DNA of 63,328 nt, filler included, from Guillardia theta CCMP2712 (taxonomy: Eukaryota > Protista > Cryptophyta): the NCBI RefSeq assembly GCF_000315625.1. It is 6 parts of 6 records of this genome, joined end to end, with 100 filler letters (N's around TTAATTAATTAA, not from the genome) between each part and the next. Parts side by side here need not be neighbours in the genome. Positions count along the whole stretch, not along the records: positions 1 to 25,875 come from NW_005434568.1; 5 more parts are not named here. The stretch is one strand, 5' to 3'. A program made the translations under genes and the position numbers. Shown one piece after another: positions 1 to 63,328 of the stretch. The first letter of the stretch is position 1, and every line of letters begins with the position of its first letter. The notes under the pieces were generated by a model. It saw only the letters and a list, made by a program, of their open reading frames with translations. It was not told the origin of the DNA and did not search any database.

Positions 1-929
1 CGGGAGGGGAGTAGGGAGGGGAGGAGAGGATGTGCATACAAGGAAGAAGCGGATGCGCAGATGTGACATGGATGGTCGTCAGTTGCTTTTGTCATGCCAA
101 GCGAACGTAGTTATACTGTTGCAGTCGTGAAAAAATGTTTGAAGATACAGAATGATGGGAACGCGAGGATGGTCTTGAGCGGGGAGATGGCTGCATAGAT
201 GAAAGAGATAATAGATGGATTGAGAGACTAAGAGAGTCTGAGAAGCTCACAAAGCAGCAAGATATCATATCTACTACCCTCCCCCCTCCCCCGTTTCCTC
301 GATAACGACTCAAAAGTTGATTTTCTGAGCTGATAGCATTTCAGCAGGAGTTCGGGGAGGGATGACAGCCATCATGTCTCCCAAGAGCATTCTTATCCCG
401 GTTGCATCAGTGTGGATGATGATGGGAGTTGTCATGAGCTTCACCCCTCAAACTTGTGGGTTCCAACTCATTTGATGTTTTCCATTCCTGATTGCTTTTC
501 CTCCTCAGGTCTGGTTTCCCGCAAGGGCCTCAGCGTGTGGGTCAGAGACGATCAGCAACGAGAGTGTGTCTGCAGCCTGCGGATGGGAGCGATGGGGAGA
601 GGAAGGGGAGCTCCCGATCAAGACTCTCTCAGCCTGTCACAGCAGATGATAGATGAGAAGGTGCGATCCCGACCCCCCCCCCTCCCCCCCCCCCCCTTTC
701 GTATCGCTTGTTACGAACAAGTTGGTGGGTTCTTGATTAACATGCCTCCATCCTTGTCCTTGTCCTTGTCCTCGTCCTTGTCCTTGTCCTTGTCCTTGTC
801 CTTGCGGGTAGGAGCAGGGCTGATGGGAGGTAAGGACTATCCTCCCCTCCCCTCCTTATGATTCGCACATTCGACTTAACAAGATCGATGCAGGAGGAGG
901 AGGAGGAGGAGTTTGACATCAAGGCACGC

Positions 930-1525
930 TTATCTCAAGTAATCCAGAGGAACGTATCCTGTCGCAATGGCGATCCCGACGAAGATGAGGGGGATGAAGA
1001 GGATGAGGGCACCTGTCACATGCGTCACCGGATGTAACGGCAGGAAGGGAGAGAAGGCTCAAGGAAAGATCGCGGGAGCCAACATGTAGGAGAAGGACAA
1101 GTAAACAACTAGGAACAGACGACTGTGGAGTCCGAGGTGCTTTCAACACGCCTCGACCAGAGGGAAACGAAAATGGTCGCAAGTAAGTCCAGGGGGTTTA
1201 GGTTTGACTCACCTGTGGCAAAAAGCAAGACATCCTGATCGTTCTTCCTGTATCCGAGGCCTGAGTTCTGCTCATAGTACTTCTTTGCCATCTCCTCTTC
1301 GTTATCCTCGGACATGCGCAGAGAAATCAAGCCCTTCTGCTGCGCATGGAACGATGGAGCGCCGAGACACGGAGTCGGGCGGGCATGGAGAGGAGAGGAA
1401 GATCTCTGCGACGCAAGGGAAAGGGACGAGGCAGGAGAGGATGATGTCAAGACAGAGGAGGGAGATGAGAGGAGAAAGGCTGAGGTGGCAGTGGCCTGAA
1501 GGAGGAGGAGGAGGAGGGCAGCCAT
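930..1525 (-). CDS. Small plastid-targeted single-transmembrane protein, 131 aa, 2 exons (1525-1213, 1012-930)
   Basis: ATG at 1525. Signal peptide MAALLLLLLQATATSA|F, then an S/P/R-rich transit peptide ending LRM. The GTGAGT..ACAG intron keeps frame (313+83=396 nt), giving ...DQDVLLFATGALILFIPLIFVGIAIATGYVPLDYLR* with TAA at 930-932. Confidence 0.8.
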
Positions 1526-1549
1526 GGCGGTGCAGGGGGTTCAAGGAGA

Positions 1550-2700
1550 AAGTGCTTATAAGTGGTGGGGTGGAGCATCAAGGGGATCACGTTGGGGGGT
1601 GGGGGTCCTATTATACCCCCTATATTGCCTTTCTTCGTGGATAATTGAGGGGTACTATGGGAAAATCCGGACCACCGGTGATGTCATGGTTTTCGCACTG
1701 CCGAATGTGACGTATCGGGGGGAGGGTGCAATGTCCAGGGGTGGGGGTACTACAGCCAGTGCACCGATATTAGAAAAGGGTGGGTATTTGATGGACAAAA
1801 AGGGGTAGTGGTAGTGATGACTCGAGCCAGACCTCCAAGGTAGGTGGATGCTGATCTGGGAGGATCGGAGGTCTAAAAATGGTCGCCGTGGGGGTAGGGT
1901 CATCATTTTACCCTCATCCTCCCTCAGTCCCAAACTAGATCTCGCTGGTGATGAACAGGGTGATAAAGGTACCCCCTTTCGGCATATAAAACTACCCCCA
2001 CCCTGGTATACTTGAAGGGTAACCCTACCCTTGCTAGGGTGGCAGGCTTCAGGTATTACCCCTCCATTGTTCTGTTATACTACCGGTTCTGAGGTGCTTT
2101 ACTGCTTGTGCTACCCTGGCACCACTATAGAACCCCCCTGTGTCGCATCTACCCCTACTTTTACCCTCAAATATACCCCTCCCCCTTGTCATCTTGAAGT
2201 ACCCCCTGTTTTTTTATGTCGGAAATCTCAATTCAAATTTTCAAAACATATACCCCACCCTATTGAGAACCTTTGATGGTCTTCACTACCCCATTTTCAA
2301 AAGATAAATATACCCCTAGTCAACATACCCTACCAATGAAAATTTTACCCGCCTTCTGTACCCCTTCTTTCCAGCGCTACACCCTTCATCCGAATAACTA
2401 CTACTCCACCCCCCTACCCCGAAAAGTACCCACCCCAACCTGTCAATATTTTTTCTCAATTACAGTACCGGTACTTTTGTGAATACCACCCCTTTGATTT
2501 GGCCGGATCCCGGTGAACCCTACCGGCTACTCTCTTGATCTGCCCTATTTTATTGAGGTCTACCCACCCTTGTTCATCCTGTACCCCAACTTTTGGGTAC
2601 CCTACCCTACCTCCTAGGTCCAATCTTTCGGAAGAAAATCACCATCTACCCCTATCTTCACTACCCCCACTGCACATGTGTGTACCCCTACCCCCTTGTC
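1550..2700. promoter_or_regulatory. Divergent intergenic region dense in GGGTA (left part) and TACCC (right part) motifs
   Basis: Many ggggta/gggta copies at ~1550-1900 and taccc/tacccc copies at ~1960-2700, between divergently transcribed genes. The regulatory role is inferred. Confidence 0.45.
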
Positions 2701-3450
2701 CCTTGTGTCCCCACACTCCTCGGCGCCGTCACATTGCGAACCATGGCGGGAAGGCAGTACGAAGAGAGAAAAGGAGAGAGGAGATCTTAGAACAAGACCT
2801 TCATGGTGTCAACATGTTGTAGCAAGAAGGAGATAGTCAGAAGAGAGCTCGTGGAGTAGAGCAGGAACGAGGGAGGGAAGAAAAGAGGATTCCTCCTAAT
2901 GATTTCCTTGGTTGGCAGTAGAGAGTAGCTGAGGGAACAGGGAACGGTCTCCCTTCCATACCATCCATGTATCATCTGAGTTACGTAATAGTGCAGAATT
3001 CCATTAAGGGAGAGGAAGGATGTCATACATGTGAAGACATTTATTGGTTTGAGTCAGCACAAACTCTGATGTTGGGACGATTTTGGGATTGCCCGGAGCG
3101 GGGATGGAGGAGGGGAGCGAGAGAGGTTTTCCTATGCAGTCGCAATGGCAGATACTGGGATGAAGATGCATACATCGAAGTGGATGATGCTGTGCATGCA
3201 CATCAACTGTATCGTGGTTGTCGATCGTGAGACAAGGATGCATGGGTGTAGGGCAGGTCAACGAAAGCAAGACATCACCATAATGTCTTCACACGCACAT
3301 CTCCTCCTTGAGGAAACTCTCTTTGACTTGCATGTTTCTAGCAGATGATGTTCTTCCGCTGTGCGTAGACTGGTCAGAAGCACCAGACCCAAGCCCCGAG
3401 TCGTTTCCCCTTGATCCTCTTATCCTCCCTAACAGCAGCAGTGTCACTAC

Positions 3451-6400
3451 ATGTCGTATCAGATGCCCCCCCTTCGATCCTTCCTTCTCCTGCAACTTAT
3501 CTCTGCCACCGTTGCCGAGATCCACGGCAGCGCCTCCTTACATGTTGCTCTCTCGAACTCGAGACTGCCTCAGCACTCTCGGCAGAATCTGCCGATGTAC
3601 CTTGCTGATGCTCGGCGGGGCAACAAAGCGCACGTGCTGCAAGAATCCGGCCCCCTGGGATCGAACCTCGAGCTGATTTCCACTGCTCTGTACAACGCCA
3701 AGCAGGGAGTGGTGGACATGAGCAGAAAGGTCAAGGAAACCGCAGACGCGTTTGGGTCCTTTGCTGTTGAGAAGACGCAGTTATCGATCGACCGCGCAGC
3801 AGAGTTGTACAAGCAGCATCCCAAGGAGGCAGCAGCTGCCTCCCTCTCTCTAGTTGTTGCTACTGCCCTCCTCCACGCTCTTTGTCCGCACAAGAAGGAG
3901 GAGGAGGCGGTAAAGGCCCAGGCGTTTAGCTTGCAGGATGCTCTCAATCAAACGTCTCGGATGATCCAAGAATGCACCACGACTGTCTGCAAACTCCTCT
4001 CGGACGCAGCGGCTGTCATGGGCAATCGGACTGAAGCAGCTCTGAACACAACGCAGGAGTGGTATGAGAGCAAGGTGAAAGTCGGGGCCCAGGAGACGTT
4101 GGATCTCTTGCAAGCTCTGTGGGCTGCTGCGAGCGAGACCGGGGGAGAAGCAGGTGTTGCTTCCTTGCCGTCTGTGATGAAAACGTTGGATGACAATCAT
4201 TGCTTGCAGCCCAGACGATCCTGCGGGAGTCCAAAAATCTGACGAGCACCGGCGTCCAGCTGTCAAAGAACGTGTCAAAGTTGATCTCAGCCAGTCTCCA
4301 GCAGTGCAAGTCGGCGACCGCCCGGCACGTTGAGGAGATCAAGAGGGGATCGCAGGTTTACTCCATCCCCCACACGATCAAGTCTGGGAGGCTGTCTAGC
4401 AAACGCGTCGTCCTTGACCTCGGTCTTCAGCCTCCACCATCTCGTTCCTCCTATTCACGGCTGTAGCAGGGGAGGAGCGAAGGATCGGAGGGCTGCTCAT
4501 CTCCAACAAGGCATCGTCGTACAAGGACAAGCAGCAGGTCAAGGCTGGCACGAGAGACTTCCAGGTCCTCGTCAGCAACGACGGGAAGAAGTGGAGGGTC
4601 GCACACAAGGTGTGGGGAGGAGGCGGTGACGGGGTACCCGGGATGATGGTTGACATGTGGATGGATGTCAGGGATGGTTGAAGCCGGGGCTTCCCTTCTG
4701 CTCGTCTCAGCTGGTCTCGTTCAAGAGTCAGTTGTGCAGGTGAGATGCAGAGATCGAGGAAGGGAGAGGAGGGTGATTGTGAAGGGATGGGGATGGGGAT
4801 GGAAGGAGGAGAAAGCTTTGTTGGAGAGTGTTTGCTGATCTCCAGGGCACCAGATACGTCAAGATCGTCTCTCTCAAGCAATATCGTGGCGGAGCTGGAT
4901 TCGACAGCCTGAAAGTCTTGCCAGGCATCAACAACTTCTGGCGTCTCACATCTGCTGCTGACAACTGCTGCAGTCTTCGGAATGTTGACCTCATGGTTGT
5001 ATGCGACCCGCCCTGTCGACTTCACTCAGGTTGTGCACTTTCTGGGGAGGTGGATGATAGGAGGAGTGAAGAAGTGGATCATGCAAGAGAGCGGAGGATG
5101 AGAAGTGAGGGGAGAGCAGGTGGTGGGAGAGGAGCCTTGGGAGCAAAGGATCGAGATATTTGCTGATACCTGCTTGCACAGTCAGTCTTGGACTCCAAGT
5201 ATCCTGAAATTTGGGGGGAAGTTGAGCTGCCAGTCGAAGGTAGGAGGTGTTGGGGGGGGTTGTTGTTGGTGTCGGTGCTGGAAAGTTCGAAGTTCCTCAT
5301 GGGTGGTGACAGAGTGGGAGCACAACGTGACGAGGTTCATCGAGCGCCGCAGGAAGGAGCTGGAGAATGTGTCGGTCGCAACTCTCCTGGTCTCTTCGTC
5401 CATCCCCCCCCTCCCTCCTACCTCTGACGAATCTCCAGACCATTCAGAACACGACCACCACCGCGCTGAAATCGTCGAAAAGCATCAGTCAGAAGGTAGG
5501 ACAGCGCCGAGTCGCGATGGAGGTGCTGGTGGTGCAGTAGGGATATGATGATGATGATGATGAGGGGGGAGGGGGGAGGGGGGGAGTGGAGATGCTGGAT
5601 ACAGTGGAGGTGGAAGGTAGTGGTAATGGTTGTTGTAGGAGAGGAGGAGGAGGAGGGTGGGGAGGCGCTCGTGAAGTCGTGGCTGACGCTGGTGATTAAG
5701 GTTATCGACAAGTCCAAGTTAATCGCCAAGAACGTGACCAGGGACATCAAATTCATCGCAAACTCGACGGTCGCTTTGGCCAATTCCACGGCAAGGTGAA
5801 GGATGGAGGGAGGATAGGGCGGGGCGGAGGGGAAGGGAACAAGGAAGACAGGAGAGGGGATGAAGATAGCGGGAAAGAGCGTATGGGAGGGGAGAGGAGG
5901 CTTACGAGACTACAGCCAAGTCAAGGCGTCGCTTGTCAAGGCCAAGATGGCTGCCGGGGAGATGCGAAAGAAGGTCGCTTCCTATATGCCGAGGTGAGAG
6001 AAGCCGGATGGAGAGGAGGAGCAGGGAGGGGCAGAGGGAAGGGAAGGAGACGAGAAGGAGGCATAGGAGGAGGAGGAGGAGGAGGAGGAGGAGGAGGATG
6101 AGGATGGAAGCTAGAGTTCTTGATGTTATGACAGCAAGTTGAGCATCTCTAAGTTGTTCTCAACCTACTCCTTCAACTTCACGAGGTGATTCAGTTGATC
6201 GCTGCTGCTCCTCCTCCTCCTCGTTCCCGCACCCACAAGTCTTCCTTGCTCTCTTCCAGTTNNNNNNNNNNNNNNNNNNNNNNNNNNNNNNNNNNNNNNN
6301 NNNNNNNNNNNNNNNNNNNNNNNNNNNNNNNNNNNNNNNNNNNNNNNNNNNNNNNNNNNNNNNNNNNNNNNNNNNNNNNNNNNNNNNNNNNNNNNNNNNN

Positions 6401-6700
6401 NNNNNNNNNNNNNNNNNNNNNNNNNNNNNNNNNNNNNNNNNNNNNNNNNNNNNNNNNNNNNNNNNNNNNNNNNNNNNNNNNNNNNNNNNNNNNNNNNNNN
6501 NNNNNNNNNNNNNNNGCCTTTGGTGCCAAATCTGTCTCCCCCTCCACTCCTTGGTTCCTGCTTCCTCTCCTCTTCTCCTCCCCTTTTGCCTCCCTCCCTC
6601 CCCTCCTCCTCCCCTCCCCTCCCTTCTCCCCCCTCCTCCCTTCTCCCCCTCCTCCCTCCTCCCAAGTCTTGACTGCAACGTCCTTGCAGAATCAGAAGTA
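3451..6700 (+). CDS. Multi-exon, putatively secreted protein with an F5/8 type C (discoidin)-like domain; 3' end uncertain (gap)
   Basis: N-terminal hydrophobic segment MPPLRSFLLLQLISATVA. Spliced exons read RVVLDLG-EERRIGGLLISN...GTRDFQVLVSNDGKKWRVAHK...GTRYVKIVSLKQY, the usual discoidin strand pattern. Confidence 0.55.
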
Positions 6701-6789
6701 AGGAGGTCTACCGCACTTGCAACACCCTCCTCCTCGCCTCGTCAGCGCTTGTACAGTCCTCGGATACTGATCCTCAAGTACCTCCCGAG

Positions 6790-7560
6790 TCCGTGCAGTT
6801 TACGGGGCCGCTCAGTGCGGCGATGCCGGGTTGCAGTCGGCAGCAGCTACTGACGGTCAAGTGACGACCAAGACTTGTAACATAAAGCCGCAAGAAGCGA
6901 CTCCCGAGAGTCTCACGGCCTGAAACTTCAGACTGGCCGCGCGTCACCGGATGAAGTTCGGACTCAGTTGCACGGTGAGCAGGCAACGAAGGCAAGTTGG
7001 CCACTGCCGAGACTCAAGTTGACCCTCACTGAGTGAGAGCCCGGCCTTTCGGCTGACCGGCGTGAGCCGCCGGCCCGGCTCGCCCAGGCACGGTGCCGTG
7101 ACGCCGGCCGCGTACGGTCACTGCCACGTTCCGATCACCGGGAGCCGGATCAAGTTCGGAGTGACTCCGAGCCTCCGACACCCGGTGGCACCCAGTCACT
7201 CGGACCGTCACGCCGAGTCACTCAGCCGGGGTCCCGGCGGGGCGAGTCCCGCGCGGGCGGCGTCGGGCCGCTGATAATCCGACCGGCCCGTGAAGGCCGG
7301 CTCGCCAAATGAGATCCGATCAGTGCTGCGGCACGCGTAATCGGCCCTGAGCGGCGCGGCCTCGGCGGAGTCACGAGTCACTGAGTCACAGTCACGCGGC
7401 GCCCCCCCCCCCCCGGGGCGCGGCGGCGCGGTCCCTGTCAATTGGCAACTCAAGTTCACAAGAGTCGGTCTTCCCGAGCCCGGGGGCCCGGCCCGGCGGG
7501 CCGGGTCCCGGCCGGCCCGGGAAGTCACCAAGTTTTGCTGTGAGTCCTACCGGTCACCGG
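6790..7560. other. GC-rich non-coding island enriched in CCGG, GAGTC/GACTC, GTCA/TGAC and AAGTT/AACTT
   Basis: Composition seen directly, with no splice-consistent coding frame. The same sequence type recurs at ~21370-21860, 36420-36800, 53230-53570 and 59300-59340. Confidence 0.55.
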
Positions 7561-9576
7561 GTGGCACTTATTAGGAGGCTACTATCACCTCTCAGATACC
7601 ACCCACCCTACTCGTTTATTTCATTCGGAAAGGTAACCCCCCTTGCATCGATTACCCCCTGCTTTAGCCTTTTTTCTGGGGATGTACCCCTAGATCTACC
7701 CTGTGCTTCCCTGCATCATCAACCCCGATCTGAATACCACCCTACCTTTGATGTCAACCTTTATCACCCCACCCTCAGTGTCAAACTTTTCCACCCCACC
7801 CCTACTTTCTCCTACACTACAGCAACCAACCAGAGCGGAACTCAGACTACCCCTACCTTCAAAGGAGTTGTTAGGGGTAAACCACATTTTTAACGGGTCT
7901 GGCTGACAGTGGAGGGTCCTTATCAGAACCACCCCTTTTGAATGGGGTACTTGTCGTGTGAATGGGGGGTACCTTTCTGGGTAACTAGCTACAACACCTA
8001 AAGGCACCTTGCAGTACCCTCCCTGTTTATGGGTGCAGTTAGGGGGTGGGGTACTTCGTAGTATGAAGACCCGAAGGGTGGGTAGGTTATGTTATCCGAA
8101 CAGTGAAGGCGGTACAAGCTACAGGAGGGGTGTGGGTAAGTTACGATATGTGTATACGGGTGGGGGTACTTACCGGGAGACAAAAGGGTGGGTGATTTAG
8201 TGATGAAAGCCAGGGTATCAGTTAAAGAGGGGGTGGGGTAGGGGTTCAGGAAGAAGTCAGTACCCTAAACTAAAAAGACAATATAAGTTGTTGAAAGTGA
8301 ATCCAAATAATAATATTTTTGTTTCGACAATTCGGTAGAAAAATTATGCTTGTACTTCGGTCAAGTACAACAGTTGTAGTGAGTTTAAAATATATATATA
8401 TTAATTTAAATAAGCTTGGTTTTTTAAAATCGGGATGAGGTTATCTTTAGGAATTAACATCAATACAGTACAAGATAAAATATTTAAAACACGTGAACCA
8501 AGGTTTTAGACGTTTAAGAGTTTTAGCGTCACATTCGGGCTGCTAAAACTCGTTTTTTAAAAAAGGCTCAGCCGCAAATGCCGGCTTTCCCGCATGTGCC
8601 TGGTGGCTAGCAAGCAAGCGCATGGCCGACACAAGAGGCCTCCTCCTCCTCCTCCCAACCTTCCCTACTTGTCCTCCTTGTCTCTAATATTCTCTATCTC
8701 GCTGCCGTCTCCTTCCTCCTCCTCCTCACCTGCACCTTGTGCCTCCTTACTAGGCTTTCAGTCCGCACACGTCTCCTTTTTATGCCCCATCCCTTGTTGA
8801 TCATCCGTTACTAGTCTCGGTCTCATACTCCTTATCCTACATTCTCTCTTGGTCATAGAGAAATTCCCTTCTTTGCTTCTTCTCTTGAACACCGTCTCTT
8901 GTCATTGCATGTTCATGCTGTCAGAGCCAATATCACACAGAGCCTGTTGGGAGTGACCTCTTTACCTTTCCTGCTCCTCATAACCTTTGGAAAGTTCTCT
9001 CAGAATATATCCCATGTTGTTTTCCTCTTTGATGTCCTTCCAACCTTGGTCTCTTCCTTCTTACCCCTCAATGGCACACATGAATCCATTTTTGGAATCA
9101 GTCGTCTCGTCCGTCACCTACCCCCCATCCCACCCCCCTTTTCTCCCCGAAACCACTTGGGACAAAGCAAAAATGCAGAATGTTTAGCGATACCATGCAC
9201 TACACTCTCCTTGCAGCTATCTTCGCGTTGTCTTGTTATTTGTGGAGGGATTTTTGTCTTTGCCTGTTGGTGCAACCTATTTTTGCCGGCTGTGTATCAC
9301 AGCGTCTCCTGTACTTTGTGCATGTCTATCTTCATCATCACTTTGTAAAGGGTGTTTTAAAGGGTGGTTTTTCCCCAAAATATTGGGGAGACTCCCTTGA
9401 TTGAGAAACGAAAGATCATTGAAAATAAATGCATGCCATTCACGCCTGTTGTTGTTCAGGCATCGTCGGCAGATTCATTAGTAGCTAGCAATCGATGGCG
9501 TAAAGGAATTAGTGCTGGATTGCAATCGACACCTTCAGTGAGCATCAGAATACGCTTCGACAAGCGAAGAAGTGCA

Positions 9577-12572
9577 ATGTCAGGAAACGGCTCAGTGCAA
9601 GGTCCAGGAAAGCACTACGTCCTCCCAAAGCTGCACAGGAGCCCATCCCAGCAGGTATCGTTTACTATTCGCAAGGGCGTGCATGATGGTTTCTTCTCAA
9701 AGAACTCTGAAGAGCAGTCACGGAAGACTATTCGCATCTCAGACCTTCAGGTTGACTCCCCTCAAAGATTCAGTGTTGTTGACATCTCTTCAAGGACTCG
9801 GAAGAAGAAAACGACAGTCGCAGGTACCATGCTGCTTCATCGCCTTTTTGCATGTTTTAGTGATGCAAGACATGACTTTGTCTTTTTCTTTCCCAATCCT
9901 CATTCTCCTCTTTCCCTTGCGCTCGCACAGCCCCGACATCAAGTCGGCCATCAGTCAGCTCGAGAAATCCGTCAGGATCTCGGACGATAGTCATCGATCA
10001 CCTCCCAGTGGCTCACAGGTATACTTGGTGTACACTCAAGGAAACATGCTCCGTCTTACTCTAGTGGGTCATGGCAGTCGGGTTCTCAGCCTCAGTCTCA
10101 ATCAAATTCCCTCCCTGGTTCCCTCCCCGGCTCCCACCAGAATTCAGGATACAACACACCCAATGGTATTTGAGCTTGTTTTTGCCTCTGAGGAGATAGC
10201 AGCTCGAAACTGCTATGAAATAACTTGAAAGCCTGCAGTCTATTCAAGGCCAATGTCACCGCCGATCGCCCCCTCTCCCATCTCCGCGTCTGCTGGAGGA
10301 TCGGGTTCGGTTTGCTCGTATTTGAGTTCTCACCCTGACACGTAGAGGACAGCCGCACCCACTCGGCCTGTCAGTGCTGGACCGAGTGAAAACCAGTCTG
10401 CAACGGTGAAGATCCCCTGACGCACGTCGTGCATCGTTGTTCATATGCTAAGGCAGGCATCCCCCACTAGCAAGCAACCGTCGAGCTCTGAACGCGAGCT
10501 GCATGCTCGCGTGAAGCAGGTGTGTTGATCTTCGCTCCCTGCAAAGTGAAGCTGAGACGGATGGGATTAGGCTGCAGTGCAACGAGCTAGGGATCTGACC
10601 AATGAAGGGTTCCGGTAAAGATTGATGGCTGAGATGTGATGGGCGATGGGATTGACTGGATTCATTGCTAGGGCCCTCAACAAGGAAAAGTATGCCGAGG
10701 TAAGGCTTTTCTTCATTAGGCTCGTCAGCATGACTTTGTCATTCTAGGCTCGTGATGCATTTGCCAATGCAGAACATGTATTTCGAGACCTCAATGACCT
10801 GGTGAGTTGTGGTGGAAACAAGTTCCATTGGTAAGTTGTTTTCCAATAGGAAAGTGCAGAAGAAGTTGCAAAACACAAGCTCAATGTATTCTAGAATTTG
10901 TTCTCTGTTATTATCACAAATGTGTGTAGGCCGAAGCCAAGATCCCTTCTACTCCCACCCCACCTGCCGGGACCAATGGAAATGCCAACAATGGGATCAC
11001 ATCAAATGCAGGCACTTCACAGGTAGTCCTAAACCCAATCGAATGTTGTCTTTTCGCGTTTGCTAACTTGAAACTTGACAGAATGGAACAAAGGTGTTGC
11101 TGTTTTGACATGCGTGCTGTGAACGGCATGCTGAGAGCGCTGGTCTGACAGAAATCAACGCCTGAACCCAACTCTGATTCGTCAAACAACGGAACACCAA
11201 CGTCTTCCACGAACGGCACCCCGAAAGGGTCCAATCAGAATCAGGTAAACATGTAGGCACGCTGTATCTCACTTCTCACAACTGGGAGCAGAGCGATTCT
11301 CCAGTGCAACCAGATAGTTCAATTCAACCTGTCACGATGCAGCAGCAAAATGTTGCGCAAAATGTTGGAGCCCAGGTCGTGTCTTGCGGTTGTACTGCTG
11401 GAGTGCTGACAGGGAAATAGTTGAAATGTGGGGTGGGCATTTCATTTGCAAAGAATGATTCTGGTCAGCGCCTCTAGTTGTAAGCATTTATTGGTGAAAG
11501 TGGTTATCAGGGGAGAGCAAGATTACATCCATTCGACAGAACAGCCCTGCTGACCTCTGTGGTCAACTTCAGGTGGCCCCCCCCCCAACGCAGCCGTGAC
11601 GTGTTTGACAAGTGCTATCTCTCGGTAGATTGGAGACACGATTTTGAAAATCGACGGAAAGTCGGTTTATGACAAGTCTGTGGAGGTAAGGACAATCGAT
11701 CCTCAAGCTCTTTCGTGCCCTTATAGCTCACACCTTCCTCCCAGGAAATCATCGAGTTAGTGCTGGGACCGCCGAACACCAGCGTTCAGGTTTTGCCCTG
11801 CCGATGATGTTTTGCGCTGGAGTGGGATAGGACGAGTAGGAGCTGATCGCCGGATACCACAGATCACCATTCAAACGCAATACGGCTTCCCTCATGTCAT
11901 GACGGCGCCATTCCAAGTAATGGACCAGTGGGCGAATCTTGTGCCTGATAGGGTCTGATACAGGAGCTCCCTTTCGACCTGAAGAAGGACAAGAGGCGGC
12001 GGAAGGAAACCTCGAAATCGAACACCGCCAACGATTTGTGAGTGCCATGGCTCCTCCTCTTTCAAGAAGACAAGGGTACTGACTTTTGGCCTCCAGTTTG
12101 CGGCCAGAAAACAGGTTCAGAGGGAGCAGGGTCAGGGTTTGGCGTGACTTGACGTGTCAGGTTGTACGGAGGTGGGAGGCTCCCCCCGGGTTTCGAGCAC
12201 CTCGAGTCCTTGAGATCAGCGCAACCTTATACAACTCCTTCTCTCAGCGTTCGAACTGTGAATTTGTCGGTGCGTGTCGCCTGCCTTTCATTGTTCTCCT
12301 ACATTGCAACGCCCTCTTCCTCTCCTACTAACCCGAATCGCTCCTCTCCTCCTCTCCTCGTCCCCCATCCCTCTTTCTCTGCTCTATCCCCATTGCGCTT
12401 TGCTCTCTTCTCGTCTCCAAACCCGCAACCCTAGCCCCGGCTCTCTCCCTTCTCTCTTCATCCTCCGTCTGCTTTCCTTCCGCCTCTCTCTTACTCCTCG
12501 AGCTCTCTTGTGACTGCTACTCGCAGCGGCAACTCCCCCTCAAGCAAAACTCAGAAGCCTCGCTGGACTTGA
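9577..12572 (+). CDS. Multi-exon protein with a C-terminal PDZ domain
   Basis: Exons at ~11420-11790 splice to CGVGISFAKNDSG...ESKITSIRQNSPADLCGQLQ-IGDTILKIDGKSVYDKSVE-EIIELVLGPPNTSVQ (PDZ consensus). There are many short GT-AG introns; both ends are approximate. Confidence 0.7.
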
Positions 12573-12719
12573 GACAGGCCCTGACGCAGGAGCAGCGGCC
12601 AGCTGAAGAAAGGCGGGTGTCAGTGGGCGAGTGACATGGGAGGGGGAGGAAGCGAATTGGATGTCTGTCTTATGTCAACATGTCTAGAGTTGCCAAGTCT
12701 CATTACAAGAGTCTGTAGG

Positions 12720-15700
12720 TCACGGTGGTTTGCAGCCCTTGAACATGCAGGCGCTGAAAGCAGAGACGATGAGAAGGATAACGAAGCAAGAAGGAGAGGA
12801 GACAAGGGAATTTTGCAGGAGATATACAAGGGGAGGAAGAGGAGGGAAGGTAGAGGAGGTAGAGGGAGAGGAGGAAGCAGGTAGACTTACGTTCCGCTGA
12901 GCGTTGCGAGCTCGCGGATGAGCTTGTTGATGACGCCAGCGCCAGGCTCTGAGCCCAGCGCGTTCTTGACCTGCTGAGTCTTCAGCTGACGGTCAAAGAG
13001 GTCAAAAGTGTGACCGTCTCTACTAGGACAGATTTGTCCTGCACGGCATTCTGACGGAACAGCTGCAGGACTGAGAGTGACAGTGAGGAAAGCGAAAGGG
13101 AGGGGAAAGATGCCGACCAGCATTCCTCGCGACGTCGTCTGAGTTCTTGAGTACGTGTAGACCCTGCTCGAGTTTAAGTGAAGGACAGGGAGAGAAGAAG
13201 AGGAAAAGGAGGAGGCAGAGAGGAAGATGAGACAACAACATGCAAGGGAGGAAGCTTGTTAGGGAGGAGATGAATGCTTCACCTGAACAATCTCCGTCTG
13301 CTCTGCGATTATCTCATCGAAGTAGCTGGAGTCTGAAGCGAGTGAGGATGACGGGGAATCGTAGAGGATGCGATTACCAGCTGAGGCTGCGACCTGAGAA
13401 ACAGCTGTGGAGGGATGGTCTGCGAGCTTGGCACGAAGATCATCGCGGGAGAGAACGCCTGCCGACTTGAGCGTCTGAGCGATCGCAGAACGGATCTGCA
13501 TCGTCCTCTTAGTCACTCCTTCCTCTCCTTCCCTTCCTTCCCTTCCTCCTCTCCTTCCTCCCCTCCTTCTTCCTCTACTTCCCCTCCTCCTCCAACGGAC
13601 CTGTCGAGCTTCCTGCGGTGTCATCCCAGCTGCAGACGGCGGAGGTCGAGCAGCCTCGTCTGCCTTGTCTGCTGGCTTGCTCTTTGCGGCCTCTCCCTCT
13701 CCTGCCGGCTTGTGCTGGGGCTCGTGGTGGGGCTGGGAGCTGCTACTCTTCCTGGAGGAAGAACGAGCGACTGCTGCCTTGTGAGGGTGTGTGAGGGCTG
13801 CCAGATGCGATTCCATCTCATCCCATTTCTCCTCCTGCATCTGTTGGACAGCCGTCAGCCCCCTGCCTGCCCTCCTACCCCCGTGCTCTCAGATCTCTGC
13901 TCCTTTCCCCTTCCCGATCCTCGTCAAGTCGACGCTCTTCTCCTGGAAGGGCCGCACTCTCTCCCTCCCCCCCACCTTGTGAATATCCGGAAACCTCCGC
14001 GGGAACTCGCGGTCAGGCTGAAGTCGAAACTCCCAGCAGCCCTCCCGGCGAACAGCAATCTGCCAGCAGCTCAACCCGAGCAGGGGATCAGCTGGAGTTG
14101 ACTTGGAACATCATCGACTCCAGCTGGGCGCTAGAGACTTCGCGGGTAAAGTCACGACGGAAGTCGGACGCGTGGACGCGAGCAGACTGACGGAAGCGAG
14201 AGAGGATGTGATACCTGAGAGAGGAGAATCAACCCCCTCCCCTCCCTCCCCTGCCTCCCCTCCCCTCCTTCCCTCCCTCCCTCCCTCTCCTCCCCTCCCC
14301 TGCCTGCCTGCCGAGCACCTCTGCTCCCTCCCCTCTGCTCTTCCCCCCTCTCCTCTCGTCGTGAGCTCACCGGCACCGTCGGAGCTTCTCGACATGCTCC
14401 TGCTGCTTCGGGTCGTCACGGTAGAGCAGCTCGCTCCTGACAACCCAGCAGCCCTGCGAGAGGAAAGTGAGGAGGAGAGGAGGAGGAGAGAATTGAAAGG
14501 AAGCAGTTAGGCGGTGAAGAATAAAGAAGAGGCTGATGGGAGAGAGAGGGAGAAAAGGAGGGAAGGAGGAGGGGGAGCACGAGGAGGGGGAGGAAGGGAG
14601 AGGAAGGGAGGAGGAGAGGAGACGGGAAGAGGATCGAAGAGGAAGGGGACCTGGAGGAGGACGGCGTTCTTCTGCAATTCACGCAAGAGATCGTCTTCCT
14701 GTGAAACAAATTTTAGACAGTGAGGAAGAAAAGAGGAAGGGGAGGAAGGGGAGGGAAAAGAGGAGGTGGAAGGGAAGAGGAGGAAAGGGAGGGGAGGGGA
14801 GAGGAGAGGAGAGGAGGAGGAGAGGAGAAGGAGAGAAGAAGGAGAGGAGAGGAGAGGAGAGCGGGATGGAGAGGGGGAAATGAGGAGCAATTCGGACTTT
14901 GTTCATGCTAGAAGGCATCAGTTCGATAAGTCTCTCTAATGTGAGGACCTGATTCATCCAACGTCAAGTTACATCCAATCCTCCTCTCTCCTCCCCCCTC
15001 TCCTCCCCCCTCTCCTCCTCTGCTCGCCTCCAAATCTCCTCTCCCATCAGCCCTATGCCTTGTTTTGTCCTTCCTGCTCCTTCCCTCTGCTCTTCATCCT
15101 CCGCTCCTCTCCTCCCCTCCCCTCTCGTCTCCTTCTCTTACATGCGCCGCACTCATCAGTGCCTGAACTTGTTGAGGGAGGGACATGCGCAGAAGCTGCT
15201 CCCTTGACAAGTCGGTGATCTGCCTCGACGTTAGAGGAGCGTCAGGTTTCAAGTCTGCGTGCCTCCCTGCCTTCCCTCCCTCCCTCCCTCCCTCCTGCCT
15301 CCCTGCCTGCCTGCCTCCCCTCCCTCCCTCCCTCGCTCTCTCCTGCCTCCCTCCCTCCCTCCTCTTCCCCTCCCTCCCTCCCTCCTCTTCCCCTCCCTCC
15401 CTCTCTCCTCTTCTCCTCCCTCCCTCCCTCCTCTTCCCCTCCCTCCCCTCCGTCTCGCTTTTCACCTGCGCTGGGACTCCGTCGTCTCTCGTCTTGGATA
15501 TCGCGTTCAGCGAGTTGAGGTAGTCCTCCTTGTTGACCTGCGACATGCGCCGTCAAGAGCAACCATGAAGGTGGTGGAGGTAGAGGAGGAGTAGCACAAG
15601 GCAGGAGGGATGAAGAGGACAAGAAGGAGGGGGATGAGGGAGAGGATGGAGGATAGTGCAGGATTATAAGAGGAGGAAGGAGGAGAAGGAGGGGAGGGAG

Positions 15701-18393
15701 GGAGANNNNNNNNNNNNNNNNNNNNNNNNNNNNNNNNNNNNNNNNNNNNNNNNNNNNNNNNNNNNNNNNNNNNNNNNNNNNNNNNNNNNNNNNNNNNNNN
15801 NNNNNNNNNNNNNNNNNNNNNNNNNNNNNNNNNNNNNNNNNNNNNNNNNNNNNNNNNNNNNNNNNNNNNNNNNNNNNNNNNNNNNNNNNNNNNNNNNNNN
15901 NNNNNNNNNNNNNNNNNNNNNNNNNNNNNNNNNNNNNNNNNNNNNNNNNNNNNNNNNNNNNNNNNNNNNNNNNNNNNNNNNNNNNNNNNNNNNNNNNNNN
16001 NNNNNNNNNNNNNNNNNNNNNNNNNNNNNNNNNNNNNNNNNNNNNNNNNNNNNNNNNNNNNNNNNNNNNNNNNNNNNNNAGGAGGGAGGAGGGAGGAGAG
16101 AGGAGGAGGAAGGAGGAAGGAGGAAGGAGATAGAGGAAGGCATCTCACTTGGTCTGTAGTAGGGCTGTAGAAGTTCACCAGTCGCCAGGATTCTTTCTCT
16201 TGCTGAAAAGAGCAGCAATGTCAGAAGCCAAACCTCCTCGTCCTCCTCGATCTCCTTCCGCTTCTCGATCTTTCCCTCCTCCTCCTCCTCCTCCTGTTCC
16301 TGCTCCTCCCCCTTTGGTTTTCATCTTCCACTTTCATTTTCCCCTTCAGCAACAACATGTTCAACTTTCATCTTCATCTTCTCAAAATGAAAGTAGAAAC
16401 TCTCTCGACAACCCCATCGTCACCAGCAACACAGGCCAACAACAGCAGACTATTCGAGCTCAATGAACTAAATCACTTGCGCAAACAGCTGAAAATTCCC
16501 CGCAACGGAGCAAGACATTCACATGAGCTCGTCTTCAGCTCCAACACGATTCACTTCACCTGTTCTCGCATGTAGCCATAGGATGACTTGCGAATCTCTC
16601 TCGCTCTCTCCGTCTCACGCTTGCTCACACGGACCTTGCTCCTGACCGTCAGCTCGGCAGGGAGGAAGTTGAAAGTTTCTCACCTGGACCACTTGCTGCA
16701 TAGGCTCGTTGTCTGACCCCGAGCCGTCGTCCATCATATCCTCCACTGAGGAGGAGTTGAGGGAGAAGGAGGTGGTGGTGGAGGAGGAGAACAAGGAGGA
16801 GGAGGAGGAGGAGGAGGAGGAGGAGGAGGAGGAGGAGGAGGAGGAGGAGGAGGAGGAGGAGGAGGAGGAGAAAAAGCTGGTGATGATTCGGAGAGAGAAG
16901 GAGAAGGAGAGAGTAGGAGGATAAAAGGGGACAAAGGAAAGGGATGAAGTGGGCGTGAAGAAGGGGATAGCAAAAAAGCCATATGGATGAGGAGGAGGAA
17001 GGAGGAGAAAGGAGGGCAAAGAAGGAGAAAGGAGGAGGAGGAGGAGGAGGAGGAGGAGGAGGAGGAGGAGGAGGAGGAAGTATCAAACGTCAATCATCCA
17101 ACCCTCAATATCATTTCAATTCACCTTTCACAGCGGGAGCGGCAGCCGCGGCCGCCTCAGCATTAAGGACATCTTCCTCATCCTGCCCAGACAAAATGAG
17201 CCGCGCGATTTCACTCAGCTCTTGCCTTGTTGTCGAAGCGCGGCCTGAACTGATAGATGCTCTGAAGGGGAGTGAGATGGAGCTGGTCGTCTCTCAACAG
17301 CCCGATGGCGTAGGAGGTTCTTGGGATGACCTGCCCTCACGTCAGCTGAGTGGGTTGGAACGGGAGAGGAGGAGCAGGGGCAGGAGGAGAGCAAGAGCAA
17401 CAGCAGAAACAAGGGGAGAGAGAGGAGGGGCAGGGGCAGGGGCAGGGGCAGAAGAGGTCACCTTGGACGATACCAGCTTGTGCAGAAACTCACTGAGAAA
17501 TCCGGTCAGTACGCAGTTACAGATAATTTCAATACGTCGTCATACGTAGTCATTAGATCATTTCAAACCATCATTTCAAGATCTCATATCAGTATATCTT
17601 ACATCAATGTATCATGTATGAGTGTATCGCGTACGAGCGTATCTTATGTCAGAATTGTGAATAACGTATGAGCACACCACGTTGTAAAACCATGTCATTA
17701 TTCCACTCAGTGAGTCGAAGCAGTGACTGTACAATATGGATCCGATCATCAAACTTTCCTTCCCTTGCACATTTCTTCAAAACATGCATCTTCAACATCA
17801 AAGGAGCGTTTCAAGCACAAACAGCACGGGGAAGAACAATCGCGCTCACTCGTTCGTTTTTTCACTCTTGAAGTCCATCTCAATCATCTCGTTCTTCGGA
17901 CGGTAAGACACCTGAACTCATGTTCACCTCCACGTCTTACTCATCAGCGCTCTAAACCTCCTCCCCTCCCCCCTCCCTTCCTCCTCGTCCTCCTCACACA
18001 CTGAACCCGCCCACCTTCTCCAGGTTCCATCCTTCATTCAGCGGCCTCCACTTAGGGCGCAGAGGGTACTGAGGAGGAAGAGCGGTGAGAGCACAGTCAA
18101 GGTTGCTCACCAGTAGCTGCTGACCCTCTCCCTCTCTCCTCACCTGGAATAGCATGACCTCGTCCGATTTGCCGCTGCTGTCACGAACACCCGACAAGTT
18201 CTGGCAGGAGGAGGGAGGAGAGGGGGAGGGGGATCAAGTCAGCATGGGCGAAACCCCTTCATGCTCCCATTCACCTGCGACAGAAACACGTCGATAGTCT
18301 GGACAACCTGTCCAAGGATCAGCTGCCAGCATCTATAGGAGACATCAATGGCAGTACGGGGTCGTCTTCATCGTCGCTATCGTAGATGTCCAT
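12720..18393 (-). CDS. POLR3E: DNA-directed RNA polymerase III subunit RPC5 (Sin-like/C37 family)
   Basis: Spliced motifs MDIYDSDDEDDP-VVQTIDVFLSQ, VMLFQ-YPLRP, ELQKNAVLLQ-GCWVVRSELLY and GCWEFRLQPDREFPRRFPDI match RPC5 motifs (EDDPVVQEIDVYL, LFQYPVRP, QKVAMLVQGNWVVKSDILY, GWEF..PYD.EFIKKHPD). Last exon ACMFKGCKPP* ends at 12720. Confidence 0.88.
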
Positions 18394-18866
18394 GACCTCC
18401 GCCTCTCCCCTGCACTCTGAAAGTAAGATCCTCCTGCTCGAGCACTCAGTGGGCGATCCTCTGCCCTCCTGCACCCCACCCGCCTCCTCCCGCCCTTCCC
18501 TCCCATGCTGCCCAACGTTTTCCACCTGTACCACTCCTACCTTCTCGCATCTACCTTGCTCTCATCCTTCCTCCCTTCCTCCCTTCCGCCATCTCTCCAT
18601 CTCCATCAAACCCTCCCTCCTATCCTCTGCCCGCACCCGCCATCCTCCTCCTCCATCTTGTCTCCTGCCTCTCCTTTCCGTCTCCGTTCATCCCCTCCGC
18701 TCCTTGCTCGCCAGGTCCTGCATGTGCATCTGGAAACAGGGGGGTAGGGGTAGCAGAATGAGCCTTTGAAGATACCCAAGAAGGGGTAAGTTAGCCTTTA
18801 AAAATTGGGGTAGTAAAAGCGAATCAATTCAGGAGGGGGTAGGGTGGGAAGCAGGGAGATCCGACC

Positions 18867-21256
18867 ATGCTGGGAGGTTCAGGGAGGCGGCTGGTGCTGC
18901 TGCTGCTGCCTCTGCTTCCTCTTCCTCCACACCAGGGCCCCTCAGCTAGCCCGATGAGGATGACGATGAGGATGACGATGACGAGCTCGAAGGCCCTTCT
19001 CTCCCGCCCTTCTAGTCAGTCTCCTCTACGATGTGTCCGTAGCAGGTCGGAGATGCTGGGGTCAGGTACAGCAGCATTGGCGGATTCGCTGCTTCCTTTG
19101 AGAATCTGCGAAGTTTCTTCTGGCATGCCATCAGTTGTCTTGAATGGCTCGTGCTCTCTTGATCTGACCGACCTCAAGGCCCTTCCCTTGACTGACAGCT
19201 TCCAACAAGACCCCTCTAAACATTTGGATTTGTGCGCAAATGTTGTAAAGTTCCAGCGAGGATCTGGAGAATCAAGCAAGATGGATCGACAAGACACAAG
19301 CATTGATGTTCTGAACCGCTTCTCCTTGAGATTCTTGGCCAAGCCGCTCCGTGGTTATGGCAGACCAGGTTCGTTCGATTTACTAGATTGTTGAGATGTT
19401 GAACTTTCGATCTCACAGATAGAAGCAGACCAAGAGCAAGAAAGACTTGGAAGCCTCAGAAGTCATCGCAACAATCAGAACCTGCTCGACGGGCTCGACC
19501 GGATCGATGGGGAGATTTCAAGGAAGATCGAACCGAAGTCAAAGATGAAAAAACACTGAGGACTGAGGTCAACGTAGCTCTGTACGGCCGGCGGTATCTG
19601 AGGAAGGACTTCACATTCCCAGAGTACAGCCCTTCAGAAGTGCAAGAGATCGATGTGAATCTTGACAGGACGACGGTGCGTGTCGACGGCAAGTTTGACA
19701 GGACGGTGGTATTACAGAACGTTGTAAAAGCCAACCACAGCCTAATTAGAGACTTCTTCTCCAAGGCCGGATTGATCGAGTCGATTGTGGAGAGGAGGAA
19801 TGCTACTGCTGTCATCTTTCAGGATGATGAATCAGCATTCAAAGCCGGTCAGATGGACATGCTGCCGCTTGCTCACGGGTTGAAGATGAGTCGGGTAGTT
19901 CCGGGCAACCTGCAAGCAGAGGAAAGGAGAAGACTGGAGAGAGGGTCTCGCAAGCCTGCAGTGTCCTCCTTGGACTCCAAGGGCTCTAAGTCATTGCAGC
20001 GAATGGGGAGAGGAGAGGACGGAACGAAGACAACGGGAGTCGTGAAGGGGCGGGAGGCGTCGACGGAAGGTGCGGAGGCGAGGACGAGAAGGAGGAGCGG
20101 TGTGCTTGGAAGGGAAAGTATAGAAAGTAGGGAGGAAAGGAGTAGACTTATGCAAAAGAAGGTGGAGAGGAGGACAGCAGACAAGGGAAGAAGAACGGTA
20201 CAGGGGATGACAGGGAGGGCAGGATTAGCTGCCAGGAAGGGAGGGAGGTGGGGAGAGGCGCGAGGTAGGAGAGGAGGTGCACTGGGGGCACGGGGGAGGA
20301 GTGAGGGAGTGCAGGGGAGAGGAGGGAGGATAAGAGTAGCAGGACAGAAGAGGATGACAACAACGGGAAGAGGAGAGAGGGGTAGAGTGCAGGCAAGGGG
20401 TGAGAGGAAGGGAGGAGGGCAGTCGAGGGGCGAGAGGAGGGGAGGTGAGCGGGGACAGCGAGTGAAGGGCCCGGTTGGACGACTAAGAGGAGGAGGAGGA
20501 TCTTCCAGTGAAAAGGAATCATCACGACACAGACGAGGGCGCAAGAGATCGAGAAAGTCCCCGAGAGAGGAGCAGCTGTCTTCCGCAGAAGAAGGAGGAG
20601 CTTCAGGGTCCGAAGTTCTTCCTGTCGACGAGGACGAGAGCGTCAGTACCCTTGTCTTTAGCAGCGACATGGCCAGTGATGAGATGAGGAAGCGGGTGAA
20701 CGAGCATGACAAGGCCAAGGAGCGGGAGAGGACGGGGAGGATGACGGAGGATGAGAGAGCGAAGGAGCTGCTGGGGTATCTCCACGGACACATGCACGAG
20801 AAAGCCAAGGAGCTCAAGATCCGGGGAATCTCAGCGGATGCGGAAAGGATGAGGAGGCTGTTCGGGGAAGGGAAACACCAGGAGTCTGTTCAGTTCTCCC
20901 GTGACTCATCCCCGGTAGCCTGGAGAGTGGACGGGGATAAGCGCTACCCCGTCTATCCTGGCTACGAAGACTTTGATCCTTACATTGGGCCCAACGGTCT
21001 GCAGGAGCTGATCAATCGAGAGGGGATCGACTACACCTTCGACGAGGGGAGCACGAGCGCGGACAACAGCGACGTCGAGCTGATGGACCTGCTGAGAGGA
21101 ATCAACCACTCGGAGGCCCCCAAGAGGAGGACACTTGCTCGGGGCTGGCCAATGTCTGCTATCAATGACACGCGACCTATTGGGACCCGTTGGGTCGACA
21201 CCAACACGAGGTTCGCTGATAACTTCAAGTTCCAAAAGAACTCCAAGAAGTACTAG
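18867..21256 (+). CDS. Hypothetical protein with a hydrophobic N-terminus, a degenerate RRM-like region and an RG-rich tract
   Basis: ORF 18867 joins the 19640-21256 frame via a ~48-nt GT-AG intron (~19370-19417). RTVVLQNV...LIRDFFSKAGLIESI...ATAVIFQDDESAFKA resembles an RRM. Confidence 0.6.
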
Positions 21257-21914
21257 TACCATACTATGAAACGACGTGAGAAGACTCGCCAAACGGGCGC
21301 TAGTTACTATCAGCACACCATGAACTGACAGCAACAATCTTATTAGTGAATTGTTTTTTTAACTTGTGACGGCGAAATGCCCCCGCCGTGCCACTGGGCC
21401 AACCTCAAACCGTCTGAGCCACTGAAGTAACTAGTAACTTGTAACTTGCCAGACTCACGGTGAATCATCATACTGCCAGTGAGTGTCTGCTACCGCAGCC
21501 ATAACTTGCCGCAGTGCCTGTCACTGACTGTAGAGCCTTTCGAACTTCCGACCGGTGATTCAGTGATTCACCGTGCACAGCGACTCAACCGTTGAAAACG
21601 CGGGCCTGCCCATTTAGACGCCGGAGAGTTCAAACCCGCAGTTCACCCCTCATTCAACGGTCGGAGTCTCCCGGAGTCAACGGGCCCCCGGCTGACTCCG
21701 CGAGCGCCGTTCTCCGGGCTGAGCGCACACTGCCGGGCCCCGCCAACTTCTCGGAAGTTCCGACCGGCTCCGAGGCTCCGGCGTCGGGGCCCCGGGCCCC
21801 GACGCCGGGCCCGGCTAGGCTCTGAGCACCGGCGTGCCAGGTGACTCACTCCCGGCAGGCCGCCAAAGGTTCTTTTTACTTTTACAGGAAAAAAAATCGG
21901 CCCAGCAAAACCGC

Positions 21915-23726
21915 ATGTGCTCCCATGCTGGAGGGTGCGGGGGAGGCGGAGAGTGTGGCAGCGGCAGCGGGGGAGGAGGAGGAGGAGGATCAAGAAGAGG
22001 ACAAGGAATCGATGAAGGTGGGATGAAGCCCGTGTCATGAGGATCTCTGGGGATGCTCTAATGGAGGGCGCATGCATCCCTCGCTTATTCTTCTTCAAGC
22101 TTGTTCAGTGCCTACCTGCCTCCTTGATGCAGCCTGACGCAGCCTTGTCACTGACACCCGTCGATCTCAGAGTTCTCAAGCATCTCCCTCCAACCATCGT
22201 CGAACCTCTGCTTGAAATGTCAGGCTCCTGCAAAGTGCAAGTGAGCAAATGATCTTGCACTGCAACGCTTTTCATGTCTTGTCAGTCCTCGAGGAGAACT
22301 ACTTTGTTGGCCATGCCTGTCGAAGTCGCTGAACAGGTCAGTATGTATCCACCTTCTGATTCTTGATCCCTCATGTTGTCAACCCCGTCGCTACAAGTCA
22401 CTCGACATGTCAGGGGCATTCGCAATCAGTTCAGCCGAGCCCGGTGCTCTTCTCCCCAAGAGAGGTGACAACAAGCACAATTGAGCACGTCCTTCCTCCC
22501 TCCTTCGCCTCCTCTCCTCCTTATCCTCTCTCCTCTCTCCTCTCCTCTCCTCTCGCTCCTCCCTCCCCTCACCTCTCTCCTCTCTCCTCTCCTCTCTCCT
22601 TTCCTTTCTCTCCTATCCTCTCTCCTCTTCTCGCTCCTCTCCGATCTTTTTCTTTCTCTCACCTTATCTCCTTAGATTCCTTGTTGCGTTCTCGGGAGGA
22701 GCACATTCATTAGCCCTTGCTCTGCTCCTGCGCCAATGTCTTCAAGGTATCTGCGCTGCCCCACCCTGCCCTGCCCTGCTCTGCCCTGCCCTGCCCTGCT
22801 CTGCTCTGCTCTGCTCTGCTCTGCTCTGCTCTGCTCTGCTTTTCTTTCACCTCAACTCGGTTGTTCGCAGATCTTCGAGGAAGAAAGTTTGAAGTTCATT
22901 TGGCGCACGTGGATCAGACCGATGCATGTGGAATGAGCGAGGAGGAGGGCAAGGTGAGAGGACATGGCGACGGTGGAGCTGGTGCTGAGTTGCTAGAGTG
23001 AAGGAGAGGAGAGGGGCAGAGGAGAAGGAGAGAAGAAGCAGAGGAGAGGAGAGGAGGGGAGGGGAGAGGAGAGGGATAGAGGAGAGGAGAGGAGGAGGGG
23101 GAGAGGGAGGGGAGAGGATATAGGAGAGGAGGGGAGGAGGAGAAGGAGAGGGGAGAGGAGGGGAGGTGGAGGAGGGGAGGAGAGGGGAGGGGAGGAGAGG
23201 ATATGAACGTCTTTACATCAACAGGAATTCATCAGCAAGGTTGAGGATCTAGCTAGTCGGACGGGCTTCTCTCTCTCAGTCCTGAAGCTTCCTGGTTGAT
23301 GTCGCACGTCTCGCCTCCTCTCCTGACCTGCTGCAAGACATGACAAGCGGAGTGCTACGAAAGAAGCTGAGGGAGTTTGAGGAGAAGCCAACACTGTTGA
23401 GGTGAGAGGAGGGGAGAGAGGAGGAGAGAGGAGAGGGGGGAGGGGGAGAGAGAAGAAACGAAACGAAGCAAGGATGGACCAGAGTGAGAGCAGGAGGAGC
23501 AGGAGGAGCAGGAGGAGCAGGAGGAGCAGGAGGAGCAGGAGGAGCAGGAGGAGCAGGAGGATGGCGATGCAGATCATGACGGTGATACGATTTTCGTTGC
23601 AGCACGGGGGAAATGACAGCGACCAAGTGGGAGGATCTGTTGGCGCGTAAAAGGATGGAGGTCCTGTGCGACTTTGCAAGGTGACAAATGAAACGAGGAG
23701 GAGGAGGAGGAGGAGGAGGAGGAGAA

Positions 23727-23795
<69 letters not shown>

Positions 23796-24516
23796 ACAGC
23801 AGCAGAACAGCAGCAGGAGAATGCAGCATGAGCAGCAGGAGCAGGAGCAGGAGCAGCAGCAACGAGGGTATAACCGTTGACGAGAGTTGTAGCACAAACG
23901 GGCACACGCGACTAGCGTTGGGAGACAGCGCGACGAGGCTGGCGACGCATGTGATTGCGGAGACAGCGAAGGTGAGAAAGGGAAGGGGAGGAGGGCAATG
24001 AAGAGAAGAGAGGAAAGGGGAGAGGAGAGTTTTGTTGGGAGGAAAGGGCAGGGAAGGGGAGGACAAGGGAGGGTAAGGGAGCGGAGCGGAGCGGAGGACA
24101 GGAGAGGGGAAGAAGATCTGAAGGAGGGAGCAGGGCAGGTCAATCAACTCAAGGAGGCTGAAGTTGACGTCCTCGATCAAGGTAAGGATGCAACATGATG
24201 TTTGATCTCCTTCCTTTCCTTCCTGTCAGAGATGCTCTCCCTGCTCTCCCTCCTCTGCTCCTCTTTTTGCCGACCGTTTCTTGCCTCCACCACCAACTCC
24301 TCCTCGTCCTCCTCGTCCTCCTCGTCCTCCTCGTCCTCCTCGTCCTCCTCGTCCTCCTCGTCCTCCTCAACTTACTCGATGCCTCCTCCGCACCTCTTCC
24401 TCTCTCTTCCTCTTTCTGAGAGGACGGAGCAGCATCAAGGACGTTCCATCAGTCTCGTCCGACCAGGTTGCGACTTTCTCTCGGAGGAAATTTTCTTCTT
24501 CCTTCATGTAGAGCAA
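21915..24516 (+). CDS. CTU2: Cytoplasmic tRNA 2-thiolation protein 2 (CTU2/Ncs2); C-terminus lost in the gap
   Basis: Phase-consistent splicing gives MCSHAGGCG...LCLKCQAPAKCNPRGELLCWPCLSKSL...RFLVAFSGGAHSLAL...VHLAHVD...TATKWEDLL...GHTRLALGDSATRLATHVIAETAK...LVRPGCDFLSEEI. These are the CxxC pairs, degenerate PP-loop, GDSxTRLA and RPxxD motifs of CTU2. Confidence 0.85.
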
Positions 24517-24728
24517 GTTTCTCCGGTGATTCTTCACTCCTCTCTTCTCTTCTTCACTTGAACTCACNNNNNNNNNNNNNNNNNNNNNNNNNNNNNNNNN
24601 NNNNNNNNNNNNNNNNNNNNNNNNNNNNNNNNNNNNNNNNNNNNNNNNNNNNNNNNNNNNNNNNNNNGAGAGAGAGAGGAGGAGGAGGGGGGGGGGGGGG
24701 ACGACAAAAATGTCTCAAGGAGCTGCAG

Positions 24729-25817
24729 GTTCAGTATGACCTTCCTCTGAAGATTCTTTCCTATCAAGACCTCTATGGTTGGTCAATGGACTCAATCGGT
24801 AAGCTTTCCCTGCTCCGCTCCTCCTCCTCAGCTCTTCTCGCTCCTCCCTCCCTCTTGTTTAGTACGCCTCCCTTCTCTTCCCCTCCTCCAACCTTGTATA
24901 TTCCCCCCTCCCTCCCCCCCACCCCTCCCTCCCTTCTCTCCCGACTTCTCCTCTCTCTCTACTCCTTTCACTCCCACTCCCTCTCTTCTCCCTCCTCCCT
25001 TCTCCTCTAACGTTTCTTTCTCCTCCAGTCTCGCACATTGGAAGGAAAGGCAACTGCACGTTCTGCGGAGTTTTCAGACGGCAGGTGAAGAAGAAGAGAG
25101 AAATTCAAAAAGGAGAGCAGAAATGAGATGAGGGAGGAGTATGAGAGGAAGGAGGAGAGAGGAGGGAGAAATCTGAGAGGAGGGAGGAGAGAGAAGCTGA
25201 CTTGAGACGCCCGTGCAGGCGCTTGACCGAGGAGCAAGCATCCTCGAGGCAGACAAGATAGTGACAGGACACAATGCCGACGACATCGCGGAGACGGTGA
25301 GGGAGAGTGCGAGAAGGGGAGGAGCCAGGAAAGGAGAGGAGGAGGAGCAGGAGGAGGAGCAGGAGGAGCAGGAGGAGGAGCAGCGTCGTACTGATGCCCT
25401 CGCAGGTTCTTCTCAATATCCTCAGAGGAGACGTTCCTCGTCTGCAGCGATGTACTCAGGTGAAGCAAGAGGAAGCATGCTGCTGCTGAGCCTCCTCCTC
25501 CTCAGATCTCAACGGGTATGGACGGCAATCTCCCTCGCAGCAAGCCGTTCAAGCATGCATACGAAAAGGAGATCGTCATGTGAGAGCTCGTTCTCCACTT
25601 CTTCCCCCTTGCCTCCTCCTCCGCCTCCTCTTCCACCACCTTGCCCTCCTCCCTCGCTCTCTCTCCCTCTTCCTCCCTCTTCCCCTCCCTCCCTCCCTCC
25701 CTCCCTCCTCTCCCGGCCTGCTCTACTCTTTCCTTGCTGACACTTGGGCAGGTATGCTCATTTCAAGAAGCTTGACTACTTCTCTACTGAGTGCATCTAT
25801 TCCCCCAACGCCTACAG
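24729..25817 (+). CDS. CTU1: Cytoplasmic tRNA 2-thiolation protein 1 (CTU1/Ncs6); both termini in gaps
   Basis: Exons splice to [112 protein letters not shown], which is diagnostic CTU1 sequence. Confidence 0.95.
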
Positions 25818-26394
25818 GTTGCCTACCTCCTGCCCTCTCCCTCCCTCCCTCTCCCTCCCTCTCTCCCTCTCTGCCNNNNNNNNNNNNNNNNNNNNNNNNN
25901 NNNNNNNNNNNNNNNNNNNTTAATTAATTAANNNNNNNNNNNNNNNNNNNNNNNNNNNNNNNNNNNNNNNNNNNNCGAGCATGGACGAGAGGAGCAAGAG
26001 GACGAACAGGAGCGAGGGAGGAAGGAGGAGGATATTGAAGGCGTCGGAGAGACGAGAAAAGGAGAAGACACTGAACAAAACACACAAGTTAAGAATCATA
26101 TCCATCCCCCTTCCTCCCTCTCTCCTCCTCTCTCCCTCCTCTTCCACTTCTTTTTCCCTCTACTCTTCTCCCTCTCCTATGCTCTTCTCTGCCCGTCTCT
26201 TCCTTCTCCTCCCTCACCAGTATTTTGCGCATTTCGCCTTATATCCCACCCCTTACTTCAAAGTACCGGTCCAATTTCCCATTACCACCCACCTTTTTCC
26301 AACCCAAGATAGTAGCTGATGAAAAGACCCTGCAGATCCCTCAGATATCTGCAGAACCTCTCGACTAGCAGCTGCTACACTGCGAGAAACATCA

Positions 26395-26658
26395 GCACCA
26401 GCAGCACCAGCACCACCAGCACCAGCACCAGCACCAGCACCAGCACCAGCACCAGCACCAGCACCAGCACCAGCACCAGCACCAGCACCAGCACCAGCAC
26501 CAGCAGCACCAGCACCAGCACCAGCACCAGCAGCACCAGCACCAGCACCAGCACCAGCAGCACCAGCACCAGCACCAGCACCAGCACCAGCACCAGCACC
26601 AGCACCAGCACCAGCACCAGCACCAGCACCATTACCAGCACCAGCAGCACCAGCAGCA
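26395..26658. repeat. (CACCAG)n microsatellite
   Basis: Hexanucleotide tandem array seen directly, in the convergent region between CTU1 and the PDZ gene. Confidence 0.95.
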
Positions 26659-26895
26659 AAAGGATGGGGTGAGGGGAAGAGGGAGAGGTGAATGGTGAGG
26701 GAATGGGAGGGCATGAGGAGGGTTGAGAGGGAGGAGGAGGGCGACGATTGTGAAATCGAAGACGAGAGCAGAGTGGTAGATGAGATCGAAACATTGCAGG
26801 GGTGGGAAGACATAGTCTGCACAGAATCTCGTCAAGCCGTTAGATATAGGTTTAAGATCAACAGTGTTCCATCATCCGCTACTCTCGCTCCCACT

Positions 26896-28856
26896 CTATG
26901 CCAGGAAGAATTGATCCTCGGTCTCGACCGCGGGCTCCTCCGCAGGCGCCTACGAGACACTCACTCGAGCTCGAAGACAAGAGGGAAGGGCTGGAGGTAA
27001 CTGAAAGGACGGCAAAGGACGGGATGGATGAATGAGGAGGAGAGGAGATGAGAGCGAACGGAGAGGAAGCAATAACTGAAGAGCAACAAAGAAAGGGGGG
27101 AAGATGAAGACGAGAAAGGAACGGTAGCAGCATGAGGTTCACAGCAGACCTGATAGGGCTGGCTGCCAAAGTACTCGCTGTACCACCTGAAGCAGCTGTG
27201 AGATGAGAAAGAGGACAACTGGGCAGCTCTTGCCTGTTCATACGCTGATCCACGTCCTTTAGCATGTTCCTTAAGTTCTCCTCTACCCTGACTGCCTCGT
27301 TCATTCGCTCCTGCTCCTGCTCGAACCTGCCATGGCGATCACGATGAAGCTCTCCATGGAAAGTGGGAAGGCAGAGAGTGAGGAATTGAGGAGGAGGCAA
27401 CACAAGCAAGCTGACTCTACCTCTGTCGGTACTGCTCCTCCCGCTCTCTCCTCATCTGCACTGAAATTCAATGCTGGTTCAGCATCAACCAGGTCCTTCA
27501 AACCTGCTCGAAGTCCCTCAGCCTGACAAGCTCCGCCTGCACCTTCGACAGCATCCCCTCTGCGCTCAGACGGGCAACTTGGTCGTCACGACGCCCTGCC
27601 TGGACGACCATCAGCTCTGGACCCCGGCGCACGTAGAGGAGCCTGATACCTGCTCCTTGAGGTAGAGCTGCTCGAGGCGGTTCTTTTCATCCTGACAGAG
27701 CAAGAGTCAAGGAGGTGCGAAAAGGTCTGGTGTCGGCACTTCGTGGCGCTTCTTCAGTTCCTCGATGTATTCCTTGCGGAGCCTGTAGCTCCGTCAGAGA
27801 GCTCCCGCCAGTCCGCCCAAGGTCCTTACCTCTCCTTCTCCTTCTGCCTGCTCAGCTCTTCTGCAAGGTCGTTCTCACGCTGTTGCAAGGGATGCAACTT
27901 GATCTCGGCCTCTCTCCTGGACTGCTCTGCCTTGCGCAAGCCTTCGTTGAGCTTCATGATCTCGTCACTGTTCTTCTGCTGCATCTGCTCGATTTCACGT
28001 TCGCGGCGTTGGCTTGATTCCCTACGACATCGAAGTGACTTACAGCTACAGCCTCTTCCCTCCAGTACCTCTCTTGCTGCAAAATCTTGCGGAGGCGGTC
28101 GAGCTCATCTCTGTCTTGAGAGCAGTGCGCTAGGGCTTGCCTGTGGTCACATGTATAAGAGAGCGCGAGCCGAGACTGCGATGGAGACCTCAACTGAAGC
28201 CTCAGCTGATCGATCTCATCTTCCATGGACCGAGAAGCAGTCAACGACCTACGGCAAGGTGAGCTGCTCCTCTCCCATCCCCGCCAGAGCTCACTGGAAG
28301 TATTCGGCAGTGCCTCTCATGAGCTTGCAGTCGTAAGTCTCCACGTGGGATCCCTGCTCAGTCAGCCGCTCAGTTTCTCAGCTCCCGGGAACCTGGAGGG
28401 GCTACAACCTCTCTCCGCTGGAAGGTCAGCTTGACCGTGGTGCCTTGTTGTCCGAGGATGAGATTCCTCAGGACTGCCAGGGGCTCGCCAACGACCTTCA
28501 TGTATGTCAAGTCCCAAGTCTGTCTTGACCCTGCCAGAAAATGTACCTCGCGGTCATCGACGGCTACGATAACATCGCCGACTTGCACAGTGCCTTCGCG
28601 CTCCGCCGCGCCACCGCTGACCTGCAGCTCTGATCAACTGACGGGCCGGTTTCTTGATGTCAACGCACAATGGTCTTGACGTAGACATTGCCATCGTTCT
28701 CTTGTTGGAAGAAGATACCAACACCAGCCTGAACTGTTGGGAAAGTGAGTGTGGCTACAAGAGATACGATGCTGTATGACCTGAACCGCCGGATTCTCCA
28801 CTGAACATGTCCTTGGTGCTTATGACAGATCGGCTGTTCATACCGTAGTTGCTCAT
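26896..28856 (-). CDS. N-terminal PDZ domain plus coiled-coil protein
   Basis: Spliced VQAGVGIFFQQENDGNVYV...SGGAAEREGTVQVGDVIVAVDDRE-VVGEPLAVLRNLILGQQGTTVKLTFQR (PDZ), followed by E/Q/R/K-rich helical exons. Ends ...EDQFFLA* at 26896. Confidence 0.8.
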
Positions 28857-29419
28857 TGCGATCACTGCAGATCCGTCATCAGTTTCGAAGCAATCGTTGA
28901 GGTTGAAGATGTCAGTGGTAATCATCCTCGGTGTGGACTCATGCAAAAACCAACAAAACTCCAAATCGAAATTGATAAGAGGCTGCAATCGGCACTAGGC
29001 ATACTAACGCAGGTAAAACAGCAAAGAAAGGCAAATCATCAATTGCGAGACACAACCGTGTTCAGAGATCAGCCAATCAGCAGCTGAAGGAGATCATACA
29101 TCATTCCAGTGAATCCTCAAATCATCCTAACATGTGTGAATAGGAATTCTCATTCAAGGAAGATCCGCAAGACCAGGACCAGAGGAGGACAGGTCATTTC
29201 TGTGATGCTTCATGTGGCGGAGAAGGGACCCAGGCATGGTTGGAGACTAGAAGAACATCAACATCGAGATGGCGACGCGTCAGAGACTCACGGATAGAGA
29301 GGACGAGGAGGGAGGAGGAGAAGTGAGCGCATGCTGGGGATGTAAAGGAGCCTAGGAGCGCGTCGCTACACAGGTCGTCGCCATGACGGCGAGGAGGGGC
29401 AGAGGACGCGGTAGGGCGG

Positions 29420-30050
29420 AGATCCCGGGGGGTAGGGGTGTGAGACCACCCACCCATAAATATGCTGGATTCAGAGTGAGTAAGGGGTACAAGAGAATTT
29501 TGTATTCAAGATAAGGGGTCAAGGGGGGGTACCTCTAGGAAGGGGATGGTGTGTGCTCTGACCAGGTAGTATATCGTAGGAGGGGGTACGGGTACTATGT
29601 CGAAGATCTGCAAGGGATGGAGTGGGGTACTTCAAGGTTAAATACTGGGTGGTGAATTTTTACTTTTGAACATGGAGGGGTAGAGGTCTCAACTTGGTGG
29701 GTGGGGTGGTTGGAGACGGTGGTCCCTCCACGGGATTTTGAAACTGAAAGTGATTACTCACCGGTCAACTACCCCACCCCCGTTAAGAAAGGGAAAATAG
29801 TTGGTAATGGAGGGGTACAGGTCCAACATGATATAGCCTTCCCCACCCCCACCCTGTCGTCATACCTGAATCCTCACTATTTTTGGACCAATGACTACCT
29901 ACCCCACCCATCTACACCCACTTAAATGACCCCACCCCTCCTTACCACTCGAAGACCACCCCCTTCCACAGACAGGAGCAAGGGGCGTACATGACCCCAC
30001 CAACTGCCATATGACCCCCTCGTTACCATTCATTCAGGGGGTACATTCTA
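29420..30050. promoter_or_regulatory. Second divergent intergenic GGGTA-to-TACCC polarity block
   Basis: G-rich gggta motifs to ~29820, then C-rich accc/taccc motifs, between the minus-strand PDZ gene and a plus-strand gene. Confidence 0.4.
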
Positions 30051-30288
30051 CCTGTAAAGTTGACTAATAATAAGAGGGTCCTGCTAAATTCTACAGCCCA
30101 TGGGGTTTAAAATCTTGTCGGGCACCGTAACGACGGTTACAAACTGTTTAACGTATTAGTCATTACCAATGTCAACGGAACGATGCTGAAAGTTTGTGGG
30201 GCGGCGGCGGCGGCAGCAACAGCAGCAGCAGCAGCAGGAAAGTGATACCACTGAGGGAGGGATAGGAAGCTCATCAAAGTATTGAAGG

Positions 30289-32130
30289 TTGGCATTAGAC
30301 GGAGAGGATGGAGTAAGACGACGAGGCATTCAGAGAGCAGGGGGACTGGGGCTGTTCCATCTTTCAGAGCGCAGGAAAAGGATGAAGACCGAGGAGGAGA
30401 AGCTGCAGGCGCGTCTCGACAAGTCCATCATGAGGCTTCAGAAGCTACGTAGCTCAAAGAGAGATGTCCTTGATCATATGATCTCAAACCCGCCGATTGG
30501 TTACGAGGTGAAGAAAAGTTTGGTTCGCTCGAGCAGGTAAGAGGAGGAGGGTCAGGGTAGACGAGGAGAGGAAGAGGTGAAGAGGGAGGGTGGGTGGGGG
30601 CAGGTGAACAGCTCGGGAGATAACGGGGCCTGGCAGAAACAACATGGAGGAGCAGAAGCAGATTCTCTACCGTAACTTGTGATGGTTCTGTCGCCATATC
30701 TGAACGTGCTCGCCAGAGGAACTGAAGCAAGCTAACCTGGAGAACGAGAAACGAGACATGGAGATACTGCGCTGGGCCTTGCGAGACGACAAGGCAAGCT
30801 CCAAGCTCGTCGGACCCTCCGGTCGTAAGGTGCTGGAGGAGAAGTTGTGGCGAGTTCAAGAGGGAGAAGGAAGGGGTTGAGGAGGAGGACAAGGACAAGG
30901 AGAGGGGGAGAGAGAGTGAAGGTAGACGGGGAGGGGTATGAGACGGAAACGAAGAAGAAGGAGGATAGGGGGAGGAGGGAGGGAGAGGGAGGAAAGGATT
31001 TTGTTGAGAGAAGGAGGGAGGGGGAGAGGAGAAGGATTTCACAGAGAGGGCAGAAACTGCTGAGGATGCGACGGGACTTGCACACTCGCTTCCTGAACTC
31101 AGAGCTGGAGAGAGCGATGGAAGAGCTCAATCTCGACGAGAAGAAGCTCTACAGGCAACTCCCTTCCTCCTCCCTGTGCCTGCTGAGTTTGCTGTCTGCA
31201 GGCAAGAGCTGAAGAGTTACCTCGAAAATCGCAAAGTGCAGAAACTTCGAAGAGAAGTGAGTCTGAGATACCTGCTTCTTCCTCTCTCCTCGTCACTGAG
31301 ATACCTGCTTCTTCCTCCCTCTTCGTCTTGGTGGTTGACAATGACGTCCCCTCAGTCCGTCGTCACCAGGAACCAGCTTCAAAAGCTTCTCTCGCAGACG
31401 CCAGGGAGAAAGGACAAGGTCCAGGTGCCAGTGAATGGATCCTTCAGGAGCGGTAACAACCACCCAACTCCTCTCCTCTTGCCTCTGACCTCCTCGTCTC
31501 CCCCAGACATGCTCAAGTCCCCATCGTCAAGAGGCAAATGTGAGCTCTGGCGCTGCTGGGACGCTGCTGACGTTGTTGCCGTATCATCCGACGCTGAGCA
31601 GCGGTGGCTGGGGTGAGAGGAGGAGGGAGAGCGGTAGTGCCGTCTGACCCGATGGCGTCAGAGCTCGCAGTTCAGTCATCGCTTCCTCTCCGATACCCTC
31701 ACGCTGCAGAGCGAGAGGTCGGAACGAGCCTTGTCGTCGCGGTCGTCGGGGAGCACGTGAGATTATTAGAGGAGAGGAGGGGAGGGTAGAGGAGGGGAGA
31801 GGAGAGGAGAGGAGAGGAGAGGAGAGGAGAGGAGAGGAGAGGAGAGGAGAGGAGAGGAGAGGAGAGGAGAGGAGAGGAGATACGAGAGAAGTTGCGTTGA
31901 GGAGAAACAGAAGGAAGAGAGGAAAAGGAGTGAAGAGAAGGAGGGGGGGAGAGGACGGAGAGACGTGAGATTGAGGAGGAGGAGGAGGAGGAGGAGGAGG
32001 AGGAGGAGAGATAGAGGGGAGGAGACGGTGAGCTTGTTTTGATGAAATGTATCAGGTCCCCATTACATCGAGCTGCGACATACGAGATCATCGCAGATGG
32101 AGCTGGAAATGTTCATGTAAGATATGAGAT
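30289..32130 (+). CDS. Hypothetical coiled-coil protein (multi-exon, ends approximate)
   Basis: Exons such as RKRMKTEEEKLQARLDKSIMRLQKL, EELKQANLENEKRDMEILRWAL and LHTRFLNSELERAMEELNLDEKKLYR-QELKSYLENRKVQKL, flanked by GT/AG. Confidence 0.5.
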
Positions 32131-32265
32131 GTGTGTTAGATGTTAGCCATCGGAGGTGTGGTATATGTAAGATATGCGATGTGCTCTTCATTTCAGAAAT
32201 AAGTTGTGACTTCACATTTTTTCCAGGTGTTGGAAACTGAATCAAAGAGGAATGTGGCAATAACT

Positions 32266-32641
32266 TCACTTGTCCCGAATAATGTCATGCTCCTGAAGGT
32301 TTCCTTTCTTCTTCTTCCTCGCTCCTCGCTCCTCCTCCTCCTCCTCCTCCTCCTCCTCCTCCTCCTCCTCCTTGCCTCCTCCTCATTCTCTTCCTCGCCT
32401 TCTCCTCATCCTCCTCGGCGCCTCCTCCTCATTCTCCTCCTCCTCTCGTCGTTCTCCCTGCCCTGACATGTCGGCAACAAGACGCCCAAGGAGAAGAGAT
32501 CCACCAGGAAGCGAAGCCTCTTGCTCAACCACTTGCATGATCCTCAGTTTACAAGGTCAGAAACGACTTCCTGCTCCTCCATCCACCCCCCGCCCTCCTT
32601 CTCCTCGCCTCCTCCTCGCCTCCTCATCCTCCTCCTCCTCC

Positions 32642-32673
<32 letters not shown>

Positions 32674-33482
32674 GTACCATCTCCTCTACCTCTTCCTACC
32701 TCCTCCTCCTATCTCCTCCTACCTCCTCCTCCTCCTCCACTCTACAACCTTCTCCTCTACCTCCTCCTCCATCATTCTCGTTCGATGCTCACTTGCTGTT
32801 TTCTTCAGCTTCTTCAACTTCGACTCAACTCCTCGCAACCCTCCTTGGATGTCCTGCAACATCGGCAAGGACGCGCTCCTTCCACGCCCCTTGTGGTCGA
32901 GATGACAGCAGAAGCCAAGGGCAGCAGGAGAGGAGGAAGAAGAGAGGAGGAGGAGGAGGAGGAGGAGGAGAAGGAGGTTTAGATGTTTTAGATATTTTAC
33001 TAAGATTCATGCATAATTTCATTGTCTTTTTCTTCTTCTTTTNNNNNNNNNNNNNNNNNNNNNNNNNNNNNNNNNNNNNNNNNNNNNNNNNNNNNNNNNN
33101 NNNNNNNNNNNNNNNNNNNNNNNNNNNNNNNNNNNNNNNNNNCAACTTTCATTTTCCCCTTCTCCCATCCTACCTCTCCTCCTCTGCCTCGCGATTGCCT
33201 GCTCCACAGCTCTTTCCCGCTGCACGTCACCTGCTTCCAAGTCATGCTGCCTCTCCTCCCTCCCCCCCTCGCTCCTTCTTCCCCTCCTCCTCCCCCTCCT
33301 CTCACCCGCCATCTTCGCATAGAGAGCTTCGCGCTGCATGGAAGGGTCAGTGGCGGGAGGCAAGGAACAATGCCTCACCAATAAGCAGCGACTGCTCCAC
33401 CGTCGTCGTCTCCTCCTCCACCTGACCCAAGCAGGACGAAGAATGAAGTAGACAGGGAAGGTGCAGAGGCAGAGGCGGGTCG

Positions 33483-33567
<85 letters not shown>

Positions 33568-33578
33568 CAGGAGCAGAG

Positions 33579-33610
<32 letters not shown>

Positions 33611-34845
33611 CAGGAGCAGAGGCAGGAGCAGGAGCAGGAGCAGGAGGCAGGAGCAGGAGGAGCAGGAGAATATCAGTACAACCGCAAGCTCGTCATCATC
33701 TCAAGTTTCACCCTGGCCAGAATTTTCTCGTACTTGCTCTTGGCCTCCCAGTACTCCTGCAGCTCAATGAGGAGAAAAGAAGGAAGAGCGGGGAGAGGAA
33801 GAAGAAGAGGGAGGAGAGAGAGAGAGTTCGACAGAGCAGGAGGGACAGAAACAGGAACAAGAACAGACAGAGACAGAGACAGAGACAGGAAAGGAGGACA
33901 AAAGTGTTGGAGAGAGGAGAGGAGGAGGAAGGGGAGGAGGAGGTACCTGCTCGAGCTGGTGGAGCTCTCTTTGCTTTTGACTTAATTTCTCTTCCGCTGA
34001 CAAAATTTCCTCCTGCACAATATCCTTCAGTTCCCTTCTCCTCTCCCCTCCTCTCTCCTCCTCTCCTCTCTCCTCCCCTTCCCTCCTCTCTCCTCCTCCC
34101 TCCTCCTCCTCCTCCTCGCTCCTCCTCCTCCTACACCTTGGCTTCAAGATCGCATACGTTGAAGTGGATGGTATATTTCACTTCCCTGCCGTGCCAACAA
34201 TGGAAGGGAGACCGCGAGTCAGTCAAACGTCACTCGTCATACAATCACGATTCATGAGCACAGAAACACATCTCATTGCAAGGGTGAAATGTCTTGTTTC
34301 AAACACATCACATCCTGATCGTCGTGATAAGAATCCTCACCTGAAGAAATTGTCGCCTTGCACAGCAAACAAAACTTCTCCAGGCCGAAGGGGAGAGTAC
34401 CTGCAGGAATTCATCTCATTACAAACTCTTGGGAAAACAAAGATATCTCTGTTCCTTTCACCTTCCCCCTCCCCCCTCCTTCATCCTCCGCTCTTCAACT
34501 ACTTGCTTCCTCCACCATACCTCGCCTTCTTGTCCCTTCTTCTCTTCTCTCCCCCCTGCCTGTCCTTCCATCTCCTTCTCCATCAGATAGTCTCTGCCTC
34601 TGCCTCTGCCTCTGCCTCTGCCTCTGCCTCTGCCTCTTCCCCCAACTTCTCTTACCGAGAGGCCGTCAGCGTCTCCAGCCGTCGAAACACAGGAGGGGCC
34701 TCCTCCTCGTCGTGCACCTGCGGCGAAGAAGCTCAAGAAGAGCAAGAAAGGGGGGGGACAAGAGGGCAAACGACGGATACAAAGAGAAGGCGGAAGATGC
34801 GTAGCAGCAGGCACAGCGGCGGCAGCGGCTGCGGCAAGAGGAGGA

Positions 34846-34878
<33 letters not shown>

Positions 34879-36152
34879 GCAGCGGCAGCGGCAGCGGCTG
34901 CGGCAGCGGCAGCGGCAGCGGCAGCGGCTGCGGCAGCGGCAGCGGCAGCGGCAGCGGCAGCNNNNNNNNNNNNNNNNNNNNNNNNNNNNNNNNNNNNNNN
35001 NNNNNNNNNNNNNNNNNNNNNNNNNNNNNNNNNNNNNNNNNNNNNNNNNNNNNNNNNNNNNNNNNNNNNNNNNNNNNNNNNNNNNNNNNNNNNTCATCTC
35101 CATCATCATTTCCATCTCCATTATCTCCATCACCATCCTCACCTCTCTTTGCCTCTTCCTCTGTCACTTCTCCAAAGTAGAACTTCACTCCGTGGGTTGA
35201 AATCTTCCCCTCCGTCGTGCTGTTCCACGTGATTTTCTCCCCCTGCCCAACGGCAGTGAGCTACATGAAAGCGTGTCGGGAAGGGAACGAGGGAGAGATC
35301 ACGGTAAAGTAACAACAAACAAACTACTCTGTGTGTTCCAAACATCCTCAAGATATTGCAAGCACAATCAATGCTGACATCCCCTGACATGTCCATCATC
35401 ATCATCATCATCTTTCCCTTCATCTCCATCATCTTCAAAATCATTTCTCTCCATCGCCATCGCCATCACCATCGCCATCGCCATCGCTATCATCGTCGTC
35501 AACATCGACAACCAAACCTGCTGTCGTGCTTCAAAGCTTGCAGCGAGGTCTAGAGTCCGCTGAGGGATCGCAGTCGGGATCGGAGCTCCCAGCTTACTGA
35601 ACAAAGCAGCAACGAGAGTTGTGCCGAACGTCATCTGCTCCATGTCCACCGCCTGACCCCACGGCAGGTCAGAAACTGACTCCTCCTCCACACCCCGCAC
35701 GAAGACCTCGATGTCTACAGCCGCGTCTCCCAGCATGTCGTACTGCCTCCTCTTCTGGGGATCCGACAGAACCTGAGGACAGCAGACGGGTGAGGAGGAG
35801 GAGCTGCACCTAGAGGCGGCCTTACCGCGTATGCAGCGGAGATCTCTTTGAATCTTTCTTCGAGCTTAAGAAGCGTCAGTCAAGCAGGAAGCAGGGAGCA
35901 GTCAGAGCTACCTCAGCATCGCCCGCCGTCTTGTCCGGGTGGTACTGCAACGTCTGATGTCAGTGGATCCTCCAGGAGGGCTGACCCACCTGGATCGCAA
36001 GCTTCCGATAAGCACTCTTGATCTGACCATCTCCTGCTCCTTTGGGCACTCCGAGGATCTGTTCATGCTGTAAGTGGAGCCGGATACCTCTCATGAGGCC
36101 CAAGGACCTTGTAGAAGTCCAGACTCTTCTTCTGATCCGCAGTCTTGGACAT
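32266..36152 (-). CDS. J-domain chaperone of the ARG1/DnaJ15-16 family
   Basis: J-domain DFYK-ILGV..IKSAYRKLAIQ-YHPDK..FKEISAAYA-VLSDPQKRRQYD, then GTTLVAALFSKLGAPIPT, VFRRLETL, LRPGEVLFAVQGDNFF and a coiled coil. These match plant ARG1/ARL motifs (AALFSKLGVPI, FFKRLEGL, IFAVYGDNFF). 3' end approximate. Confidence 0.85.
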
Positions 36153-37713
36153 GTTCTCAAGTGTTGAGCACAGGAACTGCTGTCTTGCTTCGGAACCTGT
36201 CTTCCTGACACTCCCTTGAACTCTCCTGCACTCAGACTGTAGGCTTGTCCCTCTTCTCCTTCTCTCTTCTCTCTTCTCTCCTCTCCCTACTCTCCTCCTT
36301 CCTACCGCCTTGTGTGGCTCCCTCCTTGTCACCAAGAAACTCATCACCCACATTCCCTTCCTGAACTCTTGCAACGCCTGTTGCAACGCCATGTTGCAAC
36401 CGTTGAACGCTGCCTGAGAGCGGCCCGGCCTCACGCGGCGCCCCCCCCCCGGGGCTCGCCCGGCCCGGCCCGGAACCGTCCCCCGACGACCGTCGGACCG
36501 GACGCCCCCGGCACCGTCCTGACCCGGGCCGGAGTCTCGGTCCCCCGCCGCGGCCCGGGCCGCCGCTCAGCCGCTCGGCGGCGGCCGGCAGCCGCTGAGC
36601 CAGTGAGCGCCCGGCGCAGCCCGGCGGACCCCGTGAGGTCCTACTATGTCGCGGGGGCCGCGGCAGTGCACGGTGCGGCGGGGCCGCCGGCAGCCCTGCC
36701 TCAGAGGCTCAGTCTCAGGACAGTGTCACTGAGTCAGCTGTATGTAGCGGTTTGGATACGAACGAGTAACGGTAGTAACGGTAACTCAACTTGACTCCTT
36801 CGGCCAGGGTCGGGCTGTCTAGAGTACGAGAGGACGGCCTCTTGGAGAAGAGGGGGTACTTCTGTAGGGGAAAAGGGGGGTACTCAGGGAGCCTCAGGGT
36901 TCTTTGCCCGACAAACAACAATGCGTCCCTGGCAGTTTCTCCTTGCCGCAGTGCCTTCCTCTGTCCTCCTGGCGCCTACCTCCCTGAGTCGTCCCTCGTT
37001 CCTCGTTCCTCCTCGTTCCTCCTCGTTCCTCCTCGTTCCTCCTCGTTCCTCCTTGCTCGTCCTTCCTCCTTGCTCGTCCTTCCTCCTTGCTCGTCCTTCC
37101 TCCTTCTTCGTCCTTCCTCCTCTCTTCTCCACGACTTCTTCCTTCCTCCTTCATCGTTCCTCCCTCCTCCTCCTCGTCGTCCTCCTCCTCCTCCTCTCCC
37201 CTTCTCCTTCCTTCCTTCCTCTTCATCCTTCCTCCTCCCTCCTCCCTCCGAGCCGCCCTAAGAGCTATAGTTGAGCCATCTTAAACTTGAAGATTTCTTC
37301 AACTTGTCTCTAGAAATAGCATGGCCTTGACCAACAAGAATAGGCGAGACTGTCAGGATGATAGGAAAGAACAAGTCAGTGAAGCGACATGTCAAAAGGA
37401 ACTAGGGCTGTTGGAGAGAAGCAGCAAAGGTCTCTTGCAGGGCAAACTAACTTGACTTGAGCAGGAGGAGAGAAGGAGGATCAGGCATCATGACCAACCA
37501 AGGTTTGCTCGTCGTTGGTAAAGGATCCAAGAAACTGGAGGAATCTCTATCAGCCAAGCCACTCGAGAAGAGACGTGACAGCACCAGCATCAGCACCAGC
37601 ACCAGCACCAGCACCAGCACCAGCAGCACCAGATCAAGTCCCAGCACAAGCTCCAGCACAAGCACGAACAGCAGTAGCTCGAGCAAACATGCGATAGTGC
37701 TTGAAATTCCAAG

Positions 37714-39120
37714 ATGCCTACTGGTAGACAAGCTGGGACTGAGCTCGTCCAGGTTGCGGGTAGAGGGAGTGGGTTCGAGCAAGTCGCTGCTCAAGAGCCA
37801 GCGAGAGGTCGAGAGGGAGGCGGAAGAGGAGGGGCTTGTCAGGTCAACAGTCACTGTACAGGAACCAGGTGCTCCTTGCTCTTGCTTGACCTGCTCTTAC
37901 ACGACGTTCCTCTCACAGCTCGAAGGCCGATGAGCGAGAACAAGCCGAGCAGGAGGACTGAGGAGAGCGATAAGGAGGAACAAAGCAGTAGCACCAGCAG
38001 CAGCTTCTACCAGTACCTCGACCGCAAGAAACCAAGTTACGTCAGGAAGGTCCTGTACAACAAGCTGCAGCTCTCCAACGCCTCTCTGAGTCGTCAGACG
38101 TCGCCGAGGAAGTTCGAGCAGCACTTCATGGTCGAGCACCTTCCGCTCAAGACTCGAAGCATGCGCAAGGAGGCGAGGGAGATCAAGAGCTGGTTCCAGG
38201 GCCAGTGCAAGATCGTGCTGGGAAAGTACCGTAACTCCAAGCGCGCGAGCATGGGAAGAGATGATGTTGGTCAGGGGGTACAGAGCCTTGTGGATTACGT
38301 GCAGTCAAGCAGAGAGCTGGTGACCGACTCGCTGCGGCGAATGAGCAGGGAGATGTCCCTGGAGTGCTCGGAGCAGGGCGAAGCGCTGAATGTGATCCTC
38401 CTCTTCAACTCCGACGTCTTCTCCTCCATCCTCGCACACCTCGAAAAGATCGTCCAAGACTGCCGCGAGCGAGAACAGGAGAAGATCCGGCGGGTCAGCG
38501 GGCACAGCAGCACTACGCGGGAGGAAGTGATGGTAGACGACGAGGAAAGCGGTGGACATGAGGAGGAGGATGTGAAGGCGCAGGGAGAGCGAGAGGAAGA
38601 GCTGATGTTGGAGTTGATGAGCAGAGAAGAAACGGTCACCAAACTCTCGAACAAGTACGAGAGGACCAAGAAGCTGTGCAGGAAGCTGACGCATCAGCTG
38701 ACGACACTGAGAGACATTTTGAACGATGCTCAAGACGGCTTCAAGACTTGCTCCGACGCTGATTCTGCTAAGATGCTCCTTCACAGCTTCTCCTGGAGCA
38801 GGCGACCTGAGAACCAGCGGCACAAACAGGAGGCGCACAGGCTGGGGTACCGCGATGACCCGCAAGACATCTTGTCGTCTATCACAGCTGAGAAGATCGA
38901 GAGCTGGGAGAGCATGCACGACAGCATCTTCGACAGACTCAACGATGCTGGAGAGAAGCTGGTGCAGCTTGAAGCAAGACTGCAGGTGCACGACGAGAGC
39001 ATGCGCGAACTTGAGCTGGAGAATGCCCAGCTGAAGAAAGCATGCCTCGACCTGGAGATGTCCCTTGAGCGTGAGAAGTCAACCTGCGAGGTGAGAAGTG
39101 GGGATGAAGCGCACGATTGA
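37714..39120 (+). CDS. Hypothetical coiled-coil protein (large exon; true ends uncertain)
   Basis: A 468-codon open frame of non-repetitive, charged helical sequence, with a splice donor near 39091. Confidence 0.6.
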   Translation: MPTGRQAGTELVQVAGRGSGFEQVAAQEPARGREGGGRGGACQVNSHCTGTRCSLLLLDLLLHDVPLTARRPMSENKPSRRTEESDKEEQSSSTSSSFYQYLDRKKPSYVRKVLYNKLQLSNASLSRQTSPRKFEQHFMVEHLPLKTRSMRKEAREIKSWFQGQCKIVLGKYRNSKRASMGRDDVGQGVQSLVDYVQSSRELVTDSLRRMSREMSLECSEQGEALNVILLFNSDVFSSILAHLEKIVQDCREREQEKIRRVSGHSSTTREEVMVDDEESGGHEEEDVKAQGEREEELMLELMSREETVTKLSNKYERTKKLCRKLTHQLTTLRDILNDAQDGFKTCSDADSAKMLLHSFSWSRRPENQRHKQEAHRLGYRDDPQDILSSITAEKIESWESMHDSIFDRLNDAGEKLVQLEARLQVHDESMRELELENAQLKKACLDLEMSLEREKSTCEVRSGDEAHD

Positions 39121-39256
39121 GACGCTCTAGAGCCTCTAACGACGTCAGACGACCAGAACGTTGTGGATGAAGAACTTCAATGACCTTGACGCCGCCGCCG
39201 CCGATGCAGCTGATGGACTTGACGATGATAGAGGAGAAAGGAGGGAGAGGATAGCG

Positions 39257-39307
<51 letters not shown>

Positions 39308-39782
39308 TGTGTATTGGTTGTGTTAGGTGGAGTTGTTGTTGATAATGATGATGATGAGAAGATATATGAAGAGTGAGGTTCTGTATACTACATAGATCTT
39401 TCCATCACCAGCATGTCAATCTGTGTTTTACGCGCGAGTTCATTCGTTCAAGAAAGAAATCTCGTTCAGGAGGAGGAGATGAAAATCCTTTCCGTCGTAA
39501 TCAATCACATCGACACAGNNNNNNNNNNNNNNNNNNNNNNNNNNNNNNNNNNNNNNNNNNNNTTAATTAATTAANNNNNNNNNNNNNNNNNNNNNNNNNN
39601 NNNNNNNNNNNNNNNNNNATCTTCCTTTTCCTTCCCTTTCGATCCTCGCTCCTGCTCCTCGCTCCTCCTCCTCCTCCTGCTCCTCCTCCTCCTCCTCCTC
39701 CTCCTCCTCCTCCCCTCCTCCTCCTCCTCCTCCTCCTCCTCCTCCTCCTTCCATGATGGACTGATAGTGTTTCTGCAGAGTA

Positions 39783-41631
39783 ATGACACCGCTGGCGGGG
39801 GGTCAAGTTTTCAGAGCATCGGTGACTGGGTAAGGGTTGGACAACCTCCTATTTGCCACTTCCTCATTCTCTTTCAGGACGGCAAGAAGCTTTCCTTCCT
39901 TCCCTGCGCTCTTCCAAGTTCGGATGCAGACGTGAGCGCTGCTGGAGGTTGTGCTAGGCTGCTGCTGACTGATCAGGCAGCTCAACCCCGTCGGAGGAGG
40001 CGCAGCAAGTCGACCCTGTTGCAGAGAACTTTTCTCAGTTCCCCGCGACCATCCAGCGCATGCTGAGCTTGGAGAACGCTTGCCAGGTACATGCCCAGCG
40101 CCAGCGTCTCCTCTGCAGTCTGACCTGCGTCCTGAAAGATGGAGAAGAACAAGTTTGCTATCAGAAACGTAGGACACTCTGTCCTGCCGTTGGGTCCGGT
40201 GACGTTCTACCAGGCAATCAAGGACTACCGACTGCACGAGTCTGACACGGGCAGCCCTGAGGTCCAGGTAGACAATCCCTGCTTCTTCTTCTTTTTCTGC
40301 TTCTTCTGCTTCTGCTTCTTCTTCTTCTTCTGCTTCTGCTTCTGCTTCTGCTGCTCCTGCGTCTGCTGCTGCTTCTGCTTCTACTGCTGCTGCTGCTTCT
40401 GCTGCTGCTGCTGCTGCTTCTGCTTCTGCTTCTGCTGCTGCAGCTGAGGCTTCTGATAGGTCGCGATCCTGACTGAGAGGATCAAATACTTAACCTCGCA
40501 CGTGCAAGTAAGAGGCGACGTTCAATCTCTTTCGCCTCTCCCTCCTCCTTTCCCTCTCCTCCCCCTTTTGCTCGACCGCACCCTTCTTGTTCTGGCCCTC
40601 CCCCTCCTCTCCCTCCTCCCCTTTGTTCTTCCTCGCCCTCCTTCAGATACTCCCATAATTCCCTCCCTTGATCTCCTCTCTCATTTTTCATTCGCCTTCT
40701 CCCCTCTCTGCTCGCCATCCTCCTCTCCCTTCTCTCCTTCCTCTCCCTCTCCCTCTCCCTCCTCCTCTCCCTCCTCCATGCTCACTTCCTCCCTTCTCCT
40801 CCTCCAGGTGCACCGCAAGGACAAGCACAATGCCAGAGGCCTCACTCAGATGGTCAACGACCGCAAGTCTCTGCTCAAGTACCTCAGGAGGGAGAGCGAA
40901 GAAAGGTACGAGCCCTCCCTCCTCCTCCTCCTCCTCCTCCTCCTCCTCCTCCTCCTCCTCNNNNNNNNNNNNNNNNNNNNNNNNNNNNNNNNNNNNNNNN
41001 NNNNNNNNNNNNNNNNNNNNNNNNNNNNNNNNNNNNNNNNNNNNNNNNNNNNNNNNNNNNTCTCCTCCTCTCTCTTGCTGCACTTTCTCGTTCCTTCTGA
41101 TTCCCTCCTCCTCCTCCTCCCTCACGCCTCCTGTAGGTATCGCGCACTCATCACCCGCCTGGGGATTCGCGATGCTATCAACCTGAACCCGCAAAGAGTC
41201 TTCCTGCCCACCGACATCGCCAAGAAAGCGGCGGAGAGAGTGAGCAGGAGGAGGGGGAGAGAACGAGGAGAGGAGAGGAGGGGACGAAGATGGGGAGAGG
41301 AGGGGAGGAAGATGGGGAGATGAGTGGAGTGGAGGAGAGAGAGTGCAGGAGAGGGAAAGGGGGGGAAGGAGAGAGGAAGGTAAAAGTTTGAAAGGAAGGC
41401 AAAGGGAGAAAGTGATGAAGGTTACGAGGGAATGGAGAGCAGGGAAGATACGAGAGGAGAGTGGAGGAGGTGGAGGAGAGGAGAGAAGAAAAGAGAAGAG
41501 TAGGAGCAAGCAGGGAGATGTCTTGACCTGCTGTTCAGGTTCGCAGAAAGCTGGATTTGGCCAAGGCAAAGGTGGTGGCTGCTGCTGGTGGTGGTGCTGT
41601 GTCGAAAAAGAAGAGGAAGGGAAGGAAGTAG
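39783..41631 (+). CDS. MRPS15: Ribosomal protein uS15, probably mitochondrial
   Basis: Spliced [98 protein letters not shown]. The LSLEN extension and R/S-rich leader suggest the mitochondrial type. Start uncertain; TAG at 41629-41631. Confidence 0.85.
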
Positions 41632-41854
41632 AGGGAGGAGGATGGTGGGCTGGTGGTTCTAGAGGCTCAAAGTGGGGTCCTTGCTTGTTGGTTGTAAATC
41701 TTACTCTTCGATAGACCTCCTCCTCCTCCTGCTCCTCCTCCTCCTCCTCCTGCTCCTGCTCCTCCTCCTCCTCCTCCTCCTTGTCCTCCTCCTCCTTGTC
41801 CTTGTCCTTGTCCTTGTCCTTGTCCTTGTCCTCTTCCCTCCATCCGCCATCGCC

Positions 41855-42761
41855 CTACCTCCCAACTTCCTCCTCCCTTCCCGCTCTACCCTCCTCCCTC
41901 CTTCCTCCTTCCTCATCCTGCATAAGGTAACTGAACGGATTGTCCTCCGGATCTTTCTCTGCATGCCAAGCAATCAGTCTGATTTTACCTCCTCCTCCTC
42001 CTCCTCCTCCTCCTTGTCCCGCCCGCCCGCCCCCTCCCCTCTTCCCCCTCCCTCTCACTCGTCCTCGTTCTCGTCCTCGTCCTCGTCCTCGTCCTCATCA
42101 TCTTCTCACCTCCGTCCTGCATCAGCGCCTTGTTGAGGATCCTCTCAACCTGTTGTAAGGTGAGAGCGGAATGCACGATGGGAAGAGGAGGAGGAGGAGC
42201 AACAGGAAAGAGGTGGAGGAGGTAGAGAGGGAGGAGGGAGGAGGTAGAGAAGGAGGGGGGAAGGAGGGAAAAGGTGGAGAGGGAAGAGGTAGAGAGGGAG
42301 GAGGGAGGGTTGTGAGGGAGGAGCGAGGAGGGAGGAGCGAGGAGGGAGGAGCGAGGAGGATATAGAGTTGTCCTTGATAAGACTTCACCTCCTCCTTCTG
42401 CAGGTTTACCCCTATCAGCACAACTTCCGTCTCAGGCTGCCTCCTGCTCTTGCTTGTCCCTTCCCCCTCTTCCTCTTTCCCCTCCCTCTGCTCCCGTCCT
42501 CCTCCCGTCTCCTCCTCCCCATCTCCTCCTTTCCTCATGTTCGCATCGTCCACCCTCTCCCTCCCTTCTTCGCTCCCTGCAACAACAAGAAGTCATATTC
42601 CTCTCGTCTATCCCTGCTCCTCTTGCTCCTCCTCCTCGCTAGTTTCTTTCCCCATTCTTCTCCTCCTTCCTCCCTTATTGCGTCTTCCTGCTCCCTCCTG
42701 TTCCTCCTGTTCCTTCCCTCCCTCTGTTGTCCTCGTCCTCGTCCTCATTCTCTTCCCTCTC

Positions 42762-42821
<60 letters not shown>

Positions 42822-43474
42822 CCCTTACCCTCTTCAGCAGCTTCGACGTCCTGACATCTGCCGGCTACCCTCGGGGTAGAGTGAGGGCCCGCAGAAGACC
42901 ACTCAAGGAGGAGCTGCCGGATAGTCAGGAGAGGAGGAGGAGGAGGAGGAGAAACGACGAGGGAGGAGGAGGAGGACGACGAGGGAGAAGCAGGAGGAGC
43001 AGGATGACGACAACGAGAGAGGAGAAGGAGAAGGGAATTCAGGATCGAAAAGAAAGAGAAAGGGGAAGAGAGGAAAGGAGGAGGAGGAAGGACAGAGGAG
43101 GGAGGTTGTCGCTTAGGAAGTATGGGAGGTGAAGGGAAGGGGTTTTGGAGGAGAAGAGGACAAGAAACAAGAGGGGGCGCAGGAGGCCAAGGAGTGAAGG
43201 ATCGAACAAGGTGAGGGAAAGTAGCGGAGGAGAGAAGTGAAGGGGGAAGGGAGGGAAGTGAAGTGGAGGGGAGGGAGGAAGGAAGGGAGGGAGGGAGGGA
43301 GAAAGGGAGACAGATTACGACCTTCCAAGTCTTGCATCATGAAACTTTGTGCAACCTGTTCGTTTCATCACTCCAAGTAGGAGGAGCGAGACAGTGGACA
43401 GCAAAGAGACGGCAAGTCACCGGGAGAGGTTCGGAGATGCCGGTGCTCTCGATGAGGAGGTATTGAAAGCGATT
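41855..43474 (-). pseudogene. Fragmentary COG0523 (CobW/ZigA/YciC-type) metallochaperone GTPase
   Basis: Exons NRFQYLLIESTGISEPLP-VAQSFMMQDLEG (Walker B region) and LLEWSSAG.., ETEVVLIGVNL, DNPF (CobW_C tail) are present. No P-loop, CxCC or NKxD exons are visible, and there is no gap to hide them. Confidence 0.65.
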
Positions 43475-44112
43475 CTGCACAGAACTTCATCAGCGCTTTG
43501 AGGGAAACGAGTTTGAGCTGTTGGTCATGGAAGAGCGATGAGAAACATGTGTCGAAGCAGTCTCGATCTCATCTTCAACTGCATCTGATGTGATGTGATG
43601 TGATGTGATGTGATGTGATGTGATCTGATCTGATCTGATCTGATCTGATCTGTTCTCTACCCTCTGCTCTGAACCACCCTGCTCTCTTCGCCCCTCCATT
43701 TCCTACCTTGTATCACATCTCCCCCTTCATCAATGTCCTAGCTTCTCTCTGAGGCGGAGTGGTTTTGGTCTATAATCAAATTTTATTTGTATTGCCGTGG
43801 TACCGCGATTGCAAGTGAGTAAAAGCTTCGGGTCAAAAGTGGTCTCTAGTTACTACCAGTGGTGACCTCCAGCTGTTGATAATACCTCCTATTTCAGAGT
43901 GAGCTTCTACAGGGGTGGGGGCCATCAGGTTGCGGTTGGTAGGGGTAGTCGCTACCGCTACCAGGGGATGCCCGAGGCGAGGTGCGAAGGAATGGATTCT
44001 TTCTTATGCGGTACTATGGTAGAAAGCTCAACTCGGTGACCCACGTGAAGGGTATACGGTGGGTGACTGGATGCCGTGGCTCCTCCAGCTGGACAGAGTA
44101 GACAGGTTCCCT

Positions 44113-46617
44113 ATGGCTAGTGCAATGAACGTAGGGCGCTTGCTGCTAGCAGTAATATCGGTCTTGCTGTGCACTTCACCTACTTGTGATGCGAGATTGA
44201 GCAAGGAAGATTTCGAACACGGCTTCAGGCAAGGAGGAAAGCATTCTTTTGCTGCAAAAAATCTTCCAGGCAGACCGTTGATGATACACAATCCTGATAC
44301 TGTGTTGCTGCACCATACACAAGATAGGACGCACGCAAAGCTCCAAACCCGATTCAGAGAAGATCCATTGATTGTTCAGAGACAGTCTGACTTGGAGAAG
44401 TCCAGTAAAAGTCACTATCTTGTCCGAGTGAAATATCCAGCTCCTCCAGACATGCTCTCTCTGTTGAAGGCTACCAGCGGCGATAATTATGTGCAGTACA
44501 TTCCCTATGACACCTATGTGGTCGCGATGGAACCCTCGAAAAAAGTTCGTGTTGAAAATATGAAGAATGTTGAGACAATCTTCCATCTCCCGTCAACCAT
44601 GAAGATATCAAATGACTTGCAAGAGTACATCACTTTGTCGATGAAGTCTCTTTCAGCCAAACAGCCCGAAATAGTCATCAACAACAACCCTCAACATCCT
44701 GAGAAACGAGGTACTCTGGATAACAGTCACAAAAAGAATCCACAAAAGAATTTCCAAAATTCCCATGATGAACAAGACAACGTGAAAAATGCGCCATCAT
44801 GTTCTGACGAGAGCGTCTTTCTTGAGGCAGCCATATCAGTTCACCCTGATCACTTGTCCTTGGCCAACTTGCTGCAAATGTTGGACCAAGCTTTTAGCAA
44901 AACTTCGGGCAAGATTGCTCAAGTCTGGGCAAGGACAAGCAGCAAGCTGACGATTGAAACTAATGCGCAAAACGTTGGAAAGATTGTTGAGCATCTAGCC
45001 AATCAAGCATCAGTGAAATGGATCGAAAAACGAAAAGAATACCGCACATTGAACAAGTACTCTTCTTTGATTGTGCAAGGTGTCTACAACTGGCAGCCAA
45101 GTAAAACTAAATTGGAACAACTTGGTTTGGATGGAACTGGACAGCGCATAGGCATCGCAGACACGGGCATTGATTTTGATTCTTGCTTTTTCCACGATTC
45201 CCACATTGCATTTTCAGTTTGTCAAGATTGTTACTATTATGGTTATTCGTGCGTCCAAATGTGTCCGGTTCAACCAAATCATCGAAAAATTGTCTCCTAC
45301 AACTCGTTTCCCCCCCCTCCACCCTACCCATCAGCTTACGACTGGTATCAGGGCCACGGTACGCACGTGTCGGGTATTGTCGCTGGGGCGGCTGGTCCCA
45401 ACTATATTCTTGCAACGCAGTACAACGGATCAGCTCCAGGAGCGAAGATTGTATTCGATGATATTTCAAATACTGAGCCCTACCTCAACTACCTGCCCTG
45501 GGATCTCAACAACAGCCTCTATCCTCATGCGTATGGTAATGGTGCCAGGATTCATTCAAACTCGTGGGGTCGCAAGTACAGCCGCAGTTACGACTTTCAG
45601 TGCGTGGAAACAGATTCATTCATGTACGACCATGATGACTTCTTGGTTGTCTTTGCTGCAGGAAACAGTGGTCCCTACCCCTTCTCCATCGGCAGCCCAG
45701 GTGTCGCCAAGAACGTTCTGTCAGTAGGATCAAGCCTGAACTCTCGTGAGGCATACATGGCGCATGGATATGGCCTGTACTTCAACCTCTCCTTGCTGCT
45801 CTCTGACGGTTCTAACGAGCTGCTTGTTGACATTTTGCCAGCCTCGTTTGGAGCCGCATTGACTCCTCACACACCTGGAATCAATGCCTCGTTGCTTGGT
45901 CAACGTTTCTACAGTTTTTGCAATCGTCATGATCCACAGTGCATGGATATCCAGTCGTTCTTGTGTTGGCCTGTTTCAAACTCCAACTTGACTTTTTCGA
46001 AGCAAACTTCAGCAGCTGCTGCAATCTCTGCGAGCTGGTCAGAAGCTCAGAGAGTTGAAATTCTTACAGACATTCAATCAAGCGTTCAGTACCATGGGTA
46101 CCAGTCGTGTTATGTTGACCCTTACATGTCGGTAACGGAATGTACACATTCGATGTACGTCAATAGGACGTCCAGACGAGATTTCGAGCTGATGATTCAA
46201 GTGCCCTTGCAGTATTCGGTTGGCTCTGGCTACGTCACCAACGTCAAGGGCATCACAGTCGCTGGGGAATATGTTCCAAACGATTTCAGTTTGCAAGGCA
46301 ATCAAGGGTGCGGACAGAGCATCAGCACGACATACAAGTTACCGTCTCAAGTTTCAGGGACGATTGAAGTTGTGGTGCACTATGACCCGAATATGATGTA
46401 CATGTATCCATGTCAGAGGTCTGGCGCCACTTTTAAGCTCCTTTCACATGCTACCTCCTCATGGAGCATTTTGTATGATTCCCCCATCATTGTGGGGGGA
46501 GGGGAAGTAGGTGGTGGTGGTGGTGGTGGTGGTGGAGGAGGAGGAGGAGATCTTCCTATCGTGTTTGGAGAAGGAAATGTTTCTGCTCCTGCTCCCCCCC
46601 CTGCTCCTGCTCCCCCC

Positions 46618-46662
<45 letters not shown>

Positions 46663-49600
46663 TCTCCTGCTCCTGCTCCTGCTCCTCCTCTTCCTCCTCG
46701 TCCAATTCCTCTTCCTCCTTCTGTTCACTACTATTCGCAGATATTGATTGCGTTAAATACTGACTTCGACTTCTGCGTTTTCGGAGAAAATGCAAGAAAT
46801 CGTACGTTTCTGACAGGAAACTCTATAACATTTGGTTATACCAACTACACGTTGTCTTCACAACAATTCAAATTCAACCATGAGTATTGGGCATATCCAG
46901 TATTTATGGCAGGGAAGAAAGTACAGGAAAATGGTATTGAAGGATACACCATCTACATAAAAAGCTATGACATGCAAAACGCACGGGAACAAGAATCGCA
47001 AGTCACACTGTACGCGAATAACACTATTACCTTCACCACCTTCAGTTCTGGAAGCAACATTTACAACTCATTCTCATTTTTCATTGGTCAATTTAGAATC
47101 TACAAGGACCAAATTCAAACCAACAAAACGGCAACTTTGACCGGATTCTCCAATCCTGCGAGCGAATATTTTCGTAATGTTTTCAAGGGCAACATGGTTG
47201 CTTCTCCTTTCATGGGCTATTGCGATGAAGTTCTCATGGCCTGGAATGCACAACAGATGGGAGCTTCAGCGCTGATTGTGTATGAGTCTTCGATTCTAAA
47301 ACCGCCACCTTTGTTGAAGGGAACAGGAGGACCAAACGAGTACTTGAAAAATCAGATTGAAATACCTGTCGCAGGCATCTCCGGTTTCGACGCAACAAAA
47401 CTTGTTTCAATCTGGTATCAAGGATCCTGCTCTTCAGAATATGGTCTCTCTTGTCTTTACGCGACGAAGCAGGCAAAGTTGCCAGTGGTCAGCAATGTTC
47501 GTTCAGGACAAGAATACAAGCATACGGATCTTTCGATCTTCTCATCGCGTGGGCCAACTTTCGATCTTAGAAACAAGCCTGACATTATCGCTCCTGGTCA
47601 AAATATCTTCTCTGCCTCTTCAGACGGGATTCGCAACAGCTACCAATGCGCGAACTCGATCGGGCTCAACAAAAGTTGCATCCTGGAAATGAGCGGCACT
47701 TCTATGGCAACTCCAGCTGTTGCTGGAGCAGCAGCCATTGTCAGACAGTACTTCGAGCAGGGATATCAGGTCTCGGGCGAACGATCAGACGACAAGTCTG
47801 CCAATCCTTCCTCTGCACTTGTGAAAGCAATGATCATTCAAAGCAGCAAGCCCCTGCGGAGTTTTGTTGTGAATGGATCCAAGATGGTGAAGGATGGGTT
47901 GTGGGGATATCTCATGACCTTTCAGGGCTCCGACATGTCATGGCAAGAGTCGACTGAAAGCCCTTCTCCCGAGCAAGGATACGGGCTTCTTGACTTGTCG
48001 TCAGTGTTGTGGTTTGGACCAGACTCGAACTTCGTGTTGAAGACTTACGATCGAGTTGAGCTGTCTCAAGATCAAGTTATACAGCACTGCTTTGCTATAT
48101 CTGGCGGAATCAGTTTCGTGCGACTCTCGTTTGGACAGATCCACCTGGGTCGATGTATGCTTCCAAATCATTGATCAGTGACCTTGACCTGTTCGTGGTC
48201 GATGTCAACGGCAGCACGCATTACGGTAACCACCGGACAGCCACCAGCATGGATCGAGTCAACAACGTCGAGCAGATTACAGTCAAAGATGCTTCAGCGG
48301 GGACGTACAGGGTTGCTGTTTCTGCTTACGATTTGCCTCAGGGCCCTCAAAAATTTGCACTGGTTGTAACAGGATCCATCACCTCAGAGCCAACTTGCGA
48401 GTCATTGCCGTCCTGTCCGAATGATTGCTCAGGTCATGGCATTTGTAGAGCTCCTTTTTGCGACTGTCAAGCGGGATACTTGTCGATAGATTGTAGTCAC
48501 AACCTCCGATGTGGAGATGGAATTTTATCAGTTCAGGAGGAGTGCGATGATGGCAACTCAGTCTCTGGCGATGGCTGCTCGTCCGACTGTCAGGTGGAGC
48601 AAGGCTGGAAATGCGACCAAGAATTGTGGCCAAAAGAGAAGTCCGTCTGTCTCAAGTGTGCGTGTGGATGTATCAGATATCATGAAAACTCTGGCATCGT
48701 GAATGTGACCCATTCTGATTATGTGAACATGTACTACAGGTACCATGGACGATGTGTGTATGACATCGAGCCAAAAGATTTGGGTCCACTTCAAGTATCA
48801 TTTCCTGACATTCAGAGCAATGCTTATCTCAATGTAGAAGTTCACACATGCGCAAACTCCGAATGTAGTCAGTGGAGCTACAACGGTTGGATATCAGGAA
48901 CATCCATGAACTTGTGGTTGCCAGATGCTCAGATATACCATGCTGCCTTCAGAGTCAACGTGTCGAAGATGAGGATTTCATCTTACGATTCTTTCTTGCT
49001 CAAATATGGGCCTGTCGTCCATGACGTCTGCGGCGATGGAATCCAAGAGGCTTTGGAGGCTTGCGACGACGGAAACTTGATCGATGGGGATGGGTGCTCT
49101 TCCAAGTGTAAGAAAGAATGCATAGCAGCAAACTGCTGCTATTTCCAGATGTCCGCCCTCGAGATCTTTGCCAAGAGATACGAGGACGAAGTAGCTCCTG
49201 GCGCCACATGTGCCTCGTTTGAGATCAACGACAACAATAACGTCATGGGGGACATGGAGCTCGCTGTCGTCCCAACACATATGTACCCAACTGTCTGCGC
49301 ACAGTCTCAAGTTGACAGCTCTTCACCTACAAGCGTTGTTTTCAACGGATCGTCAACAGGTAGTCAGTACGACTCTGCTTCTGAGACCATCCAGGGTCAT
49401 TGGAACATGCTCTATCCCACTTCTCTATCCAGTGGGATGCAGAGCATGTATGACAGTTACTTGTTGATCCCTGACTTCGGCTTTGACTTCTGTCTTGAGG
49501 GGCAGAATGTGCGGAATCGTTCTTTCGTGAGCTCGAACTCCTACATCTCTTTCTACAACGGCTTCTCCGTCTACTCTGGTCTCTCTCCTTCCTGGCCTTC

Positions 49601-51053
49601 CACACCGACCTTGTTCATCGGAGGATCAGATACGTCAGCTCAGCTTGTCTTGACGAAGAGCATCCTTGAGAGCGGGATCCGCGGCTTCCTCGTGCGGTTC
49701 GAGGGCACGGCATCAACTAGCGGTCAGCTGGGCTTGCCCAACATCATCTGGGAGGTGACGTTCTTCCAAGACAACACCATCAGGGTGTCGGTCGGTCGCC
49801 TCGGCAACATGAACGGCCTCTCGATTCTCAGCAATGGCAAGGGAAAGATCTTGTTGCCGCTCAACTTCCAGCAGCACTCTGCCCAACTGCTGCATCTCAG
49901 GAACTTGTGCGCTGTCGACAAGCAGCAAACTTCTTGCGACCGACTCGAGTTGACGTCGGCTGGCAAGACACAAGTGTTGCTCAACGAGTTTCAAGTCTTC
50001 CGTGGTCGCTCCCTCACCCTCCACTTCTTCTCCAACGTGAACAATCGAAGTTCGCCCTTTCCCTTCAACCTCTCCTGGGGAGGAAAGTCGAAGTCGATCT
50101 GCGGCAACGGTCTGCGCGACTGGACCTTCCGCATGCTCACATCGGTGAACTGCACGTCGACAAAGTCGTTGAGCTACACGTCAACGATCAACAATGGGAT
50201 GGGAGGAGTTTGGTCTCAAAACTACTGGATGTCTTCTTGCAACGTTGCAATCTGGCCTGTGATCAACACAACTGGTCCGATGTATCTTCTTGTCGAAATG
50301 GCTTCGACGTCTCTTTATGGCGGGTCCATCATGAACGTGACGTTGAACCGCAACAACATTCCCTTCTCCTCCCCTGACTACATCAGGCCGACTTGCGGAT
50401 CGACAGTTCCGATTGTGCTAACAAAGATCGCTCCAGACATGCATGGACCCAAGTTTTCGCTTCAGATCAACGTGATGTATCCCAACTGCTGGTACTGCAG
50501 CTCCTATCACACGTGCTACTACATCGACGCCGTCGCGTATCTCGCCACTGCTGACGTCTTCGAAGAATGCGACGACGGGAACCAGATGGATGGAGACGGC
50601 TGCAGCAGCACGTGCACCGTCGAGTCAGGAGGGACCTGCAACAGCAGCTTCAGCATCGGGTCGCTGCAGGCTGGTCCGGACGTGTGCCACGGCAGATTCA
50701 GCGGCATGCGGCTGCAGCTGCAAGGAGGATGTTCGAGCTGGATGTCTATGCTCAACTCATCATCATATCCGTTCTTGTGGGGTGAAGACCCCAGCTACAG
50801 GAACTGCTCGCTCCCTCACACGTGGGAAGAGATTGTGGTTCCGGCAGTGAAGAACTGCTCAGTCCAGTACAAGATGGGAGGGCTCGGCCTGCTCATGTCG
50901 GATGAGTTTCAAATTTGGATTTGCGTTAAGAACCATCCGTGCTCGCTGGTTGCTAGCAATCCTTACTTCTGCTTTGTGTACGATGAGGTCAACCTGAGGT
51001 TTGTTCCTTGGGGAAGCAATTCAGACCTCCACCTCTTTGATATCGCGAAGTGA
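44113..51053 (+). CDS. Secreted multidomain S8 subtilisin-like protease (KP-43/TagC type) with PA, C-terminal jelly-roll, EGF, Myxococcus-type Cys-rich (DUF4215) and NIDO-like modules; 1-nt frameshift near 48108
   Basis: Signal peptide; triad motifs IADTG (45160), GHGTHV (45355), AAGNSG (45664) and SGTSMATP (47701); then FRATLVWTDPP..DLDL..NNVEQI, CPNDCSGHGIC and CGDG..EECDDGN..GDGCS repeats. ORFs 44059-48174 and 48153-51053 become one ~2313-aa protein if one base is added. Confidence 0.92.
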
Positions 51054-51164
51054 GAAGCAACTTCATGGTATCTTGTTTATGCTGAGCGTTTTGTTGTGTG
51101 TTTGCCACCACAACGATTCATGTAGTGGAGAGATCACCAATAAATCTGTTGATGAATGAAACTT

Positions 51165-51707
51165 ACGTCCCTCTGCACACCGTCATCTTTTGCCTACTGC
51201 ATGCCCTTGTTTTGTCATGTTCAACAGCAGGGAACGACAAGAGAGTTGATTCTTCGACATCCGACATGTGATTGAGAGGATATAGAGGAAAACAATTCAC
51301 CACATTCACGAGGAACAAGATTGTATCCAGTACATTTCTCGTGAGTTGTCTGTTTACACAGAAGAGCATTTATGGATTGATTTTCAAACTCCTTGAAAAA
51401 CAAATTCGTCTGATTTTGTCAAACAGAGAATCGCACACCATCGCTGCGCTGCAGGAGTAATACAGCAAGCTTGTTACGATGCCAACCCAAAGGGTGTGAA
51501 ATATTTTTGACAAAGATTGAAGGGTTCGATGTTGAGCGCCTTCCACAGGTCCTTGGCACCAAGATAAGAGCAAGACGACACACACAAGGAGATAGTTTGA
51601 CATGCGGCAGCAGCAGCATCAACACGAAAACGAGGACAAACATCGTTCTGTACCTGTGTCAGCTTGAAGTTGACAAGGCCGGTTGTCAGGTCCTCGAGGC
51701 AAATCCT
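51165..51707 (-). other. Possible spliced gene fragment truncated at the duplication junction
   Basis: Short exon-like segments with GT/AG ends (ICLEDLTTGLVNFKLTQ; DLWKALNIEPFNLCQKYFTPF) run up to the start of the duplicated block. No recognisable family. Confidence 0.3.
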
Positions 51708-52554
51708 ACCGCACCCTTCTTGTTCTGGTCCTCCCCCTCCTCCCCCTCTTCTTCCTCCCCCTCCTTCAGATACTCCAATACCCCCCCCCTTTGTCTCCTC
51801 TCTCATTTTTCATTCGCCTTCTCCCCTCTCTGCTCGTCCTCCTCTCCCTCCTCCCTCCGTCTCCACTCCCTCCTCCTCTCCCTCCTCCACGCTCACTTCC
51901 TCCCTTCTCCTCCTCCAGGTACACCGCAAGAACAAGCACAATGCCAATGAAAGGGGGGAAGGAGAGAGGAAGGTAAAAGTTTGAAAGGAAGGCAAAGGGA
52001 GAAAGTGATGAAGGTTACGAGGGAATGGAGAGCAGGGAAGATACGAGAGGAGAGTGGAGGAGGTGGAGGAGGTGGAGGAGAGGAGAGAAGAAAAGAGAAG
52101 AGTAGGAGCAAGCAGGGAGATGTCTTGACCTGCTGTTCAGGTTCGCAGAAAGCTGGATTTGGCCAAGGCAAAGGTGGTGGCTGCTGCTGGTGGTGGTGCT
52201 GTGTCGAAAAAGAAGAGGAAGGGAAGGAAGTAGAGGGAGGAGGATGGTGGGCTGGTGGTTCTAGAGGCTCAAAGTGGGGTCCTTGCTTGTTGGTTGTAAA
52301 TCTTACTCTTCGATAGACCTCCTCCTCCTCCTGCTCCTGCTCCTCCTCCTCCTCCTCCTTCCTCCTCCTCCTCCTCCTTGTCCTCCTCCTCCTTGTCCTC
52401 CTCCTCGTCCTCGTCCTTGTCCTCTTCCCTCCATCCGCCATCGCCCTACCTCCCAACTTCCTCCTCCCTTCCCGCTCTACCCTCCTCCCTCCTTCCTCCT
52501 TCCTCATCCTGCATAAGGTAACTGAACGGATTGTCCTCCGGATCTTTCTCTGCA
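51708..52554 (+). repeat. Segmental duplicate of 40575-40835 plus 41355-41963 (degenerate uS15 3' part and COG0523 last exon)
   Basis: Near-identical sequence by direct comparison, with substitutions (VHRKDKH vs VHRKNKH), microsatellite length changes and a ~520-nt internal deletion. Confidence 0.92.
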
Positions 52555-54317
52555 NNNNNNNNNNNNNNNNNNNNNNNNNNNNNNNNNNNNNNNNNNNNTT
52601 AATTAATTAANNNNNNNNNNNNNNNNNNNNNNNNNNNNNNNNNNNNNNNNNNNNATACTCTTTCCCTTCTCCCTCTTCCTTACTCTCTTCCTTACTCTCT
52701 CCCTTACTCTCTCCCTTACTCTCTATCCCTTACTCTCTCCCTTACTCTCTATCCCTTACTCTCTCCCTTACTCTATCCCTTACTCTCTCCCTTACTCTTG
52801 AATTTTCGGACGCTGAAAGATGAATATCAGGACACAGTCAACTCGACTATCGAGAAACTCAACAGCCAAGAAGGTTCAGCCACACAGACAGGCAAACAAG
52901 GATCAGATGCGCAATCTACCTTTTCCCAGCTCTGATACGACTTATGGATCAGCGTTCATCTTTGTTTTCGATGTTATTCTTTCCTGCTCGCTCTACCACC
53001 CTTACACACTGAAGTTCAAAAATACTGACTCAATACAAACATCCGTCGCTTGTCCCTCCTTGCATCATGGCATTCCATCTCCTTCCTATCTCGTCAGCCT
53101 GTTTTCCGGCCCCCGTCAGTTTCCTTTCTCGGCGTGAAGTGCGGATCGGAAACAAACTTGCCATGAAGATTGAAAGAAGAGACTAACAGGACTCCGTGAA
53201 CAACACTCTTACAAGTCACTAAGGCCCCCTTTTCGCCGCGGCCGCTGCCTGCGCCGCCCGGGCCCGGGACTGTTAGTGGCACAGGCTGCGCCACTGCAAT
53301 GCTCTGAGCCGCCAGCCGGGCTCCCGGACTCCGAATCGGAAGGGGCAGTGATCCGGCGCAGGCGCGGCCTCGGACCACTGGTAGTGTCACTGTCCGTGAT
53401 CGGCGGACGGGCCGCCGCCGGGCCGCCCCCGGTTCAACTCGGCGACACCGTGCCGATGGGCGGACCCGCCATGACCGTATCGGACGGCCCAGGGCCACCG
53501 GTACGGTAACGGTGGCCGGGCGGCCCGGCAGCGTGCTGGCAGCCGCGGACTCAGGCCCTGAGTGCCCGGCCAGTTTTCTTTACTTTTTGCCTTTACTCAA
53601 CATTAAGTAAAAATCAGTACGAGCCTCCTCCAGTGTCGCCATCAGTGTACCGCAATTCATCATTTTACAATTTTACCTGGTACTTAATTTTAGCTGGTAG
53701 TGAAGATGGTCGTCAGTTGGTACAAAGTAGCGCCAATAATGCAAATAGTCGTAGGTCTAGAAGAGGGGAGGTAGGGGTGGTAGTGTTGATCTATATCTTA
53801 TGGGGTACCATTTGTACTGGTTTTGTTGCCTTTCAAAGGAAAATGGGGGTGGGTTAATCAAATGCGACTAGGGGGTGGGTAGTCGCAAAGACTCATTCAG
53901 CACGTCAGTTGTGTGATGGCGCAGTCAAACTGTAGAGGCGATGCGACGACAACTGAGCAGGAGGAGGAGGTAGGAGGGAGGTAGGAGGAGGAGAGAGGAG
54001 GGAGGATAGGAGCGCAAGGGCAAGGAGATGAGGAGAGGAAGAGAGGAAGAGGCTAGCTACTGGGAGGACTCGGACCACTCAGTGTCAGAGAAGGTAGCCA
54101 GTGGCGCGGCGACTCGGAGGAGGAAGTGGAGAGGAAAGAATGAGAGGAAACAGGCTGAGGGGCGGGGGGAGGGGCAGAGGAGGAGAGGACAGTGGAAAGA
54201 AAGAAGAGAGGAGGGAGGAAAGAGAATTGAACCAGAAAGAGAATAGAAAGAGGTGCAAGTGTGTTGAGGCGAAGATGAGAAGCTGAGTGAGGAGTGAGGA
54301 GGGAATAGAGGAGGCAG

Positions 54318-54471
54318 TATATGATATGATATGATATGATATGATATGATATGATAGGATATGATAGGATAGGATAGGATAGGATAGGATAGGATAGGAT
54401 AGGATAGGATGGGATGGGATAGGATAGGATAGGATAGGATAGGATAGGATAGGATAGGATAGGATAGGATA
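54318..54471. repeat. (ATATG)n/(ATAGG)n pentanucleotide satellite
   Basis: Tandem array seen directly. Confidence 0.95.
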
Positions 54472-55028
54472 GCAGCGAGCATGACAGGATACGGTGATAA
54501 AGGAGAACATGACAGGAGGGTAAGGGGACAGGAGTGGATTGGGGGTGCTTGCAAAGATGATAAGACGTAGGGCGAATGGTGCACACAAGCTGTGGTCTAG
54601 GACTTGTGGGAGCACATGTTCTGCGGTCATGGTGGATGAAGCGAGCGAATGAGGAGGATGCGCAGCTGATTGATCCTTCCCAGGGCTTAAAGCATTCCTG
54701 AATTCCCGTCTCTGGTCGGTGTGGCTAGGAAGCGACTAAAGGATGAACGGAGCAGGTCAAGGTATCAATGGAGGTGAGGGAAGGTAAACGCCAGATACAT
54801 CGAGTGGATTGCTCACTTGAAAATGACCGGATGTCGACAAACCTGATAGCACCATAGCACCATCCCTTGAAACAGTTGCTCTTTGAGGATGTGTTGATAC
54901 ACAACTTGACGGTTTAGCAAACACCATGGGGGGAATGGTATCTCTTGTACGAAAAAAGAGAAGAAACCAGACAAGCAACCAACTGTGTTTGTCGGAAAGT
55001 TGGGATTCGGAGGAAGCTGCTTGTTCAG

Positions 55029-55617
55029 AGTAGGACAAGTGCTGGGGAAAGGATCCTTTGGAGTTGTCAGGATTGCCCAACACAACAAGACAGGGTTCTT
55101 GTATGCTCTCAAAATCCTGAAGAAGGTGGAAGTGCTTGGTTCGCGTCAGGTAGTTTTGGCTGTTGTCTTGTTTGAGAGAAAGATTGGAAATGACAATCAT
55201 CGAAGGTTGAACACATTCTTGACGAGAAACGAATCATGGAGATTACGAATGGACATCAAGCAATCATCACTTTGTACGGAACTTTCCAGGTGAAAAAAAG
55301 TTCTGTCCTGCAAGTAGGGAGAGGATAATTGAGATTAATGTGATCAGGATGAACGAAATCTGTACATGGTGTTGGAACTTGCGCAGGGTGGAGAAATGTT
55401 CAAATTGCTAAGAAGGCTGGAAAGGTACTGACTGACTGAGTGATTGACTATCATTCTTTTCTCGATATCACACCACCTCTTCCTCATCATCAATTCATCG
55501 TCATAATATCTTGTTTCCTGCTCTCTCCTCCTCCTCCTCCCCTCCCCCCCTTCCCTTCCCCTCCTCCTCCGTTCACCTTCTCCTCCATTCACCTCCTCCT
55601 CCATTCACCTCTTCGTC

Positions 55618-55665
<48 letters not shown>

Positions 55666-56598
55666 TTAACATGCTGGTCAGGTTTGAGGTGGATACTGCC
55701 AAGTTTTACTGCGCGCAAGTCATTCTTGGTCTTCATCATCTTCATTCGATGAACATCGTCTACCGAGATCTCAAGGTTGCTGCTTACGAGATTGACAAGT
55801 TGATCGTCTAGAGATGATATCTACAAATTGATTGTCTGTTGATTCGGAAGTTGTGCGAATGATTGGGAGGCGATGATGAAGAAGTTCAGAAGTGTTGCTT
55901 TCATCCCATTCTACTTTGAAGATGATGGAGAAGATGATGTCAGAGGCGGTGGTGGTGGTGGTGATTGTGATTGTGATGATGATGATGATGGAGATGAAGA
56001 TGGCGATGATTGTTCTAATCTTTCATGTTTCAGCCTGAAAATCTTATGTTGGACTCTCGAGGTAATTCTATCCTCTCTCTCTCATCACATCATAACACCG
56101 GGACAGGATACGTCAAGATTGTTGATTTTGGTTTTGCGAAGGTAAACAAGGGAGGATGATCGAATAGGAAAGGGGAGGGAGGGGAAGGGAAGAGCATAGC
56201 ACAGAACAGAGGGAAGGAGAGAAGAATCTTTGTCTAAACGAAACAGAGAATGATGAAATGGAAGTGATGAGAGAATGGAGATATTACAAGAAAGAGAGTC
56301 AACAAAGATGAAAAGAACTGATTGCAACTCAGATTGTTGAGGATCGAACTTGGACTCTGTGCGGGACTCCAGGTAATTTTTATTTTTGTATTGTTGTTCT
56401 TGTTCTTGTTCTTGTTCTTGTTCTTGTTCTTGTTCTTGTTCTTGTTCTTGTTCTTGTTCTTGTTCTTGTTCTTGTTCTTGTTCTTGTTCTTGTTCTTGTT
56501 CTTGTTCTTGTTCTTGTTCTTGTTCTTGTTCTTGTTCTTGTTCTTGTTCTTGTTTTGACATCGTCTTGCAGAGTATGTTGCTCCAGAGATTATCAGAT
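55029..56598 (+). CDS. AGC Ser/Thr kinase, PKA catalytic-subunit-like; 5' exons unresolved, 3' end in gap
   Basis: Spliced [109 protein letters not shown]. Confidence 0.93.
56396..56555. repeat. (TTCTTG)n microsatellite in a kinase intron
   Basis: Tandem array seen directly. Confidence 0.95.
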
Positions 56599-56870
56599 GT
56601 GAGGGGTATGGAGCTGCCGTGGATTGGTGGTGCGTTCAACTGACCCACACGAGTCCCTCCTTCCACTTGCTCCTTCTCACGTTCCTGCTCCTTTCTCACC
56701 GTATGGTCCACTCGCTCCTCGTCTACTCCCTCTCGTCNNNNNNNNNNNNNNNNNNNNNNNNNNNNNNNNNNNNNNNNNNNNTTAATTAATTAANNNNNNN
56801 NNNNNNNNNNNNNNNNNNNNNNNNNNNNNNNNNNNNNGCAATCTTGCATAGATCACTCTGTCACATAGAA

Positions 56871-57056
56871 AGCTTGCTCACCGATGCACAAGTGAGCTTG
56901 CTCACCGATGCACAAGTGAGCTTGCTCACCGATGCACAAGTGAGCTTGCTCACCGATGCACAAGTGAGCTTGCTCACCGATGCACAAGTGAGCTTGCTCA
57001 CCGATGCACAAGTGAGCTTGCTCACCGATGCACAAGTGAAGTTGCTCACCGATGCA
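56871..57056. repeat. 24-bp minisatellite AGCTTGCTCACCGATGCACAAGTG, ~7.5 copies
   Basis: Head-to-tail, almost identical copies with no spacers. Confidence 0.95.
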
Positions 57057-60000
57057 CCAGTAGCTCCGGCAGTCTCTCATGTGTAAGGCTAGCCACCAGT
57101 AGCTCTGTGACATCAACACGTCCCTCGATCGCAGTCTCCTGGGAGTTGCTGATTTGATCCTACTCAAAGCTGACGATCAAGAGACTTGAAATAACAGTCA
57201 GACTCGGAATCGACTAGTACCTCCCAGTGTTTTCCGGCAACTTCATGTCCGGTCCGCAGTGTAGCTGATGTCCGACCGACCAATCTGGCTGGAGAGAGGC
57301 TTGTTGTTCCTAGAGTGCATCCGAAGATGGATCAAACAGATTGTGGCTGGGATACTCGTGATAGGGCTGACTTGAAACAACTTGCGGCTAGAGAGGGAGC
57401 CTGATTGAAGAGAAGAGTCATCCGAATGTGTGTAACGAGACTTGATGGAATTGCACGAGTTTGCAGCAGAAACGAAAAAACACCAACAAACAGAAACTGC
57501 AGAAAACATTATGACTGACCAGACATGAGATCAACATGGTTGGGCATGTATACGAGGCTTGTGACTCCTGGGTCATGACGGATCGAAATCAAGCTTGTTG
57601 CAAGTGGACCGACGTTGTGTGACGCACGGAAGTCTCGAGTCTGATTTTGAAATCAGACCCGAGAATTTCAGAGTCTTTGAGACTTTTTGAAACTCATTCC
57701 AGTGTCACACAACTCCGCAAGCTCCGAGCGACTGTGTGCAAGAGCCGCCGCTTCGTAAACAGTCCTCCGAGTGTACCGGCAGACACTCGCCAACCTACTT
57801 GGCTCAACGCCGAGGACCGAGCTCAGGAGTACCCGTAGTCAGGTCAGACTGTTAGGCTAGATAGCACCCGGGTGTGTAGACAGGTCATAGGCTACTAGGA
57901 TGTCTCGCGAGATCTTCTCTGGCAAGGGATGGAGTGAGACCGGGTTACCCGTTAATGAAAGTTGGCGTGTATGGACTATGGTGGAGGGGTGGCTTCGGCC
58001 CTGTGGTGGGGGAGGGGGTGGTGCTGAGGAATGGATCTGGTCTTGTGCTGACCGCTGACGTGGCTATCAAAGACCACCATCAGAAGCATGACGACTGAGT
58101 CACTCTCTTTCCTCTCTCATGGACGCGATTCCAACCCCCCCGATGTGTTCATCCATCCTCCCCTTGGACAAGACAAGGTCTCCAACCTCTTCCTCCTGAA
58201 TGCCGGTTTTCGCTGCCTCCATCGTTTCCTAGTATTTTATTGAGGCGGGTTTGTTGGCTCTATCCTCCCCCTCCTTTGTTTGCTCCGGTTTGTCCTTCTT
58301 TTTCAGTCAATAATTGAATGATCACTTGCTTTCCCNNNNNNNNNNNNNNNNNNNNNNNNNNNNNNNNNNNNNNNNNNNNNNNNNNNNNNNNNNNNNNNNN
58401 NNNNNNNNNNNNNNNNNNNNNNNNNNNNNNNNNNNNNNNNNNNNNNNNNNCACAGGTATTCAGTTAACACAAGAGGACCAACACCTTCTTCCACTCTTCC
58501 GTGTGAGACGCTGTCATCGGTTACCTGACGCCGCGCGTCGACCCGAGACGAAGAGACAAGTTGGTTCGTGCCGAGCATCGTTTGTCCCAAGAGTCATCGT
58601 GTGCTGATCAGAGGATCTCAGCTGCTCCCGGCTCTGATCTCATTACTGCTCCTTGGGTCACTGAGCACTCGCTCACACAATGTATAACTCAAGATCTTGA
58701 ATGTTTGATCGATCAGAGTTCGTTTCACTCTACTGCGTCTCACAACATTCAGTAACGAGGAGAACAGTCACATAGGCTAGTGTAGCCGTTCTCTTTGGTT
58801 GCCGGGTCAGTTAACCCCACGTCTCTTGGTACTAACTTTAGTCTATTTCAAACCTAAATTCAGTTGAGTCAAGAAGGAAAAGTCAGGTGGGCAATTTGGT
58901 CAAATGAGTCAAATGATATATGGCTGCAGTAGTACTATAGTAGGCCTCTTGTCTTGCATGTCGGGTTGTGCTGGAGGAGCTGAGAGACACCCAGAGGTCT
59001 TGCTCACGGGGGGGCGATGAGGCGGAGGAGCTGAGAGCATGTGGTCATGAAGCTGGCCGGGCTGTAGTGACGTCTAGTCATCATGGATGGAGATGAAGCT
59101 TGTTGCTAGGGGATCACTCGAGCGCTCTTAGACGCATGACCGTGACACGAGCAGCCTCGGTGAAGCCTCCAGCTGACAACCCTTGGTCTTGACCCCTCCC
59201 AGGTCTGCTCCGAGGCCCTCGCCAGCTGACCCCTGGACTCAAGGGTGGATCGAGCTCAGGAGTACCGGTAGTCAGCCGAGACTATCAGAGCTCATACAGC
59301 ACCCCCGGGCCCGGGCCCGGCGGCCCGGGGTCACAGTGTAGTCAGATCGGACGGTGTAGATAGAGCAGTGAGCTTGTAGGCTGGCTCGCGAGGCTGCTCT
59401 GAGCAAGAGGCTCAGTGAGACGGCGGGGAGGTATGGCGATGTGGAGACGAGGAGGAGAGTCAGTCCGGGTTCTTGGCCACACGGCCCTCGACCTTCGCAG
59501 TAGATGACTGAGTTAGTCAATCCTCTCAACGGTTTTCATCGTCAGCAGTCCGCCTCGGATCCGTTGCTCATTCAGCGTCCACCCCTTACGCTGACTAGGG
59601 GAAACCTGGGGCTTCTGGGGGTGGGGTAGGGCAGTGCAAAATACATCAACAGGTGGGGTAGGCTGGTGTCGCTCACCCGTACCTGATAGGCGGAAACCAT
59701 GGGATTGAAGAGGGTGGTATACGACTAGGGTAGGGATCCATGTAGAGGGGTGGTTGGGCGGGAAACATGGCAGGAGGATGAAGGGGAGAGCGGGAGGAGA
59801 GAGGGAGAGAGGATGGAAGGAGCTTGAGGGAGGGTGACGACAAGCTTGTCTTGTCGCTCGTGTGTGAGAGATGTCTTGTAACTGCTGCAGAGAGAAAGAG
59901 AAGAGGAGAAGAGGAGAGGAGAGGAGAGGAGAAGATAGAAGAGGATAGGATAGAAGAGGAGAGAATAGGAGAGGAGAACAGAGGAGAGAAGTTTAGTGAA

Positions 60001-60592
60001 ATAAAGAGGAGAGGAGGAGAGGAGCGAAAAGGAGAGGAGATGATAGATGAGGAGAGGAGAGGAGAGGAGAGGAGAGGAGAGGAGAGGAGAGGAGAGAAGT
60101 TTAGTGAAATAGAGAGAAAAGGAGAGAAGAGTAGCGAAGAGAAGAGAAGTTTGGTGAAATCAAAAGAAGAATAGGAGAGAATAGGAGAAGAGAGGAGAGC
60201 AAAGCAGAAGAGGGAAGGGAAAGGAAGGGAAGAGAACACAAGAGAAGTTAAGGGAAACAAAAGAAGTGGAGAGAAGAGAACAAAGGAGTGAAGAGAAGAG
60301 AAAAATGGAGAGGAGAGAAGAGGAGAGGAGATGAATGGAGAGGAATGAATAAAAAGGGAAGCGAAGGGAAGCGAACAAAACAGCAGAGAAGAGAAGAATC
60401 GAAAGAGCAAAGCAAAGAAGAGGGGAGGGGAGAGGAGAGGGGAGAAGAACGACAGGAGGAGCGGGAACAGGAGAGTTAAGAGAGAACGAGAGATGAGGAG
60501 AGCAGAGCCCAGAGCAACTCTCGATGACATGACGCTTGTGACAGGCGTTGAGATCTGTTGGGCCTTGTCCCCTCCTGCTAGTCTGGTACGGC

Positions 60593-61529
60593 ATGGGGAA
60601 GGATGTACAGAGAGAGATCCTAGAGCTTGAGCGTGAGCTCTTGACCTTGAGAGTCAAGAATGAAGTGCTGCTCGCCCACACCTCCGCTCTCGCTCAAATT
60701 AGCCATCCCACGGCTGATCCACCAGCTAGTGCCCAGCAGACGACCAGCTGGACTATCCCCGACGACATCAGCTCTGACCTCAAGAAGCTCTTTCAGACCC
60801 CTCGAGACTCAAAGGAATACAAAACGATTCTCAACAACCTCCGCATGGCTCTCGGCGTCGACGCGTCGGCCCTCAGCCCTGACAAGCTCTCGTACGACGA
60901 CTACGAGGTCAGAGTCGCAAGAGAGTGGGAGCTCGAGCGCAAGGCCAGCAGCCTCGGCGACCTCAACATCCTCCGAGTCATGGCGGAGTGCATCCCCGGC
61001 GGGAGCGCGGCGAGTCCTCTTGCGGGGCTACAGGGGATGACGGAGAGCGCTCTATCGGCTCTATGGCAGACGGCGATAGGGAGGAGGCTCGAGGAGGCGC
61101 TGAGGAGGCCGGCGGAGGCAGGAGGGCGGGCGGGAGGAGACAGTCCGACGTCGCACAACAGCAAGTTTGCGGTGAATGAGTCGGACGGTACAGGCAGCGG
61201 GGAGGTACGCGAGGCCGTGTACGGGAAGATCGAGGAGTACTACGGGGGGCTGATGGAGCGGATCGGGCTACCTCAGACGGAGCTGATGAAGGCGATAGAG
61301 GAGGAGCACTGCAAGGGCAAGGACGCAGAGGAAGCGTTCACGACGAGCAACTACAACATCACGACGACAGCCAAGGAGGAGTGGCTCAACGTGACAGACC
61401 CGGAGAGGAGGCGGAGGCTGTCGGACGGGACGCGGGTGATCCGAGGGATGGAGGAGCTGAAGGGGCTGGACACGGCGATCAAGGCGGGGCTACAGGAGGC
61501 GGAGCTGATCGCGCTGCAGCTCTACACAG
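60593..61529 (+). CDS. N-terminal part of a putative NAD+-arginine ADP-ribosyltransferase-family protein; the remainder is presumably in the gap
   Basis: Motif series NSKF..YG..EYYGGL.ERIGLP..AIEEEH..FTTSNYNITTT..EEW..V..AGLQEAELIALQLYTG, which I recognise as preceding the ART domain in an algal gene family. Catalytic R-S-ExE residues are not visible. Confidence 0.65.
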
Positions 61530-61827
61530 GTACGAGAGAGATAGCGAGAGAGGGAGAAGGAGCGTGGNNNNNNNNNNNNNNNNNNNNNNNNNNNNNNNNN
61601 NNNNNNNNNNNTTAATTAATTAANNNNNNNNNNNNNNNNNNNNNNNNNNNNNNNNNNNNNNNNNNNNTCTTTTTCCCATTTTTGAGGGAACCGAGCACCA
61701 GTACGTCCAGGGCGACATAGACTGGAGGAATTTTCCTATTGGTGCTACAAAAGTTTATCACAGATCTTGTGCGACTCTTTCGGAGAAGGTAGGATAGACT
61801 GTCTCGTATCCGCCGGGAAATTTGTTT

Positions 61828-63145
61828 CTAGGGATAGCAGCTTTTGTTTGTTGAGCATTTGTTGTCGGGGTGCATTTCCTCCCGAGGGGGGGAGGGAGGG
61901 AGAAGAAGGTAGATCACAGACCGATCCGAGGACGCCGAAGTTCCATGACGGCCATCCCTTCTTGAGAGACTCTTCACTCTCAATCCCGTTAGGCTCCTGC
62001 TCATACATTCAGTCTCCTCCTCCACCTCTTACGCTCCTTCCTCCTCCACGCCACTCCCAACTCTTCCCGCTGCATCTCCTCTGCCTTCAATCGGCTTTCT
62101 CTCCCTCGCTCCTCCTTCCTCTCTCTTCCTTACTTGTCAAACTATCGTACTCCTCTCTTCGTTACTTGTCGAACTATCGTACTCCTCTCTTCGTTACTTG
62201 TCAAACTATCGTACTCCTCTCTTCGTTACTTGTCAAACTATCATACTCCTCTCTTCGTTACTTGTCAAACTATCATACTCCTCCTCTCTCCTCTCTCCCT
62301 CATGTTGCCTTCCACCTTCATCCCTCTCTTCTCACCATGGGTGCTATCCCGTTGCCCTTGGGTGAAAACATATTCAGGTCAGGAACCTGCGTTGGATAGT
62401 CAATAAGTGAGCAGGAGGAAAAAGATGAGGAAGGGAAGAAGAGGGAGAGGAGAGAGAAGAGCGAAGGGAGAGGGTGAGGGTGAGGGAGAGAGGAGAGGAG
62501 AGGGAAGGGAGAAGAGAGGAGAGGGAAGGGAGACGGAGAGAAAGGGAAGGGGACAGGAGAGGAGGCAGGGAAGCAAGAGGAGGGAGGGAGGAGAGAGAGA
62601 GAGGAGGGTCGGATAGCACCTCCATCGGAAATCCTTGCTTTCCGCCATCTGTAGAGCAAGTCATGGAGGGGAAGTGAATTCAGAAGCACCTTGACCTCCA
62701 GCACGTGAGCCTTCTCCTTCCTCCTGCTCCTCGTCAGAAGGCAGCAGCCGCACAAGCCTCCTCCTCACCTCCTCCTCAATCAAGTTCCCTTCCTCCTCAA
62801 AGTCTGCTGAATGCCAGCCGAACTCCGGGTTGAGCAGGGTGTAGTCCTTCTTGGCATCCTGCGTCCAAGTTAGAGCAGGGGAGAGAGGAGGGAGAAAAGA
62901 GGAGGGAGAGAAGAGGAGGGAGGAGGGAGGAGGGAGAAAAGAGGAGGGAGAGAAGAGGAGGGAGGAGGGAGGAGGGAGGAGATAGAGCAGTAAACTGAGC
63001 AGGTGGAAAGGAGTTGATGGGAAGGGGACAAGAGGAGTCGAGGGAGATAGAAGAGGATCAGAGAGTGGGCTGATACCGCAGAATATACAGGCAGCCTGAG
63101 CTCAAAGTCCTCTCCTTCATCTTCGGGAACTTGTTTCGCCTGCTA
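61828..63145 (-). CDS. Hypothetical multi-exon gene entering from the right edge
   Basis: Exon-like segments with GT/AG borders (DAKKDYTLLNPEFGWHSADFEEEGNLIEEE; VPDLNMFSPKGNGIAP; EPNGIESEESLKKGWPSWNFGVLGS) between CT/GA-rich introns. Confidence 0.4.
62130..62283. repeat. 32-bp minisatellite TTACTTGTCAAACTATCGTACTCCTCTCTTCG, ~5 copies
   Basis: Tandem copies with few substitutions, seen directly. Confidence 0.9.
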
Positions 63146-63173
63146 GCATTCAGTCCCAGGAGATCAAACGTAA

Positions 63174-63323
63174 GGAGAGGAGAGGAGAGGAGAGGAGAGG
63201 AGAGGAGAGGAGAGGAGAGGAGAGGAGAGGAGAGGAGAGGAGAGGAGAGGAGAGGAGAGGAGAGGAGAGGAGAGGAGAGGAGAGGAGAGGAGAGGAGAGG
63301 AGAGGAGAGGAGAGGAGAGGAGA
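63174..63323. repeat. (GGAGA)n microsatellite
   Basis: Tandem array seen directly; the same unit occurs at ~31790-31880. Confidence 0.95.
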
Positions 63324-63328
63324 GGGAA

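What the first reader, a model, noticed from the sequence alone, without database searches (positions are those of the whole stretch)
21915..25817. CTU2 runs straight into CTU1: possible single-chain tRNA thiouridylase fusion or a two-gene cluster
Seen: spliced CTU2 exons (21915-24516) and CTU1 exons (24729-25817) are on the same strand, separated only by intron-like sequence and a 100-N gap. No stop codon, ATG or promoter-type block is visible between them. Established: CTU1/Ncs6 and CTU2/Ncs2 form the heterodimer that makes s2U34 on cytosolic tRNA-Lys/Glu/Gln and are unlinked in yeast and humans. Inference: chance adjacency of obligate partners is unlikely, so this is either a CTU2-CTU1 fusion protein or a co-regulated tandem pair. 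The gap must hold the CTU2 C-terminus and the CTU1 N-terminus (CxxC pairs, SGGKDS), so it is larger than 100 nt.
Basis: partly seen in the sequence, partly recalled or inferred. Interest (0 to 1): 0.8.

Follow-up and report, generated by a model that had tools for sequence, protein, structure and literature searches.

The report
Single-chain CTU2-CTU1 tRNA thiolase gene
In the cryptophyte alga Guillardia theta, the two subunits of the enzyme that adds sulfur to the wobble uridine of cytosolic tRNAs are encoded by one gene and one mRNA as a single 680-residue protein, and the 100-N assembly gap hides 552 coding bases of it.

Summary
The genome matches Guillardia theta in size and scaffold count.

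- **One mRNA.** RNA contigs from two separate studies, and a 2114-nt JGI contig, run through every CTU2 exon (21915-24525) and every CTU1 exon (24729-25817).
- **The gap.** These contigs carry 552 coding bases that are absent from the whole assembly. They sit where the 100-N gap is, so the scaffold join is correct and the gap is undersized.
- **One ORF.** The mRNA has a single 680-codon reading frame with no stop between the halves.
  - The N-terminal half is CTU2-like: an N-terminal zinc finger, a degenerate PP-loop, no Fe-S cysteines, and no C-terminal zinc finger.
  - A linker of about 30 mostly acidic residues follows.
  - The C-terminal half is a complete CTU1 with all catalytic motifs.
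- **Only copy.** No other CTU1 or CTU2 locus was found in the assembly.
- **Relatives.** The same truncated fusion occurs as one ORF on DNA contigs of two unnamed relatives. A fuller version that keeps the CTU2 C-terminal cysteine pairs occurs in two other uncultured marine protists.
- **Folding.** A complex model pairs the two halves (score 0.83, best control 0.00).

No paper in the searched library describes this fusion. I rate it a new variant of a known enzyme, of moderate interest.

The parts
21915..22017 (+). Exon 1 with the start codon (ATG 21915). It encodes a Cys/Gly-rich N-terminus.
   Evidence: The X1 RNA contig starts at 21914. This is the first in-frame ATG after an upstream stop. 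L018 maps at 100% identity.
22171..22464 (+). Exons 2-4 (22171-22240, 22286-22336, 22414-22464). They encode the CTU2 N-terminal zinc finger, CLKC...CWPC.
   Evidence: Exact transcript mapping with GT..AG introns; joints seen in X1 and X7.
22676..22953 (+). Exons 5-6 (22676-22746, 22871-22953). They encode the degenerate PP-loop SGGAHS of the CTU2 half.
   Evidence: Weak PF01171 match over the CTU2 half, 22 bits.
23225..24181 (+). Exons 7-11 (23225-23294, 23338-23401, 23603-23680, 23893-23971, 24134-24181). They encode the CTU2 core, including GDSATRLA.
24433..24525 (+). Exon 12, the last CTU2 exon before the gap. It ends in phase 0 with a GTGA donor at 24526.
24568..24667 (.). Assembly gap written as 100 N. 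It hides at least 552 nt of coding sequence (L018:812-1363, residues 288-471) plus an unknown amount of intron. The hidden part covers the end of the CTU2 half, the acidic linker, the CTU1 N-terminal zinc finger and the PP-loop SGGKDS.
   Evidence: 547 letters between 24527 and 24726 in the X1 and X7 contigs. L018 is unaligned over 814-1360. The stretch is absent from all of G000.
24729..25817 (+). CTU1 exons 24729-24798, 25029-25084, 25219-25296, 25406-25459, 25506-25579 and 25752-25817. They encode CTFC, GHNADD and STEC (the Fe-S cysteines). The gene continues beyond the piece at about G000:C106:59029-59080 and 59243-59423, where the stop lies.
   Evidence: PF01171 at 74.9 bits and PF16503 at 47.1 bits. 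PF16503 zinc-ribbon hit at C106:59310-59390.

Best explanation
Window 21915-25817, together with two more exons about 3.2 kb downstream, is one gene of the Guillardia theta nuclear genome. It is transcribed into one mRNA of about 2.2 kb with one 680-codon ORF.

The protein is a natural head-to-tail fusion of the two subunits of the cytosolic tRNA 2-thiouridylase.
- Residues 1 to about 335 are CTU2/Ncs2-like. They carry an N-terminal CxxC...CxxC zinc finger and a degenerate PP-loop, SGGAHS. They have no Fe-S cysteines, and the canonical C-terminal zinc finger is lost.
- Residues about 336-366 are a mostly acidic linker.
- Residues 367-680 are a complete CTU1/Ncs6. They carry both zinc fingers, the PP-loop SGGKDS, and the three cysteines (CTFC and STEC) that hold the [4Fe-4S] cluster in NcsA.

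Inferred mechanism: the two halves fold back on each other into the NcsA-like pseudo-dimer proposed for Ctu1/Ctu2. The CTU1 half adenylates C2 of U34 and transfers sulfur delivered by Urm1 thiocarboxylate through the Fe-S cluster. The CTU2 half acts as a non-catalytic partner that positions tRNA-Lys, tRNA-Glu and tRNA-Gln. Fusion fixes a 1:1 ratio and co-folding.

Shown here: the gene structure, the single mRNA contig, the single ORF, the motifs, the absence of other copies in the assembly, and conservation in relatives. Inferred: the protein stays in one piece, the two halves pair within one chain, and the enzyme is active.
For: 1. One RNA contig (X1: 2179 nt, depth 30; X7: 2109 nt, depth 293; different studies and years) covers exons from 21914 to at least 25579, with 547 extra letters at the gap.
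2. JGI contig L018 maps exon by exon at 100% identity. One frame is open from its first base to the stop at 1991-1993. With the genomic exon 1 this gives 680 aa.
3. Pfam on the ORF gives CTU2 37.9 bits (cut-off 27.9), ATP_bind_3 74.9 bits and zn-ribbon_14 47.1 bits. NCBIfam's best match is NcsA over residues 352-652. PDB's best match is NcsA 6scy at 1e-39.
4. A protein search of the whole assembly hits only C106. The gap sequence occurs nowhere else.
5. Relatives carry the same architecture in one ORF on DNA contigs. L032/P0291 ends at a GT donor right after KRNQ, the position where the G. theta transcript resumes after the gap. L033/P0292 is the second case.
6. More distant fusions exist: P0140/P0281 (intronless ORF on a TARA metagenome scaffold) and P0137.
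7. G. theta has Leu-Leu where relatives keep the ancestral CTU1 Met before the first Cys.
8. The complex model of the two halves scored ipSAE 0.83 against 0.00 for the best of 3 controls. That mark was reached by 51 of 78 solved complexes and 2 of 108 mismatched pairs. Runs agreed in at least 86% of contacts and partner pLDDT was at least 81. The interface uses equivalent helices of both halves.
Against: No protein-level evidence exists. Contigs cannot show transcript ends, so an additional internal start giving a CTU1-only mRNA is not excluded. An in-frame Met lies 18 residues before the first CTU1 cysteine. The raw-read run X20 gave almost no coverage of the locus. The linker could be cleaved after translation. 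The complex pass may reflect the model's memory of solved NcsA and TtuA dimers. AlphaFold2 on the whole chain with a 6-row alignment was poor (pLDDT 55.6, pTM 0.38), so it says nothing about whether the linker fits. L018 may derive from the same raw data as X7. Urm1 was not detected in the assembly, though that search has low power on short exons.
Confidence: 0.87

Rival explanations
1. These are two adjacent genes. The joint RNA contig would be a read-through (conjoined) transcript or an assembler chimera. The cell would make separate CTU2 and CTU1 proteins from their own mRNAs or by internal initiation.
For: Contigs across two genes do not prove one transcript (caveat). An in-frame Met sits in the linker. 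Relatives keep a Met directly before the first CTU1 cysteine.
Against: The ORF is continuous and in frame across the junction. Only about 30 residues separate the domains, with no stop. G. theta lacks the ancestral Met. The same single ORF is present on DNA contigs of relatives. The join is identical in X1 and X7, which come from different studies.
Confidence: 0.07
2. The fusion protein is made but cut in the acidic linker. The working enzyme would then be an ordinary two-chain heterodimer, and the fusion would serve only co-expression.
For: The linker is predicted to be disordered (pLDDT under 50 over 247-348). It also varies greatly in length among relatives, from about 30 to about 150 residues.
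Against: Nothing direct. No recognisable protease site was looked for or seen. Variable linkers are also typical of stable fusions.
Confidence: 0.05
3. This is a scaffold mis-join or collapsed repeat, so that CTU2 and CTU1 are not truly adjacent.
For: The gap is flanked by low-complexity CT/GA-rich introns. The 100 N looks like a placeholder.
Against: The transcript crosses the gap in the same order, orientation and frame. Nothing else in the assembly carries the missing piece. Relatives have both halves on one contig.
Confidence: 0.01

Closest known systems
Ctu1/Ctu2 (yeast Ncs6/Ncs2), the cytosolic tRNA 2-thiouridylase heterodimer of eukaryotes
   Same: Both partners are recognisably present. 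The CTU1 half has the PP-loop, three Fe-S cysteines and two zinc fingers. The CTU2 half matches PF10288 above its cut-off, has a degenerate PP-loop and has no Fe-S cysteines. The modelled pairing uses equivalent helices of both halves, as in the AlphaFold model of human Ctu1/Ctu2 described in PMC10067955.
   Different: Here both partners are one polypeptide from one gene, in the order CTU2 then CTU1. The CTU2 half lacks the C-terminal zinc-finger region: only profile positions 1-52 of 110 of PF10288 match. According to PMC10067955, human Ctu2 keeps its zinc-finger sites.
Archaeal NcsA, a [4Fe-4S]-dependent U34 thiolase homodimer (PDB 6scy)
   Same: It is the best solved match to residues 352-651 (1e-39). 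It is also the best NCBIfam match (191.9 bits). It has the same motifs.
   Different: NcsA works as a homodimer of two active subunits. Here the second 'subunit' is a diverged, inactive paralogue covalently linked upstream. The NcsA equivalog cut-off of 500 bits is not reached.
Unnamed marine protist fusions P0281/P0140 (844 and 760 aa) and P0137 (639 aa)
   Same: They have the same order, CTU2 then CTU1, in one ORF.
   Different: They keep the CTU2 C-terminal CxxC pairs. Their CTU1 parts form a separate starred clade (SH-aLRT 98). The G. theta CTU1 sits with the stand-alone Palpitomonas CTU1 (SH-aLRT 88). A single origin of all fusions is not rejected (p-AU 0.465).

Membership tests
CTU1 / Ncs6 / NcsA (PP-loop U34 thiolase) | PP-loop ATP-binding motif SGGKDS and a PF01171 match | tested here: met
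   SGGKDS at residues 422-427. PF01171 scores 74.9 bits against a cut-off of 27.
CTU1 / Ncs6 / NcsA (PP-loop U34 thiolase) | Three conserved cysteines that hold the [4Fe-4S] cluster (CxxC plus one Cys) | tested here: met
   CTFC at 504-507 and the Cys of STEC at 596. The first of these, C504 (C487 in L018 numbering), is listed as nearly invariant in alignment A2. Their role is taken from PMC10067955. Cluster binding itself was not tested.
CTU1 / Ncs6 / NcsA (PP-loop U34 thiolase) | N-terminal and C-terminal zinc fingers; the C-terminal one matches PF16503 | tested here: met
   CEIC...CKTC at 369-392 and CERC...CKAC at 646-661. PF16503 scores 47.1 bits against a cut-off of 34.9. All eight Cys are nearly invariant in A2.
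CTU1 / Ncs6 / NcsA (PP-loop U34 thiolase) | s2U34 formation on tRNA-Lys, tRNA-Glu and tRNA-Gln | not testable with these tools
   Needs genetics or biochemistry.
CTU2 / Ncs2 | PF10288 match above the gathering score | tested here: met
   37.9 bits against a cut-off of 27.9 on the whole ORF, but only profile positions 1-52 of 110 in the CTU2 half.
CTU2 / Ncs2 | Diverged PP-loop fold without the Fe-S cysteines (non-catalytic paralogue) | tested here: met
   SGGAHS at 98-103. There is no CxxC upstream of GDSATR. SSRW stands where CTU1 has STEC.
CTU2 / Ncs2 | C-terminal zinc-finger cysteine pairs | tested here: not met
   After LRTVQKL only the acidic linker, with a single Cys, follows before CTU1. 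The pairs are present in P0281/P0140 and P0137. The G. theta half is therefore a truncated CTU2.
CTU2 / Ncs2 | Physical pairing with CTU1 | tested here: inconclusive
   In silico only: ipSAE 0.83 against 0.00 for the best control. The pass may come from the model's memory of solved NcsA/TtuA dimers. Needs biochemistry.

The most novel reading that the evidence does not exclude
Cryptophytes rely solely on an obligate single-chain Ctu2-Ctu1 thiouridylase in which the CTU2 C-terminal zinc finger has been dispensed with. The same head-to-tail fusion exists in at least two other uncultured marine protist lineages, either from one old event or arising repeatedly. This would be natural evidence that the working unit is a 1:1 NcsA-like pseudo-dimer. 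It would also offer a naturally linked construct for the first structure and in vitro reconstitution of the eukaryotic enzyme, which has resisted recombinant production as two chains (PMC10067955).
Probability: 0.6. Interest if true: 0.6.

Novelty: new variant of a known kind. Interest (0 to 1): 0.5.

Why it matters
Ctu1/Ctu2 is conserved across eukaryotes and is linked to stress responses, disease and thermotolerance. According to PMC10067955, the recombinant complex has not been obtained, Ctu2 is insoluble alone, and the stoichiometry is unconfirmed.

A natural fusion is 'Rosetta stone' evidence for a 1:1 pair with CTU2's C-terminal end near CTU1's N-terminus. It shows that the CTU2 C-terminal zinc finger is dispensable in at least one lineage. 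It also offers a ready single-chain construct for expression, Fe-S reconstitution and structure work.

For the genome itself, this corrects the locus. It is one gene, and 552 coding bases are missing from the reference assembly.

Tried and rejected
- Pfam on single exon pieces failed because of a frame error.
- PF10288 hits on other scaffolds (C6, C76, C13) were below the cut-off, and the protein search did not confirm them. The PF01171 hits on C51, C75 and C171 are other PP-loop proteins, not CTU1.
- A length-restricted search for long CTU1-containing proteins (657-2090 aa) found only unrelated merges such as ubiquitin, Obg-type GTPase and glycosyltransferase. It found no CTU2 fusion.
- The region 1-420 search was swamped by low-complexity words: 33 of 8000 candidates passed. 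It is therefore not a census of fusions.
- The protein Atlas gave family names but no fused cluster and no taxon for P0140. The second Atlas call failed.
- AlphaFold2 on the full chain with a 6-row alignment gave pLDDT 55.6 and pTM 0.38, which is uninformative. A 32-row alignment (A2) misaligned the CTU2 halves and was not used for folding.
- Urm1 (PF09138) was not found in the assembly. The search has low power because exons are 50-95 nt, so this is not taken as absence.
- The raw-read RNA run X20 laid only 81 reads, nearly all on repeats, so it gives no transcript ends.
- The joints 21989->25614, and others at GGAGGA-type repeats, are repeat artefacts.
- Literature searches for a described CTU1-CTU2 or Ncs6-Ncs2 fusion found nothing relevant.
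- The taxa of P0137 and of P0140/P0281 could not be named.
Full report
**Identity of the genome.** The window is G000:C106:29996-55926 on a 257 kb scaffold of an assembly of 87,145,349 bases in 669 contigs. Table 1 of PMC6260743 gives 87.1 Mb and 669 scaffolds for Guillardia theta, with a mean intron of 106 nt and a mode of 47 nt. I therefore take the genome to be the G. theta nuclear assembly. The introns found here (43-271 nt, several of 43-46 nt) fit that.

**Checking the observation.** Stop-to-stop translation of 21800-25875 shows short CTU2-like pieces up to about 24525 and CTU1-like pieces from about 24729 to 25817. All are on the + strand, around the N run at 24568-24667. The piece ends at 25875 because a second, 3118-N gap follows (C106:55871-58988). 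Beyond it lie the last two CTU1 exons, the PF16503 zinc ribbon (C106:59310-59390, 53 bits) and the stop codon.

**RNA evidence.**
- Eleven runs that the tool guesses to be RNA (library not on record), from five studies, hold 0.07-0.18 of the stretch's words (0.15-0.18 in ten of them), about what spliced exons would give.
- One contig in X1 (2179 nt, depth 30.5, 2018) and one in X7 (2109 nt, depth 293, 2014, another study) cover the locus from 21914 to at least 25579. They show every intron as a GT..AG joint.
- At the gap both contigs show a joint from 24527 to 24726 with 547 letters between.
- Frame arithmetic from the ATG at 21915 put 24726 at a codon start in the CTU1 frame.

**The transcript sequence.**
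- A word search using a CTU1 exon, padded by the N run to widen the length filter, found P0059. It is 544 aa and carries PF10288, PF01171 and PF16503.
- Its contig L018 (2114 nt, JGI sample 3300017164) maps at 100% identity to every exon on both sides of both gaps.
- One frame of L018 is open from base 2 to the stop at 1991-1993. P0059 is only an internal-Met call, because the contig lacks the first 17 codons.
- With genomic exon 1, the ORF is 680 aa.
- After allowing for splice-site overlap, exon 12 ends at 24525 (GTGA donor) and the next mapped exon starts at 24729 (CAG acceptor), both in phase 0.
- L018:812-1363 (552 nt, residues 288-471) is therefore missing from the assembly. A DNA search of all of G000 finds it nowhere.
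- The second gap lies wholly inside an intron. No transcript letters are missing there.

**What the protein is.**
- Pfam on the ORF gives PF10288 CTU2 at 37.9 bits (cut-off 27.9; profile positions 1-52 of 110). It gives PF01171 at 74.9 bits and PF16503 at 47.1 bits.
- The CTU1 half (367-680) has CEIC...CKTC, SGGKDS, CTFC, GHNADD, STEC and CERC...CKAC. [quoted passage not shown]
- Its best solved match is NcsA 6scy at 1e-39. Its best NCBIfam match is NcsA at 191.9 bits, below the equivalog cut-off, as expected for a eukaryote.
- The CTU2 half has CLKC...CWPC, SGGAHS and GDSATR, and no Fe-S cysteines. SSRW aligns where CTU1 has STEC.
- After LRTVQKL come only about 30 mostly acidic residues before the first CTU1 cysteine. 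The CTU2 C-terminal zinc finger is therefore absent.
- A protein search of the whole assembly with the fusion hits only C106, so this appears to be the only CTU1 and CTU2 in the assembly.

**Relatives.**
- HMMER against 1.84 billion representatives listed two other fusions among the best 150 hits. One is P0140 (760 aa; cluster mates P0281 at 844 aa and P0283 at 767 aa). The other is P0137 (639 aa).
- Pfam confirms CTU2, ATP_bind_3 and zn-ribbon_14 in both.
- P0140 is an intronless ORF on a TARA metagenome scaffold of 68% GC. P0137 is on a JGI contig with an upstream in-frame stop. Both keep the CTU2 C-terminal CxxC pairs.
- Closer relatives of G. theta are about 45% identical in the CTU2 half and 76% in the CTU1 N-terminus. 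They show the truncated type.
  - L032/P0291 (Logan) has the CTU2 half, an Ala-rich linker of about 150 residues and 105 residues of CTU1 in one ORF. It ends at a GT donor directly after KRNQ, the same position as the G. theta intron.
  - L033/P0292 is similar.
  - L029/P0257 is a genomic contig cut by introns in the linker.
- These relatives keep a Met just before the first CTU1 cysteine, probably the relic start codon. G. theta has Leu-Leu there.
- Palpitomonas bilix CTU1 (P0049) is a stand-alone 359-aa protein.
- In a CTU1 tree, the G. theta half sits with Palpitomonas and P0054 (SH-aLRT 88). P0137 with P0281/P0283 forms a separate starred clade (98).
- The AU test does not reject one clade of all fusions (p 0.465). 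One origin versus two is therefore open.

**How it probably works.**
- PMC10067955 proposes that Ctu1/Ctu2 is a heterodimer mimicking the NcsA homodimer. It also notes that the recombinant complex and its stoichiometry are still lacking.
- A complex model of the two halves scored ipSAE 0.83 against 0.00 for the best of 3 controls. That mark was reached by 51 of 78 solved complexes and 2 of 108 mismatched pairs. Runs agreed in at least 86% of contacts and partner pLDDT was at least 81.
- The interface pairs the helix after GDSATR with the helix after GHNADD. It also pairs SLNSLSRRF...LRTVQKL with FAREFLKDL...IIRSGEM. These are equivalent elements, so the arrangement is a pseudo-twofold dimer.
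- This supports pairing within one chain but does not show it, and the pass may come from the model's memory of solved NcsA/TtuA dimers.
- AlphaFold2 on the whole chain with six aligned rows was too poor to use.

**Novelty.** Five literature searches found no description of a natural CTU1-CTU2 fusion. The library lacks most subscription journals, and domain-architecture databases could not be queried. 'Undescribed' is therefore probable, not certain.

**Verdict.** This is a real feature. Interest is 0.5: it is useful to the tRNA-modification field and corrects the reference locus, but fusion of obligate partners is a familiar evolutionary pattern.

Noticed in passing
G000:C106:55871-58988 (just beyond window 25875; L004:872-3989): A 3118-N gap lies entirely inside the intron between the exon ending at 25817 and the next exon. 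No transcript letters are missing there. That would make the intron 3216 nt, in a genome whose mean intron is 106 nt. Either the gap size is overestimated or something else, such as a repeat or mobile element, sits there.
   Followed up: partly
window 23398-23689, also 21965-21990: RNA-contig depth jumps to thousands (3629 in X1, 42388 in X7) over (GGAGCA)n / (GGA)n intron repeats. Many loose ends and false joints start here. These are repeats shared with many other transcripts, not expression of this locus.
   Followed up: partly
window 22500-22660, 22750-22850, 23690-23840, 24290-24370, 24800-25020: The introns are largely microsatellite-like low complexity: (CTC)n, (CTGCC/CTGCT)n, (CAG)n, (CCTCGT)n. 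The strand bias flips between CT-rich and GA-rich from one intron to the next. The gap at 24568 is flanked by such sequence, which probably caused the assembly break.
   Followed up: no
window 19640-21256 (+): A 538-aa open frame with no Pfam match sits directly upstream of the fusion gene. The region is strongly purine-rich (GC skew 0.44, AT skew 0.41). Whether it is coding is unknown.
   Followed up: partly
L004:4081-4245 (G000:C106 about 59080-59244): The last intron cannot be placed with a canonical GT..AG without a one-base conflict (GT..GG or GG..AG). This is either a non-canonical site or a single-base error in the assembly or transcript.
   Followed up: partly
P0054 (433 aa, JGI, unnamed): The closest relative of the G. 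theta CTU1 half (72% identity over the tree's aligned columns; 74%) is a CTU1 fused at its C-terminus to an RRM domain (PF00076). This is a different, also undescribed-looking, CTU1 architecture. Its N-terminus is cut off, so an upstream CTU2 half cannot be excluded.
   Followed up: no
P0004, P0006, P0007, P0009 (Mortierella/Linnemannia, 899-960 aa): These NCBI models join CTU1 to an Obg-type GTPase (PF01018, PF01926) in several Mortierellaceae. This is either a lineage-specific fusion or a recurring gene-model merge.
   Followed up: no
P0132 (Gongylonema pulchrum, 396 aa): The top-scoring representative hit carries a tandem duplication of the CTU1 N-terminal 130 residues. This is most likely an assembly or gene-model artefact.
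   Followed up: no
L031 (P0137): This fusion ORF has an upstream in-frame stop and starts inside the CTU2 fold, lacking the N-terminal zinc finger and PP-loop region. It may be an alternative or incompletely spliced transcript of an unnamed protist.
   Followed up: partly
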